This document shows positions 1-64,000 of a stretch of DNA of 64,000 bases, one piece after another. This DNA comes from Phoronis australis (taxonomy: Eukaryota > Animalia > Phoronida): contig NMRA01000089.1 in NCBI GenBank assembly GCA_002633005.1, positions 855,895 to 919,894 on the forward strand. Direction: 5' to 3'. A program made the translations under genes and the position numbers. Numbering within the stretch: position 1 is the stretch's first letter; each line of letters begins with the position of its first letter. The notes beneath the pieces were generated by a model. The model searched no databases. It was not told the DNA's origin and saw only the letters and a list, made by a program, of their open reading frames with translations.

Positions 1-3000
1 TCAATAGCTGTAATAGCTGGCTTGTTTTTCACTGGCTCACCTCCTTTGAAAGGAAAAGTCAAATACTGGACAAGCAAGAAAATTTCAGTGTTTCACTTAA
101 ATTTTCTGTATTTTGTTACCTCAACTGGATGTCTCAAAATTTTTATGCTTTTAAGCTGCTGCTAAGTTTTTTAAGTGCAGTACAAAGTTTAAGTGATCGG
201 ACAAAATACCGTTTCACTGTCATAACGGGTCATTCTAGAGTGCTATAGTAAAATCCCTCCAACATATGATAAAAATAATTGCCAAAGTCAACTTTTTCAT
301 TTTTCAAAGACTCACAACATTATTGGTAAATGTGAATGTGAATGCCCACATTTTCACGCTGTCTGACGGTAGCTATGACAACGACATATAAGTGAAGACT
401 TATATTTCTCTTTTAAGAAAAAATCATAAATTCACTTGTCTGCCATGTTGTATGCTAAATTAACAAGATTAATCACACTCTTGTTTGTGCATACACTTAG
501 CCATCAGGATTGGGAATTATTTCCCTTGCACTCAGCCATTACAATGCAATTTCAGGTCGTTTTGTCTGATTATTTTTGACAAATCCTGTACAAGTTTTCG
601 AATTCAAAAGTTGGTGTTTTTGACATACCGCTATATGGTCCTACATGGTGTTTTAAAGCGAACATCTTAACTGTTTTTCACTAATTGCAGATATTCAAAT
701 TAGTTACCCTGGGGAGGGCTTTTGAGTCGCAACAGGTGTAGCCGTTTTCAAAACAAACTGTGCAACTTCAAATTTTGAATGACAAAGTTTCCTTGCACAA
801 AACTGCGATTAAGTATATGCATTTCTTTTCTGTGACGGCAAAATCTTGACAGGTTTTGCTCCACACACTTTGTTGAAATCGCGAGAACTTCCTGTGCAAA
901 GCCATTTACATATATAATCAGCAGCTAGGCTTAAGTAACATCACATTAAATCACTCTGACTAGATTTTGACAAAAATGTCATTTTTGTTATAAAAGTTCA
1001 AATTAACTGCCGAAAAATTCTTGCAAGGGTTTCATCGTAGTTTGACAGAACCTGTCTGAATTTTGTCGTGAGTCTGCCTTGTTTATTTTGAAAACTTTTG
1101 TTACAAATGCAGGGTATTCACAGGATGTCATGACCAAACAAACATTCCACAGGTCTTCCAAATCTCTCATAGCAAAGTTAACTGGAGCAGTTTTACCTAC
1201 AGATACAGGCATCGTGACTGAGAAAGGGAATTTTTCTGAAATGAGCGACAACGCTAAATTAAACCCCATAGCTCTGCAATTGCATCTTAATAATCTGCCG
1301 CTACACCAAATCCCACGCACTAAACTGTAAAGTATTTCAAGCGTATTTAAGTTGTAAACACACCTTGATTTCAATGAACGTCTATTGGACAATAACAAGA
1401 ATTGGTGATTTCTAATAAAATCACAAAACAACGGATTTTGTTGTTTGTAGGTATTGCCAAAGCTAATTTCTTCAAGTATCCCATCCTACAGTAGTCTTAA
1501 AAATGCATAACTGTATGAAACCGAATAGTGTCCCTTTAATTCGCCACTCTGTGATGAATAGTTGACATAGACAAGTGTTGTAATACGATAATGTGATTGA
1601 CTTTTTACTCAGTATCGCAGCTAAACTAGTGTACCAAAAGCCAGTCACATAAGTGCTATACTCTTTATGTCCAATCAATTTTGCATAGGCTGCCTGCTGA
1701 TTGCAGGTGTGATATTTCATAGTGTTTCCTTGAAACTTGATCTTCCACATGGATAATCCTAACATTCCTGTTGGCATTAGTGCTGCTCAATGGCTCTCCA
1801 GTTGTTAGATCCAGTCAAAACATATGGTTGAACTTTTCTTTTGAATTTGTATGCTAAACAGTCTTCCTCCAGGCAAACAGCATTCACCTGGTCAGAAGTC
1901 ACTCCTGTCATGGAGGGGACAAGCTTTGAAATGTTACCTAAAACAACAAACAGGTCACAATTCAGTATGGTAGATTGCCTGTGATTTCCTATCTTGGTAT
2001 GTTTGTACAGTCAAGCATCGTTTTGCTGCTTTTCACCTGTTATACAAAGTGATTAAATTTGATCTTGGAATTGTTTTGACTGTCAATGCCACAACAAAGG
2101 CAAACTTTTCTGGTGTTTAGGGCTAATCACAGGTCAATAGGGGTTTAAAGGGTTTAGGCCAATGTGTCATTCAACTCAAATCTCTAATGCAGTCAGGCTG
2201 ATCTCAAAGCTGACCTCACTTTGATTGGCATGTCTGATCAACTGGTTTGAGTGTCTGATATTAAATAGCTAACAGTGTGCTATGATTTGATGTCTGTGAT
2301 TGTTCGTGTATCCACTTATGCAAACAGGTCAGGGGAAATGTTTGTAACGATCTTGATTTGTTTCCCAGATGCCCTGACCTGTAAATAGCCCAGGTCGTAG
2401 TAAACGAAATATAACGCAAGATCTACTCTGTTGGTCAAGGTGTGTTGAGGCGAACACTGGCTGGGAGTCACCTTTCGACTGTCATTGTCATGCTGCTACT
2501 TGGTGAGTTTAATTTTCATTTCTGGCCTTGGTGGGTCATTGTTCAGTGAACACATTTAGGCTGATGAAAGTCTGCATTTGTGTTGCGTATGCTCACAGCT
2601 AGAAGTTGGAGATTGTGTTGTCGGTGTGTGCCCATGACATCAGTGGTCGTGTAACTCTCTGCAGGTCTTGAATACTTGTACCTGTGAGTTGTAAACTTGT
2701 AGTGGACAGAGTTCAAGAAAAAAGCGTGTGCAATACAAACTACTCGATTAACATTGTGGATTTCCCAGGTAAATGTTAATCTTTCTAAATGTGACAGACA
2801 TTCCCAAAAGCAGTCTAAAGAATTATTTTTGACAATGGGAGCAATTGCTTGGTCTTGATTTTTGAAGACTCATTTTATTATCTTTTTGAAAGCTGTAAGG
2901 CATCATTAAAGTTAAACCCATGTGCTTTGTGTCAAAAAACAAATTCTGATTTAGAGGTCACTTACCGTTATAAGATTGATCTCATCTTATTCCCTGCCCA

Positions 3001-3032
3001 GTTTAGAAGTGATCTCTGGGCTCAGAAAGAAC

Positions 3033-3149
3033 TGACAATTCGTTATTTCTTCAAACCAAGCTGATGTCTCTGATCCAATAACATATTGACAGTTCGTTTT
3101 TTCTTCAAACCAAAATGGTCTCTCTGAACCAATAACGTATTGTCAGTTC
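3033..3149. repeat. Degenerate tandem duplication, ~54-bp unit, ~2.2 copies
   Basis: TGACAATTCGTTATTTCTTCAAACCAAGCTGATGTCTCTGATCCAATAACATAT is followed by TGACAGTTCGTTTTTTCTTCAAACCAAAATGGTCTCTCTGAACCAATAACGTAT, then TGTCAGTTC. Confidence 0.8.
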
Positions 3150-3635
3150 TTTCAAAGCCCTGAAGTAAGTTCAAATGTGACCAACAAACAACTTGAGACC
3201 AATTTTACAATAATAAATGGACTTAGTCAAAACCTTTTTTACTGTAAGCGTGCGTTTAGTCTCACTTTAAGGTTAGGTTTCTAATGTAGCTCAATGTTAC
3301 ATGTCTAGTCTTCAGGGCCTTTCATACTAACGTCGACGCGTCGATGGTTTGGGGAGTTGCGGTCAGTATGAACGCTTAACTCCGGTACTGGATCGTAGTT
3401 AAGAGCTCCAGTTAACATCGCAGTTAATAGGTTGATTTAAAGTGTAAATTGCAAGGTCTAAGTATGTTAAATTGTAATAATATTTTCAAGATACTGTTAG
3501 TTGGATATATCTTCTTCCAATTATCATGTTATTGTGTCTGTAGTTAAGTTAAAAAGCGAAAATTAAAAAAAAATCCGCGAAAAGTTGACCTTTGACACCG
3601 TGACATGGTGTTGGGGAACACAAACTAGATCAATA

Positions 3636-3650
3636 TCCCACAATGCAGTT
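3636..3650 (+). promoter_or_regulatory. ZNF143/Staf-like motif upstream of the THAP start codon
   Basis: TCCCACAATGCAGTT lies ~65 nt upstream of ATG 3713 and matches the TCCCAnAATGCA consensus; motif match only. Confidence 0.35.
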
Positions 3651-3712
3651 TACCGCCCATACAAAACAGTGGAAGACGAACAAGGAGGGTTCAATCTTGG
3701 CGTGATTTAGAC

Positions 3713-3959
3713 ATGGTACATCGGTGTGTGTGCGCCAACTGTGCTAACACCACCCAGGTTGAAGGCGTGACCCTATTTAGGTTTCCCAAAGACAAGCATC
3801 TGGCCGCGAAATGGCACGTTTTCGTGTGCACTGCTCGTCATTGTAAAATGACTGTCGAGTCGGCCAGTCTGTCGGAGCCGAAATATGCTCCGACCACTTT
3901 GAGGACGGCTGCTTCGACGACAAACATATCATGAAGTTTGAAGCTGGTCTTGTGAAAAG
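3713..3959 (+). pseudogene. Kolobok transposase exon 1, THAP zinc-finger domain, frameshifted
   Basis: MVHRCVCANCANTTQVEGVTLFRFPKDKHLAAKWHVFV has the CxxxxC, FRFP and W THAP hallmarks. After a frameshift at or after the AAAA run (3845-3848) another frame continues ...VGAEICSDHFEDGCFDDKHIMKFEAGLVK (CSxHF). Ends at donor AG|GTAAG (3960). Confidence 0.85.
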
Positions 3960-4480
3960 GTAAGTTATCTTCATAATTTATGGCTTATATCCATGACGCT
4001 TTCTCAGTGCTTGAACTATAACGATCTTTTTTCGCAATCACCATAGTTCTCGCGGTCAACAATTGCTGAGTGTTGCCGGTGGTATTTCTTTGGAATGTTG
4101 CCCAGTAGGCTATTTGTTGATTCAACTGTTCTTGGTGTTGTGTGTGTAGCAGCGCTAGTTGAGCATCATGTTGACCCAATGCAATTTCATTTGCTGATGG
4201 TTCTCAAAGTCAAGTCACGCGAAGTCAGTAAGGATCATTTAGGGTATCATATTTTTGAGAATCATTGTCTTCAGCCAAATTAGAGTGGAGATATACACCT
4301 GGTACTATGGGGAGAGCAGCACTTGGGGGGACAATACCATCAGCCCCCTATGGTGCACACCGCCCATGCCGATGGGCGGCCCAGCTCTGAAGTAACTACA
4401 TACATGTACTATAGCCCTGTTGTAGATGTGCTTCCGGTGAATCATATGAGCCTCTGTTAGCTACTCGCTAATGGGAAATT

Positions 4481-4552
4481 GCCTATTAGCTGAATGGTTA
4501 GCACGCTTGCCGGTTTTATGGGGGTCGTGGGTTCGATTCCTGAGTCGGGTAA
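4481..4552 (+). repeat. tRNA-derived SINE-like head or tRNA pseudogene inside the Kolobok element
   Basis: Pol III A-box TAGCTGAATGG (4487-4497) and B-box GGTTCGATTCC (4530-4540) at tRNA spacing; anticodon arm not clean. Confidence 0.55.
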
Positions 4553-4899
4553 TCTCGGCTATTACTACAGCCCCCCCCCCCCCACCCTACGAGGCTATGG
4601 TGCGCTTCAGAGACCACTGTATTTGAGCATCAGGAGGTTCTTTGTGGGGTTTTGTCAACCAAGTAATAGATGGTGGTGTGCTGACAAAAGTTTGAACTGT
4701 TCTAACGATGGTACTTAAGTTGCACGGTTTTGATTATTAAAGTAACCTGCTTCAAAAATAAAACAGGGTTAACTCTGGTTTTGGCCTTTGCTTGAAGGTT
4801 ATAAAAGTAGGCGAAAACTTGCACTTAGGTGACGTCGTGTTTAACTTAAATCATTGATTCAAAATGATTTTTACTTTAAATTGCAGTTGTGCTTTTCAG

Positions 4900-5081
4900 A
4901 GTATGTGAACGAAGTAAGGAAGAATACGTTACACTTGTTGCGAAATAAAAGAGAAGCCAGTGACCTCGAAATTTGTTTGGAAATTGACGCCCCTCCAATG
5001 CTGAGTGCTGGTGCTCCAGACGTGTCCAAGGAGGAGGCCGTGGCACGGATGAGGAGCCGATATCCAGACAAATTCAATTAG
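4900..5081 (+). pseudogene. Probable terminal exon of the Kolobok transposase
   Basis: Acceptor CTTTTCAG| at 4899, then EYVNEVRKNTLHLLRNKREASDLEICLEIDAPPMLSAGAPDVSKEEAVARMRSRYPDKFN*. The PPxL...KEEAVA..xSR(Y/F) ending resembles C-termini of THAP-DDE Kolobok proteins as I recall them. No DDE-core ORF is visible between 3960 and 4900. Confidence 0.6.
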
Positions 5082-5749
5082 ACTGCTTGTTTTGTCAATG
5101 GACAGTACTGATATTTCTTTCCATCACATACATGACAATGAATGATATTGGGGCACGAAAAGACTGACGACCCACACAGGTACCTTTTCGCCCCCTTACC
5201 GATGCATTATATGGGACGGCAACAGTTTACTGTTAATCAAATAAACCTAAAAGCTATGCCACAATATTTATAGTCATTATATTGAAGTAACATTGAAATG
5301 TTTCAATGTTAGAACATAGTATGTCGCAGGGTTTATACAAAGCGGACAGCCATATGGCACGCTCAAAAGTGTTTCACGATTTCCAATACTGGTACTATAA
5401 ATACTCTAGCATTGCTATCTGTACAGCTTTCAAAAAAAAACCCTTAAAACATTGGTAGTGATGAAAATATACATGGGTCGTCAGTCTTCTCGTGTCTGCC
5501 AATATCATTCAAATTGTACGACAGAATAATCATTTGCACAGAATCCCAACTCTACTGTCTAACATTTTCTTGCGAGTTTTTTTGCGAGTGGTCCAAGCAC
5601 TCTCTCCAGATTTCTCACTTCCTATACATGTGTATAATTTTGTGTGTTTTATACCATGTCATAGACATCTGAAGCTATTGCATACTGTAGCTTTTGGGTG
5701 GAAATTCAGTACTTTGCCACGTCATGGTAGTTAATGTCTTGTTGAATTA

Positions 5750-5887
5750 CAGTAGAACTCGGTAAGTTGGAGCCAGTGAGACAGATATTTCATCGAAGTC
5801 AAAGTTACTTGGAGGCGTTACAGGAATTAATGCATGCTAGCCTTTCTAGTTTCCAATGAAGCACTACCAATGTAACGAGTCCTACTG
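5750..5887. mobile_element. Tc1/mariner-pogo-like MITE (138 bp) nested in the Kolobok element
   Basis: TA|CAGTAGAACTCGGTAAGTTGG ... CCAATGTAACGAGTCCTACTG|TA: imperfect ~21-bp TIRs and a TA TSD. Confidence 0.7.
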
Positions 5888-6382
5888 TATAAGAAGAGGG
5901 CAGGAGATTCAGTCTCTACCTCAGACAATAGTCCAGATTTTTATGTAACAGCAATATTGTTGAATGTGTTCACTTGAAACTCACTAACAACTCCAGTGAG
6001 ACCAATTCCTAAGTAAACCATAACTGATGTTGAGTTTAGAGGTTTATAATGTAGTTCTAGTAACATTACACTTGTCATGACCATGTCACTATAAGTTCCT
6101 GAACATCAATATATGCTACTTTCTTTGTCAATTGTTTACCATTCTGAAAACACAGAAATCCATCATGGAATGCCAACTTCATTTTTGTACCACTGAGATT
6201 GCGCTGTGATTGCATTCGTTTGTTAGGATATTTGTTCTCTCTATGGAACTTGTCACTTATTTCAACTCGTCCAAAGTAGATACTCCCCGAGTCACAAGTT
6301 TTAGTAATAGAGTACTTAGGTAATGAGCTGGAGTTGGCATTCCAGGGATAAGACAACTCGATATATATATACATAAATGAAA

Positions 6383-6791
6383 CTAATAAGAAAACCCTTG
6401 AAACTCAAAGTCCTCCTCATTTCCCGGTGGAGGGTAAAAAGCTCTGATGCAGGCTACTGCGCATGCTGGAATTACAACACGGACAGTTCGTCCTAGGTGA
6501 CCATGCACCCATCTTTGGAACTGTCTGTAGGCTATGTGTCGCATCCTTTTATCAAAGGGTCCGTCATAGCCATCCGGATATTGGCTTTTATACTGCAACC
6601 ATGCAGTCTCCAAAACATCACGATTGATGCACACAGGTTGAAAACTTCCATGGTACACGATACATTTTTTTCTTCCGTTTAAGTTGTCCCTCTTCATTTC
6701 GTCCTCAAGTTTAGCAATAACTTTGTCGACTTCTTGACAACATACTCTTTCTTCAATGACTGCAGTAGTCTGACAGTTGTCACACGTGCAC
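6383..6791 (-). CDS. KolX / P2X7 cytoplasmic ballast-like Zn-binding protein, exon 2 of 2
   Basis: Acceptor ATCTTGCAG|G on - strand. Reads (W)CTCDNCQTTAVIEERVCCQE...KCIVYHGSFQPVCINRDVL...RMRHIAYRQFQRWVHGHLGRTVRVVIPACAVACIRAFYPPPGNEEDFEFQGFSY*. WCxCxxC, ExxCC, RHxAYRxxxxW and IPxCxVxxIRxx(F/Y)P...GF are diagnostic of the P2X7 C-terminal domain family. Confidence 0.9.
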
Positions 6792-7247
6792 CTGCAAGAT
6801 GTGACAATATGTATACATTACTTTAGTAAACATCAAAATGTCGAATTGAAAAAATTACTGATTTACCAAGAGTGTCTCGGCCAAATTAATTGAGGGTTTG
6901 CAATGACCTCAGTTTTCGAGAAGACTGATTGTTGAGCAGCGACCTGTTTAAAACAGAACAAAAATGAAACTAAATTCCAAAAAACAAGCTTTGAAACATC
7001 ACATAAATAGTAAAGATATTTACTTTTCATACAAATGAATACTGCTACACCCAGGGCAGTGGCAGATCATGCCTGGGGGATATATATATAGGAATGGACA
7101 TACTTAGTTTGATTTGCTGACACCTGATTCATTGATGGAGGGGTCTGTTTTGTTAATAATCGTGAATATTACAGTAAACATTTTTAAAAACTTCTCAATA
7201 TCCGATGCCTTCTATACTCTTTAGAAACTTTACCAGACGGTTCCTTC

Positions 7248-7391
7248 CCAAGTCAACTCGCACCCAAGCCATGTACCAATTTTCACAAATAACAGCAACA
7301 TTAGGTACATAGGCATGAAAGCATTGACTTACACAAACTAAACCTGGTTAGAAAAACGTGTGTACATTGCTCTGGGTCCAAGTTGACTTGG
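7248..7391. repeat. Small inverted-repeat element (MITE-like) in the KolX intron
   Basis: CCAAGTCAACTCGCACCCAAG..ATGTAC vs GTACAT..CTGGGTCCAAGTTGACTTGG (imperfect inverted pair); no clear TSD. Confidence 0.45.
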
Positions 7392-7902
7392 CCCTAGAGT
7401 ATGAAAATGAAGTGACCTGTTTTATAACCCATGGAATTCCCTTCAGCCCCCAGGTAAGAAAGTCTAAGTTGCAAAATTGCAATTCTTTTTTCCTCTTGTT
7501 TACACTACACAGTTGAGTATTGGGAGGTGGTTCTCATTATTTCCCATGCATACATTTATTCACTCACTAGTAAGACTGAGCTCAGAGGAGTAGGAGACAA
7601 CTTCGTACAATGCCCAATTGTCTGCCAGTGAAAGCCAGGATTCTAACCCGAGTCTCACAAACAAGAGTCCGGGGCCCAAACCAATGCGCCACTGTCCAAA
7701 AATAATCAAAGACCACACATTGTTGAGTGATTTGCGTAAGTGCAACGAGTCCCATTTTTTATCACTGAAACTGGTACTTATCCACGGCTGAAAAATGATT
7801 CATCAGTGGGGACAAGAGCGCCTGGGAGTGACCGGTAAAGCTACTGAACTTAGACCAAGTAGTAATTTGCGGTAGTATGATGCATATTTATAATATTCTT
7901 AC

Positions 7903-8177
7903 CAGTCACTTACATTCTGTCGCAACTCCTGCGCACCTTCTGCCCGTTGATATTCACTGCACAAACCGGCTGGGGCTGGATCGTCGTCAACCGGAGCAAG
8001 GGGATCGAGGGAAAACGGTTCTACTAGAGAGAAGGTGTGAGCACAAATTGTTCCTATGGGGTCTGTCGCCTCCTCCTCCACATCCGAAACGTCAGAATCG
8101 TCTGAAAACTCCACCTGACCCTCCCTGTATCTTTCAAAATATTCTTCATCTACGCTGCTGTACTCACGGGGATCCAT
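7903..8177 (-). CDS. KolX / P2X7 ballast-like protein, exon 1 of 2 (acidic N-terminus)
   Basis: ATG at 8177; MDPREYSSVDEEYFERY...VEPFSLDP...RQNVSD. Donor TG|GTAAG is phase 2 and joins exon 2 to give W-C-T-C. 275+409 = 684 nt = 227 aa plus stop, with no disruptions. Confidence 0.85.
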
Positions 8178-8227
8178 ATTGTTTTCTTTGTGTTCCCCAA
8201 CACCACGTCACAGATGTGTAACGAAGG

Positions 8228-8268
8228 AAAATGGCGCCGTTTCTATTTTCCGTTACAACAATGGCGTT
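8228..8268 (-). promoter_or_regulatory. YY1-like motifs upstream of the KolX start
   Basis: AAAATGGCG (8228-8236) and CAATGGCG (~8259) in a CpG-richer patch 50-90 nt upstream of the - strand ATG; motif match only. Confidence 0.35.
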
Positions 8269-11200
8269 ACAACGCCACGGCAACAAATATGTAAATAACT
8301 TTTTATAGCGACGTACAATTCAGTTAATGTTAAGAATATAGCAAGAATAATTATCAACACGAATTTAGAGCATATCGTTGTTCAGATTGGTTGAGACCTT
8401 GCAATTTACACTTTAAGACTGCAGCGTCGACGCTGCAGTATGAACGCTTAACTCCGGTCCAATCGAAGTTATCGCCAGGTGCCACTGTTATCGTCAACAG
8501 TTACAGAGTAGTGCCGTTACTAATAACTACTTATTTTTTGCTTTAATGATAACCAATCGATTTAAAAATGAGTTTAATTTCATTTAGCACATTTAAATGT
8601 TCCAAATTGTCACATTGAAAAAAATCTTAGCGTGCAGCGCTACATTGTGATAACTTCGATGACGTCAGCATCACCAACCCTTTACTTCGATGGTCATTAA
8701 CTACCGAAGCCAGTATGAACGGTCCAGTTAACTGCGCTGTTTACATCGACGCTCCGGAGCTCAGACCGGAGTTAAGTCAATATGAAAGGGCCTTAAGACA
8801 CAAATATGCAACCAGTTACTGGTGCCCATTTTATCAAAGGTCAAAGTTCAGGCCTTAACTTTAACAGTGTTACTTTGACTTTTATTTACTCCCAGTGTAT
8901 TAACATGACCCGGTAAAAAGGTTAAGTTTGAATTAAAAACAATGGCTAATTATCAATGGTAGCATTTTGCTCTGATGATAAAAAATGAAGCTGGCTTTTG
9001 ATGAAGTGAGCCTCAGTCTTGTGGAAACGTGGCTTCTAATAGAAGCTTTCTGGTACAGCTGACAGAAAACATGGCTAACATTTAGCAGAAGCCAGTTTGC
9101 AAATTAGCAGAGAAGTGATTTTGCAGCAGAGGCAAATTTGGTCAAATTTCCACAAACTGAGTCTCTTTGTGGAAAAAATGATGTACGACTTTCTGTCAAC
9201 CCACCGCATGCTTAGCAACAGAATGGTGAGAAAGTGGGTTTGTGTTGGGGTATAAGAGATTTGAATTATCTTATCTAACTTGCCTAGGATGTTTATCATG
9301 TCTTCAACAAATAATAACTTGTTTACAGCTGTCATACAGCATCGTCTTGCACTTACCAAATTTTGACCAAGTGCTGGCTATATTTCTTGAGAAGTTCTTA
9401 AAAAGCAAAGTCACTGGATGCACTTAAAAATCCAGTCTAGTTAGTGTTTCTTCAAAGTCAGGTGTAGAACACTGTGAACATGAGCCTCAGCTCATAAACC
9501 AACTATAAATTTAAAAATAATGATGGACACAATGCAATAATCTCCAAAAAGGAGTGTAAGGTAAAGATGGATAGGAACAATTTTAAAGTTTGAAAAAACT
9601 GTCACCAGTAAAAGGTTCTTCCCAACGTCACGGACATAAATCTATGAACAGAAGTTTCCTCATGGAACTCACTGGATATGAGTCGTTGATTTACATAGGA
9701 CTATTTTCCTGACGAAACTTGCCTCTTAAACTTTATAGTTCTATTATCACAATAAAGTGTATTTCTAAGTTCACCAAAGGATAACAAATATTAGGGATTA
9801 ACATGAAAATTCCACTTTAAATCTAGAAGTAATCCACGTAGCATTTTATATAATTCATGTTGGGTTGTTTATCTCCAGACACTCTGACATTGTCCACGGC
9901 CACACTGACGATAAGCTATCCCTCCAATTGAAATCAATCGGCTTATCGAGATATTAACACCTGACTGTTATGACTAGCCGCCTGTGTGATCTTTGGCTGT
10001 CAAAACAGGTATCCCTGCCCACCTTGACCATTGATTCCAATAGATTAATGATGACAGCAAGCCATACCCTGCCTCTCATATGTTTGCCTTATACTTTATT
10101 GATAAGCCTGGGTTGCATAATTTGTTTATCAATGATGTAATTACAAACTAGGGTCAATACATGTCAATGTTGACTGTTAAAACATTTCTTTTATGACAGA
10201 TTAACAGCGGTTGATGCATTGTTCCGCCAAAAATTTTTCTCGCGTGACCTCTACCATCTGATCATGTTGATTAATTATGTCAGTGAGTGCGGTTTAACTG
10301 GCAATAAATAAATATACATGGTTTTGGCATGCATTTCTGTGGGTTTTTCTTGTCCTTTAGGGAAGTTGACATACAGTTGACTGTTGGCAATTTATCGGTA
10401 GGTATTGGTGTTGAAATTACAAGGCAAAAATCAAGTCAAAGTTTAATCAAACTGAACTATCAATTATAATTTTTATTTGCTATAGTTTTTTTTTTCTGTG
10501 TTCCACAAATCTGTAGCACACAGGGTGTGCTCTTTCAATACACATTGTGTGTTGCCTGTAGCTGATTCTTTAAAAGCAAAGAATTTTACTCTCATAGTAA
10601 ATTTGTTTTTGAGGTATTAGCAAACAGTTTGCCCATTTCTTGGTATTGGCTGGTAGGATGTGTTGTTACAACGCCTCACCCAACCTGACATAACCTCTTG
10701 TTTATTCACGCTCAGTTTCACATTGTTGTGAGGAATACCTTGGATAGCATGACTGAAAAAATAACCCATCCCGCTTCTCCCACACAGGTCAGAGGGCAAA
10801 GGTCATTGCCTGACCCAAAATGAGAGTGCTGTGTTTGTGACAAACAGTAGTCTTTTCATGTGTAGGCAGTCATTAGTTATATGAAACTGACCAAGATAGA
10901 TTACACAAACAAGTATCCTGATTCAAACAACAATTGTGTGGCATTGTTTCCTGATTATGTAAGTTACAGCAGTGTTGTGGAGTGAATGAACTGAAGGGTG
11001 AGAGTGTGGTTGATATGACTCAGGCTAAGGTACTGTAGTTTGGTTGAAACTGTTCAGTTAGGCTTAAGTTTTAATGAGGAATGATTCTATTTGAGCTTCT
11101 AAACCTGGATTTTTATGTTTGAAAATAACAAGGGAACTTCGAGGGGGTTTATTGAAACATCTGGTTTCCATAGTCTGACATTGTATCTGAGATTTTTATC

Positions 11201-13161
11201 TGAAGGAGCATCAGGTAGGTACATATGTCTGTTTGGACAACATTTGACCTAACTAAGCATGAAGTTAATTGTCAGTCAGGTTTTACCCTCCAGTCCTCAT
11301 GTTTGTAGTGTTGAAAGTTAATAGGCCATCATAGAGCCCAGTTGGGGAACATCGTGTGAGGTGGTAAATCTGTGTCCGGTGTTTATGAAAGTGTTCACTT
11401 TTTGGGATTCTGTAGCTTACTTCAGCTGACTTACTCGGTTATGTGTGGATCCTGGTGATCTGTAGAATTGTGTTCCAAATGAGCGGAGGGGGTTGTGCAG
11501 TACTTTTGTTTATAGTACTCATACAGTAGGAACAATGAGACAACGGTTGTCCCAAGACAATATCAATTGACCGAAGTATCAGTTACTGTGAACTATCGCA
11601 AAGCCAAATTTTGCACCCGAGGTATTATTCCGCACACCCTTATTAGTTAACTTTATGGTATATTTCACAGGGACAGTATGCCCCCACCTGACCCCCCCTT
11701 CTATAGTAGTCTTCTTGTGATATTTATGGCACATGGTTCAAATGTGGAAAAGTGTCCCATTTCACTTGACAAGCTGCGCAGTGTTCCAGTATAACTTATA
11801 TTCATTCACGAATCAAACCTTGATTCTGAATTTACTACTTAAATATTTTATAGTTATTTGCTCGGTTTTTATCTTCACTGTAGTAGTTTTTGTGTGTTTT
11901 AACCCTGTTTTATCGTTATCTGTTGTCAACATCTGAAAGCACTTTTTTAATGACTTGTGTAGAATTAAATTATTTCCGTTGCTGGTGTCAAATGAACTCT
12001 TGTCCAATCATGTCGAAGATTATTCCTTGACTGCACTTTCAAAATGGTGGAATGAGGAAGCACTTAACGCTTTAACTCATCATAATTCAGTCTTGTTAAA
12101 TTTTGATATTCGAAGGTGGCAAGGTTCGAAATTAGCTCAAACAAAAGAGGAAAGAGCCCTTTTTGCCAATTTTGTCTCTAGGCTTTGACAAAAGAAGCAT
12201 GAAAATGGTTGTAACTCTTTGTTTTAGTTTAGTTTTAAACCGGTGAAAAGCTATCAACTGCTTTGTTTTGTTTCAAGTTTCTTAAGTTTGAAACAATGTA
12301 CTTGTAATATTAAAATTTCTAACCCTGCTTAGTGAATTGTTTCATTGTCATAATTTGCTTTAATTGAATTGTAACTAAGCATCCGCTTGTGAACAGAAAT
12401 TTCAGAAGGTATGGAGTCCTATTTCATCACGTGGTGCATTACAGCTGTATGACGTTAAACTTCCTTTCTTCATATATCAAGGAACTTCAGATTTAACTGC
12501 TTGTAAACTTTCTGCGTGAACAGAAGCAGTTTCATGAAAGTTGTGAACTGTGGAAAAGCTACAACCTGATATAATTGGTGAGAACACAACTTTCAATGAC
12601 TGGTAGCTGATACGTAAAGCTATATTCCACCGGGTACGGCTCTACTTTCTGTATCATGTGGTGATGAAGTCCAGAGGTCTTGTATATTCCTCCCTGTATG
12701 TTATGCTTTTGTCATTTTTGAATACTTTGAAAGTATATTAACCTGGCTTCTATTAACCAGTTCACCAACTGTTGTGTTCTGATAACGGCTCTGTATATTG
12801 TTTTGAATTTTGGCTGCTGTTTTTTTACTAATTGTCATTTTTGGCATATTGATCAGAGTGAAATTAAACTTTTATGTCACATTGCGTGTCAGACTGGATA
12901 AAGGTTTTGTGCGAGATTGGATTGGATATGACGGGACCTCCGGGTCTTTGTGCTGTCTGGTTACTTGTGGCATAAACTTCAAAACTAAACCAATATCACA
13001 ATTTCTGATGCTCTTATTGGGAATAGTATTGCCAATCTAGGATTCAAGATTATTGTGAATCCTAGTGCCAATGTAGCCCTGAAAACCATCTCTGTTCCAT
13101 CTTTTGCCTCAAACAATTGCTTGTCATAAGCTAGGTTGAAGTGTGGCCTTTCATAGCTACA

Positions 13162-13995
13162 ATCGAAACAGATATCCCGGAGTCGAAAACAGGCTCCTCC
13201 ACCTTCAAAACAGCTAACCAGCCCAAAAAACACGAATCCTGACCTTTAGAACAGGAACCCCGGGGATCGGACAGGAAACTCGCACAATTTTTCATACTTT
13301 CTGAGACCGTTGTTAGTAGCCTCAAATTTTGATTTAAAGCATCTTCAAGTACATTCCAGTTGTTTTCTGCATCTTCTTGTTAAAATTGTAAAATGTAACT
13401 TACATTATATTGACTTTGTTATTTGATTTTTATTGGTAAAACTCGTGCGACTTGTTTGTGAATTTCAACATAATCTATACTCTCAACGTGTTGTTGTCTC
13501 GGTGAATATTTAGTTAACTCGAAAAATATTTTCAAAAATTGAAAACAAAAATATTATTTCGACTTTCGAGTACTCTTGTTGATTAATTTGTTGTGACATG
13601 TATGCAACTTTGTGGAAGAACAGTTGATTGATGAATTGGCCAAAAGAAACTGGCTAAAAGGTGATGCAATATTTCATGGCGCCGAAAACAGACGCAAAAG
13701 ATCGCGCAACAACTTTAGCAGCAGAATAATGTAGAACGCCAATTTTGTCTAAAACTTTCGTATATTAAACTTACATATCATTATTTAAAGTAGGAAGATT
13801 TATTTTTCATCAAACTATGTTTCACAGAAAGTCTCCGGGTATCCTGTCCAATCCCTGGGGTTCCTGTATCCTGTTTTAAAAGTCAGGGTTCATTTCTTTT
13901 TTGGGCTGGTTAGCTGTTTTGAAGGTGCAGGAGTCTGTTTTCGACTTCGGGATATCTGTTTTTCACTTGGGTTCCTGTTTCGATGGAACACCCTG
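13162..13995. mobile_element. Non-autonomous DNA element (~830 bp) with long (~120 bp) terminal inverted repeats
   Basis: AAACAGATATCCCGGAGTCGAAAACAGGCTCCTCCACCTTCAAAACAGCTAACCAGCCCAAAAAA...GGACAGGA (13166-13276) is the reverse complement of ~13842-13960. The right end is ...TTTCGATGGAACACCCTG; the left tip looks truncated. Confidence 0.8.
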
Positions 13996-15860
13996 ATATC
14001 GAAGCTAAACCAAATTGTGATGGAAGTAAATTTAGGATCTACGGTATACAAAATGTTATTGTTTATTGTGTGAGAAGTAGATCATAAAATATAAAACAAA
14101 TGACTAAGCACTGCAACAACCCCCTCTATAAACTGAATAAACATTTTATGTCAACAGTTTTTTGCTGAGTAGTGTTGTGTGCATTTTAACTGTGATTAAT
14201 TCCATTTAGGGTTGCAAGTCCAGTTATGGTGGCCAAATGCATTATTTTGCCCTAAAAGCTGAAGTGAAGTAAAGTCTCAATGTTTTTCACTTATTAAAAT
14301 GAACCGGCATGAAATGTAGTTGAACGAATAATGTTTATAGGTGTCCCTCTCCCTGTGGAGGGTTAGGGTTCTTCTCTAAGAACATTTTGGAAATGCCTTT
14401 ATTTTGAGAAAATCTGATCGGTTTGCTAATCAGAATGTAGCAAAGCATGTGTTGTGATCAGATTTTGCTCAACGCTCTGTCCTTTGGGATATGTAGACCG
14501 TAAACATTACCTAGCTCGAGAAATCTGGAGAGCACCCAAAAGAATGTTGCACAATTCAATCTGGATGCTAAGTTACAACTACCAGTTAAATTATAAAAGG
14601 GTCACCTTGTTATAAACAGGGTGCACCACATTGCTCCTTGGAGAAGCCCTTTACATGCTAACTTGCAAAAAAGTGTGATGATGATGGAGTTCAATTCATG
14701 AATTCCTGAAGGGGTGCTGTTTCATGAATGATTTAACTTTCCTCTCTGTTCTTTTTTAGCTCACTGAATGTCTGACCTCGTTATTAAAGTATGTAACGTG
14801 TTGTTATGTTTAGCTAGTTGTACCCAGGAGCCAAGAGTATCATTGCTGCACAGTCATGCATGCAGTCTGTCTCATTGGCCCAGTTTCTTCTCAACAAGTT
14901 ATATGACATTTAAGTTCTTGGCTGTCTGAACTGAAATCGATTATTATGCTTGAGAGCAAACCTTTTTTGAATCATCAGATCATGAAAATTAATGATTTGA
15001 TTGACCTGGTTTTCAAGCATTTCCTTCGCTTGCTTTATAGGTTTGTAAATTTCTTCTTATTGGGTCTACCCGCTGTTTGATGTCTGTCAATTCTTGTATA
15101 CATTGGTACAAGGGGCTGACTTGTGGAATTTGCTACATATATCATTGCCAAATGAATATTCGTATCAGGTAATACAGCTTTCTGATTGGCATATGGATAT
15201 TCAGATATATTCAGTTATTATCTGGTAGTAATTATGTAATGCATGGTCCAGTTTGTTGTTCCCTTTTGTTGTGTAAATTTAGACTGAAGGTGACTTTTCA
15301 TTGGCTGTTTTATTCAATTCTGGAGTTCTTATTGGATGGCAGTTATGTAAGTATGTTCAGTCTCTGCTGGTATGGCTGGTATTTCTCTACTGGGAGTGCT
15401 GTAAATAATTCTGATGTTTCATTGGCTGGTGGGTTTGCAAATAATGCAGACTGCATTATATTGGCTGTAGGGATGGTGAATATGTCACAGTAGTCTTCTT
15501 ATTGGCTGGAAAATGTTATCGTGACAACAGGGCTTGGCTGGCTGTGAATGAAGTCGAAATTTTGAAATACGATGTACCAGTTTAACTTTTCGCTGTTTGC
15601 CAATCGTTCAAATAAACAAATCGGGCAATCAACCTGTAAACCTAATAACCTCTCTGCTCAGTACTGCGTTGACACTTTGGAGTTGGCAATTGTCAGTATT
15701 TCCTTATCTAACCTGATGAGGACAAATTATTTTAGAAGAAAAAAACAACTGTATGAGGGTTGTGATTGACGGTAATAGTGAGGTCAATGGGGTCAGTTGT
15801 GCTGTCTTCTAGATAAGCATAAGGAGATTGGGGGGGATGGGGGGGGCGGGCACATCTCAT

Positions 15861-16657
15861 NNNNNNNNNNNNNNNNNNNNNNNNNNNNNNNNNNNNNNNN
15901 NNNNNNNNNNNNNNNNNNNNNNNNNNNNNNNNNNNNNNNNNNNNNNNNNNNNNNNNNNNNNNNNNNNNNNNNNNNNNNNNNNNNNNNNNNNNNNNNNNNN
16001 NNNNNNNNNNNNNNNNNNNNNNNNNNNNNNNNNNNNNNNNNNNNNNNNNNNNNNNNNNNNNNNNNNNNNNNNNNNNNNNNNNNNNNNNNNNNNNNNNNNN
16101 NNNNNNNNNNNNNNNNNNNNNNNNNNNNNNNNNNNNNNNNNNNNNNNNNNNNNNNNNNNNNNNNNNNNNNNNNNNNNNNNNNNNNNNNNNNNNNNNNNNN
16201 NNNNNNNNNNNNNNNNNNNNNNNNNNNNNNNNNNNNNNNNNNNNNNNNNNNNNNNNNNNNNNNNNNNNNNNNNNNNNNNNNNNNNNNNNNNNNNNNNNNN
16301 NNNNNNNNNNNNNNNNNNNNNNNNNNNNNNNNNNNNNNNNNNNNNNNNNNNNNNNNNNNNNNNNNNNNNNNNNNNNNNNNNNNNNNNNNNNNNNNNNNNN
16401 NNNNNNNNNNNNNNNNNNNNNNNNNNNNNNNNNNNNNNNNNNNNNNNNNNNNNNNNNNNNNNNNNNNNNNNNNNNNNNNNNNNNNNNNNNNNNNNNNNNN
16501 NNNNNNNNNNNNNNNNNNNNNNNNNNNNNNNNNNNNNNNNNNNNNNNNNNNNNNNNNNNNNNNNNNNNNNNNNNNNNNNNNNNNNNNNNNNNNNNNNNNN
16601 NNNNNNNNNNNNNNNNNNNNNNNNNNNNNNNNNNNNNNNNNNNNNNNNNNNNNNNNN
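15861..16657. other. Assembly gap (797 N) flanked by poly-G/poly-C tracts
   Basis: Run of N. The right flank CCCC...CCTTGATACGCCA resembles the end of a G/C-tract hAT-like MITE. Confidence 0.99.
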
Positions 16658-18818
16658 CCCCCCCCCCCCCCCCCCCCCCGTTGCATCAACCTTGATACGC
16701 CAGAGTGCTCAAGACAAATGCTTACATTCCAGTGCGTATTTTTTCGATTAAGTCTATATGTCATGAAATTATAGTTTCCCCTCAGGATCTTTTCAGTGTC
16801 TTTCAGTGTGTATTTGCTTTTATCAGTTACTCCATGTGACTAACTTTTTATTCATTGTATTCGAACATGATCACAAGCACCTTTGGTTATCTTGTGTCTA
16901 TGCTTGGTTGTACCTCAAAAGGCGTTCTTGTATGTTGAAGTGGCAGACTGTGTAATGACACAAAATCATGACTTCTATAGCTTCAAATGCACCGTGTAAC
17001 AAAGATAGAATTACTTGGCCCTTGTTCAAACTCTGAGTTGCCACTTGTCAATCACTTGGCGAACAGAGCTCCATCTCTCTTAAAACCAGACAGATTTCTA
17101 CAGGTTCTCATCCGCAGCACACCAGTTATCGTAAAATGTGGTGACATTTTTGATGAGCCTGTATGTAAAGTCTACTCCTAACCTCAAATGTACCTTTCTT
17201 AGTGCAAACATCCTAGGCAAATAGCTCTAGAATTTAAATGATAGGCTTTGAGTGGAGGGTGTGAGCATGTGTCTGAATCAGCCGAGATTACGTACGGTAG
17301 TCTGATGTGAGCTTCGCTAAACTGAATTAGATATCCATCGGTTTAGTCATATTTTTTATGCTGACCTAGTCAATTACAGCATGCCTTTTGTGGAAATCCC
17401 CTTAATTTGTGCACATCCCAACTAGTAGAAAGATTGCTATCTAGATTATAACTACCCTAAAATTTAAATTGACAAGCATCATGCATTTTGAAGTGGACAG
17501 GTTCGTAGATTAACAATGACTTAGTTTGTTCAAACTATTTTTTGTTAAATCAACGATAGTTCTTTAATCTCGATGCATGTCATTTAAATTGTACTCCGCT
17601 GAAGTACCGTTGAAGACAGTTTGACTTGTAAATAACACTCATCTGTATTGGTTTGCACTTATTTTTTTCTGCCTTTATTTACACAAGGTCTTCCTACTGA
17701 TGACTGAAAATTAGAAGTGTGTGTACTCATTCACATTAGAGCCACTGGAATCGCCCACAGTACCCGATTTGTAATTATCTCAAATTTAGCATGTGATCAT
17801 GTTTTTGTTTTTCAAAACCATTTCGAACAGCTGACTGGGTTGATGGCGATAAGTTTGTGTTAATATAAAGCCAAAAGTTCACGTCGAATGATTTCACATT
17901 CATTGCCTACCGTCCCTTAGTAACACTGTCAGGTGTTTATGGAGCACTACGTTTTTTCACAATACTTACCAGGTAGAGAAGCTTTTGTTAGAAAGCTATC
18001 AAAATTTACTCAACAGCTTATTAAAAATGTGTTGGCTAACGTCATTCTGACTGTGGAACGATTGTTCCAAATCCTTTTTCTTAAACGCTGTGGACAGTGC
18101 GTCAACCCCACTGATATCTGGTGTAGGAAACAGCTTTTTGTGAAAGACACTTGTTCAGACTTGTTTTACCTGTGTGGTTTTTAAATTTACACAAGACTAT
18201 CACTGGCTACCTAACTGGGAGGCATTGAGGAGTGTCTAGAAATCTGGTGGTCTGACTGAATGTCTAATTATTGTCAATGTCTGGCACTGGCTACCACATC
18301 AAAGCAGTACTTGGTTATCCTCAAACCAGACATTCTTGAGTTCAAGAGTTGTTAAGTTGGAAGGTGTACCTGCGCTGGCCATTCTAACTGATGACTTCTT
18401 GGAAGACTTAGAAGATTTTGTTTTTGTATTTGTTTGTGTGTGACTCATTCAGTGTTCACTAGTTTGACTCGAAAAAATACTGGAGATGTAAAACACAGAT
18501 GGATGATTGTTTTAGGGATAAAACCGCTGAAAACATCAATTAGTGACGTCGAAGCTAATATATGTAAGGTGTGGATCCCAAACGCACGAACGGAGACTTC
18601 TCACGTGTCCCTAAGTTTGTGCGCAAAGGAACGTTCTAAATATTATAGTCTGCGAAATGTATACATTATTACTAACATCTATGTTCAGAGTGGGCTGTCT
18701 TGCAGTGTGTCACCAGTGAGATTTTATGTTTAACTGTGCTTAAAATATACATTTTAATGGTAATTTTCATTTGTTGTTTGTTTCAGGTAAGAAAGTAGAT
18801 GGATCTAAAAGATGAACA

Positions 18819-18899
18819 ATGTCTGTGAAAAGCAATGGTAAACCAGTACTAGAGATGTCCTCGAGAGGAAAGGAACGACGGTCCAGCAACTACATCCAG
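18819..18899 (+). CDS. spri: RIN/Sprint putative first coding exon
   Basis: Acceptor TTTCAG at 18786, in-frame TGA, then ATG MSVKSNGKPVLEMSSRGKERRSSNYIQ; donor CAG|GTTTGT is phase 0 and matches the next exon. Confidence 0.5.
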
Positions 18900-21800
18900 G
18901 TTTGTTTTCATTTTGCTGTACCAACCACCTTCTAATCCAAATTTTATAACGTTCATCTTTGGAGTTGTGTGATTTTTACAGTCAAGTTATAAATTGAAGT
19001 ATTGGTTACTCACTCAAACCTACTTGTGCATACCTAAAGACAAGACGCACATCAGAAGTATGTCTTTACATCACTGGCTATCTGTACGCAAAACATTAAT
19101 CTGTCTTTCCCTACATATGGTTAGAATTTCAATACTTTGATCACTAGAAAACTGCACAAACTTGTTGATGTTTTTACGATTTGATGGTTCTGAAGTAAAG
19201 GGAAATGTGATTTGAAAATAGTTACAAAATGTACTGGGCGTGCTGTGTTAAGACATTTTGGCAGTGGTCAGCTTTACGGTAAATGAGCGGTTTATAGTAG
19301 TGTGCACTTTTCTGACTTCGCTGTTTGTGTATCGACTACACAAAAAGTATAATTATGTAAATTTTCTATTTTTGATTTTGCAAAACTTTTTGGTAAAAAA
19401 TTATCAACACTAAATTAATGTAGTAAAAAGTTAACTTCATTAGAATCCTGGTTTGAACTTTTCAACTGTCTTCATATAATCATTAATTGTGTGAAATAGG
19501 GTTAAATCACTTTACTTTTGTTAACTTATTACCTTTTCTTGGCTATTAAATATTGTGGTTTCCCATTTCAATAGTTTACCTTCTTGGTACTTAGGCATAG
19601 TTTAATGCTTTTGTAAAATAGTTTTGTGGTAAACCACAGGATAGGTAAAAGTAAAGCAATCACAGAATTTCTTGGCATTCTATTCTCTGTCAGTATCTCT
19701 CCAATGTCCGTCTTCTATTGTCGGACTTGAGGTCACGACGTTGGCACATCTTCGACTGTGCACTATTTTAACGAAGGGTCACATTCACCATTATTGACAT
19801 GGGCAGTGCTATTATTTACAATAATTTTTCAAGTTGTTGATCCAAAACCAGGTCATTCCGTTCATTTATGATGAGAAAAATTGACCTGTCACCCCTTGAG
19901 ATGTCCTCAACAATGGACTTGCCCGTGGCTGTATCTTTGAAAGAATCTTATATTTCAGCTCATCACAAGCATAGCCACTGATCTCGATGTTCTTTTGAGT
20001 GACCTCTGCGGACGTCGTCCAGTGGTCCGTGCGGACAAGGTGTCAGTGGACGAAAACAGGTGAGAGTTCTTGCCTAGACATTTATTTACTGTTTTGGTGA
20101 AATAAGATTGCACATTCAGGTGTTGTGGCCTAAGTTTGTTTCTTTTACCTATACATGCTGGTTGTGTATTTGACTTATGTTTGCTGTGGTGCAGTCAAGT
20201 ATTCAAATAGTAAATCTAGTTGGTGGTGACAAAATGTTGTCGTGTTGGATGGTCATAATATCTTGAATATGTGATGTTTTCATAATTACTAAATTTCAGC
20301 ATCATGGTATTGAACGGAAGTACAGGAAATGTGACTTACTGGAAAAACTAATTCTAAATTTTAATCTCAGAAAAAGGAATGTGGATGGAACTATTTTGTT
20401 GCTTTATGTCTAAAATTGCTTCTAATTTGTCTGTTGTGTTATTGACCAGCAGTTTTTCTTTCAAACAAAACGTGTCAAGCCTTTGTTCCTTTTGTCTGTC
20501 CCTTATTCACACTTGCCACCTAAGACCAACTGTCAATACAGTATTCTGGGAATTCATAATTCATCATCAATGCTAATCGGAAACGGGTTGCAATTACATC
20601 CACGCTGGGAACATCTATTAGCATATTAATATGTATTAAGTTGCGTCTCAGACGGCAACATATGGATTCAGTAGTTCTCCTGGGGGATAGACCACATGGC
20701 AGTTCGCACTGAGTTTTAAGAAAGACTCGGACATTTTGTTCCCATGTATATCACACCCTTTTTCTTCCGTTGTCTGGAAAGTATAAACCAGTGGTTCGTG
20801 AAGCGCAATTTGAAGATGATTACTGACTGGTTTAATATCACAGTAGTTCACCTATACAGAATTAAATTATTCATGTATCAAGAATTGGCATTTCATTAGT
20901 ATTCAGCAGAGTGTTTTCAAAAGACCCATGTGTATTTACGTGATGGCTTCTTTATCGTAATTTATGTTATAAAAGTGTTATTCTGTGAAATATCACCTAC
21001 TTTTCTTTGTGAAAATGATTGATTAGGTTTTAATTTTCTAGTGACTGAGTGGTTTTATGGCCAATTAGCTTATAGTGACCAGTATTGAGGATGGGTCATT
21101 TGACATTAAAGGTCAGTCTCTGGTGTTGTTTTGTTCGTAGCAATAGCGTGAGAAATGAGGTAAAGGCTGCTTTTTGCTTAGAAATAATGGATTTTATGAG
21201 ATTAATATTCTTGAATAGAGAATCGAAACTCTGCTTTCAGTGTGAAGTTTTGGACATTTTTGAATTTCATAGTCAGTACTCTTAAAGGGGGCCTAGTACT
21301 CTTAAAGGGGCCTGAGTCAGAGTTGTGGGATTAAAATTTGTTAAGTCTCAAAGATATCACCGTTTTGTTGATTAAAACTGCTCCATCAATCTTAGTATGG
21401 AATGTGAACTCTTCCAAGATACATGGATTTGTTGGTTACAATTTTGTTTAATCAGTTGTTGACTAGGCTGTAAAGTGTCCCCAAAGGACATACCAGGGTT
21501 TTGTTGGTTACATGTTTGTTTGATCAGATCTTGACGTAATCAATGAAATAGGCTTTCAGAGAAATACTGTGTATGACATGCTATCCCTCTCTGATTTGAC
21601 AAGGTCATTTACATCAAATGTCAATCAGATATATCCCTGAACTCTTCATCAAGATAATCATCGATACGAGAATTGATAATCTAGTCTTTCCATCATTCTA
21701 TTGCCCTATTCCTGAATGAGATTGTGAATGCAGCATAGCCAAGAGGTGTTTTGTGTCTGCTGCTACGATATATTCCAAGTAATTTTGATGACTTCAAATT

Positions 21801-24800
21801 TGAGTTTTCTTTATTGATGATTTAATCTAGAGTAGAAAAATCTTTTGATTAATTATTGTTTTTAGTTAATTCATGTACCACTGACAGTATGGTACGGCCT
21901 TTGAAGAACTATTCGTTCCCTTCATTGTAGAATACAATTTTCAGAAAGGGGAATTTTTTGTTGTCAAATTTCTTGTCAGAAATGAACAAGAAATGATAAC
22001 TTCATTATCATAGAAGTTTATTTTGTACAAGTGTCTACTAATTGGGCAATGGGAAACTTGAGATGTTAGAAAATTTTAGGACTGAAATTAAAATTTGAAA
22101 ATGGTAAAATGATAGTTTCGTAATAACGTTTGTTTCAAACTTAAGTTTTGTTTTGCATTTTTCAGTGCATATTCACGTTTTCAGATGAATTTTCTGAGAA
22201 TGCTTGTGACACCGTGGCAACATCTGTCAGTTGGCACAATATTCATGTTGTGGTTTTTCGGCCGTTGCTATCCGGTTTCCTCACCAGAGGTCTTCACGTG
22301 TCTTGTGAATGAAAACCACTGCAGACAATTGGCAATGTATCACATTTCGCCCACTGTTTTCCCATGGGGTTCACCCGGCCTTATTAATAATGTGTACATT
22401 TGTCCGCGTCTGCTACCTGCATGTGTATATTGAGATATATAGACTAATGAGAACTCGTATTGGCTCATAGGTGAAACAGTTCATTCTACGGTGATCGTAA
22501 TACAGGTACCTAGTGTGGGTTAAGTGTTAGACACAATCAACAATGCTGGCAGGTGACTACTCTTTTTTGTCTGCTCTTTTGAACTTTCGGTTGATTTTCA
22601 GTTGATTTCACTCACAGAAAGCACTCACCAACTTAGCCTACTAAAAGCAGTTGATGGGAGTTTTGTTTTGTTAATAATAGTGATCTTCAAGAAATTTTAG
22701 ACTTTGTCTTGAGTATGCTGTTATGATGTACAGCTTTCTTAAACAAAAAATCTATACATTTTAACAATGTTATCAGCATTTGAACTGTAGAAATATGACT
22801 TTCACCAGTTATTGCTGAGCAAACTGAACAGAGGTTACCGCAATACAATATGTTAAGATAGATCATTTTATGTTTGGATGTTTCAGTTAGTTTTACTGAC
22901 TGTTCTGGGTGGTGGTACATTGTGCCTTTGACGTTGTCTAATCTGCTCTCACTTAAGGAAGGTTATGTTTGGTGTTCAATGATTTAATTTGAAAATATGC
23001 TGATAGAGACTTCTTTTGAAGTTCCAGTGTCTTTGTGAATACCCACAACCTGAGAATTTTAATTCCCAAAATGTAACTAATTGGATTACCTTTGAGAAAT
23101 GCTCACCCAGTTCGTGGGGCACATTGCAGCATTCAGGTGAGAAAATGTCCACTCTTTACTGAAGGAGGTGTTATATGATTCTTTTGACTCGTATGCGCTA
23201 TAATATTGTCGTACTTGTGTGTACCCATCTTCTCTCAACTTGCTCCGGCCCCGGAGTTTTCAATTGCCCAACATAAGACACTGGTGGTGTTAAGGTGTAC
23301 AAGTGTGGTATTTTACTTCAAACAAAGAACAAGGCTTGGAATTTTCCTCTTTTAAGAGGATTTCACTTATTTGATTTCTAGTTTCCTCCTTTTACGTCTC
23401 CTTGTTATCATTCTTTGAATTTGTTCATGCAAAAACATTTATTTCAGTTAAGTTTTGTGACACAAAAATATTTCTATCAAACATCAATTATATAAAATGC
23501 ATCTCTTGCACAAACTCCGTCTCCTCCGCTCCACATTAGACCTTTGTTTCGTGCTTTTCGTCACCGCCTTCGTCCTAGGTATTGCACCGGCCCCCTATTA
23601 GGATTCGAGGTGTTCTATTTTTTTTCTCGCGGATCGTTTTTTCGCGGACGCGGAGGGAGGGTGGCCAGTTGCATACTGGCCTTGGTGACGTCAGTCGGTC
23701 AGCTCAAAAAGCCTGGGTGACGTTACTCCGTCGGCTTAATTTCACTCCCTCCGGCTTCTGTCGCGTATATAATTCATCGGGCCTGTCGCCGCCAAAATTA
23801 ATGATGCCTCATTAAAAAAATTGTACTCTTCCTTGAGTAAACTAAATTATTTACCCAGATGTTGGAAAATTGGCGTTCTTCTGTTATTCTGCTGCTAAAA
23901 TTGCGATGCGCTCTTTGTGCGCCATTGCGTCACCTATCGGGCCAAGTTCTTCAATCAACTGTGGATTTTCATAACAATCGGAAGTGATTTCATTTCGTTA
24001 CAAGTTTTTACTAGTATTTTAATACCAAAACAACAATTTCAGAAAGTACTCTCGAGAGATATCGCAAAGTTTGGGAAAATGGCGCTTTCATGCGCGTGTC
24101 ACGAGATTGCACTGTTTTTCAAAATGACGGCAGATACAAAAGGCGGAGAATTGCGAAAAATAACGTTTATTAGATTTTGTTTACTTCTATAAACGGCTGT
24201 AACGGGCACTGTGAATGTCGATTCATTCCCAGATTCTGCATGCACCCCTGCACTAAAGCAGGTTGTTAGCTCTAAGTTTCAAGACGAGGTGAGCACCCAG
24301 GTTGTGTGAAATTTCGGTGTCTTACGAAACTCTACACACGGCTACCTAGCTGCATGTTGACGAAAGTCTTCATACAGCTAGCTGGCTTTCTACTTCAGTA
24401 TGTACATTTAAGATGCAACTTTTGTAAATACATCCAGGGTCAGATCCAGGATTTTGAGTTGGGGGGGGGGGCACGGCAAATAGAGTATTGGCCAGAATTT
24501 TGCAATTCACTGAGACATTCGCACCCCCGAACTGCCCTTGACCCCCCTCTAAATCCGCCACAGCCGCACACCTCACCTTAATTGCCTACTAAAATCTGAC
24601 AGGTGACAGAAATTCTGCTTGAAGCTTTGAACACGGTCTCTTCAAGAAGTATTCCTGTCTCTTGCGATGAACACTCAATCGGTTCACTCTTAGGTGTAGC
24701 TATTTCCCCTCGGCGTTTCCCACTAGCTGTACGGGTAACGGCTAGTGCCTATTTATGGAATGACACATCACCTGGAAAATTTTCTTTTTTGTCATTAGTC

Positions 24801-27800
24801 ATTCCAAGCCTTGAAAGAATTCAATTTGATCCAGCAACAGCTTGAAGGTAACTAGCTGAAGGTGAAGGAACATTGATTTTCCATTTTTAACATTTTTGAG
24901 GTTACAGTTTAATAATTGGGCTAGTTAATAAAGTTCATTATGTGCCGAATTGATTTTTTTGCTTGAAACAGGTCGTGCTTGCGTGTGTATGAGCCCCAGT
25001 TGTTTTCTAAAGTTTGATTTGCCCCTTGGCTACAGGAAATAGATTGCGATATGAAAAGTTCACGCCATAGCCATGTGTTGTTACTAAGTAAATAATAGGT
25101 GAAAAGAGCTTCAAAAATTACAAACAGAATTTGTTCTGTGATGACGTACTCGTCTTGTTAGTCTTTGAACAAGATTTTTCATTCAAAGAGTCATAAGGCC
25201 GCCTTGAAGGCAAACAAGTTAGAGGAACATGACCTAATGCTCTACCAACATCACGTTTTCATGTTAATTTTGACGGGTACGAAACCAAAATTTGGTGAAA
25301 ATCGTGTACTCTTGTGTGCGCATTTTGAAAAGTCCATGTTTCTCATAGTGCCGGATTTTTCTCATCCTTTCTCTAATTTCCACATTTTCTGAACTGATAA
25401 CATCTTCTCTGTCTACTCAGCAGAATTTTTCTAAATTCGGCTGTTCAGTAATGTACCCAAAACCGAGAAGAAATCTTAATGGGAACTTGTGACTTTTTGA
25501 ATGGTAGTTTTCCTCAGCTTTAAATCAAATGAAAATTTCCAGAAGAATAAGTCATATTGAAGGCAGGCAAACTGTTCCAAATTTTAGAAGGCCTAGGAGG
25601 TGTTATGTATTCTTGGAAAACATAACATGAATCTGCTAATTCTTACTAGCCATAACATCATCAAATTTCCTGTGGCTGGGAATGTTTTATTTAGATTTTA
25701 AAATGTATTTACATCATTGCCTAAATCTCTTATTGGAAAGAGAATGAAATGTTATGCCTTAGTGCAGTTAATGAAAATGGCTACAAATCGTAAGCGAACC
25801 CTCGCCTTCTATTCTCTGTCACTTTAGAAATAGGCAAAAAATGTGCTACTATAAGGTTGCACATATCATTCAGTTTAAATAAACACGAGTATGAATGATG
25901 AATGCGCCAGTGGACGACTCGTAGGTTAAGCTTTGTGCGTAAATGTACCGGTACAACATTGCTGCAGTCAGTGGTAGTAACACGTGGAACGTTATTTGTT
26001 GAATGTCATATGGGATAGGTGAGTGAATACACTTGAGACTTCCTATACGCTGACGGTCTGTCTGCTGACGGTCTGTCTGCTGTTGCCTGCACTTCAGTCG
26101 CCTCTCGGTCAGTTGATAGTAAATAGTTTACACATGCTAGTCTTTATTCAGGTAAAATTTAATCTGTGGTATCCGGTTGTCGTTAACAGAAGTCTGTGAA
26201 CAGTGTTTTTGTTTTACTTTGAAGTCGTCTGCTTTTTTGCAAGTGCCTTGGGTTCCGTGGCAGAGTCAGTTCCACTTGACACATTTTGTTAACTTTTTAC
26301 ATCACTTAGGGCACAATTCCTTATTCAGTGCATTGTTAAACTTCTTTTGAAGAGATATAAACTTGTCAACTGTCTCTCAAAGGTGACTTTGGTCTTTCTC
26401 AGGTTATCTGCCATCTTTTTTTCTCCTTTTCTGATGCACACCAGGTGGTGAGACAGATTTCAGTTTGGCAATGATTTGAATACACTCCTCTGTTAGACAA
26501 AAGGTGCTGTTCAAAGTTGATTACGGAACGATGTATCATTTCTATTCCACATTACCATATTCATTGTCACGTCGGATGAACATGTTTCACGGTTCCTGTC
26601 GTTGCTCACGTACACACCGTTACCTATGTTTAATTCAACAGTTTGTACAATCATGGAAAATGGTTGTAACAAGAGCTGACGAAGATGTTTGAACAGAGTT
26701 CATTCGTTAACGTTCCTAAGTTTTACCGGAACCTTTTATTAGTTATGAACCATCTAGCTTGTGACTGGTTGAAGCTGCACCTTGTTTGTATTTAGATGTC
26801 AAAAATAACGAACACAACACTAAGTAACTTTCCCAACAAACTCAGCTCCAGTTTTTTTCCTTATCATAATTTCTAGGACGTCATTTTGTTGCCTCAAAGA
26901 ACATTTGAAGCATGTACGAGCACAGATGCGCTGGCCCGCCTGTTCCAAAATCTACTCTACAATTCAGTCCCAGGTCATTTCACAATGTCAACCAGAATGT
27001 TGGAACTGATGTAAGAAAATTTCTTGACTCAGTTTGACACAGACTTACCCGGTATTTAGTAATTTCTTGGTGTCACCTTTAAACAGGAAGTGGACAGGAA
27101 ATACAGTTTGAAGTGGCCTTAGTTTTTTTGGTCAAAGTGCATTGGTTATTTCCTAAACTAAAATCTACCGGTAATCAAGTTTGCCTTGCTGTCAACAGTT
27201 TGTTCCAATATTGCCTGTCTTTTCAGTGACTATAGACATGTCCTGGGGTGACTGGTGTATTATGTTGAAGTTTGCCTAAATTATAATTTGGTTTACATTA
27301 CAGTCATAAGTTCAGTTGGTTAAATATTGTCTGTCTCACAATTTGTAGTGTCCTCTAAGGCAATTTTGTCTGCTTATAACATTTGGTTTAAGCTTGGCGT
27401 TAAATTAAAATTTTAAACAAATATTTTGTAACTTCTTTTTATTTAAGTTATGACAATAATGACACAGGTGATAGTATGACACAGGTAATAGTTGAAACAG
27501 TTAGGGTAATAACATTGCTGATTTGTCTATTTGAGTGCACTTTTCATAATCTTGCTAAAAATAAAGAAAATGACTTGGATTAGGAGACTGGCAAGTAGTA
27601 ACATAACCATTGATTACATTGGCCTGTATACTAGTGACCTCTAGAGGATGAGTGGACAGTTTCACTTTTCTTTGAAAGGTATCCCGTCTAATTACATGTG
27701 CTGTAAAAGTTTTTTTCACAAAGTTGAACTTAATTCCTTTTGCCACCCGATTCAAGAAGTACCGCCTGCTTCAGCCAGGTGGCGATAAGAGTCGTTGATC

Positions 27801-30800
27801 CCACATGATCAACCCCATTGCTTCCTGAATGTCTGCAGTATTCCCATCGTGACATCTGAGCAATTTCGGAATTTCCCATGTTGATAGCTGAACTTTAATA
27901 GAATTTCCCCATCATCATGACTCGGTGCATGCGGAATTCCCGTCGGATTCACTAGAATGACAGTTATGTGGGTCATTACCCGTCATACCTGGGAAGCAGC
28001 ACTTGCCGTAAATCCCGTCCGCACACAGCTTTCCCTAGAGCAACGTACCCCACTTTTGAGTGAATCGTCCGCACACACACACATGTCCCATAACTAGGGT
28101 AAGGCTGAAGTTGTCGCTCTGTGCGTGACAATGAACACCTAATGCAAATACGTGGCGCAAAAGAAAACCCGGCTATATGTAACCGCACCTGATAATTACT
28201 TCCGCCTTGTCCAGGTTTGCGGCCACACAGGAATTACAAGTGGTGCAAGTTGCCCTAGAACAAGTTACGCCACCTCGATAAGATGGAGTAAGTTGTCACA
28301 AGTGGGGTAAGTTGCGCTAGTTTAAATAGCGTCCACACAGCACTCAAATCTAGCAGACAACTCATTCCAGGAGTTACTTGTTCTAGGGCAAGTCTGTGTG
28401 TGGACAGCACTATAGTCTGTGTGCCCACGGGAACTATTATCTGATTACTTTTGACTTGTACTTTAACCTGGGCGTAAGTAGCACTTGAAACCTTCATTCA
28501 TCATCAACCCTTTGTATGGTCATGTACTTCTGTTATTGAAATCCCTGGAATCCCCTGGAGTGTTTTCTGTATCAATGAGGCACTGCAGTTTAATTTACTT
28601 ATTTTCAAATTACCCCTGATTCAAGAGTCTGTTGTGTATTCACTCACTGAGAAGGAATTGATATATTGTGTGTCTGCTTGCAGCCACAACACTGGTGTGT
28701 ACAAGCCAGTAGCCTCCAGCTCCACAACAGGGGTCACTGTTGTTGTTATTGTTGTCTTGGGGAGTTAATTGGCTTATTACACTAGTTTCTAAATAGCCAC
28801 TGGCAACCGAGACCAATACTTTTTGTGGCTGGTTGTCCCCTGTCTTCTGTGAGTAGCCACTGTCCTGATCAGTTGCTGTCAGACTATGATTTGTAGTTTG
28901 TTGTCCAAGGTATTATGTCTCGAAATTTCATTATTGTTGCACTTTTAGTCAAATGTGATTTATAAAGGTATTTTAAAAGTCATCATGCAACAAGAGAGTC
29001 CCAACTGTCTCAGTATCTTGCTTTTACATGGTTATTTTTTCTCCCTGTTTGTGGTTTTGCTATTTTTTGCTAGCTGGTCTTTGTCAAAATATCCAAAACC
29101 AAAAAAAAAACTGGAAATGTCAGTCAATACTATCAAGGTTTCATTATCAAATGAAAAGAATTTTGTAATGCAGCCAGGAATTTCAACCTGACATTCCACC
29201 TGTCAAAAGTTCACCGGAATTATTTTTACCCCCAGGAATAACAATCGTGAACTTTGACTTATTATCTGCGTCCACACACACATTTAAATTGGACAAGAAT
29301 TGGCCATTTTGCTTCCACAATCGTCTATTTACCTTTTGTCTGCCACAACTCAATGGACGTCTCAGAGTTGCACTGACTCCAGCTAATGTTATGATTGGTT
29401 GATTGATTGAAGGCAGGTAGAATGCAATTCCTTGGCCATCTCACACCTATTTTACGCACCTGAGGCCATGAGCAAGTCAGTCTTTACCTGTATACAAACA
29501 CACAGGAACACATACACACCTGTCTGCTCAGAATTGTCTGCAGTTAAGTGTCACATGATCAGATTCCGTCTGCTTCAACTGATCTGTGGTATGACTTGCT
29601 GTGATGGGACAGGTGGTTTCTTGCCTCTGTTCATGGACTGTCCATTGAGATGTGCCGTTGGATTAGAGACTGTGCAGGTATTGTACCGTACTCAGTTGCC
29701 ATCATGTATTGGAAGTTGTACTAGAGATCTGAATGTTGTCTGGTCTTATTTCACCACCAGGATTTTGCTACAAGAGAACCAATTATTTGTCCTGTTCTGA
29801 CCTGGGTTCTGGTACCTTTGATGTCTAAATATAAATGGCAACTTCACCTGTTTTCTTTATTGGCGAACTAAGAACAAGGCACCTCAGCTTTGGAATAGAC
29901 ATGTGTTTCAGATATAATAATTTTGAAGTTCTTGTACAGAGCTTTTAAAGACAATGGATGTTTTAAATTTTCTTCTCAGCATCTTTGAGCATTTGGCGCA
30001 TTGTCATCAACTTAGTTGTATTAGTCTGTTTTGGAATACTATGTTTCTTTTAGAAAAAAAAAATTGTTTTGAGAATGAAATGTACAAATTAGCGTGAATG
30101 ACTTTGATAAGTAGAGTTCACTAGTTTTTCAATTTGACTAAATCGAAACAAGGTACGTCAGAGCGAAATGTCTCCATCTGGCTCTCAGTAACACAGTCTC
30201 TTACAAACAACCTCAAAAACTGCATCTTGCATGCTATGTATACAAGTATGTGTTGGACAAAAGCTGTAGTTAGTGATTGTGTACATTCATTTAAAATTCT
30301 AAACGGTTGATCCCTGATCAATTTGCTTCTGATTTCGGTAGAATTTTTCCTTGTCCTGCCAACAACTAGTTTTAGTCATTTTTTTTAAAAACTTGCTGAC
30401 TGTTGTTTGGCAGGTATAACAAAAACAGACTTGTGCAGGCATAACAGGCAAATGTTTTTGTCACCCACTCCGCTAAATGTAGTTTACGAGACAGTATTGA
30501 AGAGTGAAGGTTGCCAGCTAAAGGTTTGTTGCACAAGAGCATGGGAGGAACATTGTGGTACTGGAGAACTATTGAGCTTTAACAATTGATGTTTGGTTGT
30601 GCTTGATCAGTCATTGGCGTCTTTGAGTTTCGTTTTTGCACTAAGCCGAATGTGAGTCTATGAGCAGACGCTAATGTGCTTAAACTTCGGGTATAATCTT
30701 TTGATTTTTTGTTCTGCTGAAACTTGAATGATAGCAGGCTGTACTTCTTTGCTTTGACTAATTACCTGAGGCAGCCAGGCCTGTCAATCAGCAGAGCAGT

Positions 30801-33800
30801 GGTTGGCCAATGACGTGGACTATATTTGTCAGTTTAACTCATCAAATAAATAAGTCTTTGTAGTCTGCCCATCCACAAGGAGTCTTGAGGGGTGTATGAA
30901 CTTTTTTCGTTGTTTGCTCGACTCGACTGGCTGCCAGGGTTCTGAAATTTTATCTTTTCGTGCCATTGAGTTGGTGTGACAGGTGTCGGGTAATCTGTGT
31001 TGTGCGTGTCTAGGTAAAGATTCAGTGTTTATCAATCATTATTGAAGGTTAATCAAGGATAAACATAGGTGTACACTGTCCGTTCCAGGGTATTTTGCTG
31101 TCTATTCCCATCGTGGAATCAATGAGTTATCCTAGCCACGTCTAAGTTTCTCTCAAAATTTTGATCAATCGCTATTTTTTGTTTTTGATTGAATTTCTTT
31201 GCTTGTGCTCCTACTGGATGATTATAATGGTAGAAGCAATAATGATGGCAGTGATAATGATAATGATATTGATAATAATGACAGTGGTTGTGATTTAAAT
31301 CAGCCTTATGGAAAATTATAATTGTTTCATCTGAAAAAGTTGCTGACAGTGTGTTATTTGGACGTTTTGTTTTTAGTTGGTGTGCTAAGTCAGGAACACA
31401 AGTTTGTGCTTGTGTTAAGATATTGGTTCATAAATGGCCTGTTGTGTTATTAGGTTGTTGTGTAATTGGTCCAACTGGGGCTCCAATGTGTTATGCATGA
31501 TAACTGGGTATCTCGTATTTCAACCATGAAAACAGGAAACACCTGATTTGGGTGTCACGAAAATCAAACAAGGAGTGTATGACGAAACTGGTATGGATAC
31601 CTAAGGTCAATCAAAAACAATACCAGATATAAACACTATGGAGTGCACGCGGTCGTTTGATGGAGTTAACTTCAATTGTACTGTGTGATGATCGTTGAAA
31701 CAGAATGGAAGAAATATGTAAATCGACGAAGTAAGGTTATTTTGAATTTTGAAATGTTTTGTGTGAAGATTTGCTTCATCTTCGTTACAGCTTTGAAATG
31801 ACTAGCCATGTAGTCGGGCGTAAACATCTCCATGTGGATATCAACATTAAGGATATCTTGCCATTGAGAAGTCCCAGTTGTATCATTTTTATCTTGTTTA
31901 AACTGAAAAGTGTCTCTTTGGAGTTAATAGTCTTTTCCATCTATTATTCCAGTGATTTGGAGCAGTATTTGGTGGGCGTGGACTCTGACAGCGGCGGACT
32001 ATCCAGTCGATCTTCCGAGTCACCAGACAACGTATTTGTTGAAGAAACTATTGCCTTGCCACAGTCCGTCGCAAAACTAGAGAGTGCGACCTGCACTCCT
32101 CGTTGTTCCTTCAATACAGATCCTTGTGAGAAAACTGTTGTTGGCGAACCTTGTTTGGTTACCTGTGAGTCACGCTGTTCGCAGGGTGAGATTGGTGAGC
32201 GTGACCTAAAACAGAACACAGAACCACTGAAAGAGATTGAAAGTGGTCAGGAAATTACCATTTCAACTGCAGAAGTTAGAGCTTCCGAAAGTCCTGTGCC
32301 AAAAAACACCGATATACAACAGAATAGTTTGAGTGATGCGGAAACACAAATTATAAGTGAACTGGTAGAACAATGTTGTTGTTTGGAACCCAATTCAGAT
32401 AAACGGCGTGTTGGAGTACCTGACTCTAGTGACGGAAATACCTCTCTGCAGGACACGGACAAACTTTCGTATTCATCCGCAGATGCTAATGTTGAAACGT
32501 CTGGAGAGGAGTTCGTAAAAGAGAATTTCTGTCTACATACTGAAGATTCTGAACATAAACAAAAGCTGGTCTCTGAGACCAAAGACACTGAGTTATTAGC
32601 AGGGAATGAAACAGAGGAACATAGTTTCTTTTTGCGGGAGTCATCAGGTAACCAGGGCCATTTTGAAACCGTAGAGGAAACGTCAAGGAATGAAGGAATT
32701 GTGAACAAAACTGAAATTGAAAGCTGTGATAACCATGAGGTGCAAAAGAGCAACATTCCACAGGTGAAGGAGGTAAGGTTGATACAGGTGTGTTCTGGAT
32801 TACATTCAAATGTGCTAATTTCAAGAAATTTACATAACACTGTTGTGGCTATTCGTTTTACTTGGCGAGGGCTTCATTTTAGGTTTTCACTATCAAGCGA
32901 CTTGGGGGAAGTCACGTACTAGGTCACTTTTTAATACGAGGAGATCTGTCTTTTTAAAAAGTCCCGACAAAGTGCGCCTGATTGAACGCGAGTTATTTGC
33001 ACAATGCGCCATTCACAGAGTTTGTTTTTGTCTGGGCACAGTTGCATTGAAAATGTGTAACCCCTTTTAGTGCACGTTTTTTGAAGCAATTCCGCTCTGG
33101 CCATTGATTGGCTGTTTTATGAGGGCTAGGCAAGGCCAAGGGATTCCAATTGGGCTTTGCTGTCTCGAAACCAGCGATTCTGTTCACGCCAGCTCATTGA
33201 TGCATGCCTTTATTCTTGTTGATTCAGTTGTCCTATTCATTCATAAAACCTGTCGGCCATTGTTGCCACTTTTGTAGATCTTTTGTTTGTTTTTGAAATT
33301 GACACGTTTGACGTGTATAGCCTGATCCACTGCAGCCATCTGAGCTTGTTTTTCCTCAAAAATTAAATCACCAGCCTGTTTCGACAGTGAAAATTGTGTT
33401 TGATTGGGAGTTTGGTGACATGCAACTGCTGTTTCAACATGCTACAGGGGAATTATTTTTAATGGATTGTTTTGTGAAAAAATACTAGCCAGTTGTAAGC
33501 AAGCTTGGCCTTTATTCGAAATATTGGGGTGCAAATGAATAAATGCTAACAATTAGCACACACGGCTAGAGCTGAAGTGATTGCTTACGCCCGATTACAC
33601 ATTGTCTGAGATCACTTAAGGTCTTGCTATGCGGCTGCACAAACAAAATGTGACTCCACAAAGGTCATGAAAAAACCCTGCGTCCACCATTGCACACGCG
33701 ACTTGACTGCATTATGTGCACGGCCGTTGGACTGGCAGTGGTTTTTTAACGCTCTGTCTGCTCATTCTCTCTGCTTGAGATGATTGGAGTACGGTCGTTT

Positions 33801-36800
33801 TGCACCTGCGAGTGTCCAGTCGTGTCGATTGCTTGTCACCACTGCCATCTTTCCCGCCCTTGGTGTATGTCTAGTTGCAAGATTCTCTTGCCTCGCATAA
33901 CTACTTAACTACATCTCTTCGTAGGCTGCCGTCTCTGAGGAGGAACATAAGGAGGTGCTGAAAGCGATTGACATGCTGGAGCGGCTGATCGAGTCGAGGC
34001 CCATCTGGTATCTGCCAAACGTGCGCCGGGCCACGGCCACTCAGCTGCTTAAGGACCAGGATGTTGGGGTAAATAGTGATGTGTATACATGTCGTTCACA
34101 CGTTGTTTAGTTGAGTGTGTATGTGTGTGTGACTTGTTAGGCAGGATTTTTGTATAGTTTTGAAACAGGAATACAAATAGATAAAACAACATTGTATCGG
34201 GACATATTGGGATTTGACCTGTGGAATTTGAGTTTCTCTGTGGTCTACATCGTGCGTAGAGCATAGCATGGGATTATTGAATGTCCATGAACTAAAGCTT
34301 CAAATGTTCAAGGCAGTTGGCGAATATGAAATGAGGTCTGACTGTGTACGCTCGATAAAAGCTATGCAATTGGTCTTTTTTACAGTATGTTTGTACTGGG
34401 GTCATGAACCAAGCACATACAAAAACTTTATAGACTAATATTCACGTCCAGTTGCGGAGAAAAACGTTGTAGTTATGCACGTTCTAGCAGTAGACATGAG
34501 GTTTGAGGAAAACAAAATTTGCATGTGTGGGTCTGTTTAGAGAAATTCCTCAATTCCTGGCAATCAGAAAACAACCTTTTGTTGTTGGAGTCTCTCATTT
34601 GCACTGTGGTACTAGGGTAATATAGTACGGTACTTAAGTTATAAATTCTGCACTGTGTGGTGGTGCACCTGGTGTCTGGTTGTCTGAGGTGATTGTGGTT
34701 TGTTTCAGGCTGCAATGATGACACAAAACCACTAGGTGTCATTGTGTAAATGTCAGTCTGGCCAGGCTTGAAATAACAAATGGCAGCAAGCCTCTTGTCT
34801 GGCTGTAAATGCTGATTTAAACTGTCAAATTCAATCAGGGATTAATTACTCTAAACCACCTTCCTGCGGCAGAATGGCTTTGACAGCGTCACTTAACTCT
34901 GGTGTCCCAAAATCAAAAGAAATTGTCTGAGGTCTGTAAAAAGTGTCTGGGATATAATGGAGTCCTTTTAATTTAGTTGTCAACTGTTGAAACCCAGGTG
35001 ATGGTGGAACTTCAGGCGAGGCCGTGTCTTCTTTTGATCTTTGTGGGGTGGTTGGGGGCCTGTTAATACGAGTATATTTTACAAGCACTATAGCAGGGTT
35101 AGGTTTTCCTGAGAAAAGCCTTCAGTTGAATTTATAGTTTGGGATTTTATTGGATAACACTGTATTAGATGGAGTGACATTGCTTCGTCATAAAAAGCCA
35201 TCAGGGACTCACATTCAACTGTTGCCTCACTTGTGCTAATATCAGTTTGTTTGTGTCTTAAACTCCATCCTTAGATAAACGTTACTTTATTTGACATTGC
35301 TTTTACAGAGTGGCTTGTCATGCAGAGTTTTATTTTCCAAACTGCATATCTTGACCAATCCTGATGCGATGTAACTATGTTGATCTTCCACTGAAACCCT
35401 GGATTCTCAAATGCAATTTTTGAATTACCTTAACCCCATTTTCCTTTGCAATTCTAAACCTCTTGATTATTTTTGCTTGGTTGCTCTGTTGGCCCAGCTG
35501 ACATTGTGAAGAGTAGGCGAACTAGATGATTTGATTGTATCCAACAATAACATACTGGCTGTAAGATTTCTTTTAATGGTTCTCAAGACCATGCCTATCA
35601 CCCCCTGGAGGCTGTCTTTTCACCCAGGAAGCCCCAACTACTGGGCTTTACTTTGAAACATCAATTTTGTGATGAGTTTAGCCTTGAGGCATTTTCTGAA
35701 ATTCCCTCCTGGTGAGACTCCAAGTGTGCAGATAAACTGTGTGTCAGTTGTGGAGAAGATATAATATTGATTGCCATGCATTGGTACAAGAATACTAGTC
35801 TTCACCCAGTCCCCCAGTTAGGACCCCACAACAACACGACTTAATGCACTTCAACCGATCTTGATTCATTTAATTATTACAGGAATCACATGACTCTTTA
35901 ATTAGACTCTAAATTAACGTGGTATATGCAATGGGATTGCTCAGCTCAGTATCTGTATATCACTGAAGTTACATGACTCTTAATTTGAATCTGCGGAAAA
36001 GTCTGAGTAAGACCTGCAACACAGATATCCTTTTCTTTGAAAAACTTTTGCTTTTGGCTTGAAAGTTCAAAAATCCTTTGAAAATCTTTATTCGGGTATA
36101 ATGTCTGAAACCGTCGTTTATGTAGAACCCATTTTTTTTGGAATGGGGGACCGTGTGCTTAGATGGCTGGTGTTGTACTATTAGGCTAGAATACTTTCGT
36201 GTCTAGGGTTTTCGAATCTGGGCAATACCTATGGGTTGTTTAATTATGTAGACCTACCTTTCAGGGTTTTGGATGACATGTTTTGCAACAAATCCCTCCG
36301 AGAGTGTCGTCGTGTTCTCCAAATGCATATTTTATGAATGTATGTGGTGTCTGAATTTTTTTCGAGATATATCCGCGATGCTATCTCTAGCCATAAAGGT
36401 AGGATAGTAGAAAAAAATTGTATATCATGGCATAGGGTGAAAAATAGTGCAGATTAATTCGTACTTTTTAGATTTCTGTTCTCTTGCTGATCTACATTCA
36501 TGCTGTAGACTAGTAGAATACCAGCACTGCTTCCTGGTTTCATAAGGCAAATGTCTGGCAGGAATTCCGCACAGTTAGGTAATGACAACAGGGCTGAACA
36601 ATTGGTTTCAATAACATCACTTGGCCTGCAGCAAGCACCCTGTCTGGGCACATACTTTATTTCACATTTACAAGGTAGCTAATTTGAAGTGAATGATTTG
36701 TATTAAGTCAGCGCTATTTTCAGACAGCATTGTGTTGCGTTTTTTTACTTGTGAAAGGCGGTGTTTAATATATTGGTTTATCCTTGCATTCCATTCTGCT

Positions 36801-39800
36801 TAACTGCTTGTAAAGTCTTTTTTGTGCACCCTCGTGTGTAAGTAGTCTACCGCTTTCATCTCTCTGTCTCCTAGTCCCAGCATTCTTTTCGAAAAAAATA
36901 TTGTGCGCTTTGCTATTTTGAAATCAGTTGCCAAAAATATTTAGGTCTTTTTGGAGTGAATATAGGCATCAAGTCTGTTTACTGCTTCAGTCTTGTTTTT
37001 TTTTTGCTTTACGTGTTTAATTGTTCACAATTGCTCCTGCCACGTGCCGCTATCGTTCAAGTTACACTTTTTTTAGATGGGACCACTAAGGTCCCTCAAA
37101 AATCAATTTCCCTTGTTTTAAGTGTATTTTGTGCTCAGTTGTTTTTGAGTTTTGTGTCATAAACTGCGAGAAAAGGTTAAAATATTTCACCGATGTTTTA
37201 CTGTTTACAGGTTTCAATTGTACAAAGCTGTTATAGTTTACATGAATTTGGCAACGTTCTGTGTGTGTGTCTGTGTTTGACAAAACAATCTGATGTACAC
37301 AGCCCTATAAAGAGCTAAAACTCTTGATTCTTAACAGAACTAATATTGTCTGATATACCAGCCAGGGTTCAGCCACAAAAATGTCCGCTATTCTAGGCTA
37401 GTTTCAGATGGATTTACTTTAAAAATTAACTCCTGGCAGCCTGCATATCATGTGCGCGGAATGTGAGTGAACCCACCTTCAAAAGTGTTTTTAGATCATG
37501 ATTGTAAAAAAGTGCTCTTAAAACCATGATTTCTTATTACACGGTTGCTATACTGTGTGTGAACTGAGCATCAAAAAGCATTACAACTGTGAGGTTCAGC
37601 TAGATTATGTAAGTGGGTACCTAAAGTAGCACAAGTGTCTTGCTCAACAGAGTCAATAGTGTTGTGAAATTTGAGGATCTTAACACTTGCTACAGTCACA
37701 CCATGTTTACAATAAGCCATGATTTGTTTTCATTGAAACTTGACATGGGGCATGAGAGGATTATTTGTAATGTATACATCACTATATTTACGCAATAGTG
37801 CAGAGCAGCTTAACAGGAACACTGAGATGAGGCCAGCAGCCTACAGCCAGCAATGTATATAGCATTAGTGGCAATTGCTCTCTCATTCAATTACTTGGTT
37901 TCAACAATTGTGGCTGTACCAATAAATAAAAGTGGGATATTTCTGAAGGAAGGGGGGAGAAATTCAACTTGCTTGTTGTGTTGGCAGTAACTGCTTCTGT
38001 AGGTTGGCTGCCTGGTTTATATGAAAGTGAAAGCCAGCTTTCAGCAGCTAAGGCCAAAGAGGGGTTCTTCTTAACTAGTGTCCGAGGATTTTAGTTTCAT
38101 TTGAAACCATGATTCGGAAATGCTAAAAATGCTATGAACATTCAAATTGCTTATCAAACGAATGACAACAAATTTGTATGGTTAAAACTTGGGATGCGCA
38201 ATGATGATTTCAACAGTATAAAAAAGTAGTACGGTAATCATTTGCATTACATTTGCACGTGTTAATAAGTCGAGTCAATGTGTCGTTGTAGATGTTCATG
38301 GTTCGCAAGTCTAGTCAGCCCAGTACTATGGCATTGTCAGTGCGAGTGCCAGGTGACAGTGGAACCCCTGTGGAGCATTACCTCATCGAGACCCCAGAGG
38401 ATGGCTACGTCAGACTCGATGGATCAAGTCATGTGTTTCCCTACCTACCGCTGTTGATCGCGCACTACTGCCAATACCTGTGAGTAAACGCCTCTTGGTG
38501 GCGTTGGCTTAGGCAATGTGGATAAAACAATTATGCTGTTGTACTTTTTCAGCTGCTTCTTAATGCATGCGTGAAAATGACGATTTCTTCGATCAGACAT
38601 TAAGATAATCACTTTTTTGTTAAAGTTAACATGAAAATCTGTGCTAAAATTAGTAAGGTGATCTTGACGTGCACGGGGCTGGTCTTCTGCAATTTATTTG
38701 TTACACCACTTGTAGCCCTCCTGGAAAGGTTGATGTAAATCACTTAAATGATGTCCCTCCACCTGACCTTTAGAAGTTTCACAACTAAAGGCATGAGCCT
38801 GAGGTTTGAAGGGCTTACATGTCTTGATCAAAACAACAGTTGCCTTTTTCTCTGTTGATGTCTTCTTTGACTTGACCAACAGTCCTCTCAACCTTCTAAA
38901 TTCTTGATAGTGATTGATTTGTGTCAGCCTTGACCATTTTTCTTGTAGATAATTGACTGAATTTTTTTCTTGATTAAAGGGATGTCAGTGTAGGTCATTG
39001 TATACACTGGTGCCCTTTGCCTTGTAGCGGATTGCTATTGAAGCAGCTTTCGACTTACAAAAGTTTTTCTTTTTGGTTCTTTCGGAGCTGTGTAACTTTG
39101 GCGTAATGGTTTCAAGTTTCAGAAGCTTTCCATTCCAATTGGAGCTGGTAGTACAGTAAACACTTTCCAGTTTGGGACAGTACGTAAAATTCGGGACTTG
39201 GAAATCTACGCCGAAATTTATTTTATATTCTGAAGCTTGGGACGTGGGCAACGTGGCATTCTTTCAAAATATCATCTGACACTGCCTTTTGTATCAAAAG
39301 ACTTGGCAGTTAAAAACAGCTGCAAATGCAAGATTTTCATGCGTACCAATTGTGTGTAACGTGGAGTTGAATGATTGTTTATTGTAAACAATGAATATAG
39401 GACAGAAAGCATTGGCTATTTCTAAAATTTGGTGCAAGCTCCACAGAAATACGAGTCTAGGGTGGGGTGAGATCGAGTAATTTAAAAGTAACTTGGTATT
39501 TAGATTGTATATTCTGTTTTAAAATTAAATTGGTATCACTTTGATGCTAAGGTATTTTCAAGTGGTTTCCGACTTAGCTTGAAATTTCAAGTATTGAATT
39601 ACATATTCTGTTTTAGTTATAAATTGGTGTCTCTTCGATGAAGTTAAGGTGTTTTCAAATGGTTTGGAACCGAGGGTCATTGATGCCTGAAATCTTGTAG
39701 TTGTTAGATGTGACCAACAGGTGACGTTCAAGAGACCAGTAGGAAATGCTTTACCATTGCCTTTAATTATGTGGTTGTAAGAGACATTCAGTGTATCACT

Positions 39801-42800
39801 TAGGCAACAGATTTCATTGCATTGTTGGTTGTTGAATTCTGGCAGAACGTTAATGTAAAATAAATTTGTGGACCAATCCCTAACTGGAGAACATTCTCAT
39901 TTCTTATGGAGATAATCAAATCAAACCTTTTACCTCGTGAACTAACCACTTGCAATCTAAGCTACAAAAAATACGAGAACAAAGCCACACGACTTCCTCT
40001 GTCTGGTGGTGTTTGACCGATTGTTTTTGTTGATAATGTGATCAAGATAGATAAATACTATAACGGTTCTAACAGGTGGCTGACTGAATTGAGACCACTG
40101 TGATTAGGTCTTTACTTGGTCTTTGATAGATGTTGACCAGCCGATGGTTGGTCATCGAAAAGCTCACCAATTTAGCAAAATTGGCGTGAGGTAGTTGAAC
40201 ATCCGTCAGCATGGGTTTGTGATTCATGTGTTTTGCATAAATCTGAGGTGTGTCTGCATGGGTAGGTCATATGTAAGGAGTGCATTTAGGCAGTGTAGGA
40301 TTTGGAAATTGTGGGTGCGGTATTGGGTATGGTTCTCACTTAGATGGAGTGGCAGAGTTTGAAATTGGCGGGTGTTTTGAAAGTTTTGGGCCAGAATCGG
40401 CCGGGAGATTTGAACTACTTGGTTAGGTCAATCAGCATACTCTTCAGAATTGTGCAAGCAAGCAGCTAAAACTGTTGGCACAGAAATTTTTTGTTTGCGG
40501 TCAAAAGTTGACGAGACCACCATATCTGCTGTGCCATATTAGTGATGCATGTTTTGCTTATGGTGAGCAACAGTTGAAGATGAAGTTTGTTGTTAACACA
40601 ATGTATCCATAGTGCTAGTTTGTACTTCAGGAATGTGGGTTAACCACAAATCTGGGGACATTATGTCTACTGAAGAAACAAAAATGGCCACTGAATGCAC
40701 ACATCTGTTGGTCCATTGTATCATTGAATGGGTCTTCAGGGCTTGGCAAAGTTTTCCTTTGGTTACCTGCTTTTATTTGCTCCAGCTGTGACCCTGAAAT
40801 TCTCATGGCTTTACTTGCTGTATGCATGTAGATGCATTATAGCACTGGGGCAAGATTGAATGTGTTTTCTACTCCACTAGTCGTGCACAGGTCCTTAAGC
40901 AGGATATGGGAATTGCGGGAAGACAGAGAGGTGGGAGTTCTTTCCAGTTGTATTTTATGGAGATGTTTTACTGGTGTTGCGGCTGTGTTCTTTTCTGGAT
41001 CACTTTTCCTGTATGGTTTCTTTGCTTTATGTAGTTTACACTTGGTTGAAGATAGGGGAATTGCAACTATCTTATCTAGTGGTCACTCTGCATTCGTTGG
41101 ACTGACCATATGTTGAGTGCACTTGGTGATCAAGTCCCAAGTTCAGTTCCCTCCATTGTCTTCTCTGTTATCACCATCGCTCACATGCGTTATTGCAGGT
41201 GATTTGCACTATGCCGCTGGTCAGAGGGTGTTAAATATGTTTGTTATGGTCACTTGTCCTGACTATAGTTCCTGGAATAGTATTTCCATAATCAAAACAG
41301 CTGGTCATTGTGTTCTGTTACCCAACCTGCCCCAGTGACTGGCAGTGCATTGCCAGTGGTGTTGTAATCCACTGTAAGGTGTCTACAGTGGCCCTGAAGC
41401 CAGTTAGGTAATGGCATTAACAATTGGCCCAGAAGGCATACAATCGCCTCTTTGAGCTGCCACTGCTGCTGGCTAATATGTGAAAGATAGGTCGTTGGGT
41501 TCACTGGGTGCCTCGCGGCTGGACCGGTAACTGAGACGGCTGATCCAGGTGTAAGGTTGGCTCATGGTTTGGAGATATTGGACCAAGAGTAAGTGTTTTG
41601 AAGGTACTGCAGGTAATTTGAATTGCAAAAGTTTGTGTCCTGTGTCCAGGGTGGTGCTGTGTTGATTGGATAGGTCTGTGTATTCAGGTTCCCAAATCAC
41701 AGATGCTGTGTAGGACTTGTGTTTCCATCTCTGACAATTTGTGGATACTTTCATTCATGGCAGCTTAGGTTGCAAGAGGTGAAGTTGGTCCGTTCCCTGA
41801 AGACAGGCCCGTCAGTCACAGCTCCTGTAGCTGCTAGTAGATACCACTCTGTGTTTTATTGTTAATTTCACTGGTGTTTTCATTCTCCTTTCAGAGACGA
41901 GTTGCCATGCTGTCTGGTGCTGCCCCCTGTTGTGATGAATACACGTTCGCATCGTGAACTCACGTCGTTAGCTCTCCTCGGACAAGGTGAGTGGAACAGA
42001 AACTAATAGAGTACTTTCTCATCCTTTGAAATTAATACTGCCTAAAAATGAGACCATGTCTTGTGCTTAGGGATACTACTGTAATAGGTTATGGTATCAT
42101 AAGGCAAATTAAGTTGCGATAGGCTGTCCCGAGCATGGTTACTCATGACGGTTGAGAATTCTGAGCAAACAGCAAGTCTTTGTAGGGTGGAAGACATGCG
42201 ATTTCATGCCCGTCACATTAAAGCTGATGGCATTAAGATAAAGAGTTGCCTAACAAAACAAGGTGTTTGTTTTCACTTTTTGCAAGTCTGTAATAATGCT
42301 TTGTTTAGTTTTTAGTCCTTGAGAGATTGTATCGCGCCATCATTTTGCGTTGTGATGACCATGATCATATTGGTTTCTCTTTGATGTGTATTCCAGTTTT
42401 TGTACTGTTTATTACTGTTAAATTGGCCTGTTCTAGCTAAAACCAATTTTGTGCAAATAGGCGTTGTTAATTAGCCATTGATCATTTAAGGTGAAAGAAA
42501 TTATTTCCCTGGTATTTTTTCATAGAGGCTGTCCGTTTTTGTGTTGAGCTGTTGACAGCTCTTCCAGATGTGCAGTTACTGACCCTTGTATGCTTCTACT
42601 AAGAAATAATCACTTGCTACCATGATAGTTGATAGACAATGCCTGGCTTTGTTCAGGCCAATTTAGAGATGCCCATATTTTCTGGGTGATGGAATGGGGC
42701 AATGGGGTCTCTGTGTGGTGAATGGTAGTCGTGCAAATGCCTGGTGTACTTTAAGATGTTTTTAGAAAACTACGTAGTTGCCAGTGTCGGTTTTCGCAAG

Positions 42801-45800
42801 GTGAATACATACTGCTGAGTTTGTTGTATTTATCAGATGTCCTGTCTGTCTGTCTGCCTGCTTGACTGTCTGCCTGTCTGCCTGCCCTCCTTTGCTTTCA
42901 GTTGCAATGTGTTTTGTTGAAAAATCATAACCATGGTTCATTGTCAAAGAAGTGCCTCCTGAGTTAACAAGATTTTTTGTATTTAGTGTACGTTATCAGG
43001 CAAATAAATAATTGGGCCCTTGTGGAAACCAGTATCTTACACTGACAAGATTACACTCCATTAAATATTACATTTGAAAAATTTAGAGATTAAATTTTTG
43101 TGTCTTAGGCATACATTAGATTTGCAAGTCTGCTGGTGTGAACTCGAAAAATGTTGGAATAACTGGGAAAATGTTGGAATAACTGAGTGTACGCTGAGCA
43201 CTTTATTCGGATTTGATTCTGTATTGAGTCGTACCATTTATTTCATTTTCTTTTTGTTATCGGATTTCAAATTCTATCGTGAACATACTGTGAACAGCCT
43301 TAAGCTCAATTTCGGCTGATTTGCTAAACACTCCCCCGTTAAAACAATATAAAAAATCTACTAGTCCATTATGTCAACCATCTGTTTTGTCTGTGCGGCT
43401 AATAAGTCGCACATTTATGATCAAATGACCGTCTGAGAAAAAGGGCTGGTCTCAAAACTTGTTAATCGCTGTTAGCTGGCAGATGTTGGGAAGCCTAGTT
43501 AGTCGAGCCACTCTAGTTGAACAAGCGGATTACGGTATGTTTTGGTAAAATAAGTTTGAAGACAATTTTTTATCAATTGTTGGGGCTAATGAATGATGTT
43601 AGCATTCTTGAATTTGGGATATGGTTGTGTTTTGTTTATATTATGTTGGTTGTGAAATTTATTAGAGATTTTGAAGTAATCTGCTAATTATTTATTATAC
43701 CATTTATTATACTGTTGTGGAGGTTTTGACAACATTTTAGGGTATGTTTTGTTACTTTTGTTGACATGTTGGTGTTGTCGTTTAGTCACTGGTCGAATGC
43801 ATATTTGTTTGTACTAGAATGGTCGAATTAACCTTGATTTGATTCTAGAAAACGGCATTGAAAGAGTGATAAAATATTGAAATGGCTGAAAAGGACTTTT
43901 GATTTTAAGTTTGACTAATTAAATTTCAACTAATAAACTTTAGGAGGCTAAGCCAGACATCCTCAAATGATGAACAATTAAAAATAATAAGCACTGAGGA
44001 AGTGAAATTTCTTAATTTTTCTGAATTTTGGCATGTTTGAAGTGTTTGCGCGTGCATGCCTGTGTTCTTACCTGTCTACAGTGTGCCTGGCTGTGTACTT
44101 ACCTGTCTGCAGTATGCCTGGTTGTCATAACAGCTCCATACAATGGCGAGCACTGGGGCCTTATAATGGCCTGCCTTGTCCACAAGGTTATGTCCAGAAA
44201 TCAAAACATAAGAGGCCATACTTGTTGTTAAGTGCACCATTAAACACTGCTCAAGTGTCCTTCTCTTTCACCAGCTTGTCTGAAGAGCACTAATTTACAC
44301 ATTATATTGGTGTCTTGATCACCCTTTATGGTTGTGTGGCCCTGACTTGAATATACTGGGGATGTCTGCCTGCATCAAGACAGGTTGGATGACTCAACTG
44401 TGGTGGTCTTCTGTGCCCAGTGAAACAGTACCAAATAGGGAATGACTAAGTTCCCTAGATCTGCTGTGTACTTGTGTCATTCTATACTCACAAATATTAT
44501 CTTCTATCATTTTATCTCTATAAGCTATTCTATTGCTGATGACATTTTGTAATATTAAAGCTAAAATTTGAGCCCTTGTTATTTTAATGAAAATAAATGG
44601 ACTCAATCCAGGGGGCACTGCATGAAAAGTTCCCGACTGATTTTCAATAATATTGAGAATTTAACGCAGAGTTCACTCTTGATTTGTATCAAAATCAAAA
44701 ATTGACTTAGTAGCGCACAAGTAAAACATTAGAAGAAAGGACAATCAGTGGTTTCAAAAGTCCACAAATACACAGTAGATTTAAGTAATTTAGTGGAGTG
44801 CCTATTTGAGACTGTTTCACAGAACTGCAACTCACTGATGGACAGATGTTACTATTAGAACTTCTAACTTGGAAGTTTCTATGTACTACTCTGGTTTATA
44901 GTTTTTAATATTCATTAGGACTTGGTAATGGCTGAGCTTGCAGGTTTGTGCTGCTGGACGGATTATTGTTGGTGGGAATGGTAAGGTACCTGGCTGGCTC
45001 TGTTCTGAATTTATGCGGGATTGTTCTTGTTGAAGTAATCAAAAAGTTCTGGTGTTGAGGGAATTACCGAGCTGAAAAAAATTCTGGAGTTGTCGTGTTC
45101 ATGCTGCCGTGTATTTTTGAGAATAGTGGCTACCAGGCTAAAAATTGTGTAATGGACTGGAAGTTGGTGAATTCATTGGAGTGTATACTGTGTAATTATG
45201 CACTTCAACTGAGGTCAACATGTGGTGGTTTGCAGACCCCAAAATGTGGTGATGGCCCGGGAGCTGAGGTCATTATCACATTTTGGGGTCTGAAAATGAA
45301 TGTATTGACCTAAAGTGAAGGTCAAGATGATCATATATATATGCAATGGGGCTATTTTGGGCTTTTGATAGAATGTCACTCAGTTGGTCAATCATCTACC
45401 AATTTTAACTTAAAATGGGAGATTTTTATTAAGAAAAGTTCCTGACGTTTTAAGGAATGTAGAAGACCATTACCTGTTATATATTTGGGAAAGATACTGT
45501 TTTGCAATCACGCAATGGTCATTTAAATGTAAAACAGTAGACAAATATTTGGTTATATCAAAACATTTTGATCTGTGCCGGCACGCTCAAAGTGCACACA
45601 GGGAAGTCTGCACAAGTGACGGTGCTTTTAAATACACATCTTTTACACAATTGTGTGAGGGAACTGTGATGTCTTGATGGAGGTGTGCTTCTACCGAGGG
45701 CTTCATAAAAACAAACGTGATGCCAAAAACTGGATGCAGAAGTACTGGCTGAATTGACTTATAAAGAAGTTTTTTAGTTACTTGCTCGTGGTACACTGAT

Positions 45801-48122
45801 GAAGTTCTGGCGTGTAAGATCTGGAATTACAATGGGATCTCCAGTCATGGGAAAGTTTTTAAAAAGAATTAAAACGGTGTTACCATGGCAGGGGTTATTA
45901 ATGCCTTTCTCCTGCATCAGTCAATATAAACAATCATTGGATCAGAAATATTGACCGTTGTTGAATTTAACGCTTCATAATCTGTCCAAGTCATAATGTC
46001 TTTTGATATCAGTGTAATATGTTGGCCAATAACTTAAGCACTATCTGAAAGATGGTTAAATTGAGTAATTTGTGTTTCTATGTGTCTGCTAGTTGATGAA
46101 TTGAGGCGCGAGTGACAATCAATAATAGTGAAGCAATCTCCATGTTAATCAACAATTCATTAGTATCAAACTAGACTATATATTGTATTCAGACATAAAA
46201 GTATATGTGTATATTTTGTGAACTGTGTGTTAGTGAGAAGGAAATATGGCAGATGTTCTACAGACAAAGCGGCGACTAAATATAGCATTAAATTCTAGTC
46301 ATGAACGTTTCAGAGGCGACATTTTCTGCCAGAGGTGGAAATTTGGTTCTGAAAATGAGGGTTTTAAATATCTGACTAACTTGAGGTGTACTGTGCCGCG
46401 ACGGGCTGCAGGGCTAGCTGCATTAGTGCAAGGTTAAAAGTTCTATCAATAGAGATTGGTTAAAATATCGTCGACGTTCATATCAAGACCTTTAAATGTT
46501 ACATAGGTTCCCAAGTTTTTCCAGCTCTGTGTCCGTGCACAGTCAGTATAGTGAAGAACTTTCATGAGTTTGATGTACTAATGCAAGTTGTATTTTATGT
46601 CACGTTTCCATGACCTTTGCTTAGAGTGTCTGAATTTCCCAGGATTAATTTTCCTTGCTACACTCTCAACTGTTGGTTTTGGTATCGTTAGGTTCTCTTG
46701 CACTCTCGTTTTATGGCATGTACAGAATCTCTTCCTGCTGTTTTGCTGACTTTCACAATCATACAACAAAACGTAAAACTTACTGAAATCTGGGGTACAG
46801 TTGAAAATTTCATCCAATTTCCGTAGGTAACATTTAAAGCTGATTTGACTGTTGCTCAGTGTGTTTACATGGCCAGTATTGTTTAAATTCTTTAAAATGC
46901 TGCCAATCAAAGTTAACCTTTCATTCATTGCGTCACTACTGTTTCCTTATAGATATGTTGCGGTTTTGTTCTTGAAAAGCACTGATGCCCTGTTTCCTCT
47001 CCAAAAAGCTGTGGGGTATTGGTTGGAACACTGCCAATGTTATCATTTCATTCTAATTTGCATCACAGGTCCCCGAGAAACAGCTCTAATAGATACATCC
47101 TGTCATGTGCCTTGAGACGGGATGCGGAAGTTGTCATGGGAACTGACACTTGACTGCATGTTGTAGTGAAAATGAAATTTATTCGCTCTTTTTGTTTTCA
47201 AGTTATTGCAATTTGTCTCCTGTTTAGTACAGACAAGTGAAATTTCGTTTTCTCAAATTTCTCAATAGTAAAAAGTAAGCTTTTAGAAAATTATTAACTT
47301 GATCGTTTGTAGCAAGGTTGTCGGTCATTTATTGAAAATGACAGTTTTGGCAATTATTTTGTGTGCAAAGTAGCTGAAAACCTACTGTGCTTTCTCAAGT
47401 TTGATAGTTAAGAAGTAAAGGCACTTGAAAGATTGCAAACCACAAGCCTCTGTCAAGACGGCCCTAGTTTAATTATTCTACGGAATTGTTAGCGCAAAAA
47501 TGACGTGTGTGGAGGTTATTGTTCACAATTTCCAAAACCTCATTGTTTTGGTTCAACATGTTTGTGATGTTGAATCAATTTGTGTTTATTGTCTAGTTTA
47601 AAAGGGAGGTTAAATGATTATATGGTCTCAGGTATCATTTTCTAATTCTTGTTGATAGTCTGTGGCCCATGTCAGACCTCCCTTGAAAATTTCATAAAAA
47701 TTCATTATTTTGGGTAATGTTGTTAACAGGGAAACTAAGGGTAATGATGAACGGCTGCTTTCTGTCAAGGTCATGACCTCCAGGAAGATGGTTAAAAATG
47801 TACCAGAACACATTTTGAGTTACATAGCAGAGCTTGTGTTTTCTATTTTAAAGTTAACTAAAGTATACTGAATCAGTTAAGAGGTAATGGAGTGGTTTTG
47901 TGCCCCCTTAGAGGTAGTGTGTTCAATGTTCTGTAGCTCTCAGCAGGGTTTCTTCTCAGTTCTCCAATAATCCATTCTTCATTCTGATTGGTTACTGGTC
48001 TTATTGAAGGACAAAAATAGAACGCTACCAATTTGGCTGCTGGTCCAGTATTTCAAATGCAAGTAACGTAGGCATCATATAAACACTGGAAATAGTAAAA
48101 TTACTTTTTCCATTACATATTG

Positions 48123-48163
<41 letters not shown>

Positions 48164-51100
48164 CGTCATTATTATTGCTATACCAAAATGTTTCCGTATC
48201 CAAATTTTTGGTTACCGTATACTTTTCATTAGTGTTGTTGATGGTATTATTTTTATTGTTATTACTACTACTATTATTATTATTGTTAATATAATAATTA
48301 AATTCTTTTTAAATCATTATTTTCTGTTCAGGTGGGAAATATTCTAATACTGTCATGATTTCACATTTTTGTTGCTCTTTACCTTGTGTTAACTTCCTTC
48401 ATTTATTAGACATCAATCAATAATTGTGAAGACTGCTAACCACTAAAGCTGTAGAATATGGTAATTCAATTCGACTAATTGCAACCTACATATTTCATGT
48501 GTGTTGTGATAAGTGTCAGTCAGTTTGCTTGGCTTAGTTATAAAAATAACAAATTCCATTGTGCTGCACTTCAACAATATGCTTGGCCTTGGGGTCACTA
48601 TGGCAGGCGATTGTCTGGCCCCTAATCAGCCTAGGCATGCTGATTAGTTTGTTTTAGTCTATGATAGCTTCTGAAGAGTCAGTTTGTTTTATGGGATTTT
48701 ATGAGGACTCTGGCTGTCATAGTGAAAGTGCTGTTTTATTGAGTTCATGTTGGTGCGCAGGGAGTAGCATGGTAAATAACAACAAATTCGACTTTCAGTG
48801 AAAATTTTGCCTGTCAAAATGTTTTCCGTAAATTTCCTTCGGATCTGAATTGTTTTTGAAGCTTGACTGTCTCGTGCCAATGCTCGTTGCAGAGTACCAA
48901 CACAAGTTGCTCGGGTGTTTAGTGGCGGCGTGTATTTTTATGTGCCAAGATGTGGTGCTCCCTATCATATTCCTTTCCTTTATTTCTTATGTGGCTGAGT
49001 TATTGCATTGGTTAGTCTGTCCCTCATGCTTTTAGATGTGTGTGCTCGATAATTAAGGCTTCTTTTACAAAGTAATGTTTTGGTACATGAATGTGTGATT
49101 TCATTTGTGATGTGTTTGCAGATTTCTGGACATCCTCCCTGGCTGATGTCAACCAACACCTGAAGAGGGCTCTGGAGGAGGAAGCATGCAATGGTGACAG
49201 CGACTTGACATTGCTGGAGGATTTGCCCGCAGGTGCAGTTGAGTGTAAGCCCAATACACAGCTGTCCGTGTCTGACTGTGGGAAAGAACTTGAGGCCCTT
49301 TCACCTTTTTTGACGTTGCTAAATTTTTCGGAAAACCAGAGCGACACATCTGGCACATGGAAAAGTACCCTAGACAAGAACTGCAGCAGTTTGACCAAGA
49401 CTTTTCAAAAAGAGGTGGAAATTGTGATTGACCCCGCAGAGCCTACCGATGGGGTAGTGAACAATGAACATTCGAGCTCGACAATGTTCCATAGCACAAA
49501 TCAAATTGATCTCATTCAACCAGACAATACTCGTTATTATCGTGGCAATCTCTCTGACCGTATCAGTGATTATGAGGACATCTGGTCCTCCAACAAGGGA
49601 CCACAAGATGGCGGCGCATCAGACGGCATGCATTTTCAGGTAATTAATATCACTGACCTGCAGTCGACTCCGAAAGAGGACAGTCTCACATTCAGCCCCA
49701 TTCAGCTTTCAACGGAACATTTCTTGAAATCACAGGCTGCTAATAATAATGAGTATCCCAAGTCATCTAACGCGTCATCGATGGTGCCGCCAACTCAAGT
49801 GCCATCTACGCGGCGGGTGCCGAGCACCCAACCAAATTTTTTCCGCTTTGACTTTGACCAGAAGACTCGGGACATGCTGAGCTCTCAGCAGAGGTATGGC
49901 AGCCCGCTCTACGTGGAACCCGCCGATGCCATCGAAGGCATACCACAGCACGTGACGGTGAATCGCATCACGACTGACCCAAGCATGTCAGACAGCGCTA
50001 CTGAGTCAAAGCTATTGGCTGCTCCTCCAAGACGTGCTTTAAGGAGCAGACACACCGTCAAAGAGATTCCAGTTTGTTCAGGTGCCCCCAGTGATCGGCC
50101 TAGAAAACTGCAAAGGGTGAAAACTGCTCCAGCGCAGTTGCCACGTCAGCTGGATAGTTTAAAACAAAACTCTAGACCCGCAGTGAAGACAACTGATTCC
50201 TCATCAGATGGTCGAGTCAGTCGTGGGGTGGGCCACCAAGGTATAACATTCCTGTCTCCAAGCGGTAGCGACAGGGGTCTGTATGTCAACACGGCACCTG
50301 GCCTGATTCATGACCCTCCACCACCAAGTCCCAACCAGGCTCACCAGCAGATCATGGCTCAGCTCAGCCGTGAGTCCAGCAAAAGTGGTCTGTCCCGCTC
50401 TAAGAGCCTCAAAGAGAAGTCCTCTAGTCAACCTATCCAGGTACCAGAGCGTGAAGCGCAGACGTTGCCTACAGACATAGCCAGACTAAAAACCAGCAGC
50501 GGCTCTGAAACCAGCGATTCAGACACATTGACTCAGGTTTCGCTACAGGTAAACAATTTCAGGCCTCGGTCGGAAACGATGATTAGTACATATGACAATG
50601 TGAAAAATGTTAGTCGCGACCAAGGGGTAGATATGCTCGATGATTACGAGACTGGGCAGGTATCTTTGGTGCCACCAAAAAAGTCCAGCACAGTTGAACA
50701 AAATCTCCATGATCTACAAACTTTGCTCAATGATGAGGCAGCCTTAAGTCCACGCTGTGGTAAGTTCCCTGTGTTTAGCAACTCGTCGGACAACTCCACA
50801 TTCACTGACTCATCAACCATCGCTGATCTCATAAATTTGCATGCTCCCGAGCTGACCGTCAAGCCACTACAACAGCTTACCGCCAAGAATCTCCAACGAC
50901 TGTCTGTGTATGACAATGTGCCTGACGTCAGCTTGAGGAAATCAATTGCCTTCTCGGCGGCACGTGGATCCGTTGCATTTTCCGCCGTTAGTGCTGGCAC
51001 CGTGTTCTCAAAACCATGGGATAATACTCTGTGGAACGACTTGCTCAATTTGCCCGAGAACGAGGCAAATCCCCGAGAGAGGCTGCCAACAGAACTGAAC

Positions 51101-54100
51101 GAACGTCTACAGGAATGGAAGGTTAACAGGCAGGCTCAGCTCTCCTTGTCCTCGCCAACATTCATGCCGCAGCCGTGCTCTCCTCCGGACACGCCCACTA
51201 ATCCATTTCCTGTAGTCAACGAAGACCGGCAATCATGGGTGTCAGGCAACGACGTAGACCATTACGATGACGAAAAAGAAGACGATGACTACCAATTGGT
51301 CTCTGAAATGACTGGCTACCCCCTCCGCTCAGATGCTACAGACTATCAGAATTTGTCGGATAACGTGGACAGTGGTACAGAGCTCGGATCTTACAGTTCA
51401 CAGGAAAATGTCAACAGCTTGCCAAGGAGAAGTCAACCTCTCATGCTACCTGACATCGCAATAACCACCACAGACGTCAGCCAAGGGAGATCATTCCAAG
51501 AAAGATTGGATCCATTTTTATGTGAGTGTTCTTCACGTAATTGATTTTCTGTTACATTTGTCAAGATAATGAAAAAAAAATTAAGAAAGTCATGTTGTGA
51601 TTTTTAGAATAAGGGATTTTCTTGAGCCTAGTGATAACGACAGCCCAAGCATGAAAAATGTAAGGAAACTTGAAATTTTGTTCCATTTTACTGTTGTGTA
51701 ATCTCGTCGACAACCTAACTCTAACATACTGAAGACTTTGGGTGAGCCACTGTCACTCTTGACAAATTTAAGTAGACAATAGAGAAGTCAGTCTTTTCGG
51801 TGCTGTGCTTGTAGCCTGTGCGTTGGCTGAGGCACTGAATTTGAGCCTTCCCTGAATGAGCCACCTCAGTGCACTCGCCTTTCACCAAACCAGATTCCAT
51901 CTCCTCTCTTTGTGACTGTCAGGTGCACCACGCCTCATCAACCTTCGACAACGGGACAAGAACCACCAGCCAGGCATTAAGATCCGGAACTACATCTCCA
52001 AGCTATCGACTGACAACAGCACAATCTTTGGGAGCACGGTGGAGAACTTCATCCAGTGCACGTTAGAGAGCCCCGAGATGAGTCCACATGTGGTCATGCG
52101 TAACGTGCGCCAGTTCATGAGTGGCATCAAGAACTACTTGGTGAAGAGTGGCGAGAAGGACCTCCTGCAGGTGATAGAGAGGGAGAGGCAAGAAGTAGGT
52201 ACTCTAAAAGTGGCGGTTGTACACCTGTGTACTTTTTAAAGAAAATGTATTTTAAAACCCCGATCGGATCTTGTAGGGTTCGTTGTCCAAAATACAAAAT
52301 AGTCCAAGTTTAAATTTGATTTTTGACGAATGAAAAGAACTGCCGTGTTTTAGGTACTCTATGCCTGCCACCTGGTGGTATGATGTCATTAACAGAACAA
52401 AATGGCACTGAGTTCCTCTAATATCAAATTATGACTGTTGAGTGGCATTTTCTTATGTGAGACATCAGGAATTTAACTTATTTCAATCTGATGCACTTGT
52501 TTCAGCTGGACGCTGATGAATTTCTCAACATTGATGCCATCATAGAGGGTGCATTGCACAAGTGTGTAGTACGACCACTCAAGAGTCACATCTATCACCT
52601 GTTTGTACATGAGTACACCAAGAATGGCCGACTGAAGCTGTTGTCACGGAATATTCATGAGGGTCAGAAGAAAACACCAGAGGAACTGGGAATTAGAGTA
52701 AGGGACATCCTTGTCTTCCTGACATTGATCAAATGAACTTTGTCATTAAATATCAGTTCTAGAATCTCTATGACTGCATTGTTACCTTAAGGTGGTTTAC
52801 ACAGTCACTATTTCATCAAAACTGCCATTGATTTTGCCTTTCGTGTGTCTTAAACAAAAGATTAATACTGTGATAGGCTTAAAATTACACTATACCCAGA
52901 TATTAGCATCTAGCAGATATTGAGATGAATTTATACTGTGAAACCAGACTGTACTCTGTACACTTTTGCAAATCCTTGGTGGTTTGATTGAACAACTTAC
53001 AAAATTTGAAAGCATGATCAACACTTCAGGCAAGTAAATAGACTTTGGGGAGAGGCTGTGCATCTTGTCAACCACAGAATACATTTTGTGACACTGTGAC
53101 AGAGTTTTAGCCGAACAATGCTTTATCTTTTCAGTTAAGTGCTAATGTTGCAATAGCAGATAAGGGAAGAAACTTGGGAGTAAAATTATTGAAACATGGT
53201 TTAGTATCCTTTTAATTCATTCAGTATTTGAGTCAGTTTCAATTTTCATTTGAGTGTTAAACATTTGTTTTTCAGCTTGGCCTGAACCCACCTCAAGGGA
53301 CTTCCATGGAAGTCATAAAACATTTCCTGGTCAAAATGCAAGAGGCGTACTCCCCTTTGAAGAAGCTGGAAAACTTACTGGGTGCAACATCGTCAATCTA
53401 TAACAGTGTAAGTGGTGAAAAGGCGATCTGTCACGTGATGGTTTGGCATGGAAGCATAAATCTGTTTAATATGAATTTTCTGTAAACAATTAGAAATTGT
53501 ATTTCACTAAGTGAAACCTCAGTTGGTGTTATTCACATGTGGTTATTTGTCCTTCGTAATTCAATATGAAATTGACATTCTTTGACAGTTCCTTCATTTT
53601 TCAAAGTGTCTAAGTTATTCCGTCAGTTGTTTCTATGTTTCAGCGTTCTAAGTAAAATATGTCGAACATTATTTTCAGGTGATGCCCTCTATGGATGGTG
53701 AGAGTGAGGTTTCAATGGGAGCTGATGGTATGTTCATTTCTTTTGCTTACTTGTCCTTGTGATGTATTGACATTATATCTGTTTCATTTAATTCCAACTG
53801 TGATGAATGTTCATCAAGTTTAACTCATTTTTCTCAGTCTGAAAAGTTTTTCATTTTCTGTTGACAATTCATTGAAGAGCTCTCTAAACACTTTGAGTTT
53901 AAGCTATGGTGGTGAAGCAGGACATAACGTATAAAAAATGTATATTCTGTTTTAGAGAGTTCTGGAGTGAATTGTCAGCATATAACATATGTAAAGTCTT
54001 CAAAGTCTTTGAGTAAATCATTAAAGTTGTTTATTTTGGAAAAAGGCATCAATTAAAGCCTCAGGCAGTGCCGTTTTTTGGAAAAAATGTCGTTTTGGAT

Positions 54101-56259
54101 GGAATACTTTGTTTTGTCTTTGATGCGATGAGTTAGCATTTCCAATTACAAATGATAACATTATAAATTGTATGGAGTTCATGGATTGTTTCAACTCGAA
54201 AATTTGTCATTGGCTTTAAACTTGTTGTATTTAAGTTTGACCTAATTAGCATGACGTGGGATTATGGAGATTCTGTATGTACATGACGCGTATGGTTGGG
54301 AGGTTGTTGAATAATGGATACTTGAGTGTTCGTGTTACAGATCTTAACAGGCTACTATATTGTACTGTTGTTGGCAGTTTATTTATTTCCATCAGAGAAA
54401 TTTTGTAAATTTTATGTATAACATCAAAATAAGTTTGGAGGGTTTGTCAAGGATACTTTGAAGTTAATGTCATTTGAACGTCAACAAATCGGTCTTTTTT
54501 TGTTTCATGGGAAAGTGAGTTTGAAATTTGAATTTGAGCATTATTGCGTTTCTGTTGCAGATTTCTTGCCGATGTTCATCTATGTCATTGTTCAGTGCGG
54601 AATCGTGTCGGCTGAGATTGAGGCTGATTACATGTGGGGTCTCCTTCACCCCTCGCTGCTGACTGGAGAGGGGGGTTACTACCTGACCACTCTAAGTAGC
54701 GCTGTACACGTGTTGAAGAACCTACACTACCTACAGTCTATGGACAGCCAGGTAATTGTGCATCCCTGGAAAAATTGAAATTGTTTGGGCATTTGTTAAT
54801 TGTGCTTTAACTGTATCAAATTTTACATTTTATTAGGGCACGACTTAAATGATGACTTGACCATGTAATGCAACTTTTTAAAAGAACTATGGACACCAGC
54901 GCAATCTATTGGTTAATGGTATACATTATGAGTCTCCATATTCATGAAACTTGGAATAAGATTGAAATTGCATTTTGTTCACTCTTGTGATGTTTTGACT
55001 TGTCATGCTGGTCTATATAGAGGTTGTTTTTAATTTTTGTATTGATACACCTTGACAGTATCTCATTAATTCATGACTTGTTGCTTAAAGCTCACAGGTG
55101 AGGAGATTTGATTTTGTCAGTGAATGTGGTCCAAATTTCATGACTTGTGGAGAGTTATGATGTAAAATGCTCCCACTATAGTGGAGATTGATTTGTTTAT
55201 CAGTCGACCATTCCCGATAGTATTTCAGTGTCCACTATTTTTCAATCACATTACGCATGAAGGGAGGAAGTGATCTTAAATTAGGAGTCTCCAATAAGTG
55301 TTGTTTGTGAGGTTACTGTTTTCTCGACCCCATTTTGACCTTTAAATTACCCACTTTTCAGTCGAGACTGCCAGCCATAAGTGACGTGCAAGGCTTCATG
55401 AGGATCGTGATACCAGATGAGAAGTACAGCAGTCTCGTCGCCAAGACACTTCCTGTTCGACCCAACATGACCACCAAAGACGTCTGCTCCATGTTGGTTC
55501 ACAAACTAAAGATAACCAACCCTCAAGAATACTCCCTCTACAAGGTTGTGGCCGGAGAAGGTATGGTGTTCTCCACCATCATGTTTTGGCGAATATTATG
55601 ACAGTTAATATTCTTTGCTAAAAATACATCGACTATCAACAAAATTAGTGCAGGTGATCTGAAACCTTATGATGTGCACCATCAGGCCAGGTTCATTGTA
55701 CAAGCAGCCGGTTTGGGCTGTGGAGAACTCTCATGTTCATGAGAGAAGATATCGGCAGACTTCTTTCAAATATATATGCAGACTTCACTGTTGGTAGACA
55801 TTATTGGATAATAGCCTTTAGGAGTGAGGCTTAATTACCAAATACTTTGTTGAGTTAATGCCGTTGGCTCTTAAATTACATTTAACGTTGGTATTCTTGT
55901 CTCAGAAATCAACAGAGAATTAGATTAATAATCTGATATTATTTGTTCTGTTTTGAGAAATAGGAAAGATGTGTTGTTAACGGTCAAATGTTGTCAGATC
56001 CAACTAGTATTCAAATCATATTTTGACGATGCCTTAACAGCAGTAAATGTAATCGTGAATTTTTAAATTAGTTCACTTGTTTCATTTTTATCTCATTTTG
56101 ACAAACTTCCGTATTATTACAGAGACGATGTTGACAGATGCCGTGTGTCCTCAGACTATTAGGGCGGAGCATTTGGAGCGAGGCATGACTTGTACTTTTG
56201 TCTACCGACGAACTGATGCCAACATAGCCTTGCCAAAGTCACTCAACCGCCACCACTGA
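18819..56259 (+). CDS. spri: RIN/Sprint-family Ras and Rab interactor (SH2, VPS9 Rab5-GEF, RA), 14 coding exons, ~1665 aa
   Basis: join(18819-18899,19959-20059,31953-32772,33925-34068,38292-38479,41895-41986,49122-51521,51923-52194,52506-52697,53276-53407,53679-53727,54561-54751,55362-55560,56123-56259) = 4998 nt. All introns are GT-AG with consistent phases. Motifs: LERLIESRPIWYL, FMVRKS (SH2), LGQDFW, VRQFMSGIKNYL, GADDFLP and GEGGYYLTTL (VPS9), KTLPVRPNMTTKDVC (RA). The first three exons are less certain. Confidence 0.9.
19959..20059 (+). CDS. spri: RIN/Sprint exon 2
   Basis: TATTTCAG|LITSIATDLDVLLSDLCGRRPVVRADKVSVDEN(S)|GTGAG; phase 0 to 2, matching the acceptor at 31952. Confidence 0.65.
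21275..21313. repeat. 20-bp tandem duplication
   Basis: AGTACTCTTAAAGGGGGCCT AGTACTCTTAAAGGGGCCT. Confidence 0.85.
23290..24581. mobile_element. Putative TTAA-bounded non-autonomous DNA element with a CpG-rich core
   Basis: TTAAGGTG at 23290 and CACCTTAA ending at 24581. The interior (23510-24350) is much richer in CpG than the surrounding intron. Boundaries uncertain. Confidence 0.4.
24435..24563. mobile_element. hAT-like MITE with G/C tracts
   Basis: CAGGGTCAGATCCAGGATTTTGAGTTGGGGGGG ... CCCCCCTCTAAATCCGCCACAG, degenerate CAGGGGCGGATC-type TIRs. Confidence 0.6.
31953..32772 (+). CDS. spri: RIN/Sprint exon 3, acidic low-complexity region
   Basis: Within ORF 31759-32922. Acceptor TTCCAG|T, donor GAG|GTAAGG. 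DLEQYLVGVDSDSGGLSSRSSESP...QVKE. Phase 2 to 0. Confidence 0.75.
33925..34068 (+). CDS. spri: RIN/Sprint exon 4, SH2 N-terminal part
   Basis: CTCTTCGTAG|AAVSEEEHKEVLKAIDMLERLIESRPIWYLPNVRRATATQLLKDQDVG|GTAAAT. Confidence 0.9.
38292..38479 (+). CDS. spri: RIN/Sprint exon 5, SH2 core
   Basis: MFMVRKSSQPSTMALSVR...VEHYLIE...FPYLPLLIAHYCQY|GTGAGT. Confidence 0.92.
39492..39666. repeat. Diverged tandem duplication, ~95-bp unit, 2 copies
   Basis: TATATTCTGTTTTAAAATTAAATTGGTATCACTTTGATG..AAGGTATTTTCAAGTGGTTT vs CATATTCTGTTTTAGTTATAAATTGGTGTCTCTTCGATG..AAGGTGTTTTCAAATGGTTT. Confidence 0.7.
41895..41986 (+). CDS. spri: RIN/Sprint exon 6, end of SH2
   Basis: CTTTCAG|DELPCCLVLPPVVMNTRSHRELTSLALLGQ|GTGAGT; phase 2 to 1. 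Confidence 0.9.
43148..43185. repeat. 20-bp tandem duplication
   Basis: AAAATGTTGGAATAACTGGG AAAATGTTGGAATAACTG. Confidence 0.8.
48124..48176. repeat. (TTA)n microsatellite
   Basis: About 13 perfect TTA units plus a degenerate extension. Confidence 0.95.
49122..51521 (+). CDS. spri: RIN/Sprint exon 7, 2400-nt Ser/Pro/Tyr-motif-rich linker
   Basis: ORF 49091-51544. Acceptor TTTGCAG|AT completes LGQDFW; donor T|GTGAGT. Contains SDRISDYEDIW and PPPPSP. Confidence 0.9.
51923..52194 (+). CDS. spri: RIN/Sprint exon 8, RIN-homology/helical bundle
   Basis: APRLINLRQ...IRNYISKLSTDNSTIFGSTVENFIQCTLES...VMRNVRQFMSGIKNYLVKSGE...ERQE|GTAGGT. Confidence 0.92.
52506..52697 (+). CDS. spri: RIN/Sprint exon 9
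   Basis: LDADEFLNIDAIIEGALHKCVVRPLK...TPEELGIR|GTAAGG. Confidence 0.92.
53276..53407 (+). CDS. spri: RIN/Sprint exon 10, VPS9
   Basis: LGLNPPQGTSMEVIKHFLVKMQEAYSPLKKLENLLGATSSIYNS|GTAAGT. Confidence 0.92.
53679..53727 (+). CDS. spri: RIN/Sprint exon 11, VPS9 (49 nt)
   Basis: TTTTCAG|VMPSMDGESEVSMGAD(G)|GTATGT; supplies GAD of GADDFLP. Confidence 0.88.
54561..54751 (+). CDS. spri: RIN/Sprint exon 12, VPS9 core
   Basis: DFLPMFIYVIVQCG...EADYMWGLLHPSLLTGEGGYYLTTLSSAVHVLKN...SQ|GTAATT. Confidence 0.95.
55362..55560 (+). CDS. spri: RIN/Sprint exon 13, RA domain
   Basis: SRLPAISDVQGFMRIVIPDE...KTLPVRPNMTTKDVCSMLVHKLKITNPQEYSLYKVVAGE|GTATGG. Confidence 0.93.
56123..56259 (+). CDS. spri: RIN/Sprint last coding exon, end of RA domain
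   Basis: TTACAG|ETMLTDAVCPQTIRAEHLERGMTCTFVYRRTDANIALPKSLNRHH*. Confidence 0.92.
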
Positions 56260-59200
56260 AACGGCCTCCAGGTGTCGCTACTTGGCTCCAGACCTGGAAA
56301 AACACTCCTCTGATAAGAGTCCATGTATTACAATGCAAGAGTCTGACAATGACCCTAGCAATGTCATCGTCGGTGAAGCTTGAAGATGCGGCCCTCTCAT
56401 TCTAGTTTACTTGAACTAAAATGGCTTGCTACTAAGTGAAATTCTAGTTCACTGTACTGGTGTTCCTAGTGCCCGTCAACTAGATAGTGGCTAGTGCGCT
56501 ATTAGTTGCTAACTGCAAGCTGTTAGCTAGTATAGCACAGGAAAGGTAGTTGTAATTTAGAGACAGTTGGCTGGGGCAATATTGAGGAAAGGTTTGAAAC
56601 TTTGTGCTTATCATGTTGCGAGTAGATAATCAAAAAGGGACATTCTTTTGATCCCTGGTTGTATAGCATTTCTAACCATGTTTGTTTTGTATTTTTGGTG
56701 GTTTGGTTGTAAAATGATCTCATTTTTCAGTGCATAAGATATTTTGTGGTTATTCACTTGGTGAATTAATATTTATAATTATTGTGGTTTATAACACTCT
56801 TACAGCTTCAATGTAGATCTGCATGTGTTGAACTGGGTTACTTATGAAGTAAATTTATAATAATGGTGTTTATGATTTGGATGGAAGTGAATCACTTTCT
56901 TAAATCCTGGGTTTTTGTAGGTAAAGTTTGACCGTATTGTGGTAGAAATATAGATTATATTGTATTATAGTTTATCATTTAATTACATTTTTGTTGCTTT
57001 TAAGTTGTGCCATATTTATTTCTTGCCAAAAATGTAATAATACATTATTCCTAGATTTTTCTCTTTTCTTCGCGTTGATAGTGTACATGGCTCAGTTCTT
57101 AGAGATGGTAGAAAGTGCTGGTCTGTTTATATGTAGCTATAAGTTCAAGGGAATCACCCTGGGCTTGTGGTGTTCCCAGTTTGACTGTCTATCCTTCATG
57201 GTATTAGAAACATACTCAGGATTGCTGTTAGTAGACAGAAGCATTGATGGACGTAGTCTGTTTAGTGGTAACTGGAATTGTCAAGATGTTAGATTGTATT
57301 ATATTTTGATGATCTAAAAGATATGCACTTTTGAAGTCTGGTGTAATTTCTCACACGTTTATAGTTAAAGGAGCATTTCAATGTTGTTTAGCAGTCAATG
57401 AATTCTTTACCAAGACATTTTGGGTTTTAAAAAAACGTCACCGCACTAATTCAATCACGAATCATTGGAGCATGAGTCAGTAACTCAAGTCACAGACGAT
57501 GTGTACTACGTGTTGTTTTCGAATTCGCTGTTTAAGCATTGCTCAGTCAAGTCCTATCACGGCATGGAACATTATGAGACCAATTTTTTAGCTAAAGTTG
57601 TGTCTTAGTTCATTTTTTATTTTTGGCAGCTAAGTAGTGATGAAATGCAGCTTTGAAGTATTCCACCGTAGGTATGTAACGGAGGTGTTTTCCAGTGTCA
57701 AAGTAATGGTGAAACAGTCCCATGTATTTCTTTTCTGATATTGAAAGTGTCTCCGTTCATGGCAGCACTGTATCTGTGTTGTCGTGGAAATTCGATTGAT
57801 TGGCACCTTGTAAATTGATGGAAATTATAGGTTTTTCATCGACACTGATCACACACTATATATAGTAGAAACTGTCATGGCTAGTGTCCTTGCTGGCAGT
57901 GTGCCAGTGGCTTAAATGTTTTTAGCTAAGTGCTATCGGGTCTTGGGGCCCCAGACCATGGATCTCATGTCTACAGTATTGTTTTCAAGATGTGTATATG
58001 CACTGCATCAGTACACCCTCTTTATGTATAATCATTTTCCACCTTGTGCTTGTCACTAAAAATATTCATTAGCTAATGACTTTGTACCCCAGATAAATCT
58101 CTGTGTATGCTTTCATTATCAGTTTACTTGTTTGTGAGCTTTTGATTTCATCAGATGCTTTTAACTCCGCTTGAGGAGATATTAACTTTCCCAATCGACC
58201 GTCATTAACATTTCATCATGGTTAGTGAACTCTCGAAAGCAGTTATTGATTTACACCGTAATTTTTACTAAATTTCATCAGTTTCATTTGTATTTAAACT
58301 ACTGTAGTGATCACGATAGTCTCACTGCAATAGTACGTGTAGATAGTAACATGGAGAAAACAGAGTAATTGTCTAGTAGGCATGACAGTGTACGCAACAC
58401 TCCCCCCCTCTCCCTTAAATAGTTATCCTGTAGTTCAGTGTTTCTGAGACATATAGGGTAATGGCTTCTTTGTATGTAAACTTTATGTTGCTTAGCAGCT
58501 AATCTGTCTATTTTCAACAATTTTGGGAATTTATTTTGCAAGACATGAATTGGTTATTTTTAGGAAAGTACATTTATTTAACTTATGCCTTAGTTTTCGG
58601 CTTGTTGGTTAGGATAGGTTTTCCAGTTAATGGTTTTTTCTGACACTCTAATATATAATGCAAAAGATGTAAGCTGTAAAGTTGTACTTTAGCTCCGTGA
58701 AATTGATTTGGCTATGGTACGGATATTTTGTGCAAAAAATGACATTGTTGTAAAATATTGAGGAAGCCAAGCTTCCTGGAGAGTGGGTGATAGTTTTAGT
58801 GATGCACAGTTGTTTGAAGCGAAATATTCGTCTGCTTTGTGATAACGCACTAACTCATCGTATTAACTTGCGAATGCCTATCACTGTCGCAGCAGTCGAA
58901 TATTTCGTATCAAACGTGTTGTAATGTATGCTGTTTTTGTAGCCTTAAAGGCAGCGTTACAGGGTGGTTGTTGTTATGTGTTGATCACATTTTTTATTTG
59001 GTTTTTGGCTAGGTCATGGTACAAGTATTACGCTTCGCTACAGAGCCTATATTTAGAACGCAGGGTTTATGAATTGCGTTTGAGCTTACGCAAACAGCCT
59101 TGTGGAAGGCTCAGGCTGGCCTGTTGTCTCATCTGGACTGACGAGAAACACCTGGAGAGTAGTTAAAACTGTATCTCACCTGATTTTTCTTCACGTCCCT

Positions 59201-59536
59201 GTTTTCAAGGTTAGGTTTCTAAACTCAAGTGAACACGCTTAGGCAGATTACTGAAGTCTCGTATTGTTTAAGAGTCGTGTTGTCGTGGATTAGTAAGTAC
59301 ACAGGTGCTCGAAATGTAAAATTTCTAAAAACCACTCACTTAGACTTCACTATACTGTGTTATGTGTAGTCCTAGTGTCTTAGTGTCTTGGTGGATTTTT
59401 TCATGATCTTTTTTCATTTCGAGCACATGTGAGAAAGTATATGGACTGCAGTTTGCGGACATGGTTTCAGTTGATGTTGCTCACTAAAACATTGAAGAAA
59501 TAGACTATTCACTGGTATTTTTTTGTTTTCGTTTTG

Positions 59537-60025
59537 TTATCCCCCCAACCACGCACACACGCACACACGCAAATACTTATATGGTTACATATTGCCATCA
59601 CTTTGTCTGGTTCAGTGTCCGCTCCATGTCTCGGATTTTGATCGTGAAGCACATGGGAGTAGTGCATTATAATGGTATCTAGAGAATGGATTGACGGATT
59701 TCGATGAAACTTGACGCATAGGTATGTGATATCAATGCGCGGGCACGATTATAGTTCGGCCAAAAATCGGATTATTTATTATTAAAAAGGGTCACTGGTT
59801 TGCGTACAACACGTCGAATCTACTCAAAAAATGAAAAGATTTGCCCGTCTCCTTAATAGAAAACTCTTAGTCAAATACGGCTAAGAACTCCGAAGCTACA
59901 GGTGAAAACGTAATTGCCAGTAGCGGGCCAACGGTAGTCGGGTCCGTCCGAAAGTTGTCATCCGTTGTCTCGTTCATCATAGAAAATAACACCTGCAAAC
60001 GTGAAGAACGCACACAATATCCGCT
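59537..60025 (+). repeat. Possible Helentron-associated (HINE/DINE-like) short repeat
   Basis: Starts after a T-rich tract with TTATCCCCCC and contains TATCTAGAGAATGGATTGACGGATTTCGATGAAACTTG, resembling invertebrate HINE cores; CpG-rich. Boundaries approximate. Confidence 0.4.
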
Positions 60026-60039
60026 GATAAGTCTTTTCA

Positions 60040-61520
60040 TGTTTTTAACATTTACTGCAAAAACAAGTGTCTAAGTACAAAATAACAAACAGAGACAGAA
60101 ATCCCCAATGGCACACGACAAACACACACACGCTCACACATTTCACCGAAAACTCTATTTCACAAACCAAGAATTTCCAAATGTTCATTTCTCATCTGCA
60201 TCTCGTTTTAAGAATAAAAAAATCCTGACAATCATTGGAAAAATAGGTCTTCTGATCCATTTTAACAATAATTATATTTTTAGAATATGAAATAAATTTC
60301 TAATTCTTTTTTGAAAAGTGTTATAGATAGAGGTTCTACATACAGTTTTCTACAACCGTTTTGGCTAAAAGAATAAATGATAAGAATCAACAGTTCATTC
60401 GCTTTTCCATTTTTTCCAATTAAATATAACAATTTTAAAATCTATCGATATATTCATTTTTGCATTAATATACATATATCAACTATTTTTCCCCAAAAGA
60501 CTTAACAAAAATGCAATCCCACAATGAATGTTCACTCCTACAAAATGTACATCGGTCAGCTGGAGAAATACCAATTCGCATTAAAAAGTTATTAGTTGCT
60601 AAAATTCTGTACACAATTCTCATTTGAAACCAACTGAGTCCAAGATTTGAGGCACAATTCAGAAAATAGAAGTTTGAAAACACAAATTCCATTCGGTCAT
60701 TGGTTTTGCAAAACCGAAGTATTTTCCCATTTTTCAAAAACCAAAAGGAATAGAAACTTCGTGTTGCGCCACAAGGAGGCGGAACAGTATCATTTTCTCT
60801 TATTACACCTCGTTTGATGTCGAAACAAACTCAAATGTTGAAACAAGCACATCCTTCCAAAAGGATTTATTTTGGACTGGGATAACATAGTTTCCTCCAC
60901 CAAACACCTTTTCAATTTCAATTTGACCCGAGTTCCGCAAAACATCTATTCATGCCGAATTGTTTTGCCCCCCTAAAATCTTTTTAACCATGTTTACTTT
61001 AAGAGCTTTAATAAACTGAACCATGTTGAGATCACATTTTTATAATTCTGAACCATTGTCTTTCGAGGAATTCTATCTTTTTTGTTACTCTAAATAAACT
61101 TAAAAATCATTTTCTCCAGTTGTTTGATAAAGTCGTCCTTCAGTGATGGGAAACTTAAGAATACAGGTGTAAGCATTAGCAATAATAAAACTTTCACCAC
61201 ACAAATTTTTTCCAGAAGACTGAGTTATCTTCTGGACCAAGAGCGTAAGATATTCTGAATATCAATAAGTTTTGCATTTAAGTTCAAACAAACCCTTTCG
61301 TCTAGATTCACACTAAATTTAATTCTCACAGTCGAATGTTCTGTTATTGACCAATTTAAAGTTTTTGAGAAAACAGGTATCCAGGTATCATACTTCATGG
61401 TTCCAAACCACATGCACTCAGTTCTTTTCAGTATTAGGTTTAAGACCGGAATACCGTTCATGTATTTTTACACTTCTTTGAATTGTAGTCTATCATCAGA
61501 ATACGGTAGTCGTAGCGCCA
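60040..61520 (-). mobile_element. Decayed, 5'-truncated L1/Tx1-clade LINE (ORF2 3' part)
   Basis: Minus-strand fragments LNLILKRTECMWFG...LIDIQNILRSWSRR*LSLLGKICVVK (post-RT region) and WFQMRIVYRILATNNFLMRIGISPADRCTFCRSEHSLWDC (zf-RVT/CCHC); many stops and frameshifts. Confidence 0.85.
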
Positions 61521-64000
61521 GGCCTGGATTCCCAAACCCGGGATAATACCCACATTCTTCGCGTTGGTAGACCACGGTTTGTGCCGCTCACACTTCCCGA
61601 TTGCCTACAAAAGGTGACTCGAATTAATTAAAGTTCCTCCGAAAGAGGGTCTTTTTGAGTTGAAACTCAGCTGAAGGATCCATTTTGCAACAAAATTCTA
61701 TAGAAGGATACTTTCATTTTAATTGAGAATTGTTTTATTAAAATTAATACACTCTAAAGTGCGTATTTCTCATTAACTTCCAAATCACTAAATAAAATGT
61801 TTTATTGAAAGCAAGACCAACACTTCATCTTACGCATTTTCGTAGACTGAGGCAACAAAAGGGTCCCTTGTAACTGTTTTTATATTGTCTCAGTCTAAAA
61901 GGGGTTGGTATCCTAATAAATTTCCCAGCGGCACATCCTGCAAAAATTGAGTGCAGCACATTCTCCCCCGACCGAGAATTTTTTTTGTGTAAAAGTAGTC
62001 ATTCTACCTGTGTAGATGAGTTTGGAATACCCCGTGCATTTTTCACCGAAGCCCTCAACCAGACAGTTGGCGAGTAACTGCAATGGAAATATACATCACC
62101 AAAGGTTCAACATTTGAATCCCTTTTTGATTTGAATGTTCTAGTATGCTACTTTTCTCGAACATAAAAGTTTTAAAAGAATTTTATGCCTGATTTTCCCT
62201 TCAAGAAAAATACACGCTTCGTCGCTTCTGTAAACCAATGGCGTGTTTGTTTTAAAAACGTTAAGTAACCCTCACGGTCACTTCGCAAGGTTGATTTTTA
62301 GCTTTTGCCAAATTACAAGGAATGGCTAACTCGTGCTTTGATACCTGAGCATTCACAGACGTCAGTTATAGATTAATCATAATACGATTGAAAAGCAGCC
62401 TGCTGTCTTTTGTATTTCTCAGCAGCAGAATGCGGGCAACCTTTGTCAGCGGGCATGGCGATTATTGCGATTAAACACGAATAGACTCACATAATAAGAA
62501 TAATTTAACCGCAATGGAATTGTGCTACCGTATCGTTCTATTCGAACTTGTTAGGCGTAACAGACATTTATTGAATTTATATGGAAGTTTACAAACATTG
62601 TTTCGGACTAAAATAAAGCGTGTTATGTTCGGCTTGTTACCCCAGTACAGTAAGAATGTCAAAAACAATTACGAAACAAACGCTAGTTATATGTGAGAGG
62701 CAACGTCTGATGTAAACTAGAGATTAAGAAGTACATAAGTTTACTTCGTTGTTGTGGCTTGCTGAGAAATGAATTGTCGACTGCGTCGTTTACTGATGTC
62801 CGGGTGTCGACGATGGAGGAGTAGACCGACTTGTATAAGCGTTTAGAAATCAGTTGTCAAGTTAAACGGTAAGTGAAAAGCTGTTTTCGAACACGTGACG
62901 TTGGCGATTCAATATATTGGCGGTAAAAAGTACACGCACGTACCGCATTGGCACATTTGGTCCGAACTTTTGACAGGTCTGTTAATAAGTCCAAACCCGC
63001 CTCTGGTATCGCCTAAATTAGACCAGAGTTCGCCAATCACAAATTGGGGTGTCCAGCACCAGGGAGTCGATTACAGCCGACTACCGAGTAGGTCAGTCCT
63101 GACAGCATCGCTCACATTTTTCCATTGTATCGAATCTTTTCAACTTACACCGACGCAGCGGCACGCCAATGTGAAAACTATTGGAATTTCAGTGGTCACT
63201 CTATCAATCATGGAAAACAGTAACTCACTGCGGGAGAATGTCTCTGAACTCCCGCTGGTTGGCCGAATCTCCCACACGGTCGTCACCAACTTGTCGCCAG
63301 TGAGCTTCCAATTTTGCACTCTTTCAGGGCAGGTTGTCTTAAAGTTTTTATTCTTTCTGCGACTGTCAAGAAATTTTCAAGTTCCTTAACACATGTCACC
63401 TAGACTACCAATTCCTTGTCGGCGCACAAAACTCATCTCATACCAGTTCCATTCCTTTCACGCACACTAACGCGCACAACTTTTCGTGTCTCACGAACAC
63501 ATTACTTTGCAAATATTTTGAATATCGTAAAATAGAAATTGTCCGTGAATATTAACCAGGTTATAGAATTTCATTGAAAAAACACCGATACTTTATACTA
63601 TTACTAATCAAGTATGTAAAATTCAATTGTCACGTTCTAGCGTTCCATATTGACCCAGCTCAAGAGTAGAATTCTTTCCCTACTTGTAAGAACTACCTAG
63701 TGGTCACTATGTACATACTCCTCTTGGTGAATAGTTATGCAAATGATGTCAATTCAACTCAGTTGGAGATGGCCTGCATCTTACATTTGACAGTTCATTT
63801 CATGATTCATTTGGAAAAAATATTTTTAGTCTCCCCAAACTTTTGAGTAGACTAGAAGTATTTTTGTTTCAGCATTTTCCTAGACAATTCGCCAAACTAA
63901 ATAAGTCAATGTACGAGCATACATGTAGTCACATTCGTATTGGATTTGTTTATTGTTATCATGTCTAGTTCTAACGTGACAAATAAGCCCAATTCGGGCT

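What the first reader, a model, noticed from the sequence alone, without database searches (positions are those of the whole stretch)
3441..8412. Kolobok transposon carrying an intact P2X7-ballast-like (KolX) gene while its transposase is destroyed
Seen: perfect 19-bp TIRs, a TTAA TSD, a frameshifted THAP exon, an orphan last exon, no DDE core, and an uninterrupted convergent two-exon 227-aa ORF. Known: Kolobok elements pair a THAP-DDE transposase with an accessory protein related to the P2X7 intracellular domain, whose function is unresolved. Inference: this is a non-autonomous lineage that lost the catalytic gene but kept the accessory gene. KolX may be under selection (helper in trans, or early domestication), or the copy may simply be young. 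The family type is described; this asymmetric retention is the notable part.
Basis: partly seen in the sequence, partly recalled or inferred. Interest (0 to 1): 0.85.

Follow-up and report, generated by a model that had tools for sequence, protein, structure and literature searches.

The report
Non-autonomous Kolobok still carrying KolX
This is an internally deleted jumping gene of the known Kolobok type whose small second gene (KolX, a relative of the P2X7 receptor's zinc-binding tail) is still intact and is spliced in near-identical copies; a close sister version and a more distant relative carry stops and frameshifts in that gene, so it likely survives here through youth rather than selection.

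Summary
The element has perfect 19-bp TIRs (AG..CT), TTAA on both sides, a frameshifted THAP exon, an orphan transposase last exon, no DDE core, and a two-exon 227-aa KolX ORF (Pfam P2RX7_C; top 14 fold hits all P2X7). It is a non-autonomous derivative of a Kol0 Kolobok, a described type (PMC9587614); this scan has met Kol0/KolX elements in other genomes. RNA reads from the host species confirm the KolX splice (15, 7 and 86 reads) and show the THAP exon spliced straight to the last exon. A second right flank shows at least one more insertion. Selective retention is not supported. About a third of KolX reads in the deepest run carry R176-stop and a 1-base frameshift. The most abundant contig of an 88%-identical subfamily has two stops and two gaps. 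The window's own exon-1 changes are 3 missense and 1 silent, and no read at those sites matches its allele beyond stray single reads. At 0.4-1% divergence an unselected KolX stays intact roughly 50-80% of the time. Purifying selection is clear only between subfamilies (dN/dS about 0.19). A weak silent bias among close copies (4 silent, 1 missense, 1 stop) leaves a small opening.

The parts
3437..3440 (.). TTAA target-site duplication, left
   Evidence: reads of uninterrupted copies of the surrounding repeat continue after a single TTAA (joint 3440->8434)
3441..3459 (+). left terminal inverted repeat, 19 bp, starts AG
3600..3624 (+). sub-terminal inverted repeat, 25 bp, 96% to 8187-8211; upstream of the THAP start codon; likely a shared promoter or transposase-binding motif (inferred)
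   Evidence: full-length relatives L023, L025, L053 and L028 also have sub-terminal matches between their two ends within about 210 bp
3713..3959 (+). transposase exon 1 (THAP domain), frameshifted; the ATG frame stops after 73 aa
   Evidence: spliced in RNA
3960..4899 (+). 940-nt GT-AG intron, likely fused from the first and last transposase introns when the catalytic exons were deleted
   Evidence: joint 3959->4900 in 2, 4 and 59 reads; no DDE remnant
4418..4569 (.). high-copy repeat (SINE-like by eye) inserted in that intron; shared by the expressed sister copy
   Evidence: depth spike and loose ends at 4418 and 4569; no ARAGORN or Rfam hit
4900..5081 (+). orphan last exon of the transposase (C-terminal ~59 aa), open, but out of frame with the downstream THAP frame
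5154..5494 (.). MITE-like segment with 21-bp inverted ends in the 3' region between the genes
   Evidence: I6; not followed up
6383..6791 (-). KolX exon 2: P2X7-ballast-like zinc domain (C93, C95, C98, C109, C110, C135, C202; R176-H177)
6792..7902 (-). KolX intron, 1111 nt, GT-AG; holds a further repeat starting near 7561 that is sometimes used as an alternative exon
   Evidence: (joint 6788->7565 in 4 and 8 reads)
7903..8177 (-). KolX exon 1: acidic, poorly conserved N-terminus; the window copy has a second donor-like 9-mer (GTAAGT core) 11 nt upstream of the used donor, absent from the reads
8187..8211 (-). sub-terminal inverted repeat, 9 nt upstream of the KolX start codon
8394..8412 (-). 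right terminal inverted repeat, 19 bp
8413..8416 (.). TTAA target-site duplication, right
   Evidence: a different flank follows 8417 in 49 reads of X11 and one contig of X5
3308..8799 (.). host repeat (about 0.5 kb without the insert, 24-bp imperfect inverted ends, 96-bp internal unit) into which the Kolobok inserted

Best explanation
This is a young, non-autonomous deletion derivative of a Kol0-type Kolobok DNA transposon whose KolX gene is intact, likely because the deletion fell inside the transposase gene and too little time has passed for KolX to decay, not because KolX is protected. Shown: ends, target duplication, THAP frameshift, loss of the catalytic exons, splicing of both genes in the species, a second insertion site, and dead KolX versions among relatives. 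Inferred: a founder lost its internal transposase exons through breakpoints in the first and last introns, picked up the THAP frameshift, and was then copied in trans by a related transposase that recognises its TIRs. The promoters near each end still fire, giving convergent transcripts that meet near 6.0-6.1 kb. KolX itself is most likely a small two-zinc helper of transposition in active elements, by analogy with mudrB of maize MuDR; it is under purifying selection only while it travels with a working transposase and drifts in copies like this one.
For: (1) Sister version with dead KolX: in run X11, R176-stop in 96 of 301 plus-mate reads (51 start places) and an uncompensated 1-base deletion at 6678 in 65 of 208 reads (43 start places). 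Their depth (about 65-105 reads) matches that of the X11 haplotype read through the deleted interior (indels at 4324, 4581 and 4606 in 93-105 reads), so it is likely a sister non-autonomous copy; phase is not shown. (2) The most abundant contig of an ~88%-identical subfamily (X1 record 6) has L129-stop, R176-stop, C146Y and two 1-base gaps. (3) Window-specific KolX exon-1 changes against essentially all reads: R4S, D64V, L72S, V89V, dN/dS 0.81, P 0.62 against neutrality; the silent one creates a competing donor that would end the protein at 91 aa if used. (4) A rough neutral model gives P(intact) 0.78 at 0.4% and 0.51 at 1% divergence (indel rates assumed). (5) No indel is listed in the THAP exon among the 12 best-supported of 57 although X11 depth there is about 195, so the frameshift is likely ancestral: one event. 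(6) Among 74 related metagenome loci KolX is intact in 32, broken in 28, partial in 14; both asymmetries occur: L015 and L027 have intact KolX with a broken transposase, L042 a broken KolX with an open 584-aa transposase frame. (7) Between subfamilies KolX is conserved: 15 silent and 9 changed codons among differences seen in 2 or more contigs; dN/dS 0.19 over 37 listed rows.
Against: KolX is a real spliced mRNA, with exon-2 depth 2.1 to 5.1 times intron depth in three runs. The close X11 haplotype differs from the window by 4 silent, 1 missense and 1 nonsense change in exon 2 (one-sided P 0.017, or 0.03-0.10 allowing transition bias; pooled with exon 1, P 0.04-0.21), which hints at past selection inside the family. 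Window-type exon 2 is identical in contigs of X1 and X3 (0 differences). The element took several nested insertions, none in KolX exons. No autonomous partner was found; no genome was held, and two protein searches plus one profile-library search with transposase fragments returned nothing. Counts are small and come from transcribed copies only.
Confidence: 0.72

Rival explanations
1. KolX is kept by selection on the non-autonomous family: copies that make KolX are mobilised better (cis preference, or KolX is limiting for a transposase supplied in trans), so source copies stay intact while daughter copies decay after insertion.
For: Spliced KolX mRNA; silent bias between the window type and the X11 haplotype, 4 silent, 1 missense, 1 stop; window-type exon 2 unchanged in X1 and X3 contigs; stops in inserted copies are expected even under this model.
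Against: The bias is weak and post hoc, and 3 of the 6 changes are at CpG. The dead transposase pieces show the same tilt: last exon 2 silent and 0 missense, THAP 1 and 1. An autonomous partner would bring its own KolX. The window copy's own changes look neutral.
Confidence: 0.15
2. Early domestication: this locus, or one sister locus, supplies KolX to the host, as proposed for zebrafish Nanor.
For: Spliced expression in three runs; precedent for Nanor and P2X7 (PMC9587614, passages).
Against: Perfect TIRs and target duplication, more than one insertion site, and a third of the transcripts in X11 non-coding. The window's exon-1 allele is essentially absent from the reads (e.g. 0 of 147 plus-mate reads at 7911, 1 of 163 at 8168 in X11). 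PMC6004289 (passages) takes non-repetitiveness plus purifying selection as marks of domestication; neither is shown. Junction reads vary from 7 to 86 between runs of similar size.
Confidence: 0.05
3. The haplotypes are mostly alleles of one or two loci in a polymorphic animal, and the element is an isolated dead copy rather than a family mobilised after the deletion.
For: Only one alternative flank is directly seen; reads are short and unphased; no genome was held.
Against: The alternative flank follows the TIR and TTAA exactly, in two studies (X11 reads, X5 contig), and its consensus agreement of 0.63 suggests more than one flank. Nearly all X11 reads at the right end go into it, and X11 covers the deleted interior continuously.
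Confidence: 0.08

Closest known systems
Kolobok superfamily, Kol0 (Kolobok0) lineage, type Kolobok-1_XT: DDD/E transposase plus KolX (PMC9587614; passages read)
   Same: TTAA target duplication, 5'-RR and YY-3' ends, TIRs, THAP-led transposase remnant, KolX with ballast-like cysteines. Same convergent layout as the full-length 5.5-kb relatives L023, L025 and L053.
   Different: Catalytic core deleted and THAP frameshifted, so it cannot move itself. KolX is only 52-54% identical to the nearest database proteins; nearest on the tree is an Owenia fusiformis protein (92/92, below the tool's strong-support mark). Repbase and Dfam could not be searched.
Nanor and the P2X7 cytoplasmic ballast (ZCD) domain (PMC7016195, PMC9587614; passages read)
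   Same: The three cysteine clusters and the R546-H547-equivalent pair are present; top 14 Foldseek hits are all P2X7 (E 0.009-0.07, TM about 0.45).
   Different: Those are host genes. This one still sits between intact TIRs, has more than one copy, and has decaying relatives. Zinc and GDP binding were not tested.
Maize MuDR with mudrA and mudrB (PMC3276141; passages read)
   Same: Works like it: a transposase plus a small accessory gene of unclear function, with promoters in the terminal repeats able to drive convergent transcription. That MuDR deletion derivatives can keep mudrB alone is recalled, not read here.
   Different: Different superfamily and target duplication; the accessory proteins were not compared and are not known to be related.
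Drosophila KP-type deleted P elements (recalled; search listing only)
   Same: An internally deleted element still transcribing its THAP exon.
   Different: Here THAP is frameshifted, so no intact DNA-binding repressor is predicted.

Membership tests
Kolobok superfamily | TTAA target-site duplication | tested here: met
Kolobok superfamily | termini 5'-RR and YY-3' with TIRs | tested here: met
   AG...CT, 19-bp perfect TIR
Kolobok superfamily (autonomous element) | DDD/E catalytic core with H2CH motif | tested here: not met
   no remnant by tblastn of 11 ORF pieces from related loci; hence filed as a non-autonomous derivative, not an autonomous member
Kolobok superfamily | N-terminal THAP domain and homologous transposase C-terminus | tested here: met
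   as remnants: Pfam THAP in two frames; C-terminal profile E 1e-4
Kol0 lineage | KolX accessory protein with ballast fold and 7 conserved cysteines | tested here: met
   Pfam P2RX7_C E 7.6e-14; cysteines present; fold hits P2X7 at E 0.009-0.07, model pLDDT 70.6
Kol0 lineage | placement by DDD/E-core phylogeny, or match to a Repbase consensus | not testable with these tools
   the core is deleted; no Repbase or Dfam library on hand
Non-autonomous mobilised family | more than one insertion with intact ends and a shared internal deletion | tested here: inconclusive
   one other right flank and at least three haplotypes are seen, but unphased and without a genome
Domesticated KolX (Nanor-like host gene) | single copy, no close broken copies | tested here: not met
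   second flank and stop/frameshift versions
Domesticated KolX (Nanor-like host gene) | purifying selection at an orthologous locus across species | not testable with these tools
   no genome held for the host or relatives

The most novel reading that the evidence does not exclude
A transposase-dead Kolobok family that is selected to keep making KolX, because KolX acts on its own element or limits mobilisation in trans: a natural helper-only transposon that would expose what the ancestor of the P2X7 ballast domain does.
Probability: 0.15. Interest if true: 0.6.

Novelty: new member of a known kind. Interest (0 to 1): 0.25.

Why it matters
KolX is the proposed source of the P2X7 ballast domain and of Nanor, and its job in transposition is untested in the papers found. 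A transcribed, spliced, KolX-only derivative is a convenient natural reagent. On present evidence it is an ordinary deletion derivative, and the data add only that KolX is conserved between subfamilies and decays within them, as a transposon gene should. It would matter more if copy-level data showed selection after loss of the transposase.

Tried and rejected
No whole genome was held, so copies were not counted and no autonomous partner was sought in DNA. Searches with the last exon and the THAP start found no homologue; these are short queries and the blanks are weak evidence. A single-sequence scan of metagenome contigs and an alignment scan of viral contigs found no relatives; the alignment scan of metagenome contigs found 74. 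Cluster membership of the four homologues could not be looked up. A KolX-transposase complex prediction was not run, so binding is untested. ARAGORN and Rfam found nothing in the element; TRF found no tandem array in the host repeat. Run search listed no holder on record as RNA; the RNA evidence comes from laying same-species raw reads. X1 and X3 are guessed as DNA, but X3 holds a spliced junction, so I treat them as likely transcript-derived and draw no copy number from depth. L021 (intact KolX, element match ends inside the transposase) was considered as a parallel case and set aside, since a mis-assembly or an insertion cannot be excluded. My first variant-effect script had exon 2 off by one base; exon-2 effects are from the corrected. 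An assembly error as the cause of the THAP frameshift was rejected by inference only (no such indel among the best-supported rows).
Full report
Observation. The element runs 3441-8412 between perfect 19-bp TIRs starting AG, with TTAA on both sides; the TIR-plus-TTAA 23-mer occurs twice in the window and 0 of 100 shuffles gave two matches. On the plus strand a THAP exon (ATG 3713, donor 3960) matches Pfam THAP in two frames. An orphan exon at 4900-5081 is the best of 1608 window segments against a profile of 14 transposase C-termini from related loci, E 1e-4 (four internal-exon or noise rows were dropped from the first profile of 17 and one true C-terminus added). Eleven ORF pieces from related loci find no catalytic remnant in the element. 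On the minus strand a two-exon ORF (8177-7903, 6791-6383) gives 227 aa.

Identity. Exon 2 matches Pfam P2RX7_C at E 7.6e-14. Its best PDB sequence hits are P2X7 (E 0.005-0.1), and an AlphaFold model (pLDDT 70.6, N-terminal cysteine stretch low confidence) has P2X7 as its top 14 fold hits, none below E 0.001. The three cysteine clusters and the RH pair described in PMC7016195 (passages) are present. PMC9587614 (passages; supplements searched for three terms, its alignment figure S6 not seen) defines Kolobok by TTAA and RR..YY ends, and Kol0 by a DDD/E transposase plus KolX with the ballast fold. An alignment scan gave 74 related metagenome loci. L023, L025 and L053 are full 5.5-kb elements with TTAA-flanked AG-starting TIRs, KolX on one strand and a convergent THAP-led transposase on the other, and with sub-terminal similarity between their ends, like the 25-bp repeat that precedes both start codons here. 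In L023 the transposase spans 2733 nt; here 1369 nt remain, 940 of them intron. The element is therefore a non-autonomous derivative of a Kol0 Kolobok. The host is an animal; a RIN1-like/VPS9 gene lies further along the window.

Expression. Raw RNA reads of three runs with the same species label as the best holder, and one contig set, were laid on the element. The KolX junction appears in 15, 7 and 86 reads on the expected strand, and exon-2 depth is 2.1, 4.6 and 5.1 times intron depth. The THAP exon is spliced directly to the last exon in 2, 4 and 59 reads; the ATG frame ends after 73 aa and the downstream THAP frame is out of phase with the last exon. The two transcripts thin out toward each other near 6.0-6.1 kb. 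The reads are not from the window's own allele: at four exon-1 sites essentially all reads carry another base (X11 plus-mate: 147 of 147, 154 of 154, 140 of 141, 162 of 163). A different flank follows the right TIR and TTAA in 49 X11 reads and one X5 contig, so at least one other insertion exists. Only the best-supported rows were shown (40 of 462 substitutions, 12 of 57 indels).

Test of selective retention. The second lay covered KolX exon 2 (40 of 55 substitution rows and all 3 indel rows shown). Against retention: X11 carries R176-stop in 96 of 301 plus-mate reads and an uncompensated 1-base deletion at 6678 in 65 of 208 reads (product 177 aa). Their depth matches the haplotype that is read through the whole deleted element, so this is likely a sister non-autonomous copy with dead KolX; phase is not shown. 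The most abundant contig of an ~88%-identical subfamily has two stops, C146Y and two gaps. The window's own exon-1 changes are 3 missense and 1 silent (dN/dS 0.81), and the silent one creates a competing donor. About 19 window-specific substitutions are visible in the listed rows (about 0.4%, a lower bound); a rough neutral model leaves the ORF intact with probability 0.78 at 0.4% and 0.51 at 1%, falling to 0.25 at 2%. The THAP frameshift seems shared with the sister haplotype, so transposase death is one founder event. In the related loci KolX is intact in 32, broken in 28 and partial in 14 of 74 (many are likely redundant or collapsed assemblies), and both asymmetries occur. For retention: the close haplotype's exon-2 differences are 4 silent, 1 missense and 1 stop (P 0.017, or 0.03-0.10 with transition bias), window-type exon 2 is unchanged in X1 and X3 contigs, and nested insertions avoid the KolX exons. 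The dead transposase pieces show a similar tilt (3 silent, 1 missense), so the signal is not specific to KolX. Between subfamilies selection is clear (dN/dS 0.19 over 37 rows; 15 silent and 9 changed codons among shared differences; P at most 4e-4 under any transition bias for 9 of 27).

Mechanism. Shown: anatomy, splicing, a second site, dead relatives. Inferred: deletion between the first and last introns, frameshift in the founder, copying in trans, promoters near both ends. KolX most likely helps transposition of active elements as a small zinc protein, by analogy with mudrB (PMC3276141, passages); binding to the transposase, zinc and GDP were not tested. I put 0.72 on youth plus deletion geometry, 0.15 on helper selection, 0.05 on domestication and 0.08 on an isolated dead copy.

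Novelty. The Kol0/KolX pairing and its link to P2X7 are published. Six library searches returned no paper describing a KolX-only non-autonomous family, judged from listings and the passages read; Repbase and Dfam were not searchable and may already hold one. Earlier notes of this scan report Kol0/KolX elements in other genomes (unchecked AI notes), none for this sequence or genome. Verdict: new member of a known kind, interest 0.25.

Noticed in passing
window 3308-3440 and 8417-8799: The Kolobok sits inside a ~0.5-kb high-copy repeat with 24-bp imperfect inverted ends and a 96-bp internal unit; reads show uninterrupted copies and copies with more tandem units.
   Followed up: partly
window 7908-7913: A window-specific silent change creates a GTAAGT donor 11 nt upstream of the KolX donor; its use would cut the protein to 91 aa. 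Not seen in reads, which all carry the other base.
   Followed up: partly
window 6360-6652, run X6: A run labelled as another organism holds one low-depth contig (3.7) with 1 difference in 293 bases of KolX exon 2; contamination, mislabel, close relative or transfer cannot be told apart.
   Followed up: no
window 6539-6541: The same CpG nonsense change at the arginine matching P2X7's GDP-contact R546 appears in both the close haplotype and the distant subfamily.
   Followed up: partly
window 5154-5494, 6166-6344, 7248-7391, 7561-7700: Several short inverted-repeat segments and repeats nested in non-coding parts of the element; the one starting near 7561 is sometimes spliced to KolX exon 2.
   Followed up: no
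window 31753-54778 (+): Host gene with RIN1-like and VPS9 domains and two very long open frames (389 and 817 aa), likely a RIN-family Rab5 exchange factor.
   Followed up: partly
L023:1327-6835, L025:1178-6687, L018, L022: Apparently intact 5.5-kb two-gene Kol0 elements with ~200-bp imperfect terminal repeats; candidates for testing KolX function.
   Followed up: partly
window about 15.9-16.7 kb: Assembly gap; the window holds 797 N.
   Followed up: no
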